Assembly: GCA_021158735.1 (NCBI GenBank)
Contig: JAGGUC010000067.1
Location: forward strand, 1 to 32,849
Direction of reading: 5' to 3'
Origin: Desulfurococcales archaeon
Lineage (GTDB): Archaea; Thermoproteota; Thermoprotei_A; Sulfolobales; NBVN01
Length of the DNA stretch: 32,849 nt
Part shown: positions 1-32,849 of the stretch, in pieces
How positions within the stretch are numbered: position 1 is the first letter of the stretch
Layout of the letters: each line of letters begins with the position of its first letter
Notes under the pieces: model-generated
The model's database searches: none
Told to the model about the DNA's origin: nothing
What the model saw: only the letters and a program-made list of their open reading frames with translations
Position numbers and translations under genes: made by a program

Positions 1-904
1 ACACAACGTATACCCGCCTTAACGTACTACACTTCTGCATACACATCCTTATGTAATTCACATAACGACTCCACTCCTCAAGTAGCACCTTCTCTAGCTT
101 TCCAACTCTGACAATAGTTATGGAGATATAGTGCCCACAAACCATAGGCGCACTTATATCAAGTAAGGAGCCAACAATCTCAATAAGCTTCTCAACATCT
201 TCTTCAAGCTTATTTCTATCTACATGACCATTGTATTCCTCTAGAACTCTCTTCAACTCGTGAAGCACTATATGTTTGTATAGCGATACATCGTCAGCTC
301 TATTGATGTACTCTATGAGTTTCCTAAACTCTTCATTCTCCTCGTAGACTTTTCGTACATACTGCATGAACTCCTTCAACACGTTAACATCCCTGCTAGC
401 GTATTCACGTGCTATAGAGATTGAGAGTAGCTGTGCTAGCCTAGAACCGAAGACAGGTTCTAGGTACTGCGAGACTGCGTATGGTGCCGCCATGAGGAGC
501 GTCTTAGCTATTACTTGGTTTAGATTAGTGGTATAGGGTATTCTAACAAGCAATACACCTCTCTCAAGGTCGAGTAGAACTCCTTCCTCACTAGACCACT
601 CTACATCTACATCATACTCAATACCGAGGCCGGGAGCAGCTGACCGCCTAGATACAAGGTTCTTCAGGTACTCCCTAACGTACTCCTTATGCTTACGCTT
701 AACCAAGTGGGAAGCCAGGGGGTAGTAGACCTTAAGCTTTACGTAGCGTATAGCATTCTCAACACTTCTAAACAGCTTCATCAACACCTTGAGGATTAGG
801 TAGATAGCAAAGATAATACCAAGTACTGTAAACAACGACCTTAGAGGCTCAGGTAGCTTATCAAGTATCTCAAGTATCCTAACAATATAGCTCAAGTCTA
901 TCAA
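1..904 (-). CDS. Hypothetical protein with N-terminal transmembrane helix (runs off the left edge; absent from the ORF track)
   Basis: Manual translation from TTG at 904 gives MIDLSYIVRILEILDKLPEPLRSLFTVLGIIFAIYLILKVLMKLF... and stays open for about 300 codons to the window edge. Confidence 0.75.
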   Translation of the reverse strand, partial: MIDLSYIVRILEILDKLPEPLRSLFTVLGIIFAIYLILKVLMKLFRSVENAIRYVKLKVYYPLASHLVKRKHKEYVREYLKNLVSRRSAAPGLGIEYDVDVEWSSEEGVLLDLERGVLLVRIPYTTNLNQVIAKTLLMAAPYAVSQYLEPVFGSRLAQLLSISIAREYASRDVNVLKEFMQYVRKVYEENEEFRKLIEYINRADDVSLYKHIVLHELKRVLEEYNGHVDRNKLEEDVEKLIEIVGSLLDISAPMVCGHYISITIVRVGKLEKVLLEEWSRYVNYIRMCMQKCSTLRRVYVV

Positions 905-967
905 GAAATCATTAACAGCAACGAATTATAAAGGATACCGGTTAATACTCATAACCTCTATACTACG

Positions 968-1076
968 TGGCATATCATACTTCAGTTAATACATGTTTTG
1001 ATAGCACTAATTGAATATCAGTTACATCTGTTTGGCATATCAGCTATATGCCAGCTAAGTTGGTTCTGGCATATGT
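968..1076 (+). repeat. Right-arm repeats (TGGCATAT motif) of the element lying left of the first att
   Basis: TGGCATATCA at 968 and 1033, TGGCATATGT at 1067, inverted ATATGCCA at 1046. Confidence 0.7.
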
Positions 1077-1120
1077 CTGGAGCCCCGTGGTCCGGGGTTC
1101 AAATCCCCGCGGCCCCACCA
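1077..1120 (+). repeat. att site: 3' half of a tRNA gene ending in CCA (acceptor 3' strand CGGCCCC-A; Pro/Trp-like, identity undetermined)
   Basis: CCCCG-TGGTC-CGGGG-TTCAAAT-CCCCG-CGGCCCC-ACCA; no 5' half upstream; 42 bp identical to 7259-7300. Confidence 0.9.
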
Positions 1121-1283
1121 CATCAAATTTATATGAATTCTGATATTGTTCTAATTGGTGGTAGTTGCCTTGTTATATCACTATTTTCAGATTGTTATGT
1201 CAGGTTCTAATGTGTAAGCTGAATTCAAAAGTGAATTCCTTGATTAGGGGTGGTGCTTCTTTGTTGACGTCAGGTTTATTGAT

Positions 1284-1823
1284 TTGAGGAGTATTCCTGA
1301 TGATGTAAGGTATAGGATATTCAACTATCTCTGGAATGTTAGGAGGGTTGGTAGTAGGAATTTAGGTATATCTTCTGCTTTAGCTAACATGGTTAAGAAC
1401 CGGAAGAGGAGAGTTACTGATAGCTTATTGAAGTGCATGTTAGAGCTACTTACACCTGAGGAGTACGCTGAGCTTGTTGAGGAAGTTACTGCTGTTAGAG
1501 TTGATTCTAATACATTTGTTAAGATTCTTGTATCAGCAGTTGCAGATCCTGCGCTAAAGCCTATCTTAGTAGAGTTCGTAAAGAATAGACTCGCGGCGGA
1601 GATGTTAGCTGAAACAACGAGGTACACGGTTACGAAGCAGGACTTGCAGGAGTTTAGGTCTGTTCTTGAGAAGAAGGTACTTGGTGAGATAATTGCGGTA
1701 TTAACAGGTCAGACAGACCTAGCTAAGGTGGAGATGGTTATCAGGCACTACTTTGGTGGATCAATAGAGAAGATGAGGGAATTTTACGATGAAAACGCGC
1801 CCCAAATATTGGAAGAAATCTAA
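1284..1823 (+). pseudogene. Internally deleted tyrosine integrase (pNOB8-type)
   Basis: N-terminal HTH region (LGISSALANMVKNRKRRVTD) resembles the N-terminus of 24929-26212; it is joined directly to a recombinase C-terminus (IAVLTGQ...VIRHY...MREFYD); the catalytic core is missing. Confidence 0.75.
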
Positions 1824-1826
1824 ATA

Positions 1827-1855
1827 AATTTATATCTACTAGATAGATATAAATT
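1827..1855. promoter_or_regulatory. Palindromic operator overlapping a TATA-like box
   Basis: Perfect 12-bp inverted repeat AATTTATATCTA-CTAGA-TAGATATAAATT directly before the 1854 ORF. Confidence 0.6.
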
Positions 1856-2705
1856 GGTGGAAGGGAAAGTGAAGATCTGTTGTGTCGGTGATATACACTA
1901 TCCGTATAGGGTAAGTTTGGAGGAGATAGTCGATAATATAGATGACGCTTGCTTTGATTCCGATATACTCGTTCTTGTAGGTGATATAACGTCTAGTGGT
2001 AACTTAGACTACGTTAGAAAGATGTTAACTAAAATTAAAGAAGCTGTTGACTCTCTCTGTTCTGGTAATTCCGGGTAACCACGACATTTATGTGGATTAT
2101 AGTGAATTATCTAGAGGCATTATCTCATTACTTAAACTGTCCATGTCCAATACTTTAGTTGAAAAGTTAGGCTGTGTAGCTTTAATGAAAGGATCGTTCA
2201 TCTTAAATAGTATAGGTTTTGTAGGTTCGATTGGATGGTATGATTACTCGTTTGCTCCCAATTGGCTCGGGCTTAGCTTAGAGGATTTTAGAGCTAAGTC
2301 TTATAGCTTGCAGGTGTGGGCTGATGAGAATTACATTAAATTGCCTTTCCAGATGAAGAATTCACGTTATATCTAGTTAATAAGTTAGAAGAAGATATCA
2401 GAAGGATCTACGATAAAGTAGATAAAATAGTTGTAGCTTTACACCATTTACCATTTAGAGAATTAGAACACTACAAGCTCAGAGCGGAATGAGACTACTT
2501 CTCGACTTTTATGGGCTCCGAAAGCTTTGGATACATCATTAAGAAGTATAGTGATAAGGTAAGGTTAGTGTTGTTCGGTCATCAACATAATGGTGTAGAG
2601 ACCAAGATATGAAAGGAAGTTAAGGGTGTTAAGTGCTGCAACTGCGCATCCTCGCTGCCACTTGTAGTTAAAAAACCTAAGACTAGATTTATATCTATCA
2701 GATAG
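1854..2705 (+). pseudogene. Calcineurin-like metallophosphoesterase, disrupted
   Basis: Motifs GDIH, GD, GNHD, HH and FGHQH are spread across three reading segments; frameshifts near 2055 and 2350 and two internal TGA stops. Confidence 0.85.
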
Positions 2706-2713
2706 GTATGTAT
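2687..2713. promoter_or_regulatory. Second, imperfect copy of the metallophosphoesterase operator
   Basis: ATTTATATCTA-TCAGA-TAGGTATGTAT: same left half-site and 5-bp spacer as 1827-1855. Confidence 0.5.
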
Positions 2714-2731
2714 CTATGTGGGGATGGGAAA

Positions 2732-3451
2732 ATGAAAATAATGGTTATAAGCGACTTGCATTATGATAAGCGTGTATTTAAAGGAATTGACGGGTCTAGG
2801 GCATGGGAGTGGCTGTTATCAATAGTAGATTATTATGGGCTTGATTATCTGTTAAGCTGTGGAGATTGGGGTACTGGTATTAGCTTCGAGGAATTCTATG
2901 AGTTGCTTGAGAAAACTATTGTCTTGAGTGTCTACGGCAACCACGAGAACATGGATGTTCTAACCAAACTGTACAATGTTAAGACTAGTGAATACCTACC
3001 TGTACTCATGGAAGATGCTAGAATATATGAATTTAGTGAGTTAAGGATAGCAGGTATAAGCGGGGTCATAGCTAAGAAGAGGAAGACGAAGAAGGGAGTT
3101 CCGAGACGAACACCTGGAGAATTCCTAGAAGCTGCCGAGAAGCTAAGGAACAAGAACATAGATGTACTACTCATACATTAGACACTCTACCTCCCAAACC
3201 TGTTCCCGTTCACGGCGCAGGGTTTCCGCTCGTTAACTGCTTTAGAAACCGTAAGAATAATTAAACCAAGACTAGTAATTAACGGGCACATGCATAGTGG
3301 AGGCTATAGGACACATGATTTTCCGTGGAGAACAAAGTATATCTACATAGATTCTTCGCAGAAGGAGAGACATTACCTAATATTAAATACAAATAATATG
3401 GACTTAGAAGTGTGGAGAGACTTCGAAGTAGTTGATGAAGTTGAGGTGTAG
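2732..3451 (+). pseudogene. Calcineurin-like metallophosphoesterase with a single in-frame TAG
   Basis: SDLH, GDWG, GNHE, LLIH, then TAG at 3179-3181; the same frame continues through NGHMH to TAG at 3449-3451. Confidence 0.85.
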
Positions 3452-3480
3452 AAAGCTTTATACCTTATTTAAACATTATA

Positions 3481-3513
3481 TGTTACTGGAGTAACAACTG
3501 TTACAGTTGTTAC
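3481..3513. promoter_or_regulatory. Palindrome built of TGTTAC/GTAACA units, candidate operator
   Basis: GTAACAACTG-TTA-CAGTTGTTAC (3491-3513) is a perfect 10-bp inverted repeat; another TGTTAC at 3481; AT-rich TATA-like sequence at 3457-3480. Confidence 0.55.
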
Positions 3514-3575
3514 CGCCGCGGAGTGGCCCCCACGGTGAGGGAGGGATGAGTCGTGGGCTCTGCCGTGACGCGGCG
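3514..3575. ncRNA. Candidate structured small RNA at the 3' end of the DUF3800-like gene
   Basis: 47 of 62 bases are G+C in AT-rich surroundings; closed by a CGCCGCG/CGCGGCG stem; internal CCCACG/CGTGGG (or CACGG/CCGTG) pairing; strand not determinable. Confidence 0.55.
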
Positions 3576-3582
3576 ACTTTCT

Positions 3583-4044
3583 CTACTTTTCGAATCTCCT
3601 GAGCTCTTCCCTAAACCTCTTAGGATTGTTCTTGAGAAGAATCCTGAAGTAATTAGCTAGATTATCTGTTATAGTTATCAGGTTGTTCATGTACTTAGCC
3701 TTGGGTTCGCTTTCAAGCACCTTAGGTTCGTAGCTTATGTACCTGCTGAGTTTGTTGTCCGCAATTATTAGTGCAGGTCTATAGCGATGTAGAAGGCTTT
3801 CCACAGCATCTATTGATTGGACAACTTGGGCTAAGTCAATCACCTCTCTTAACTTGCTGTACCTCCTAGAGAAGAACCTTAGATAACTAGCTCTCCTACT
3901 AGAAGAAACCCTACGAAAATGTCTTAGCCCAGTACAGAGACGGCCAAACACCCTACTCTTCAAAACGTGCTCTCTCATGCCAACTAGAGCTATTATTCTA
4001 GGACCGTCCTCACTAAGGTCTATAGCTATTATTAAGTTGCTTAA
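3583..4044 (-). CDS. Divergent RNase H-fold protein, DUF3800-like; start codon possibly degenerate
   Basis: The frame extends 22 codons upstream of the tracked ATG, adding LSNLIIAIDLSEDGPRIIALVG; acidic motifs IAID, IIAD and ITDNLANY; RBS GGTGA precedes a TTA codon at 4044. Confidence 0.55.
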   Translation of the reverse strand, partial: LSNLIIAIDLSEDGPRIIALVGMREHVLKSRVFGRLCTGLRHFRRVSSSRRASYLRFFSRRYSKLREVIDLAQVVQSIDAVESLLHRYRPALIIADNKLSRYISYEPKVLESEPKAKYMNNLITITDNLANYFRILLKNNPKRFREELRRFEK

Positions 4045-4066
4045 ATCACATCACCTATAGTTTTTG

Positions 4067-4420
4067 CTATAGCTTTAGGTTCTTAAGCTTGTAGTACTTC
4101 CTATGTAATTTCTTTTCTGCCCATACTTTTGCTGCTTCCACAATTTCTGTTGGTAGTTTTTCTAAATCTACAGGCCTAGATAGCTCTAGTTCACATGTTA
4201 TATTGTGTTTCTCACACTTAAGATAGAGTGATAGTGCAAATGCTAGCTCTAGCCCTCTATCGGGAAACAAGAAATACACATAGTCTTGTGAGTAAGCGAT
4301 TTCACCTTGTAATTTGATGTGCTTCCTCTTCTGATTTCTCCTGAACTTCTTGATGTTATTGAGAATGAATTCTCTTAGGTTTTTATTCTGTACTTTCCTT
4401 GGAATTCTCAGTATTATCAT
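4067..4420 (-). CDS. Small basic hypothetical protein
   Basis: 117-aa Lys/Arg-rich ORF; AGGT RBS-like and TATA-like sequence upstream; co-oriented with the DUF3800-like gene, 22 bp apart. Confidence 0.7.
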   Translation of the reverse strand: MIILRIPRKVQNKNLREFILNNIKKFRRNQKRKHIKLQGEIAYSQDYVYFLFPDRGLELAFALSLYLKCEKHNITCELELSRPVDLEKLPTEIVEAAKVWAEKKLHRKYYKLKNLKL

Positions 4421-4527
4421 AATTCTTACCTGTTTTAATTATGCTGAAGTTAATATATAAATTGATGACTATGGTAGTAGTTGATATTTATTTGTAGATA
4501 TTAGCGTTGTTTTGTTGGGGCAACGGC

Positions 4528-5520
4528 GTGAGGGCTGCGTCGCAACTGCTGGCGCTGTTGATTTCGGAGGCTATAGTTGTTGGGCTAGCTGTTGCTGGGA
4601 GTGGAATTTTAAGTAATATTTTGCTTAGGCAGTCGCCGAGAGGTGGGAGTTTAGTTTTGGCTGGTTTCGAGTGGTGGTGGGAGGAACGTGAAGGTAATGG
4701 TTTTGTTATTTATGTGCGCGGAGTCGTTTCTAACATAGGTGTTGATGAGGTTAATATAACGGGCGTGTGGGTAGCTATTAATGGTGTTAACTATAATTTA
4801 AGATTCACTGCTAATGCTAACTTAAAATCTAACGAGTGGACAGAGGTTTTTGCTAACGGAAAAATAGTTTCTCTACCAAACAATAGTAGACTTACAGTAT
4901 TTGTTAGGTACTGTACAATAAGTAAATGTTCAGTTAGCTTTGTAGGTGCCAATATAAAGAGTTCTAGGTATTTAGTGAGGGAGGTTTACTATACAATTAC
5001 ACTTCCTGGGTACACTACTGTTACTAGAACGAGGACTTACACTGTAACTTATACTTATACAGTTACAAGTAATGTTGGGGAAACTAGTACTGTTATTAGT
5101 ACGCTTACTGAAACTGTAACTAGTGTTGCGACAGCTACGCAAACAAATACAGTTACAGTAACTACAACTGTTATTACTACAGCTACTGCAACTAAACCTG
5201 CGTGGCCTGTTAAGTTTGAAGCATGTTATGATGTTAATAATAACATAAATGTATATGGGGTGCTACAAAAACCTGTGCGCAAGGAGCCTATTCCTTATAT
5301 TGTTAAGTACTTAAGGTGTAACGTGTTTGGGTGCGATGTTCTTGCTGTAAAGGTGTTTGAATGGAAGACTGACCGAACATTCTATAGCAGGTACAGACCC
5401 GTATCAGTCGGTTCTCTGAGTTCTCTAAGAATAGAGATATGGAGTGTTGATTGGTACAGTAGTAAAATTATTCAGAAAATTTATGATCAGACTGTTGACA
5501 CCAGTATTAGATGTGCTTAG
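4528..5520 (+). CDS. Archaeal pilin-like surface protein with class III signal peptide and Thr-rich stalk
   Basis: A GTG start gives MRA/ASQLLALLI followed by a hydrophobic helix ([KR][GA] cleavage pattern); beta-rich domain with NIGVDEVNITGVWV; long T/V-rich linker. Confidence 0.65.
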   Translation: MRAASQLLALLISEAIVVGLAVAGSGILSNILLRQSPRGGSLVLAGFEWWWEEREGNGFVIYVRGVVSNIGVDEVNITGVWVAINGVNYNLRFTANANLKSNEWTEVFANGKIVSLPNNSRLTVFVRYCTISKCSVSFVGANIKSSRYLVREVYYTITLPGYTTVTRTRTYTVTYTYTVTSNVGETSTVISTLTETVTSVATATQTNTVTVTTTVITTATATKPAWPVKFEACYDVNNNINVYGVLQKPVRKEPIPYIVKYLRCNVFGCDVLAVKVFEWKTDRTFYSRYRPVSVGSLSSLRIEIWSVDWYSSKIIQKIYDQTVDTSIRCA

Positions 5521-5547
5521 CAGTATACATTAATAAGTTGAATGCTA

Positions 5548-5953
5548 TTAAGTACATTTTGCGTTTTTGCTTGTTTTAAGCTGTTGTTGCAGTGCCTGTT
5601 GTAGGTGTTGTATAAATAGCTGTAGCTGTATTTCTCTCTGCAATCCTTCTCTAAATGGGGAATGTTTGAATGATATCATGCATTTGTTGCTGTTAGTTAC
5701 GTGTATTAATACGTGCGGGTGCTGTATTGTGTATGCGTCTCGCAACTCTATACCGTACTTTTTAAGTACATGTTCTAGTTTTTGTACCGCCTCTAGCGTT
5801 AGGCATACTTTATGCCCTGCTTTTATTAGTTGCACTATTTTGTGCTATTTTGTGCGCGAACTCATTGTCGTTTTGTATCTTAAATATTTTCTTCATTTCG
5901 TCATAGAGATCTTCCGTTTGTGCTTGTGCGCGTTTAACTGGCATAGCTCCCAT
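5548..5953 (-). pseudogene. Hypothetical protein frameshifted by a 10-bp tandem duplication
   Basis: CTATTTTGTG is repeated at 5835 and 5845; removing one copy joins MGAMPVKRAQ...EFAHKI to VQLIKAGHK... Confidence 0.6.
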
Positions 5954-6086
5954 TTTATTGCTTACTACGTTTAAAAAAGGTGTGAGTAGCTGTGTGCAAG
6001 TAGTTTTGCGGTATTTAATTATTTATTTGTTTTTTACCGTTGTCTTCTGAGCTGTCATAATAATTAAAAAATGCGGGGCTGGGAGG

Positions 6087-6638
6087 ATGCATGTTCAAAG
6101 AAGTACAGCAAAATCCGTTTATAAAATTAAGCGTGTTAGTTATGATGCTAGCTCTTCTAGTTCTGGTAATGGTGCTTCTGTATATTATAGTATATATAAT
6201 ATGACATGGTTGAGGGGTGGGCGCTGGTGGCTGTTTCCTGATGAGGTTGTTTCGGGTTCTAGGTTTGTCGAATCTGTTGGTGGTGATGTTTATTGGTTGA
6301 TGAGGCGTTTTGTTGATAGGGGGTTTAATGTTGATGTTCTTGGTGTTGATGCTACTGCGGGGTACGGTAAGAGTCTTGCTGCGGTTAAGCTTTGTGTTGA
6401 TCTTAGCTATGATGGTTGGCTCATTATTATCGCTTTCCATAGTCACGAGCTTGGTCGTAAATTGTTTGAGTATGTTCTTCGCTATGCGTTTATTCGTGAG
6501 CACTTGGTTGGTAAGAACTGGATTGGTAAGGTTCTTGCTCGGGGTTCTCTTGTTCTTCCTCGTGTGATCTATGTTGGTGGTATGGAGCGTTACTGCCCGC
6601 TGATGTGGTTGCTGGCAACTACATTAATATGTCGTTAA
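6087..6638 (+). pseudogene. Truncated SF2-like helicase/ATPase (virus/plasmid type)
   Basis: Walker A ATAGYGKS, motif Ia-like IIIAFHSHEL and GMERYCP; ends before any Walker B. Confidence 0.5.
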
Positions 6639-6762
6639 TTAACGCTATAGTTAATAATATAAACGATGTTGCGCTGGGTGGTACGCTCAGTAGCGATTTT
6701 GTTTATGTTGCTATAGTGTTTATTGTGCTGTTTTGCAGTTCAGTGTTTTGTATTCCGTACCT

Positions 6763-6851
6763 AATCCGAAAGAAATTTCGGATTTCAGAATCCGACCATA
6801 AGCTCAAGCAAATTCGCGCATGAGGGCAGCCAAGGTCGGATTCCGCCCTCA
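6763..6851. repeat. Cluster of inverted repeats sharing AATCCGA
   Basis: AATCCGAAA-GAAA-TTTCGGATT (6763-6784); GAATCCGACC (6788) / GGTCGGATTC (6834); TGAGGGC (6821) / GCCCTCA (6845). Confidence 0.6.
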
Positions 6852-6894
6852 ATTCGAAAAGAAAAGTAACGGGATGAATTAAAGTCTTAAGTTT

Positions 6895-6923
6895 TTGGCA
6901 CAAACTTAAATAAGTTGTGCCAA
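6895..6923. promoter_or_regulatory. Operator flanking the TATA box of the AbrB-like gene
   Basis: TTGGCACAA-ACTTAAATAAG-TTGTGCCAA: 9-bp inverted repeat around TTAAATA. Confidence 0.6.
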
Positions 6924-6973
6924 GCCTTTTCTCAATTTTAAAGAATTTGTTTCCTCTTTTGCTGAGTGATAGT

Positions 6974-7150
6974 ATGAGTCTCGTAGAGTTACTGAAGTCA
7001 CGTAAGCTATTACCCCTAGGTCAGCGTAGAATTTCCAGGCTTGGTAATGATAGGTACATTGTTTACTTACCAGCGGAATTAAATGATTTATGGAAAGAAT
7101 TGAATGAGACTAGAGCTAAGGTTAAGGTATACATAGAGCTGGAAGCATAG
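6974..7150 (+). CDS. Small AbrB/SpoVT-like DNA-binding protein
   Basis: 58 aa from ATG 6974 after a GAGTGA RBS; RRISRLGNDRYIVYLPAEL resembles a swapped-hairpin motif. Confidence 0.55.
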   Translation: MSLVELLKSRKLLPLGQRRISRLGNDRYIVYLPAELNDLWKELNETRAKVKVYIELEA

Positions 7151-7151
7151 T

Positions 7152-7258
7152 TGTTATATCACCCATGAGTTAATAGTGTATTTGAATTCAGCTATGAATT
7201 CGTATTTGCTACCATGTTATATCAATTATATCACAGTTACGTAGCTTCTGTTATATCA
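7152..7258 (+). repeat. Right-arm repeats (TGTTATATCA) of the 6.2-kb element
   Basis: TGTTATATCA at 7152, 7215 and 7249; TGAATTCA-GCTA-TGAATTC at 7183. Confidence 0.75.
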
Positions 7259-7300
7259 CTGGAGCCCCGTGGTCCGGGGTTCAAATCCCCGCGGCCCCAC
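7259..7300 (+). repeat. att site: second copy of the tRNA 3' half
   Basis: Identical to 1077-1118; no 5' half upstream. Confidence 0.9.
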
Positions 7301-7440
7301 TAAATAAACTAATACAAGTTCTGACATGATTCTACTCGGTGGCAGTCACCTTGTTATTTCACCATTTTTCAGACTGTTATATCAAGTTCTAAGCTATGAA
7401 CTGAGTTCAGCTTTGAATTCATTATTCAAAGTGATGGTTA

Positions 7441-7593
7441 TGGTTGATAATTAAGTATATTGATTTGGGGATTCCAATGATATTTATTATATAGTGCTTG
7501 ACCACTCCCTGGAAGGTTAGGAGGGCTGACAATAGGAGTCTAGGTATATCTCCTAGCTTAACTAACGCCTTATTAGAAAGCTCGGAAGCCTAA
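7441..7593 (+). pseudogene. Heavily decayed integrase 5' remnant of a further tandem element
   Basis: 7301-7567 aligns by eye with 1119-1388; residual peptides KYIDLG and WKVRRADNRSLGISPSLTN match RFIDLR and WNVRRVGSRNLGISSALAN. Confidence 0.7.
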
Positions 7594-7640
7594 AAATTAT
7601 TATGGAAGCATAGGATTTAGAAAACTGTTTGAGAATTATA

Positions 7641-7839
7641 TTGAAATTAGGCTTAGGAAATTCGGGCGGGATATTGTGTTTGACAGGAGGAACTTGCTAT
7701 GCCTGTAGGTGTTACTAAGCAAAAATAATAATTATTGAGAGGAAACATCTTTCATCACCAACACTAGCTTTGAAAATAACTCGCTTCTTTAATGTGCCTG
7801 TTGGAGAAATATTTAAGCTTAAAGGGAAATCCTACCTAG
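7641..7839 (+). pseudogene. Xre/HTH_3 transcriptional regulator remnant
   Basis: QEELAMPVGVTKQ and IIERKHLSSPTLALKITRFFNVPVGEIF in shifted frames. Confidence 0.65.
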
Positions 7840-7857
7840 GAGAAGGGTTGCAAAACA

Positions 7858-8322
7858 ATGAGTAGGCCTTGGATAAACTATTTCCTACAGAGCTTCCTAG
7901 CTATGGTGGCTATTTTCGTAGTCTTAGTTACTCTTAGCTTACAGCACATAGTTATAGTTGCTTCAATAGGTGCCTCGGCATTCATAGTTTTCATAATGCC
8001 TAAAAGCAAAACTGCTAGACCAAGAAACGTTATTGGGGGGCACCTAATAGGTTTCATGAGCGGTGCTCTATGCTGGTATATTAGCAAATTCTTTCATCAA
8101 GCGGAGCCTATAGCTACGTTAGTTATGTATTCTTTAGCAGTAGGGTTATCTACACTGCTAATGGTGATTACAGGTACGGAGCACCCACCAGCTTCCGGAA
8201 CAGCATTAGCTACAGCCATTAGTGGCTTTAGTTTTAAAATACTTGCAGCATTAATTATAAGTACTTGTGTTCTTTCAGCAATAAAGTATGCGCTAAGGCA
8301 TTACCTTAAGGACCTAGTTTAG
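7858..8322 (+). CDS. HPP-family membrane protein
   Basis: Hydrophobic helices; SIGASAFIVF, ARPRNVIGGH and TEHPPAS motifs. Confidence 0.9.
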   Translation: MSRPWINYFLQSFLAMVAIFVVLVTLSLQHIVIVASIGASAFIVFIMPKSKTARPRNVIGGHLIGFMSGALCWYISKFFHQAEPIATLVMYSLAVGLSTLLMVITGTEHPPASGTALATAISGFSFKILAALIISTCVLSAIKYALRHYLKDLV

Positions 8323-8471
8323 CCTTTAAAACTCCGCATTTTCGGCTTTAGGAATTTTAATAGCACGTTTAAAGCCAACTACCCTAAGTAAGGCATGCTA
8401 GTGTGAGATCTTGAAATAGCATTACTAATTGATATAGCTAACGTTATGGACTATAATTTCTGTTAGTTTCT

Positions 8472-8875
8472 ATCAAGGTGTGCATATAATCGGTGATGGT
8501 GTTGAAGAGCTTGACTTTTTAGGTTCTACGAGTACTTGCAGATGTTTGTGAGGTCTCGAAGCATCATATTGAGGTTTAGGCGCTAACGTTCCGTAAGAAA
8601 GGCATGGTTAAGTGCAGGAATGACCTTATGGTTCTTCCACATAAAGCAACTAAGGATTTTCATGCATGTAATCCCCCTGTAGTTCAGGTAGTGGAGAATT
8701 TGTTGAGAGCGCTCTAAGAGATCAAATGAATGTACTTCAAGAGTTCGGAACTATACCAACTGATTAACGAGTTGTTGTGAAAGGCAGCGTGATTACTGCG
8801 GCTAGGATTTCAGCTTCTATAGTTCTAGGATTAAAACTAATCGAGATCTTACTAAGCAAATATGTAAGTTGCTAA
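8472..8875 (+). pseudogene. DJ-1/PfpI-family remnant
   Basis: Fragments DGVEELDFLG, VKCRNDLMVLPH and RVVVKGSVITAARISASIVLGLKLIE, with stops and frameshifts. Confidence 0.65.
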
Positions 8876-9241
8876 ATACATCGGGTATTATAATGACTTA
8901 AAAGAGCAGGCAAATTGCGTATTCTTTATAAATTTATTTAAATTTATTACTGTTCATGTTAATCCTTTAATGTTACTAAATAATGCTACTAAAAGTAGCA
9001 TCATAGTTAAAACTTAGACATTACTGTAACCCTAGAGATTTTTCATACTATTCTTTTTATTAGTGCTTTTAGACTCATGCTAACAAGCCTTTCTAGAAGT
9101 ATAAGATATTTTCTGCTTTTTTGAAGATTGAAACCGGGATTCAGCGTGAGATTGAAGTTAATATTATTGCTAACGTAGGTCTACCTACCCTAAAAATGTG
9201 TTAAATGATACTTGAAAGTATGTACGAAACAGTTAAATATG

Positions 9242-9268
9242 GTGCACTTTTAATTATGTATAGTGCAC
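9242..9268. promoter_or_regulatory. Candidate operator GTGCAC-N15-GTGCAC
   Basis: Lies between the TATA-like TTAAATA and the ABC start; a similar site occurs at 12941-12968. Confidence 0.45.
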
Positions 9269-9278
9269 ATATCTGTAG

Positions 9279-10436
9279 GTGGTTGGGGTGGCGGGTAAGA
9301 CTAAGTTGGCTCTGGTATTGGGTATTGTCCTAGTTATTTTAGTTATTATTATATCGTACTCAGCCTACGTAGTAGTGCAGCCTAAGCAGAGCTCAAACAC
9401 AAGCAGTGGGTACATCGAGGCCGTCGACTTCATCAATAGGACCGTTAAGGTACCTAATAACGTGTCAAGGATCGTCGCTCTAGGTCCAGGAATGCTTAGG
9501 TTGGTTACATACCTTAATGCCACAGACCTTCTTGTGGGTGTTGAGGCTTCAGAGCAACTATGGGACCCTTTAGGAAGGGACTATGCAATAGCTTATGCAG
9601 AATTATTTAAGAAGCTGCCAGTCGTTGGTTTAGGAGGTCCTAGAAACCCTCCGGACCCTGAGAAAATAAGGTCTGTTAGTCCTGACCTCGTAATAGTACA
9701 TAAACTATATGCTCAAATGTACGACCCAGATAGGCTCTCTAGGGAGGTTGGTACCCCTGTTATAGTGCTTGATTATGGTAGGGCGGGTTACCTGGACATA
9801 GACTCTATTAAGAAGGCTCTGAAACTTCTGGGTGAGGTGCTGCACCGTGAGGAGAGGGCTGATGAGCTCTGTAGGTACATTGATGAATTAATTAGTGACC
9901 TGAAGAAGAGGACAGAAGGAATTAAGGAGAAGCCTTCAATTTACGTTGGTGCGGTCTCCTATAAGGGCAGGCAGCCATTTACTTCATCACAGTCACCATT
10001 TTCACCCCTCACACTGCTTAATACATCAAGCATCGTTGATGAAGTAGCTGTTAAGCCGGGCTTGATTTCTGTAGATTTCGAGTACCTACTAAGGAAGCAG
10101 CCAGACATTATTTTCATAGACCTTAATAATCTGGATATTGTAGCTCAGGACTTCAAGAAGGACTCAAGTAAGTACTGTGCCTTAAAAGCCTTCAGGGAGG
10201 GGAGAGTATGTACTATACTTCCTTTTAATTACTACCACACAAACATAGCTACTGCGCTAGCAGACGCCTATTACATAGGTAAGGTATTGTATCCAAGCAA
10301 ATTCGCTGATGTAGACCCTGTGAAAAAAGCAAATGAGATATTCAAGGTCTTCCTGGGTAAGCCTCTGTATGATGAGTTCGTTAGGGGCTACGGTATTGGT
10401 TTCAGTAACATAGCGAACATGTTTAGGTGCAGCTAA
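9279..10436 (+). CDS. Iron-siderophore/cobalamin-type ABC transporter substrate-binding protein
   Basis: N-terminal anchor; DFINRTVKVP..VSRIVALG; PDPEKI...PDLVI; LCALKAFREGRV-like C-terminal motif. Confidence 0.9.
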   Translation: MVGVAGKTKLALVLGIVLVILVIIISYSAYVVVQPKQSSNTSSGYIEAVDFINRTVKVPNNVSRIVALGPGMLRLVTYLNATDLLVGVEASEQLWDPLGRDYAIAYAELFKKLPVVGLGGPRNPPDPEKIRSVSPDLVIVHKLYAQMYDPDRLSREVGTPVIVLDYGRAGYLDIDSIKKALKLLGEVLHREERADELCRYIDELISDLKKRTEGIKEKPSIYVGAVSYKGRQPFTSSQSPFSPLTLLNTSSIVDEVAVKPGLISVDFEYLLRKQPDIIFIDLNNLDIVAQDFKKDSSKYCALKAFREGRVCTILPFNYYHTNIATALADAYYIGKVLYPSKFADVDPVKKANEIFKVFLGKPLYDEFVRGYGIGFSNIANMFRCS

Positions 10437-11503
10437 GCATGAGTAAGAAGATCGATCAAGAGTATGTGACCAACTCGTCACTTCGTAAAATACTTATTTT
10501 AGCTGTACTACTTGTGGTTTTAGCCCTCTTAATTCCATTATCAGCATCTATAGGATTATACAATGTGTCATTTTTTGATGCTTTCAAGGTATTGCTGGGG
10601 TATAAATTACCGGGGAATGAAGCAGTTGCTCTTTGGCTTAGGTTGAGGAGATGCCTTGTAGGAGTTATTACAGGTATGTTACTAGCTGGAGGTGGAACCA
10701 TCATGCAGGCTGTTCTGCGTAATCCACTAGCATCACCCTTCACGTTAGGAATCTCTCACGCTGCAGCTCTAGGAGTTGCCATAGCCCTCATAACGGGATC
10801 TGCAGGCTACACGACTATGTGGTTTATGGAGATTACCTCTCCTTATGTGCTACCTATTTTTGCCTTTGTTTTTGCATTATCTCAGTCACTGCTAATACTC
10901 CTGCTGGCTCAGAAAGAAGGGCTAGAGCCGCGTGCAATAATTCTCTCAGCTATAGCTATGGCTTTCACATACCAAGCAATTTTAGCTCTACTGCAGTACT
11001 TAGTACTTAATGAATTGCAAATTGCGACAATAGTTTTCTGGATGTTCGGCGACTTATCTAGAGCTGGTGATGCAGAGCTTCAAATACTCTCACTTACATT
11101 TCCTGCTCTAGTAGCTATGTATATGCTGCTACACGCCGACCTAGATCTAGTCTCGATCAGTGATGACGTGGCTCTTTCCTCCGGCGTGATTCCTTGGAGG
11201 GTCAGGTTAGTAGCGGTAGTGGTCTCAACTCTGGGGGCAGCACTCGCTACGTCTTTCGTAGGGATCTTAGCTTTTCTCTGCCTAGTTTCCCCCCACATAG
11301 CTAGACTACTCATTGGTGCTTCCCACCGCTATCTAATTCCCACCGCTATGATCGTTGGTTCAATACTGCTTCTAATAGCCGATATTGCCTCAAGGACTGT
11401 ACTGTCACCAATAACGCTTCCTGTCGGTATAGTTCTGTCATTTATTGGTGCACCGGTACTGATCGTGCTATTAATGAAGGGTGGTGGGCATGGTCATTAT
11501 TAA
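10427..11503 (+). CDS. FecCD/BtuC-family ABC permease
   Basis: MQAVLRNPLASPFTLGISHAAALG, FVGILAFLCLVSPHIAR, LPVGIV...GAP. Confidence 0.92.
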   Translation: MQLSMSKKIDQEYVTNSSLRKILILAVLLVVLALLIPLSASIGLYNVSFFDAFKVLLGYKLPGNEAVALWLRLRRCLVGVITGMLLAGGGTIMQAVLRNPLASPFTLGISHAAALGVAIALITGSAGYTTMWFMEITSPYVLPIFAFVFALSQSLLILLLAQKEGLEPRAIILSAIAMAFTYQAILALLQYLVLNELQIATIVFWMFGDLSRAGDAELQILSLTFPALVAMYMLLHADLDLVSISDDVALSSGVIPWRVRLVAVVVSTLGAALATSFVGILAFLCLVSPHIARLLIGASHRYLIPTAMIVGSILLLIADIASRTVLSPITLPVGIVLSFIGAPVLIVLLMKGGGHGHY

Positions 11504-12245
11504 GGTAGTTAATATTGACGTATACTATAACAGCTACAAAGCCCTAGATAGAGTCTCAATTACAGCTAGACCTGGGGAGGTGGTTGGAATAATAGGCCCT
11601 AATGGTAGCGGCAAGACAACACTTCTAAGAACCATAGACGGTATCCTCAGACCTAAAATAGGTTCTGTATATATTGATGGAAAGAAGGTAACTTCTATGA
11701 AGAGACGTGAAGTAGCTAAGCTAGTTGGCTACGTACCTCAGAGAACAGAGTTCTCTACATACATGACTGTCTTAGACTTCGTCTTGACTGGTAGGAGACC
11801 ATACATAGGGCTTAGCTATACTAATAAGGACTTCAAGAAAGCAGTAAATGCCTTAAAAATGGTTAGTGCCCACCACTTAATAGATAGGAGACTAGATCAA
11901 TTAAGTGGTGGCGAGCTTCAGCGAGTTATAATAGCGCGTTCGTTAGCGGCAGAACCTAGTGTACTTCTACTTGATGAGCCAACCGCAAACCTAGATCCCC
12001 GATATCAAATTGAGGTACTGGAACACATCAGGAGTTTAGCAGAGGAGAAAAGAAATACCATTTTAGTAACCCTTCATGACTTAACACATGCCTACAGGTA
12101 CTCAGACAAGGTTATTATGATGAAGAATGGGAGAGTGTTTGCTATGGGTGACCCGCAAGAAGTCATTACATCTGAGAACATCAAGAACGTCTTTGGTTTA
12201 GAGGCACTCGTACTAAAAGAATTGAAAGCTGTTATTTTTAGGTAG
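11481..12245 (+). CDS. ABC ATP-binding protein (FecE/BtuD type)
   Basis: GPNGSGKT, LSGGELQR, LLLDEPT, TLHDL. Confidence 0.95.
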   Translation: MVGMVIIKVVNIDVYYNSYKALDRVSITARPGEVVGIIGPNGSGKTTLLRTIDGILRPKIGSVYIDGKKVTSMKRREVAKLVGYVPQRTEFSTYMTVLDFVLTGRRPYIGLSYTNKDFKKAVNALKMVSAHHLIDRRLDQLSGGELQRVIIARSLAAEPSVLLLDEPTANLDPRYQIEVLEHIRSLAEEKRNTILVTLHDLTHAYRYSDKVIMMKNGRVFAMGDPQEVITSENIKNVFGLEALVLKELKAVIFR

Positions 12246-12938
12246 AACCGCCTGATTCCTCAGAGCTTTATATATTGGTGGATGCAGTACTGATATTCCG
12301 CGGCCAACAACAGCATTCAGAGTTCTCCCTGCACACGCTAGACACAACGGCTCATCATCTACGTAGACCACTCGAGCGGACATCACAAGCTCTCCACACC
12401 TAGAACATCTAATACTTTCAAAAATAGGGGCTCTTTCAACCTCCCTAACAATCTCTACCTCATGAATTACGAACTCATCTTCAGTTATCTCCGCCATCAT
12501 GTAGCCTATTTCCTCCCATAGCTCCTGTAGCTTATGGATCTCCTCCTCAGAACCCTCCCTTCTAACAACCACCTTCTCGAACAGTTCATGAACCTCCTTT
12601 GAAAAATACTTCTTCCTAAGTTCCTCAGCATCAATGTATACTCTAACGCCTCTTTCTTCACCCCTCTTAAGTAATGTCAGCGCGTTCTTCCCTAAATCAA
12701 TATACACTAAGGAATTATTACCGAAAGTACATCCAGTAGCTACCTGGACGCCATCGGCAAAACAGTTATTTACCTCAACAATAGCTAGGACGTCCTCCCT
12801 CACAGTCTCAACTACTCCCGACTTCTTCAAGCCCAGCTTCTTCATAGCTATTTCGGAAGCCCTTAAACCTAGAACTAAGAACGGGCATACATGGCCATGG
12901 AACATCCTAGCTTTTTCTATCAACTCCTTACTAACCAT
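12213..12938 (-). CDS. FmdE-family protein with C-terminal zinc finger
   Basis: FHGHVCPFLVLG, NNCFADGVQ..TGCTFGN, CSRC...CLAC; the ATG at 12938 is the likelier start. Confidence 0.9.
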   Translation of the reverse strand: MVSKELIEKARMFHGHVCPFLVLGLRASEIAMKKLGLKKSGVVETVREDVLAIVEVNNCFADGVQVATGCTFGNNSLVYIDLGKNALTLLKRGEERGVRVYIDAEELRKKYFSKEVHELFEKVVVRREGSEEEIHKLQELWEEIGYMMAEITEDEFVIHEVEIVREVERAPIFESIRCSRCGELVMSARVVYVDDEPLCLACAGRTLNAVVGRGISVLHPPIYKALRNQAVLPKNNSFQFF

Positions 12939-12940
12939 AT

Positions 12941-12968
12941 GTGCACCCAATAATTTTATGATGTACAC
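12941..12968. promoter_or_regulatory. Candidate operator GTGTAC-N16-GTGCAC (read on minus strand)
   Basis: Immediately upstream of the FmdE-like ATG, with an AT-rich spacer. Confidence 0.45.
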
Positions 12969-13086
12969 TATATAATATGTATTACTTCAGTCACAAGAAA
13001 CTACGGTTGTGAGGCAGATGTCTAAAGTACTAGTACTCTTACACGTGATTTACCTGTACATTATTCATTACAATACGTCTTGGATT

Positions 13087-13802
13087 TTAATTACACTCTA
13101 GAAGTTTACCGAATCCTTTAATGTTCGGGCTAATCCCTAATTCATGCAGCGCTAACCACACAGACGCAGTATTACTTGATACGACAGGTTTCCTCAGGTC
13201 TCTTTCAAGAGGCTCTATCACTTCTATAGTTCTGAAATTAGTGTAGCTAATTAATACCCCATCAGCTTCAGGCACAAAGACCTCTCTTACGAGCCCTATA
13301 CGCTGTCCATGGTGGCTGACGCCCTATGTCCGTGTTTTTAATTATGTTCAAACCCTTTATGTTAAGTACCTTAAACCCGCTGTCTTCAAGAAATTTCTTT
13401 TCTAGTTGATTGAGCTCCTCTATGTAGGGGGTAGCCACCACTAATTTAGAAATATTGAGGGCGTGCAGAGCTTCAATAATAGCGAGTGCTGTAGTTATAG
13501 TCTTTATTCCTGCCCCTTGCTTCAATAGATTTTCTCAGCTTCTGCTCCCACTCAATACCCTCCAGTAAAGACCCCGTCGTACATCCATAAACTATAATAT
13601 CTACTTCAGCAGTGGCTAGATCCTCTGCCGCTTTTAATGACTCCCTTGCCATATCTCAAAGTGCTTTCGGCGTTACCTCCACCAGCCGAATCCTAGATGT
13701 GTGAGTGGTCACACCTTCAGGAACTAATTCCCAGAACTCGCTTTCCATTGTTGTATTTGATGAAGGCACAATTAAACCTACCCTGTTACGCCACCCATAC
13801 AC
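13087..13802 (-). pseudogene. Maleate cis-trans isomerase / Asp-Glu racemase family, disrupted
   Basis: GLIVPSSNTTME, YGCTTGS, VATPY and KPVVSSNTA; in-frame TGA at 13656 and frameshifts near 13525 and 13280; second catalytic Cys position reads SYTNF. Confidence 0.85.
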
Positions 13803-13941
13803 CAATACCACCACAGTAGTACAAAACTCCTGATTTCTTAATAGTATATTCATAATATTCTTTATGTATTACTCAGAGTTACAACCTTCTTACAGGAATG
13901 ACCAGTGTAGATCCTCAATTGAAGTTCAAAATGATATACGA

Positions 13942-14907
13942 TCATGTAATGTAAATTAATGGGGTAGATGTAGTAACCAGTACCTTCTTATCTCTGTAGC
14001 ATGGTGCCTTAACATTGAATTCGCTAATTAATCTAATTAATAATTTAAGTCCTTGAATAACCCCGCTAATAATATTCGCATAGCATGTACTCCCTTTCGA
14101 GACCATAACGTATGGCGTACCTAGTTTTGAGAGAATACCTGAGAGACTTAATGCTTTACTAGTTCTCTCGCTAGGGAAGACCACCGTAAGAGCACTCCTG
14201 GATATGCTATATATAGGTGCATGCAGGAACTCCTCCAGTAGGTATGTTCTGCAGGGTAGGCAAAGTGTTTCATATAGCTTTAAGCATGTAAAATACGCTG
14301 GTACTAACCCGCTTCCCTCACCTACGGTAATAACTTCGCTTATGCCTCTAGCGCTCACTAACCCATGCATCCTGACCTCACGTATGAGCACGTTGTTAAG
14401 CTGCGACTTCAATGTACTTGCATTCAATTCTACTCCAAGAAGTTTGGCTACTGCTGCAACCGTAGCTATGAAACTTGATACCCCGACAGGGAACTCCTCA
14501 CACGTACTAGTAACTTCGACTACATTACTTACGACTGAAGCTAGCGGGGAATGAGGATCTGATGTAATTGCCACTACCTCCCATCCTAAAGACCTCAATT
14601 TGTCGGCAGACTTGACTACCTCTCTAGTTCTTCCCTTATATGAAATAGCCAGTGCTGTTTTTCTGGTGTCAAATGATTTATTTACATAAATTGATAAGCT
14701 TAATGGGTCAATAGCTAAGAATTTGAGTGAGGATAAATATTGAGTAGCAAGCGCAGCTGCGAAGGAATCACCAGCACCAAATGCATAACCGTGCTTGACC
14801 CCGGCTAAATTTATGTTCATGGGTTTCTTGAGCTGGCATGCGATAACTTCAGTAAACTTCGAGATTTCATGTCTAATGAAGTCAGCGAGATCCGTACGTA
14901 TCACCAT
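13942..14907 (-). CDS. SIS-domain sugar isomerase/deaminase-like protein
   Basis: GAGDSFAAA, AISYKGRTREVV, ITSDPHSPLA, LKLYE...EEFLHAP. Confidence 0.8.
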   Translation of the reverse strand: MVIRTDLADFIRHEISKFTEVIACQLKKPMNINLAGVKHGYAFGAGDSFAAALATQYLSSLKFLAIDPLSLSIYVNKSFDTRKTALAISYKGRTREVVKSADKLRSLGWEVVAITSDPHSPLASVVSNVVEVTSTCEEFPVGVSSFIATVAAVAKLLGVELNASTLKSQLNNVLIREVRMHGLVSARGISEVITVGEGSGLVPAYFTCLKLYETLCLPCRTYLLEEFLHAPIYSISRSALTVVFPSERTSKALSLSGILSKLGTPYVMVSKGSTCYANIISGVIQGLKLLIRLISEFNVKAPCYRDKKVLVTTSTPLIYIT

Positions 14908-15033
14908 GACAAATCATACGGGGATTGCTTTTAAAGAATAGTGACCAAAGTAGTTTTTAAGGAGGCTGCAAGTTCGGGAATCAAGGCCTGTAGGCAATGC
15001 AGTAATATATGGTGTTCATGAACCCGCCAGCCA

Positions 15034-16314
15034 TCAACTAATGTCTATGAGTAGGTTATCACCATTAACTGGGAAGTATATATCTACATCAGTAAGGTGT
15101 TCCTGCAACTTCTCTTTAAAGATCATTCCAGTCTCTTCCTCGCTATGCACCAAGATTACCTTAGATAGGCCTCTAATAGACCTTGCAAGCCTAATGAGTC
15201 CATCAGCCCCGGCATGACTTGAGAAGTCAAACCACTGCACTCTAGCTTTCACACTCTCCCCGTTCTCAGTATAGCAGCCGTCCTCAAGCAGTAATCTGCC
15301 AGGAGTTGTCGGGCCTTGATACGACACGAGGAAAATGGAGTTGCTTGGGTCACTGCTTAACTTCTTAAGATAGTATACTGCTGGACCGCCCTTCAACATC
15401 CCAGCTGAGCTAACTATAATATTCCCCCTGCTCTTAACGATCTTCCTCCTCTCACTCGAACTCCTCACCATCCTGAACTCCTTCAGCGCTCTCACCAGTA
15501 AGTCATATCTATTCAGGTACTCAGGGTGGCTCACTAAAATGTCATTTATAACCCTGATCATGCCGTCATAGTAGACGTTAGCCCATCTCAACCTCTCGTA
15601 CAGTAGTAGGAGAACCTCCTGGGACCTACCTAAACTAAAGGCAGGTATAAGTACATTACCTCCTTCATCAATTACCTCCTTCACAGACTCTATGAACTCC
15701 TTCTCAATTTCCTCCCTTTTCGGGTGAATGGAATTCCCGTAAGTCCCCTCAGTGATCAGTACGTCTGCCTCTAGACCGTCCATGAAGGCACCTTTCACGA
15801 GCCTAGTGTCAATGGTGTTTATGTCACCCGTGTATAGTATTTTAGCACCTCCTATCTCAACATAGATCATGGCACTGCCCGGTATATGCCCTGCATTAAC
15901 TAACTTGATATTGTAGTCGCCGAACCTCACTTCACTGTCATAGTACAGATCCAGTGTGCTGTCCAGCATCACCTCGATATCTACCTGTTCATAGGGGAGG
16001 TAGTACCCTGAGATCTTCAGGAAGTCAGACAACATTATTTTAGACAGTTCCTTAGTTACTCTCGTCATTACGGCGGGGATCTTGAATGACGTATAGAGCA
16101 TCGGTAAAGCACCGATATGGTCCAGGTGCGCGTGCGATACCGCTACAGCAGCAAGCTCGCTAGGTCTTATGTGTAATGGAAGTTGCGGAATATCTTTCTC
16201 ATCGAAATTAATTCCGTAATCTAGTAGCAGGTACCTACTATCACTTCTCACAGCCACTGCCGCACGACCTACCTCACGACCACCTCCCAAGATCCTGATC
16301 TTCATCTGAGCCAC
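15034..16314 (-). CDS. MBL-fold beta-CASP ribonuclease (aCPSF2-like)
   Basis: GGGREVGR, SHAHLDH, AGHIPGS, YTGD, EGTYG, FSSHA, LVHSE; no KH domains. Confidence 0.92.
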   Translation of the reverse strand: MAQMKIRILGGGREVGRAAVAVRSDSRYLLLDYGINFDEKDIPQLPLHIRPSELAAVAVSHAHLDHIGALPMLYTSFKIPAVMTRVTKELSKIMLSDFLKISGYYLPYEQVDIEVMLDSTLDLYYDSEVRFGDYNIKLVNAGHIPGSAMIYVEIGGAKILYTGDINTIDTRLVKGAFMDGLEADVLITEGTYGNSIHPKREEIEKEFIESVKEVIDEGGNVLIPAFSLGRSQEVLLLLYERLRWANVYYDGMIRVINDILVSHPEYLNRYDLLVRALKEFRMVRSSSERRKIVKSRGNIIVSSAGMLKGGPAVYYLKKLSSDPSNSIFLVSYQGPTTPGRLLLEDGCYTENGESVKARVQWFDFSSHAGADGLIRLARSIRGLSKVILVHSEEETGMIFKEKLQEHLTDVDIYFPVNGDNLLIDIS

Positions 16315-16374
16315 TTCCTCACCTAGAGTAACTCTTTATATTTCTCAGATAATAAACTAAACTGAGGATGAGTA

Positions 16375-16749
16375 ATGCTCCCCTTCAACCCAAGAGAACT
16401 CAGGAGAATGCTCAGAAGAATGGGAATACGTGTTGAGGAGTTCAATAACGTTAGGTCCGTCAGCATCGTACTTGATGATAAAGAGATAATTATAAGGCAG
16501 CCGCAGGTGTCAGTAATGACTGTTCAAGGACAGAAGATATACCAGATTGTAGGAGGTCAGGAAGAGAGTGTGGATCTGTCTGCTGAGTCAGGAATTGTTG
16601 AGGAAGTTACTTTTAGTGATGATGATATTAAGTTCGTAATGGAGCAGGCTGGCGTTGATAGAGAGCTAGCTGTGAGAGCGCTTAAGGAGGCAGGTGGCGA
16701 CATAGCTAAGGCAATACTCTTGATCACTGAAGGTAAGCTAAAGAGCTGA
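16375..16749 (+). CDS. nac: Nascent polypeptide-associated complex protein
   Basis: NPRELRRMLRRMGI, NAC beta-barrel region, UBA-like DDIKFVMEQAGV...GDIAKAIL. Confidence 0.95.
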   Translation: MLPFNPRELRRMLRRMGIRVEEFNNVRSVSIVLDDKEIIIRQPQVSVMTVQGQKIYQIVGGQEESVDLSAESGIVEEVTFSDDDIKFVMEQAGVDRELAVRALKEAGGDIAKAILLITEGKLKS

Positions 16750-17451
16750 TGCCCTGACCCCCCTTAATGCCGAAACCAGTTCAGGTACATCCCCCTTGAG
16801 TGATAGAACCAGCGGTATGCCTTCCCTATCAGCCAGCCTGATAGCCATAGGATCGACTTTTTTAGGTCCGTGAAGTACCACCACTGCAGGTTTTACAGGT
16901 GCGACACGAACAGCTATCATGGGTGACCTCCCAGTTGTTACTTTAGTAAATATTAGTGCGCGGTTAGTGGTTAATCCCATTAACTGCCAGAACTGATCTC
17001 CACTTAATGACACTATGGCACCAATACTGTCTATGACGGTATAGCCGTAGAATTCCGTTCCTGAAATCCGGGAATTCACAATGATCCCTTCTACAGCTGT
17101 CACTAACTCGTCCAGAGTGAGGGGAGTGCTTAGATCCCTAGCATCTATTATAGCGCCCAAGTCTAAATTGAACATCTTAGCCAGTTGCCTAGACGTGATC
17201 CACCCTCTCTCTGAATCGATTTGGAATAGTGCGTCAACAAACCTTCTAAGGAACCTGACCCCAGGTAACCTCCTACTCTTTTCATAGTCAACTATCACAC
17301 TCGGTGTAATACCCATGGCTTTAGCAACTTCTACCTGCGTAGCCTTGAATGTCTCTCTCCATCTCTTTAAAGCCGCACCGCAATTATCACTCACTACAAT
17401 GTCACCAGCGATCCTACGTGCAATAACCTCCTTAACATAGTCGTTAACCAT
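16738..17451 (-). CDS. Conserved archaeal HTH transcriptional regulator (Xre HTH plus DRTGG-like domain)
   Basis: RRIAGDIV, ALKRWRE..ATQVEVA, GYTVIDS, FTKVTTGRSPMIAVRV. Confidence 0.88.
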   Translation of the reverse strand: MVNDYVKEVIARRIAGDIVVSDNCGAALKRWRETFKATQVEVAKAMGITPSVIVDYEKSRRLPGVRFLRRFVDALFQIDSERGWITSRQLAKMFNLDLGAIIDARDLSTPLTLDELVTAVEGIIVNSRISGTEFYGYTVIDSIGAIVSLSGDQFWQLMGLTTNRALIFTKVTTGRSPMIAVRVAPVKPAVVVLHGPKKVDPMAIRLADREGIPLVLSLKGDVPELVSALRGVRASAL

Positions 17452-17574
17452 TTATACGACCAATTAATCATGTGTTAATTAAATAAAATAATTATATTGA
17501 AACTACCTGAATGTTTGGAAATACGTATTTTCGAAGTTACTTAGTTTTCATTTCTTCAAGAACCGTCAAGAACG

Positions 17575-18643
17575 TATTAGCTATTCAGATGACTACTCTA
17601 AATGCGGCAGAGTACTTAGGTATCGGGGAGATCGGTGCTATAATTCCCAGTAGTTTCGCGGACATAGTAATACTTAACGACTTCAAGGAATTCAAAGTAA
17701 GTGAAGTGATCATGGAAGGGCAACTACTCATCAAGAACGGAAAGTTCCCCCGCGGTCTTGGCCCGAGATTTAAATATCCTGACAAAGTATACAAAACAAT
17801 AAATATGAGGAAGTTAGAGTCTCCATCAGACTTATTGATTAGGGTTGGTGTAGATGCTGGCGTAGCTGAGGTTATTGCTATAAGGGTGGTACCCGGCAAG
17901 ACCGTAACTAGAAGAGACAGGGTGTTAGTGAAGGTGCGTAATAAATACTTGAGGGTTACGGAGAGTCAGGACATTTCTCATGTCTGTGTTATTGAGAGAC
18001 ATCATGCGACAGGGGGTACTGGTCGTAGATTCGTAACGGGGCTTAGTTTAAGGCGGGTGCAGTAGCTCGGAGCATAGCTCATGACACGCACAACATAGTG
18101 GTTGTGGGTAAGAATCCAGTGGACATGTATGTAGCAGTCAATGAACTATCTATGATGAGTGGGGGTATGGTGTGCGTAGTTAATGGTAGGGTCGTCAGCA
18201 GTTTCTGAGGTAAGGTTTTTTATAGGTCTGTGTTGGTCTTTAGTTAGGAAGTACCTCCTAGATGTGTCCCCTGTGCCGTTGGGGACGAAGGGTGCCCATG
18301 ACCTCCACGTGAAGCGACTTGTAGCCACAATGAAGTGTGGAGTAGAGGCACAACCCGTCCTAGCAAGACCTACATAGACCTAGGACGGGAAACGGTTATC
18401 GGGAAAGTTACACTACCTACTGCTGGACTCATGTCAGATAAGAGATTTGAGGAGGTGGCTCAGGATATAGAGGATTTTGCTGGTGTAATGGGGACTGTGA
18501 ACTTAAGTTATCATGCAGTCTTCATGAACATAGCACTGTTGACACCTCCTGTAATTCCTGAGATAAGAATAACTGACAGGGGTTTAGTCGATGCTGTTGA
18601 AGGCAGACTTATCGAGCCCGTGCTGAATTTCAAGGAGTCATAG
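17575..18643 (+). pseudogene. ade: Adenine deaminase, C-terminal half only, frameshifted and interrupted by an insertion
   Basis: AIQMTTLNAAEY, ADIVI, VIERHH, SIAHDTHN, LPTAGLMS, VIPEIRITDRGL; N-terminal metal-binding half absent. Confidence 0.85.
18192..18395 (+). mobile_element. 204-bp non-autonomous IS607-family derivative retaining the TnpB C-terminal tail / omegaRNA region
   Basis: Excision restores ade frame NGRVIGKVTLP; GG at both junctions; subterminal 18-bp inverted repeats (16/18); terminal 10-bp hairpin; peptide KYLLDVSPVPLGTKGAHD resembles archaeal TnpB tails. Confidence 0.75.
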
Positions 18644-18698
18644 AAGTTATTCAGCATTTCTGCAGAAATAATTGATGGTGACTATATACTGTACGACC

Positions 18699-20513
18699 TT
18701 AAATAAGTCCTTTAAAGAACTTCTTCATGAGGTGCGCGAGGGCTTTCCTAGAGGTGACTATGGCGTCGTAACGTACACTTAGGAGTGACCTCAGCTTAAG
18801 CGATAAGAATCTCCTGTCAGCTAGAACTATGAAGGCCCTATCACGTCCAGACCTAATGGCCCGGCCTACAGCTTGAAGAGACCTTATTGCAGCGGGAACA
18901 GCCGTGGTTAGGTCTGTAGCTAATTTGCTTCCCAGTTTCTCACTGAGGTTTCTTCGCAGGTCACTAAGGTAGTCATCAGGCTGGGGGTACGGAACACCCA
19001 TTAAGGCAACTACCTTAATTAGTGACCTGCCCTCACCATCTAAAAGCTCTATTCCTTCAGTAAACTTACCGCTTGCTACCGCGTGAATTACTGCTTTGCT
19101 GCCGCCACTGATTATTGCGTCCAGAACTTCCGCGTAAGTTGTTCCTCTACCCTCAATTACCTGCTCCTTTACGTCAACTATGTTTATGGTTACTTCATCC
19201 ATGAACTGATAGCTAGGGTACACTGCCAGTATCACGCCCTTGTCCAACGACTCATACATTGAAGTTAGTAAGTCAGCGTACTTTAAGTACATCTCCTTAG
19301 CTCTTAACCTATAACTTGATGAAACAAATGTAACAACGGCATAAAACGTATTTTCTCTGGGAAAGACATTCCCGAATTCTTCTTCAACATCAACGTACAC
19401 GGTCACCTCACCGCATACAGAATCCATTACTTCCTTTGGAGGCATGGTCCCCGACATGAGGAGAACGCCCTTAGCCTCTGACAGCCTCTCAGTAATTATG
19501 TCGTAGTTCGTGGGTATGACCTTTAACTTCCTAATACCCTCAGCTCTATCTACGACACCGTATACTTGGAAATCATTTCTCCTCACGTAGTCCAGGAACT
19601 TAAGTACCTTATTAAGTGATGAACCAAGCCTGACGAAGTCTGCAGGCCGGACAACCAACTCTCTGAGTTGCTTGAGCTTGATCTCCATTAGGGTGTCCTC
19701 CAAGAGTTGCAGGATCCCTTCTCCAGGATGTATGAGGGCTTTCTCAATCCGCCTCAAAAGCCTAGACCTTACGTTCTTCAGAAGCTCTCTTAAGCTTACT
19801 AAGTACTTAAGGACTTCCTCACTAGGGCAGAAGTGCTTTACTTCTTTGATCGCATTATCTAGTGTTAACTCATCTAACTCACCCTCTATAATGGATTGCG
19901 GATTAAGGATTGTATGAGCTTCATCAACTATAACGTAGAAGTCACTCAAGCTTAAGTCAGTAAATGCAGTTCTGAATATTTCTTCTTGAAATAAGTACGG
20001 GTACGTAACCACTACTACCTTACTGTAGTATGCCTTACCCACGAGCGCGAAGAAGGGACATACCTTAAGCTGCGTAACTATAGAGTAAACAATTTGACGG
20101 GGGTCGCTTTCACCACCCTCAAGGATACGGGTAAGCTCGTCCTGATAGGGCACGCGGTCGAGGCTACTATAGAAGTCACATAATCCTCTAGACCTTAGGA
20201 TCCTGCAGTTCACCCAGAAATCCTCAGGCCTCACCTCAGAACCCCTCAGGAGCGGGCACATTTTACGCCCGCTGTAAATGAAGCTGAAGTCATAGCCCAG
20301 TTTCCTTGCTTCACGAATTACTGGTACCATTTCATTTCTTGTTCTTACTGCGTAAAGCACTTTTTCGGCTTCTCTATGAGCGATTAAAGCAACTACGGTC
20401 TTTCCAAATCCTGTCGGTGCCTTAAGAACAATGACGCTGCCTAAGTTCTTCCTGAGAGCTGATATAGATTCCTTCTGTCCCTTCCTGAACTTCTTATAGG
20501 GAAATTCCTTCAT
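18699..20513 (-). CDS. xpd: XPD/Rad3 Fe-S DNA helicase
   Basis: FPY..FRKGQ, APTGFGKT, four Fe-S cysteines, VDEAH, MSGT, EGIE, QAVGRAIR. Confidence 0.92.
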   Translation of the reverse strand: MKEFPYKKFRKGQKESISALRKNLGSVIVLKAPTGFGKTVVALIAHREAEKVLYAVRTRNEMVPVIREARKLGYDFSFIYSGRKMCPLLRGSEVRPEDFWVNCRILRSRGLCDFYSSLDRVPYQDELTRILEGGESDPRQIVYSIVTQLKVCPFFALVGKAYYSKVVVVTYPYLFQEEIFRTAFTDLSLSDFYVIVDEAHTILNPQSIIEGELDELTLDNAIKEVKHFCPSEEVLKYLVSLRELLKNVRSRLLRRIEKALIHPGEGILQLLEDTLMEIKLKQLRELVVRPADFVRLGSSLNKVLKFLDYVRRNDFQVYGVVDRAEGIRKLKVIPTNYDIITERLSEAKGVLLMSGTMPPKEVMDSVCGEVTVYVDVEEEFGNVFPRENTFYAVVTFVSSSYRLRAKEMYLKYADLLTSMYESLDKGVILAVYPSYQFMDEVTINIVDVKEQVIEGRGTTYAEVLDAIISGGSKAVIHAVASGKFTEGIELLDGEGRSLIKVVALMGVPYPQPDDYLSDLRRNLSEKLGSKLATDLTTAVPAAIRSLQAVGRAIRSGRDRAFIVLADRRFLSLKLRSLLSVRYDAIVTSRKALAHLMKKFFKGLI

Positions 20514-20616
20514 TGCGGTAGCACCGACACTATGCAGTCGTTAATGATGTGTTCTCCAGTGTAATAAATAGTAGGAGTTACTACTAACTTTATTTTTACT
20601 TACTTAGTCGTTTATT

Positions 20617-21516
20617 GTGGTAGAGGTAGGAGGTATGGGGATTGGACTCTACACTGTGGAGAATGTATCTAAGTACTCACTCTACATAGTAAAAGTAAAG
20701 AACGTGATCTTAACTACGAAGACAAAATACCAGGAGGTTCAGATAATTGAGCTTGAAGAGTATGGGAGAGCATTAATTTTAGATGGGTATATTCAGTCTG
20801 CAGAGGCTGATGAATACATATACCACGAGACATTAGTTCACCCTGTAATGGTGACTCACCCAAACCCGAGGAGGGTACTAATCATAGGGGGCGGTGAGGG
20901 AGCTACCTTAAGGGAAGTTCTCAAGCATGGCTGTGTGGAGGAGGCCGTCATGGTTGATATTGATGGGGAGCTTGTTGAGCTGGCCAAGAAGTACTTAGAC
21001 TTCATGCATCAGGGCGCGTTCTCTGACCCAAGAGCGAAGGTTATTATTAGCGATGGAATGAAGTACGTTAATGAGTGTGGTAGCTCAGTTTTTGATGTCG
21101 TCATCATAGACCTGACAGACCCTTACAGCTCGGAGATAGCTAAGTCACTGTATACTAAAGAATTCTACACCGATGTTAAGAATATACTGAAGGAGGATGG
21201 ACTAATAGTTACTCAGGCTGGCAACTCGTTCTTCTATACGGACGTATACTTGTACGTACTGAATAACTTGAAAGCAGTATTTCCTATAATCAGAGAGTAC
21301 TGGCAGTGGGTGCCGTCCTTCGGGTATGCGTGCAATTACATCATTGGTTCGCTAAAGTACGACCCGGCTGAGGTGGGTGAGGATAAGGTAGATGGGGTGC
21401 TCAGGGAGAGAGGTGTCAGAACAAAAATGTATTGTGGTGCCCACCACATAGCATTATTTAAGGAACCCATAGTTCATGGAAGGACTGTTGTTAGACAGCT
21501 GAAGTCGGACAGTTGA
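20617..21516 (+). CDS. speE: Polyamine aminopropyltransferase (spermidine synthase family)
   Basis: LILDG..QS, YHETLVHP, VLIIGGGEGATLRE, DVVIIDLTDP. Confidence 0.95.
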   Translation: MVEVGGMGIGLYTVENVSKYSLYIVKVKNVILTTKTKYQEVQIIELEEYGRALILDGYIQSAEADEYIYHETLVHPVMVTHPNPRRVLIIGGGEGATLREVLKHGCVEEAVMVDIDGELVELAKKYLDFMHQGAFSDPRAKVIISDGMKYVNECGSSVFDVVIIDLTDPYSSEIAKSLYTKEFYTDVKNILKEDGLIVTQAGNSFFYTDVYLYVLNNLKAVFPIIREYWQWVPSFGYACNYIIGSLKYDPAEVGEDKVDGVLRERGVRTKMYCGAHHIALFKEPIVHGRTVVRQLKSDS

Positions 21517-21544
21517 TATGAGCAGGTAATTGGTTCATACTACC

Positions 21545-22855
21545 CTATTTGGGTCTCACATGCCCCCATTTTCTCAGTGCTTCAGACAGCTCCTTATGTG
21601 TCTTAGCGTACTCCTCAAGCGGTGTGTTACTTAGGTAAGCCTCAATAGCCTGTCTGACTGCCATGCCCCCAGCTCTTGTCCCCCATGGATGCCCGGTAAC
21701 GCCTCCTCCCACCTGAATCAGTATGTCTACACCCATAAAGTCAAGTACTTGATGTAGGATTCCTGGGTGAAGCCCGCCTGAAGCTACGGGTAATACGGGC
21801 TTTAGTCCATACCATTTCTGCGTTTCTTTAATTGACTTAGCTTCTGGTTTGAATTCCTCTCTGGTCATAACATTCACGGTTTCCCGCAATTCTGCCATGT
21901 CGGCCTCCATCTTACCTACATTAGTGCCTACATGAATGTGGTCAACACCAGCTAATCTAGCTATCTTAGCTATTAAGTAAAACGAAACACCATGTTCCTT
22001 ACTTCTAGTGAATGCTGCATGGAATGCTCTGTGAGCATGGATAGCTAGTTTTAAGTCTTCGGCCTCCTCTCTCACAGTCTGAAGTGCTGCCCAGCCAGCA
22101 CATAAGATGTCGATCATGATGAAGTTATTGCCGTGATCAGCTACGGCCTTCATACGTCTAAGCATCTCACGTGTCTCAGCAGTTATGTTTACTAAGTAGC
22201 CTTTTCTCTCACCAGTTTCTTTTTCAGCTTTTTCTAGTGCCTTGACTACAGCGGCTAGTCTTTTCTCGAACTTATTGAAGCTTTGACTAGTCAGGTTTTC
22301 ATCATCTTTAATTAGGTCTACCCCTCCAGTAGCTATTTCGTACGCTACTTGAGCGTATTCTTCTGTTGTGAGTCCTACTTTAGGCTTAGGGACGGTAGCT
22401 AGTATGGGTCTGCCATGTACCTTCAGAATATCCCTGACACCCTTCACACCGAACTGCGGCCCTAGGAAGGACTTGACGTACTTTTCAGGGAACTTGATGT
22501 CAATAACTCTCAGTGCTTTGATAGCTCTCATGCCGAAGATATTGCCTAGGAGTGAGCTGAATAGCTGGGGTATGGAACCAAGCTCAAAGAGGTCTAACGG
22601 GTAAGCTACCTTAATTAGCCCGTCCTCACTCATGTAGTATACCTTCGCCATTAAATTCTTTATGTGGTCTTTGAGAGTAGTTAGTGTTGTCCAGGTGCCT
22701 ACACTGCTTTCTGAAGCAACCCTACCTGCAGCATCTGCTAAGCTGACACCTGGAGCTGGCCTTACCTTAAATACGGCGATTACATCGTGGGTTCCCGGAG
22801 TATATGATAAGTCGATGAAGTCTCTATACCATTCGAAATCTTGGTCTTCACTCAA
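21545..22855 (-). CDS. rbcL: Form III ribulose-1,5-bisphosphate carboxylase
   Basis: ESSVGTW, KPKVGL, GGVDLIKDDE, HAHRA, HVGT.VGKM, VASGG, GGG: catalytic motif set present. Confidence 0.93.
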   Translation of the reverse strand: MSEDQDFEWYRDFIDLSYTPGTHDVIAVFKVRPAPGVSLADAAGRVASESSVGTWTTLTTLKDHIKNLMAKVYYMSEDGLIKVAYPLDLFELGSIPQLFSSLLGNIFGMRAIKALRVIDIKFPEKYVKSFLGPQFGVKGVRDILKVHGRPILATVPKPKVGLTTEEYAQVAYEIATGGVDLIKDDENLTSQSFNKFEKRLAAVVKALEKAEKETGERKGYLVNITAETREMLRRMKAVADHGNNFIMIDILCAGWAALQTVREEAEDLKLAIHAHRAFHAAFTRSKEHGVSFYLIAKIARLAGVDHIHVGTNVGKMEADMAELRETVNVMTREEFKPEAKSIKETQKWYGLKPVLPVASGGLHPGILHQVLDFMGVDILIQVGGGVTGHPWGTRAGGMAVRQAIEAYLSNTPLEEYAKTHKELSEALRKWGHVRPK

Positions 22856-22903
22856 GACCTAACCCATTTAGGTATTCTACACCACTGTATTTAACCCCTA
22901 ATA

Positions 22904-23758
22904 TTACACTTGTTCCGTAGTAGACTTGATCATCTCATGCACTCTCTTCGATATGTTAATGATTCTCTTACTAACTTCTGATTCAGGATATGCGAGTGTT
23001 ATGGGGGTGCCGCTGTCGTTTGCTTCAGCTATGCGAGGGTCCAAGGGTATTTCCCCTAGGAACTCTATATTGTACTTTTCAGCTATTTCTTTTCCTGTTC
23101 CCTTCCCCAGCAACTTGTAGAGGGTCTTGCACTTAGGGCAGTAGAATCCTGACATGTTTTCTATTACACCAATGGGTCTGATACCAACCTGCTTAGCGAA
23201 AGCTATAGACCTGCCGACAACCTCTATGGATATTTCTGAAGGTATCGTTACAAAAAGGGCGCCATCAACTTTAGGTAAGTACTGAGCTACTGTTAATGCC
23301 TCATCACCCGTTCCGGGAGGCATGTCAATTACTAGGAAGTCGAGCTCACCCCAATTAACATCACTTACGAACTGCATGATGGCGGTAGTCTTAAGTGGTC
23401 CGCGCCAGACGACGGGTGTGTCGCTACTGGGTAGGAGGAAGTCTAACGACATAACCTTAACGCCGAGTGGACCTACAGCAGGCTCTATACCTTCAGTAGT
23501 TACTATAAGTTTTCTTCCCTTCAGTCCGAGCATCTTGGGTGCGGATGGGCCGTGGAAGTCAACATCCATCAGTCCAACCTTAAGGTTCAGTGAGGCTAGG
23601 GCTACAGCTAAGTTGGACGCGATAAAAGACTTCCCTACACCTCCTTTACCAGACATTATCACCAACCTGTGCTTCACTAACTTCATTTTCTCCTCAATAA
23701 TCTTGAGCCTCTCACGTACTTGTGGCGGAATAAAACGTGGTTTGCTTTCACTGGACAC
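22904..23758 (-). CDS. Mrp/Nbp35 (ApbC) Fe-S cluster carrier ATPase
   Basis: SGKGGVGKS, DFHGPS, VVWRGP, DMPPGTGD, ENMS.FYCPKC; GTG at 23758 after a GGTGA RBS is the likelier start than 23863. Confidence 0.92.
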   Translation of the reverse strand: MSSESKPRFIPPQVRERLKIIEEKMKLVKHRLVIMSGKGGVGKSFIASNLAVALASLNLKVGLMDVDFHGPSAPKMLGLKGRKLIVTTEGIEPAVGPLGVKVMSLDFLLPSSDTPVVWRGPLKTTAIMQFVSDVNWGELDFLVIDMPPGTGDEALTVAQYLPKVDGALFVTIPSEISIEVVGRSIAFAKQVGIRPIGVIENMSGFYCPKCKTLYKLLGKGTGKEIAEKYNIEFLGEIPLDPRIAEANDSGTPITLAYPESEVSKRIINISKRVHEMIKSTTEQV

Positions 23759-23862
23759 GGTATTCACCAGAATTAAATGGGTGGTACGGTAATTTAAGTA
23801 ATTGCGTGGGTACTTCAAATGCACTTGAGTATAGCTCTGTTGGTCTGTTAGCTCGTAGTGCA

Positions 23863-24666
23863 TTACCTCTCTATGACATGTATGGATCTTAGTTCTATTG
23901 TTGTTACACTGCCATTTATGCTGAGGATGAGTTTTACGGGTAATTTAAATTTGTTTTCATACCATACTGTAGCAGTAATGCTATACGCAGTGGTGTTGCT
24001 TAACGGTAGCGAGTAGGTGTACCTAATCTTAATCGTGCTCGCATTTCCTAGTTTACCTAAGTCAAGTACCTCACTTCCCATGAGCTCTTTACTTAAGTTA
24101 CCTCTCAAGGTTCGGTTAAGGACTTCATAATTTAAGAACATATTTGAGATATTGTCTGTGTAGCCGTATAGCGTGTTAACCCCTGTCAGCATCAGCAGGT
24201 CAATTAAGTATGGTGCTCTAAGGTATAGTATGTGGTAGCCGCTGATAGTCTTATTTTCTGTTGTCGTCTCATTACCGACCTTTGTTCCTGCAGGTATTGT
24301 TACTTCGTAGTAAAAGATCCTGACTTGAATAAAATCCTTAACACCCATGACATAGTTTCCGCAGGGCACGTCCCCCCTTACGTAGTACCATAAGTCAATA
24401 CTAACATTGCTGTTATTCTGCACAACGACTTTCTCCAAACCTTCATATAGCCTACTGATGTCCTCCACAGCTTCTATGCCTTCCTGCTTCTGCATTGAAG
24501 CATAAACAAGATTATAGCCCACATAAGCAATCACAGCAATAATGACTATCACAGCTACTATGTCCCACCGCACACGCTTCAACCTGAGAGAAGGACCCTT
24601 CCTAACCTTCTTTTTCTTAATTATCTTACCTGTTTCCTTTTCCTTGCGTTTACCCACAACAAGCAC
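23863..24666 (-). CDS. Membrane-anchored hypothetical protein
   Basis: Basic N-terminus, one TM helix, extracellular domain with several N-x-S/T sequons. Confidence 0.75.
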   Translation of the reverse strand: MLVVGKRKEKETGKIIKKKKVRKGPSLRLKRVRWDIVAVIVIIAVIAYVGYNLVYASMQKQEGIEAVEDISRLYEGLEKVVVQNNSNVSIDLWYYVRGDVPCGNYVMGVKDFIQVRIFYYEVTIPAGTKVGNETTTENKTISGYHILYLRAPYLIDLLMLTGVNTLYGYTDNISNMFLNYEVLNRTLRGNLSKELMGSEVLDLGKLGNASTIKIRYTYSLPLSNTTAYSITATVWYENKFKLPVKLILSINGSVTTIELRSIHVIER

Positions 24667-24779
24667 CTCAACTACAGATTAAGTTAGCGTAAACCCTATT
24701 TAATATTTAAGAACCAGAAATAATAATCACAGAGAAAAATTTAACTACAGAGTAGATAAAGTAGTTAGTGCTGAAGGAA

Positions 24780-24855
24780 GCCGCCGTAGCTCAGCCGGTA
24801 GAGCGCCGGCCTCGTAAGCCGGTGGTCGCGGGTTCAAATCCCGCCGGCGGCTCCA
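24780..24855 (+). tRNA. tRNA-Thr(CGT), intronless, CCA encoded
   Basis: GCCGCCG-TA-GCTC-AGCCGGTA-GAGC-G-CCGGC-CT-CGT-AA-GCCGG-TGGTC-GCGGG-TTCAAAT-CCCGC-CGGCGGC-T-CCA. Confidence 0.97.
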
Positions 24856-24928
24856 CTCACCCTAAGTTCTTCATGAAAACTTATATACCCCTCAGGCGGT
24901 TCCCGTTTCTTGGAGGTTCCGGGAACTC

Positions 24929-26212
24929 GTGTTCGAACTCGGTTCTGATGTTGAGTGGTATGAGAGGGTTAGGGTTGAAGCTTTAGGTGACGATGTTAGG
25001 CTTAGTATTTTAAGGGCTGTTAAGAATAAGCTTGGATTTAATGGGGCTTGTAGTGCTTTAGGTATTGCTAAGTCAAGCCTCCATAGGTATCTTTCAGGTA
25101 AGCGTAAGATACCTAGTGATGTTGTTAAGAAGGCGCTTAGACACCTTGAGAGGGAGGAGTTTGAATCCATTGTTAGTGAATGGGATAAACTCAGGGCTCT
25201 AGGTGTTATAAGCGATAAGGGAGTTGTAGATTATGGTCTTGCACTTAAGATACTGGGGCTAGCATCTAAAGACGAGTACTTAAAGAATGCTATCTTGAAA
25301 TTTGTCGTCCAAGAATTTAGAGACGATCTTAGGAAAATGCTTGGAATAAGTTTTGTAGGAATTAAGCTGGAGTGGAGTGAGAATTTCGAATACTTCCTCA
25401 TGGAGCGTAAGAAACGTAGGAAAGTAAAAGACCCAGAAACACTAAAATACTATAAAAGCCTATTCGAAAAGTACTTGCAGGGTAAGGAGCTTTCAGAGAA
25501 GCTAATAGACTATGTAGTTAACCATCCAAATAGGTGGCTTAGAAACGTGTTTAGACACTACATACAGTACCTATACTTTAAGAGGAAAATATCACCTGAA
25601 ACATTTGGTTGGATTATGGAGGTTGTTCCTAGCAGGAGCTACAAGCTAGATGTGAGGCCATACCAGATATCTCTAGAAGACTTGAGGAAAACATTAGCAT
25701 TCCTTAAAGAGAAACACCAGCTATACTACACGATCTACAAAGCCATGCTTGAGTCAGGTGCTAGGTTCGAACATGTACTTAGGATGTTTGAAAAATGGAA
25801 TCCTAGCGAAGTAATTGAAATCCCAGGGTTAAACATTATTACCAAGAGGCTTGTATGTTTCGAGGATAGAGGTTTCTGCAGATACTACATGGGCTTAAGG
25901 GGTTCTGAGAAACCATGTGAGTGGGTGTACTTCAGCGCAGACACACTCAAACTACTACGGGAATTCGCTTCTAAACACGTCAACAGACACCAGGTCAGTA
26001 AGTACGCTAAGAGGCACAACCTGATACTGCCCAAATACATGAGGAAGGCTTCGTGGAGGCTTATGGTGAAGGCCGTGCCTAGGGAAGTAGCTAGGTTCAT
26101 CCAGTCTAGGTTCGGGGAGCTTAGAGTTAGTGAGGCGAGGTACGAGGACTTACTTGGTGAGGCTGATGAGGAGTATCCCAAATATCTAGGGATGGTTAGG
26201 GAGTACCTGTAA
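24929..26212 (+). CDS. Tyrosine integrase, pNOB8-type, apparently intact
   Basis: N-terminal HTH (LGIAKSSLHRYLSGKRKIP); ESGAR, KYMRK, FIQSR, ARYEDL. Confidence 0.9.
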   Translation: MFELGSDVEWYERVRVEALGDDVRLSILRAVKNKLGFNGACSALGIAKSSLHRYLSGKRKIPSDVVKKALRHLEREEFESIVSEWDKLRALGVISDKGVVDYGLALKILGLASKDEYLKNAILKFVVQEFRDDLRKMLGISFVGIKLEWSENFEYFLMERKKRRKVKDPETLKYYKSLFEKYLQGKELSEKLIDYVVNHPNRWLRNVFRHYIQYLYFKRKISPETFGWIMEVVPSRSYKLDVRPYQISLEDLRKTLAFLKEKHQLYYTIYKAMLESGARFEHVLRMFEKWNPSEVIEIPGLNIITKRLVCFEDRGFCRYYMGLRGSEKPCEWVYFSADTLKLLREFASKHVNRHQVSKYAKRHNLILPKYMRKASWRLMVKAVPREVARFIQSRFGELRVSEARYEDLLGEADEEYPKYLGMVREYL

Positions 26213-26373
26213 TTTAATTCACTAGGTACTCAAGACTTCAGGGGGACACAGGTCTATACGACCTAAGCATAACCGCACACTGCTCAACAACCAGCAAAGG
26301 TAGCTAACCTAGAGTTCTTTGCCGTAGTAACTTATTAGGTTCTGGCGGTAGCTTAGGTGGGTAGTAGATTTGC

Positions 26374-26523
26374 GTGCTAGGTGTTGTTAAGTTAGAGGAA
26401 GTCTACGTTAAAGCACCTACCGGTACGGAGGGGGCTGTGGGTGTGTACCTAGTTAAGTGCCTTAACTGCAGAGAGCTCTACATACTACCCACACGGATAC
26501 ACCCAATCCCTGCAGTACCCTAA
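26374..26523 (+). CDS. Possible 49-aa protein or gene fragment with CxxC
   Basis: MLGVVKLEEVYVKAPTGTEGAVGVYLVKCLNCRELYILP... Confidence 0.3.
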   Translation: MLGVVKLEEVYVKAPTGTEGAVGVYLVKCLNCRELYILPTRIHPIPAVP

Positions 26524-26681
26524 ACGGCGTAAGAACCTACCTCTAAGTGATGTACGTTGAGTAAGGATAGTTGACTATACATACCTATGTTTAATGATTA
26601 TCCATTGATGACGCCTTCGCCGACTGACACCTCCCACGCTACGTAACCCAATTACATTATTAGGAGTAACTTTTTGTCTGA

Positions 26682-27593
26682 ATGCAGCTATGTTATCTTG
26701 AGGTGTTAAGTGTGAGTGGACCTAAGCTTAGGGCCTTAGTTATAGGGTTAATAGCCTCACTCCTGCTATGCCTTAGTATGTTAGGTACTCCCATGTTAAC
26801 AGCCGCTTCATCCTCTATAGAGACTAATAAGGATGTGTATAGGGTAGGGGACGTTATGACTATTACTGTTAGAGATCCTAATGCAAACGTTAATAGATTC
26901 TTTGCTGATACAATTGAGGTTATAGTTAAGTCAACAAGCGATCTCGGAGGGATTAAGGTAGTATTAACTGAGACTGGGGCCGATACTGGAGTGTTTAAAG
27001 GTAGTGTGCTCTTGTCGGGTGCATTAGCAGTAGGACTTAATACATTATACGTTAAGCCTGGGGATGAAATAACGATAGTTTATGGTGGCATCACACATAA
27101 GGTACGGGTAGCATCTCATGAGGCTGTGATTGTAACCACAACTGCGACTACAGCACCTACTAAAACTGCGCCTCCTAAGACTATAAGTAGAACCGAGGCT
27201 TTAGTGCCTAGCGAAATTACGAATGTTACTATCACCACCAACGTCACTATACCGGTAGCTCCACCGGTAAAAGTAGTTAACGAGTCCCTTGAAGAACTAA
27301 TCTTAATGCTTAAGGAGCTTAAGGAGGATCTAAAGACCCTTAAAGATTCTAAGATGGCTCTAGTGAGGATTCAAGCAGTTGCTTCAATAATAGCTGAGAA
27401 GGCGTATGAGGAGGCTAAAGCCGGTAATTTAGAGGATGCTAAAGAACTAGCCTTAACTGCTCTAAACATGACACGTGGAGTTATAAAAGCTTATGATGAA
27501 AAAGCTGAGGTAGTTAAGAAGTATTCAGAATCATTTGAAAACATATGTGAAGCACTAGCAGAGCTCATTAGAGCATACACAGGGTCAAGCTAA
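26682..27593 (+). CDS. Secreted protein with one S-layer-like Ig module, Thr-rich linker and helical C-terminus
   Basis: Signal peptide; ITVRDPNAN...DTIEV..KSTSD..G....LTETGADTGVFKG. Confidence 0.75.
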   Translation: MQLCYLEVLSVSGPKLRALVIGLIASLLLCLSMLGTPMLTAASSSIETNKDVYRVGDVMTITVRDPNANVNRFFADTIEVIVKSTSDLGGIKVVLTETGADTGVFKGSVLLSGALAVGLNTLYVKPGDEITIVYGGITHKVRVASHEAVIVTTTATTAPTKTAPPKTISRTEALVPSEITNVTITTNVTIPVAPPVKVVNESLEELILMLKELKEDLKTLKDSKMALVRIQAVASIIAEKAYEEAKAGNLEDAKELALTALNMTRGVIKAYDEKAEVVKKYSESFENICEALAELIRAYTGSS

Positions 27594-27812
27594 GCATGGT
27601 TTAACGCCCATGTCATTGTAATGCCATAAACCCCAAACACTCTTTTTACCTTCATGGATTTCTACGCATAATGTGAGACTACCTACAATCCAATGTAATG
27701 TAGAACAGTAACTACCTCATAGAGTCTGGGGCGAGTTTATGAGTAACTCCTCATTGTGAGTTAGTATGTGAAATTTTATGTGAAAAGCCTTCATTCATGC
27801 TTTGCTAAAGCT

Positions 27813-28649
27813 TTAGCTTTCGGTGTGCTCGATTCCTGCTAGAAGATATATTAGAGCGTACCATCTGCCTACATTGTCGCTCCACAGCTTATCATCGCAG
27901 TAGTATGTTCTGTGGAATGGTGAGCCTCGAGGGCTGTCCTTAAATGTATTCATTACATGATCTTTTTCCATCAATAGGTACGTGTATATTCTCTCCATGC
28001 CACGGCACTTAAAACAGTACTTTATGAAACGTTCCGATAGTGGAGTCTGCATTAGAGCAAGAAATTCTAATCCTTCATTATCTATTGTTGTAAATGCCTT
28101 ACCGCACTTAAGACATGAAACTTTAATGAGCCTATTCTTTGCCCATTCGATATGCTTCGAAGCTTCGGGCTTCACATCCGATACTAACTCCTCCCATTCC
28201 TCCTCTATCAGCCTCTTTATCTCGCCGCACCAATATAGCACGATCTGAGCGAGCTCCCCTAAGCTATCCCTTCTCTTGCTGTAGTCCTCAGCTACACCGT
28301 TTACGAGCTTTATAGCTAAACCTCTAGCTCTGCTAGGATTAAGCATTACCGAAGGTGAGTGAAGGAGGGTTGAGGCATAATCAAGTACATGATGTAGGAG
28401 AAAAGCTCCTACACACTGCTTCCTAAATTCCTCACAATAACCACCGCATACCTCGTTGTAATATCTACTTAGCTCCTCATGTAGGTAATAAAATACCCAT
28501 GTCCCATCTATTATTACCCTACCGTAATCATGAAGCTCAGGATGCCCTATACTATCAATTTCCCTATTAATCTCATCAGCAATTCTGTCATCAATTCCTA
28601 GACGACGAGCCCACTTATTATGGATAGCCCAACTAGGCATAACCTTCAC
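27813..28649 (-). CDS. Hypothetical protein, putative metal-dependent hydrolase plus zinc ribbon
   Basis: MPSWAIH, NREID, HDYGR, LHHVLD, CLKC...CFKC. Confidence 0.65.
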   Translation of the reverse strand: MKVMPSWAIHNKWARRLGIDDRIADEINREIDSIGHPELHDYGRVIIDGTWVFYYLHEELSRYYNEVCGGYCEEFRKQCVGAFLLHHVLDYASTLLHSPSVMLNPSRARGLAIKLVNGVAEDYSKRRDSLGELAQIVLYWCGEIKRLIEEEWEELVSDVKPEASKHIEWAKNRLIKVSCLKCGKAFTTIDNEGLEFLALMQTPLSERFIKYCFKCRGMERIYTYLLMEKDHVMNTFKDSPRGSPFHRTYYCDDKLWSDNVGRWYALIYLLAGIEHTES

Positions 28650-28949
28650 CTAGGATTGCAATTATTGGGGTTCAAGACATAAGTTTAAAATTAAAATTTA
28701 AAAATAATCAAAAACTGTCAATCTAGACAATAGGATGTATGGTCAAACATAGACCTATTTCAATACACTCACATTAATCATAAGGACAGGCAACTATACA
28801 TTGTCACGTTTAAGGAGCCCATAGGCGAGGTGGTCAGGGAGAACAGGGGCAACCCCGAGAGAGCTAAGGAACTCAGTGAAGGAGCTAGAAGATCTTCTAG
28901 AAGCAGATCCACACCTATGAATCGGTGAAAAAAGTTTGAGGGTTTAGGA

Positions 28950-29359
28950 TCAGGGTCTCCTAATGCTTACAGTCGCGGCAACGACCGTGGCTACTACCAC
29001 AGCTCCGAGGATAGCTAACGCAGTAGCACCCCGAGCGCTCTCCCACTCCGGAGCCTCTAGCTCACCACCAACGATATAAGCGATAACCGTGGTGTTCACG
29101 TCATACGTTCCTAGGGCTTGACAGGATGGATCAGCATATAGATCGGTGCAGTTCTCTAAGGTTACCTCCCATGTGTAGGTACCTGCCTGTGTGGGTGTGT
29201 GGGCTGTGAAGGTTACGTCGGTATCAGCTGTCACCTGCTCAGGCGTTAGAGATACAGTGATATTAGGGCCCTGCATCTGAGCTGCGGCAATGACCCCGCA
29301 AGAATCACAGCAACTACAGCTATGGTAGCAGAGATGTAGAGCAACCTCAATACATTCAT
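28950..29359 (-). pseudogene. Small surface protein with C-terminal anchor, frameshifted after its signal peptide
   Basis: MNVLRLLYISATIAVVAVILAG joins VIAAAQMQGP... if one G is added to the run at 29294-29297; ends with VGGELE, a TM helix and RRP. Confidence 0.6.
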
Positions 29360-29489
29360 CACAGCAACAGAGAAACCCTAGAAAATAAATCTTTCGAGAA
29401 GTTTCTAGCTGTTCTCGAGGCTGAGGGCAGGATAGAGTGTGGATCCGTCGGCAAGGCCAAGCTCTGCAGGGCTAGGGAGAGGTGATGCC

Positions 29490-29606
29490 GTGGATCCCAT
29501 GGACCTGCTCCTAACTACCCTAGCAGTAGTGATCCTCAACGCTACAGCAACAGCCTTTACGGGGCATGCGCTGAGGAAGCTCGAGAGGAGAACCCTTAGC
29601 AGCTAA
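29490..29606 (+). CDS. Possible 38-aa membrane peptide, preceded by a wHTH-like gene fragment
   Basis: GAGGTGA RBS; MDPMDLLLTTLAVVILNATATAF...; upstream remnant FLAVLEAEGRIECGSVGKAKLCR. Confidence 0.4.
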   Translation: MDPMDLLLTTLAVVILNATATAFTGHALRKLERRTLSS

Positions 29607-29654
29607 CCAAAGAACCTTACGGTCAGGGACATGCATGACGTCATGTCGCACATC

Positions 29655-30160
29655 TATTTAAGACGTATTTAAGACAGTTTTAAGAGGTATCTGCGGTAGC
29701 TTAAAGTACATTTAAGACAGAGTGAGACATTTGTCGCAAAACGTCTTACTTTGTCGTAAATACGCTTCTCAAGCTGGGGAGTTTGAGAACATGTATTATC
29801 AAATGTTACGAAATGTTTCGAAATGTTCGCAAAACTGCGGGGTTTAAGACAGTACATTAAACAATTAGTGGGAGGTAGCTTCATCATCGAGCAGTTCCTG
29901 CTCGATTATTTAAGACATGTTTTAAGTGTTCCCGGACTTAGCGTGGGTGGAGTTCTGGGTGTGGTATGTTTTGCTCTCATATTTACTCTACAAGAGTTTA
30001 ACTCAATAATCGCTCCAATGCTAACTATACTTCTCAGAGTCAATATAGGGGTTAACGTGGGAGTCAATATCGCAAAAACACTTAATAGTTTTTATAATTC
30101 TTTTACAGCAGAGTTTATGGCGATTTCGTAGAGTCTTAATACTGAAACTGCGGTGCTTCT
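29655..30160. repeat. Iteron- and hairpin-rich non-coding region (origin or recombination region candidate)
   Basis: TTTAAGAC/G at 29657, 29668, 29679, 29711, 29843, 29909; AAATGTT at 29801, 29811, 29821; hairpins at 29766-29789 and 29887-29905. Confidence 0.7.
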
Positions 30161-30587
30161 ATGCAGTTAAGGCGGGAATGGGCTTAAAGAACGTGTAGAA
30201 CTTTTCGAAAATGAACCACATTAGTGATTACCTAATAATAATTATACAATTAGCTTAGAGCTAATCCTAAATTAGGTTCTTTAATTAGATCCTTGTAGTC
30301 GAGGCTTAAGATGCCAGAAATAAATGAAGTAGAGTACGAAGGCCCACTAAGAAGTGAGGCTAAATAGTCTATACTCTAAAACGCTTATATCGATCTTGAC
30401 AACCCTTAGAATGGGATGAGGAGTAGGTAGACCGTAGACATTTACCTGCTAATGGTCTTGTACGCATCTGTGCTAAGCAATGGCTTACCGCATATGTTGT
30501 TACGTGGAGTTGAAGCGAATTATCTTGAAGAATCAATTATTTGACTAAGGTCGAATAAGCTTTATAAGAACATACTATTTGTGAAAC

Positions 30588-32384
30588 TTACGATATCCAT
30601 TCTATAATCCGTTCTCCATTTCTTGTTTTTCTTACTTTACGTACTTGTACTAGGTATTCTATAACTCCCTTAATATCTTCCTCCCTATACTCTTCATCTC
30701 TAACTTCTTTTCCTAACTTCTTCACTTCCTCAATTAATTCTCTTTCACGTATTCTCTTTCTTTCGCGTATGGTTGTTTCAACATCGTCTAGAAGAGAGTT
30801 ATATGATATTGATGGTATACCTAGTAGTAGAGCATATGTTCTAAGCTCTTTATCGTTTGTGAAGAGCACAGCATTCCTCCTTAAAGCTTCTAGAAGAACC
30901 GCGGTATCCACTAAGTCTCCACTTGCCATCTTTGCTATTTCAGAAGCCCCTCGGAGAGCCTGAGCTATAACCGCAGCTTGAGACACGGACTTAGAGGTTG
31001 GCTCCTCCAACACTTTTAATCTAATGTATCCTGCTCCGCTTATTTCATAAAGCCTAGTCAACGATCTTATTATGTTGTTCATTTCTTTTTTAATACTAAA
31101 CTTTCTCTTCAATTCATAGATAACTGGAGTAGGGATAATAATTTCCCTACCTGACATGAAGGTTTTGAAGAATGAGCCTCGAGGATTATAGGGGTAAGTT
31201 AGTGTAGTGATTATATTTGTATCCATTACTATGGGCTTTTTCCTATCGAATAGGGGATTTGTGAAAAGCTCGATTTCCACTTCCGTACTAAGATCTATTT
31301 CCGGAAAAACTTCATAGCTAATTACCTGGCCATAAGGGGTGGGTTCAACGAAGGGCTTCACCATTTCATCATATACTTCAAATTCCTTTACTTTAGCAGG
31401 GGATGTAAAGGGTAGGAGAACATCACCATAAAGGTAGATGCTCTTGTATTCGAGCGTTTCATATACTTTCCTCCTAACCCAGTTTATTGTACCTTCCTCA
31501 CCACCTTGAATTAATTGGCTAACTATTTTCGAAGGATTATATACCTTTAGCTTAACCTTTTTAGCCTTTTTAACCCAGTCATTATCAGCTCTCAACGGAA
31601 CCATAGTTATTGGGAGAAGGCTGGGCTTAAGCTCTTTATTGCTAAGCTTGAAAATGCTAGAAATAACCCAGAACGCCATGAATGGGTTGGCTGTTAAAGC
31701 ACGCAGAGGATTAGGGTGATAAGCGAAAGAGCCTACGTCTATGCCTGATATTAGGAAGGATTCTTCGATAGGAAAGTCTATGGATGAGAAGAAGGAACCT
31801 ACACCAACCACTACATCAGCTTCCTTTAAAGCATGCTTAATCAGGTCTTTCACTTCGCTAGTAGCTCCATCCACAATCTTCATTAATTCTTCTTTAGCGC
31901 TCTTCATCTTGGGATCGGTCATGGCCAGTATGGTCGTAGGTTCTATGTTCTTCTCTGTTCTAAGGTACATAGTAAAGTCTATAAACTTCTCCTCAACTAA
32001 TGAGTAGACTTTCTTAAACACTTTATATTCCTTAGAGTTCTCTCTTAGCTTATCGAAAGCTGGTATTTTTAAGATGTAATCGTATTGATGAGGTTTCCAA
32101 CCTACTTTCTCAGTAAAACCAAATTCTGTTAGGAAATAGTAGTGCTGATTTGCAATATGGTCGAAAACACTTAGCAACATACGTGCCTCTTTATCAGGGT
32201 CTATTTCCTTAAATTCTCTAACTTTTTCAATAGTAGTACGGCTTCTAAAAGAAGGTCTATTAAGTTCAAAACCCACTTGATCACCAAACTCAACCTTCAA
32301 TTCGTTCTTTACATTATCCTTGATGAAGATTCCATGTTCAAACCATAAGCTTACCCAAGCTCTATAAGACTTCATGTTTTTCAT
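30588..32384 (-). CDS. Large protein with unknown N-terminal region, PIN domain and C-terminal wHTH-like tail
   Basis: IVMDTNII, IIIPTPVIYEL, DLVDTAVL, LFTNDKEL. Confidence 0.8.
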   Translation of the reverse strand: MKNMKSYRAWVSLWFEHGIFIKDNVKNELKVEFGDQVGFELNRPSFRSRTTIEKVREFKEIDPDKEARMLLSVFDHIANQHYYFLTEFGFTEKVGWKPHQYDYILKIPAFDKLRENSKEYKVFKKVYSLVEEKFIDFTMYLRTEKNIEPTTILAMTDPKMKSAKEELMKIVDGATSEVKDLIKHALKEADVVVGVGSFFSSIDFPIEESFLISGIDVGSFAYHPNPLRALTANPFMAFWVISSIFKLSNKELKPSLLPITMVPLRADNDWVKKAKKVKLKVYNPSKIVSQLIQGGEEGTINWVRRKVYETLEYKSIYLYGDVLLPFTSPAKVKEFEVYDEMVKPFVEPTPYGQVISYEVFPEIDLSTEVEIELFTNPLFDRKKPIVMDTNIITTLTYPYNPRGSFFKTFMSGREIIIPTPVIYELKRKFSIKKEMNNIIRSLTRLYEISGAGYIRLKVLEEPTSKSVSQAAVIAQALRGASEIAKMASGDLVDTAVLLEALRRNAVLFTNDKELRTYALLLGIPSISYNSLLDDVETTIRERKRIRERELIEEVKKLGKEVRDEEYREEDIKGVIEYLVQVRKVRKTRNGERIIEWIS

Positions 32385-32567
32385 AAAAGGCGCCCTTCAC
32401 GGACTTATCTCGATTTCATAATATATTTTTGTAAAAAGTTAAAATATCTAACCATAACCTTCTCCCTTAGCCTACAACCTTCTCAACCCCGTTAGGTATG
32501 ACTAGACTTTAAATTATATGGTTAAATTTATGAGTTCTAATGTTTTAGAGTTAGTATTGGTGTTAAC

Positions 32568-32849
32568 GTGGCTAGTAGTAAGGGGGAAACGTATCATCAG
32601 AGGTGGAGGCGTGAGCACCCTAGGCTTCAGATATATCTTTCTAAAGAAGAGTATGAGTGGCTTAGGAAGAGAGCTGATGCTAAAGGGGTATCGATGAAGG
32701 ACATTGTTCTAGAGGCTATTAAGCGTGAAAGGGATGTGGAGCTTGAAAAGAATTTGGAGTTTCTTAGGGGGTTTTATAGAGCATTAGATCTGTTTATTGA
32801 TGATCCATGGGAATTCTATGTGAGGGTTATTGATAGAGCTAGGAGTAGG
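32568..32849 (+). CDS. Ribbon-helix-helix (CopG-like) domain protein, runs off the right edge
   Basis: Manual translation: MASSKGETYHQRWRREHPRLQIYLSKEEYEWLRKRADAKGVSMKDIVLEAIK... Confidence 0.75.
   Translation, partial: MASSKGETYHQRWRREHPRLQIYLSKEEYEWLRKRADAKGVSMKDIVLEAIKRERDVELEKNLEFLRGFYRALDLFIDDPWEFYVRVIDRARSR

Follow-up and report, generated by a model that had tools for sequence, protein, structure and literature searches.

How a 204-bp insert that encodes no protein came to lie within an adenine deaminase gene (ade), and whether it may still produce an RNA that serves its own maintenance, is the question raised by this locus. The DNA analyzed, referred to here as the window, is a stretch of 32,849 nucleotides from a hydrothermal-vent archaeon, in which the element interrupts a decayed ade gene; all features described below lie on the plus strand. 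By comparing the window with related sequences and metagenome contigs, we could place the element at 18192-18395 and confirm that it is a non-autonomous, 204-bp derivative of an IS607-type element, which carries a serine-recombinase tnpA and a tnpB. It is composed of a left end (LE) of 50 bp (18192-18241), joined at 18241/18242 to the final 154 bp of tnpB, which include the right end (RE). We assign a probability of roughly 0.6 to the reading that this mini-element (mini) carries an omegaRNA scaffold, that the corresponding RNA is made, and that it is used for retention of the element by a TnpB supplied in trans.

The GG core dinucleotides expected at both junctions were located at 18190-18191 and 18394-18395, and target-site duplication is absent. 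Conservation across copies ends at ..AACGG, with unrelated flanks beyond, so that all homology stops at the right-end GG (18394-18395), and 37 of 44 tails finish in ..ACGG. The original prediction that the insert splits ade precisely was borne out: excision of the 204 bp with a single GG(G) left behind regains the ade frame and gives AAT GGT AGG GTT ATC GGG AAA GTT ACA CTA CCT, which translates to NGRVIGKVTLP. On this comparison, GG-core recombination placed the element into a TAGG|G site of ade, and the target was not duplicated. While the predicted location in ade was correct, Pfam matches and contigs revealed that ade of this strain had already decayed to a pseudogene. The left remnant (17511-18191) is N-terminally truncated and frameshifted near 18053 (Pfam, population contigs), and the right remnant (18396-18643) contains the end of the Adenine_deam_C domain (PF13382, 8.8e-18, profile positions 97-167 of 169). 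The flanking ORF pieces match Adenine_deam_C (8.8e-18) and the final part of Amidohydro_1, and what is left of ade comprises only the final ~60 positions of the amidohydrolase domain and the C-terminal domain. Contigs of other strains diverge from the window upstream of 17584, and in some population contigs the 1-nt frameshift is mended by an extra A after 18053. Since ade was already truncated and frameshifted, the insertion site is under no host selection.

Several lines of evidence indicate that the site is polymorphic. The 12 listed runs containing the stretch are all DNA, and contigs of the metagenomes were compared with the window. One contig (run X1, depth 7.3) joins 18189 to 18394, with exactly 204 bp missing, although this joint is a single contig with a short side of 27 nt and is weak on its own. 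Furthermore, loose ends of metagenome contigs cluster before 18186-18188 and after 18395-18398, and the orthologue from the same genus (G004:C87) is uninterrupted at the insertion site (..VVNGKVIGEVALP..). Together, this presence/absence polymorphism points to movement of the element.

An IS607 parent sharing these ends had been expected, and the suggested search for sibling copies in the same genome recovered two full-length tnpA-tnpB parents with both ends in common (contigs C47 and C104) as well as a second mini on contig C171, which brings the minis of this genome (G000) to two (C2 and C171). Metagenome contigs of full-length copies depart from the window after 18241 and run on as LE into the start of tnpA; the 50 bp at 18192-18241 have their homologue in the LE of both the C47 and the C104 element. 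The C47 element spans 1976 bp and encodes a TnpA of 210 aa, with HTH_17 at residues 5-50 (2.8e-15) and Resolvase at residues 65-198 (1.1e-24), and an intact TnpB of 449 aa without stops, the ORF of which overlaps the end of tnpA. This TnpB matches PF07282 (1.1e-14) and TIGR01766 (40.4 bits, cut-off 32) and reaches 97.4 bits against the guided_TnpB model NF040570, slightly below the cut-off of 100. Its score against the NCBIfam model IS607_TnpB (NF038280) is 16.1 bits at a cut-off of 350; as this "exception"-type model covers sequences closely related to the reference element, the low score marks C47 TnpB as distant from the reference IS607 TnpB without excluding it from the family. A PDB sequence search with C47 TnpB gave a single weak match, a Cas12m chain (E 0.0039). 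The C104 element is broken: its tnpB contains stop codons and a LAGLIDADG insert of 700 bp, for which an Rfam scan for an intron returned no match. As predicted, the tail of the mini corresponds to the 3' end of tnpB: it lies in the frame of the TnpB C-terminus and matches residues 401-446 of C47 TnpB with 65% identity (tblastn, 4.9e-11), and the tnpB stop codon of the parents lies 11 nt before the right end. Tail identity to the window mini is 85-86% for C104 and 80-81% for C47; the closest parent is therefore the one with the broken tnpB, and the intact C47 is the less similar candidate for a partner in trans. C47 encodes the only intact close TnpB relative in this assembly, which is 77% complete, so that the TnpB inventory is partial.

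Within the LE, an archaeal TATA-box-like motif, TTTTTTATA (18216-18224), precedes the TnpB-tail segment, in agreement with the original prediction. In the full-length parents, this box lies ~36 nt upstream of the GTG start of tnpA; owing to the junction at 18241/18242, it now lies 34 nt upstream of the 138-nt scaffold. From established archaeal promoter geometry, this sequence match is a putative promoter, and transcription of the mini is predicted to begin near 18247. The 16 nt of tnpB retained between the deletion junction and the scaffold (18242-18257) would form the 5' leader of the RNA. The inverted pair with 16 of 18 matching positions was recovered by a repeat search (18 nt, 89%): the LE arm, TAGGTCTGTGTTGGTCTT (18223-18240), which comprises two AGGTCT-like units 11 bp apart, is inverted with respect to the RE arm, AAGACCTACATAGACCTA (18365-18382), which lies inside the loop of the terminal hairpin. 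From one subfamily to the other, the two arms change in concert (TAGGTCT.. versus AGGTTTTTGTAGG..), and they are probably the binding sites of TnpA. The mini hence keeps what the serine recombinase needs, i.e., an LE of ~50 bp and an RE with inverted-repeat sites in the terminal hairpin. As the repeats are subterminal, starting 32 nt and 14 nt inside the respective ends, and both terminal inverted repeats and a target duplication are absent, the element is not a classical MITE; in a loose sense the term would apply, since no transposase is encoded and the ends match an autonomous element in the same genome.

Besides these ends, the mini retains a complete structured RNA of ~138 nt coded over the 3' end of tnpB (18258-18395), a conclusion drawn from RNAalifold, pair counts and covariance model R1, with which the window copy scores 151 bits. 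RNAalifold placed six helices, at 18263-18265/18392-18394, 18266-18271/18281-18286, 18292-18297/18345-18351, 18303-18309/18336-18342, 18310-18319/18323-18332, and 18354-18363/18380-18389. In the last of these, CCCGTCCTAG (18354-18363) pairs with CTAGGACGGG (18380-18389) at 10 of 10 positions; this terminal hairpin had been correctly predicted to end 6 bp before 18395, but its start had been placed one base off. The scaffold end coincides exactly with the right end of the element, like that of a TnpB omegaRNA scaffold, and with its position over the tnpB 3' end and a guide that would derive from the flank, the overall arrangement matches the omegaRNA layout. Over 44 tails, which were sampled from the taxonomic family, the 40 pairs of the fold are paired in 92.4% of cases, compared to 38-45% with slid partners, and compensatory double changes affect 16 pairs and 114 cells, compared to 15-22 cells when slid; the covariation score was attained by 0 of 500 shuffles. 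The same pattern was found for the 28 minis alone (93.0% versus 37-44% paired; 72 versus 7-14 compensatory cells), an alignment that omits L020 and the second match of L041 (no left end recognised) as well as L011 (cut by a contig end). Minis keep on average 36.9 of the 40 pairs and gene-linked copies 36.8. The first stem is fully flipped in the window copy and L011 (GTCCCC..GGGGAC), with GAGCCC..GGGCTC or GGGGCG..CGCCCC found elsewhere. Of 101 genomes of the class, 59 contain matches to the covariance model, with strong ones in the complete genomes G098 and G079.

Other measures of the fold are modest. The preference for the sense strand (92.4% paired) over the antisense strand (85.5%) is modest, and so is the advantage over shuffles of the single-sequence fold of 18247-18395 (z of -1.76, with 10 of 200 shuffles equally good), to which we give no weight. 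An Rfam search of 17500-19000 at E up to 10 returned three chance-level matches, none of them on the element. The window copy forms 38 of the 40 pairs; its two mismatches, 18315/18327 (C.A) and 18317/18325 (A.C), are uncompensated, lie in one 6-bp hairpin and are derived relative to the nearest relatives, and the copy may thus be beginning to decay. The one orthologous pair of minis (L010/L018) is 90.8% identical within the element and 97.0-98.8% in its flanks and displays two compensatory swaps. We had considered this pair as proof of compensatory evolution after insertion and downgraded it, as a paralogue (L035) carries a similar hairpin allele, which makes gene conversion possible. In view of this divergence and of possible gene conversion, covariation among minis may in part go back to their having had different parents, and not to selection that followed the deletion. 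A C-box-like ATGATGA in subfamily-2 minis was likewise considered as a k-turn motif and dropped, since its CUGA partner is not conserved (present in L017, absent from L044).

Among the 44 related tails, 30 lack a tnpB body, 28 of which are LE-plus-tail minis of ~200-260 bp; in 10 of these minis, the left end was missed by blastn-short and placed by alignment or by core-motif pattern, so that their sizes are approximate. Further minis were found in two other families of the class. The minis fall into at least 7 classes of deletion junction, each of which keeps the whole scaffold and at least 146 nt of tail, and in one genome (G005) the tail of a mini equals that of the resident full-length element over 145 columns, while their left ends differ. 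The original prediction of a deletion that removed tnpA and most of tnpB and left the LE TATA-like box ahead of the scaffold correctly describes the structure, but this was not a local event: the comparisons support the amended view that the element, a member of a widespread family, was already a mini when it arrived.

The left flank of the window copy, TAGGG (18187-18191), resembles a target or TAM-like motif, the final GG of which (18190-18191) is the core dinucleotide common to the right end. In the 16 nt that precede the LE core, AGGG is present at 28 of 35 independent insertion sites, compared to 6.3% of background 16-mers, and AGG at 33, compared to 26.8%; at the level of sequence, this conservation agrees with the suggestion that the G-rich left flank would act as TAM. 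In the known omegaRNA layout (PMC10055086; 10.1101/2023.11.20.567912), the guide follows the scaffold directly, which for the window copy predicts a guide segment from ade, TTATCGGGAAAGTTAC... (18396-18415). In the empty allele, this segment lies immediately after TAGGG, and guides differ site by site, being set by the insertion point. An RNA starting near 18247, transcribed from the tnpA TATA box retained in the LE or by read-through from ade, would pass through the scaffold into ade and yield an omegaRNA with the guide TTATCGGGAAAGTTAC.... A TnpB made elsewhere could load this RNA and cut the empty allele at TAGGG followed by TTATCGGG..., and repair from the occupied copy would then bring the mini back. 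In this manner, the mini would borrow TnpA for its movement and TnpB for its retention.

It is also conceivable that the element is a real IS607-derived mini of which this copy is now a passive insertion in a dead gene that has merely not been removed. The two derived, uncompensated mismatches in one hairpin, the stops and 700-bp LAGLIDADG insert in tnpB of the nearest parent, the prior truncation and frameshift of ade, and the orthologous pair in which the element diverges faster than its flanks would all agree with such an inert state. We consider it unlikely, in light of the 38 of 40 pairs that are intact in this very copy, including the fully compensated stem flip, the intact related TnpB and TnpA on C47, the polymorphism of the site in the population, which suggests recent activity, and the fold that is kept by the family as a whole.

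The two remaining explanations concern the role of the tail rather than the state of the copy. The ~150-bp tail could be a DNA requirement of TnpA in cis, for synapsis or excision, rather than a template for RNA. The terminal hairpin loop does hold inverted-repeat motifs matching the left end, and the at least 146 nt kept by all minis could equally result from survivorship of mobile copies alone. However, a sister family of 214 bp shares only its first ~47 nt (LE) and last ~42 nt (RE) with these minis and has an unrelated interior (10 of 12 RE-only matches fetched), and a bacterial IS607 element is described as needing only 60 bp of its RE (10.1101/2023.11.20.567912), which argues that mobility does not depend on the scaffold as DNA. 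Moreover, four minis (L017, L042, L053, L056) have lost 10 nt holding one loop repeat unit and kept all stems, and the compensatory changes together with 210 G-U cells in the tail alignment suit a single strand that folds, not a duplex that binds protein, all of which renders this explanation highly improbable. We regard it as similarly far-fetched that the RNA is made and has been repurposed as a small regulatory RNA or as the partner of a nuclease-dead, TnpB-like regulator. Domesticated, guide-using relatives of TnpB have been published as acting in transcriptional control (10.1101/2023.11.30.569447), the minis outnumber tnpB-coding copies by about 2:1 in this sample, and some of them adjoin tRNA-like sequence or sit within genes; yet their guides vary at every site, merely following the insertion point, and the TAM-like flank and GG core suit a homing layout.

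Retention by homing through a trans-acting TnpB, the reading that we prefer, can be compared with several described systems. ISC1733 is an element of the tnpA(serine)-tnpB type. SMN1, a 320-bp element of Sulfolobus islandicus moved by ISC1733, resembles the present mini, as far as its description goes, in being a crenarchaeal, protein-less element that relies on a resident IS transposase (PMC3718332); among 7 listed papers on SMN1 and ISC1733, none has TnpB guide RNAs as its subject, judged by titles and the beginnings of abstracts. Standalone omegaRNAs were reported to work in trans (Altae-Tran et al., as summarised in PMC10691335), and protein-less IS605 elements were reported to frequently encode omegaRNAs (Meers et al. 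2023, PMC10055086). According to these accounts, standalone omegaRNAs and PATE-like IS200/IS605 elements likewise lack effector and transposase, keep their ends and the guide-RNA scaffold, and occur in genomes with effector-coding copies; a nuclease in trans is proposed for both and reported for standalone omegaRNAs. Those elements are bacterial, and the cases of Meers et al. are of the IS200/IS605 type, moved as single strands by a Y1 TnpA, whereas the present mini is archaeal, belongs to the IS607 type with its serine recombinase, has GG as its core and AGGG in its flank, carries a tnpA TATA box fused ahead of the scaffold, and belongs to a family that arose via several different deletions.

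The present mini also has much in common with the CboTnpB-encoding IS607 element of Clostridium botulinum (Zedaveinyte et al., 10.1101/2023.11.20.567912), described as having a serine TnpA, no terminal inverted repeats, no target duplication, a GG core at both junctions, short inverted motifs in both ends and an omegaRNA at the right end. Its G-rich 4-nt target is the TAM (TGGG there; AGGG here, TAM-like by sequence), and an LE of 40 bp with an RE of 60 bp is said to be all that it needs; it differs in being full-length with a group I intron. SisTnpB1 of S. islandicus REY15A (10.1101/2023.03.06.531077) is, by its description, an archaeal, thermophilic TnpB with the left-flank motif as TAM and with an omegaRNA that is encoded across the 3' end of tnpB and the right end, but it is of the IS200/IS605 type, has an AT-rich TTTAA TAM and was studied with a gene-linked omegaRNA rather than a mini-element. 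Because standalone omegaRNAs and guide-bearing, protein-less elements have already been published, the present element belongs to a known kind, described in bacteria, and the family confirmed here by homology indicates that this kind is common and arises repeatedly in archaea.

A broader reading, which we offer only tentatively, is that the LE-plus-scaffold minis form a self-sustaining, guide-only satellite lineage in hyperthermophilic archaea, created by repeated fusions of a TATA promoter to the scaffold, relying on TnpA for movement and on TnpB for homing-based retention, and with the scaffold kept matched to the resident TnpB. If this were true, the target of selection would be a guide RNA whose element codes for no protein. 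For genome annotation, the covariance model tells guide-bearing minis from pseudogene fragments of tnpB. In addition, for a thermophilic TnpB system with an AGGG TAM-like motif, the natural deletion series maps a minimal LE of ~40-60 bp, a minimal RE of ~45 bp and the full 138-nt scaffold and could help to define a compact, thermostable editor. Should the RNA go unused, the insert would be a transposon remnant of the ordinary sort, lying in a gene that is decaying. Should it be both made and used, RNA-guided homing would be open to parasitism by elements that consist of transposon ends and a guide scaffold alone, and such parasitism would extend to archaea and to the serine-recombinase IS607 branch, where it has been little tested.

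The mini-element (window 18192-18395) had been predicted to interrupt the adenine deaminase gene ade precisely, and its sequence features were all confirmed. GG is found at both junctions (18190-18191 and 18394-18395), and removal of the 204 bp joins AAT GGT AGG to GTT ATC GGG AAA GTT ACA CTA CCT, restoring NGRVIGKVTLP. A repeat search recovered the 18-nt inverted pair at 18223-18240 and 18365-18382 (16/18 matching), while the terminal hairpin has perfect 10-nt arms (18354-18363 and 18380-18389), and ends 6 bp short of 18395. The TATA-like TTTTTTATA is at 18216-18224. In Pfam, the right ORF piece matches Adenine_deam_C (8.8e-18), and the left piece covers the end of Amidohydro_1 and the start of Adenine_deam_C. 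The orthologous gene of G004, a genome of the same genus, is uninterrupted at the insertion point (..VVNGKVIGEVALP..). Furthermore, among contigs of four DNA runs from hydrothermal-vent metagenomes (X1, X3, X5, and X6), one from X1 passes directly from 18189 to 18394 and so is short of exactly these 204 bp; being a single contig with a shorter side of only 27 nt, it is weak evidence alone. Many metagenome contigs stop or change just before 18186-18188 and just after 18395-18398, as is expected of a repeated element.

The interrupted gene (17511-18191) is itself a remnant that decayed independently of the insertion. In the window strain, ~280 residues are missing from the start of the amidohydrolase domain of ade (Pfam). 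Contigs from other strains part from the window upstream of 17584, and positions 17549-17583 are absent from one X1 contig. Moreover, a 1-nt frameshift near 18053 is polymorphic; part of the population lacks it and has an extra A, whose depth is 24.2 of 71 in X1, 6.2 of 19.8 in X3, and 2.1 of 2.1 in X5. The G004 orthologue is apparently split into two frames as well.

Siblings and a parent were sought with a 226-base query in the window's own assembly (G000; 1.25 Mb, 171 contigs, 77% complete), and seven places matched, among them full-length tnpA-tnpB copies and a second mini. On contig C47, both mini ends lie 1.97 kb apart and enclose a 210-aa TnpA and a 449-aa TnpB without stops. This TnpA matches HTH_17 (2.8e-15) followed by Resolvase (1.1e-24), the IS607 arrangement, so that the anticipated IS607 parent does share the ends of the mini. 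The TnpB matches PF07282 (1.1e-14), exceeds the cut-off of TIGR01766, reaches 97.4 bits for NF040570 (cut-off 100), and includes the strings GIDIN, VVLEKL, and HDRD, which we take to be the three RuvC motifs of the family. A second full-length copy, on C104, has a tnpB that is disrupted both by stop codons and by an insert of ~700 bp; the second mini is on C171 and a right-end fragment on C114. The mini corresponds to the first ~50 bp of the full-length element and its last ~154 bp, and metagenome contigs of full-length copies track the window to 18241 before continuing as tnpA leader, which fixes the deletion junction at 18241/18242. The C104 insert (contig position ~636-1336, minus strand; locus L002) splits tnpB between zinc-finger cysteine pairs, has its own ATG, and encodes a 224-aa two-motif LAGLIDADG homing endonuclease (PF14528, 2.3e-9; PF00961, 9.6e-6). 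It is single-copy in G000, the tnpB frame around it also contains stops, and a search of the insert against Rfam gave no intron match.

Within the taxonomic family of the window, the 204 bp were matched in 26 of 52 genomes and 11 of 13 genera (G000 counted). Eight matches cover the whole mini (the window, G005:C141, G037:C144, G037:C169, G039:C154, G036:C34, G032:C146, and G000:C171), and most of the remaining ones span only mini positions ~67-204. We gathered 44 tails, i.e., the last ~150 nt of tnpB including the right end, one of which is cut by a contig end, and searched upstream of them by tblastn with the C47 proteins. A tnpB coding sequence was found in 13 cases, 5 of which also have tnpA, and none was detected in the 0.6-2.4 kb examined upstream of 30 tails. 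For 28 of these 30, the tail is preceded at a distance of 60-125 nt by a left end, so that the elements measure ~200-262 bp. The left-end/tail junctions fall into at least 7 classes: the window shares its junction with G005:C141; ~12 more tnpB bases are kept in G037:C169, G037:C144/G036:C34, and G032:C146; G039:C154, G000:C171, G051:C14, and the pair L014/L015 each retain more of the left end; and a large subfamily retains the first tnpA codons. In all of them the tail measures at least 146 nt and is never shorter than the conserved block described below. Judged by these junctions, the minis form a family of apparently repeated origin, not a single accident. The 259-bp mini of L015 (G019:C1:126979-130117) lies directly behind a tRNA 3'-end-like sequence (..ggttcaaatcccaccccccgca). 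In another taxonomic family, a subfamily-2 mini (L072, G114:C1:774830-777969) lies within the tnpA of another element; its left flank gives a tblastn match to TnpA residues 112-136 and ends in ..CAGGG.

The conserved block is present in all 44 tails, beginning with CTAGATGT (window 18258) and ending abruptly at ..GGGAAACGG (18395), beyond which the flanks are unrelated. RNAalifold revealed stems with compensatory changes in the tail alignment. The RIBOSUM structure comprises 40 pairs in six helices and is 92.4% paired, compared to 38-45% when partners were slid by 1-3 columns; both-side changes affect 16 pairs and 114 cells (15-22 cells in slid controls), and the covariation score was equalled by 0 of 500 shuffles. 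For 28 minis alone, pairing was 93.0% versus 37-44%, and compensatory cells numbered 72 versus 7-14. The average number of pairs kept, out of 40, was 36.9 in minis and 36.8 in the other 36 tails. The structure is only moderately strand-specific (sense 92.4% paired, antisense 85.5%). A covariance model built from 39 tails found 18258-18395 in the window with 151 bits, 16 places in G000, of which 4 are strong, and matches in 59 of 101 sampled genomes and 30 of 45 genera of the class. The twelve weaker matches in G000 (28-48 bits; C90, C47:4852-4994, C65, C148, C18, and 7 more) presumably represent the omegaRNAs of tnpB families that are less closely related, for example that of a 414-aa gene on C145. 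Rfam holds no family for the tail structure. In its layout, its length, its position over the tnpB 3' end, and the way it breaks off sharply at the right end, the predicted fold corresponds to a TnpB omegaRNA scaffold. In the window copy, 38 of the 40 pairs are kept, and the two strands of the first stem are fully exchanged compared with most copies (GTCCCC/GGGGAC). This copy shows first signs of decay in two uncompensated mismatches in one hairpin (18315/18327 and 18317/18325) that its relatives lack.

Alternatively, the tail could have been retained as a DNA requirement of TnpA rather than as RNA; three observations argue against this. For the IS607 element of Clostridium botulinum, wild-type excision is described with ends of 40 bp (left) and 60 bp (right). 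Furthermore, among right-end-only matches in five genomes, 10 of the 12 fetched belong to a sister family of ~214-bp minis with the same ends (L079, G025:C1:84400-85200; L074-L078, L080, L082, L083, and L085; also L046:1555-1772). The first ~47 and last ~42 nt are common to both families, including the terminal hairpin and ..GGGAAACGG, whereas the ~125-nt interior is unrelated and conserved, indicating that the ends alone define what this transposase family moves. The sister family, which was not found in G000, has the AGGG left flank of the window's family and its own interior TTATAAAC box. Finally, four minis (L017, L042, L053, and L056) lack 9-10 nt of the terminal loop, corresponding to one of its two presumed TnpA-binding repeat units (alignment A1, columns 156-165), and retain every stem; these may be immobile yet still folding. 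The two subterminal inverted-repeat arms, of which the right-end one is located in the terminal hairpin loop, change together between subfamilies, which fits a role as TnpA sites.

Selection for the fold calls for some caution. The orthologous minis of G037 and G036 are only 90.8% identical (left end 96.8%, tail 87.9%), compared to 98.8% and 97.0% for their flanks (over 600 nt). Their tails differ at 17 positions, 9 of them on paired columns; at 8 of these the pairing is preserved, in two cases by exchange of the whole pair. Such a pattern is consistent with selection on the fold, although a paralogue in G037 carries a similar hairpin allele, so that gene conversion could also explain it. The G005 mini (L009, G005:C141) has the same tail as the resident full-length element (L034, G005:C82; 0 differences in 145 columns) and a different left end, which points to recent derivation or homogenisation. 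Its left end is more like that of the window mini than like the left-end fragment L060 on G005:C71, the only non-mini left end found in G005 and a possible counterpart of the C82 element. The G005 mini is accordingly either chimeric or has had its tail homogenised.

The G-rich left flank, TAGGG in the window and proposed as the TAM, carries a conserved TAM-like motif. In the 16 nt upstream of the left-end core at 35 independent left junctions, 29 from minis and 6 from full-length elements, AGGG occurred in 28 and AGG in 33, compared to 6.3% and 26.8% of random same-locus 16-mers. C. botulinum IS607 is reported to integrate at TGGG, with GG strict, and its TnpB to need TGGG as TAM (bioRxiv 10.1101/2023.11.20.567912). 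In the empty ade allele, TAGGG is directly followed by TTATCGGGAAAGTTAC, whereas AACGG precedes the same sequence in the occupied allele; a guide copied from the right flank would therefore recognise the empty site alone. This predicted behaviour matches the homing logic as described in PMC10055086 and 10.1101/2023.11.20.567912.

The TATA-like box found ahead of tnpA in the parents is retained in the left end of the mini, and in the window this box ends 34 nt upstream of the scaffold. Given a start ~25 nt downstream of the box, as in archaeal promoters, transcription would begin near 18247, and leaders in other junction classes would exceed that of the window by up to ~40 nt. According to Nety et al. 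2023 (PMC10278001), TnpB generates omegaRNA by processing its own mRNA, so neither a variable leader nor same-strand read-through from ade would be an obstacle. The C47 protein is the only intact close TnpB found in the incomplete G000 assembly, the 414-aa C145 protein being 29% identical to it. The window tail shares 80-81% identity with the C47 tail and 85-86% with the tail of C104, the broken copy. That RNA is produced and guides TnpB to empty sites is a well-motivated expectation.

Taken together, the comparisons support the structural interpretation in the original prediction, at the level of sequence. According to Altae-Tran et al. 2023 (PMC10691335), standalone omegaRNAs without effector and transposase are mobilised and were shown to function with compatible effectors supplied in trans; protein-less PATE elements are described as often encoding omegaRNAs that need TnpB in trans (Meers et al. 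2023, PMC10055086). Protein-less, guide-bearing elements are thus already known as a kind, and the window mini belongs among them. For archaea, the 320-bp SMN1 of Sulfolobus islandicus is reported to rely on the ISC1733 transposase (PMC3718332), and the archaeal TnpB studied so far, SisTnpB1, is given as IS605 type with the TAM TTTAA (bioRxiv 10.1101/2023.03.06.531077). No description of IS607-derived, omegaRNA-bearing archaeal minis was found in the literature searched, which included few subscription journals and no supplements. What is most interesting here is the abundance of the minis, their repeated origin, and the fusion of promoter and scaffold, in an archaeal IS607 lineage.
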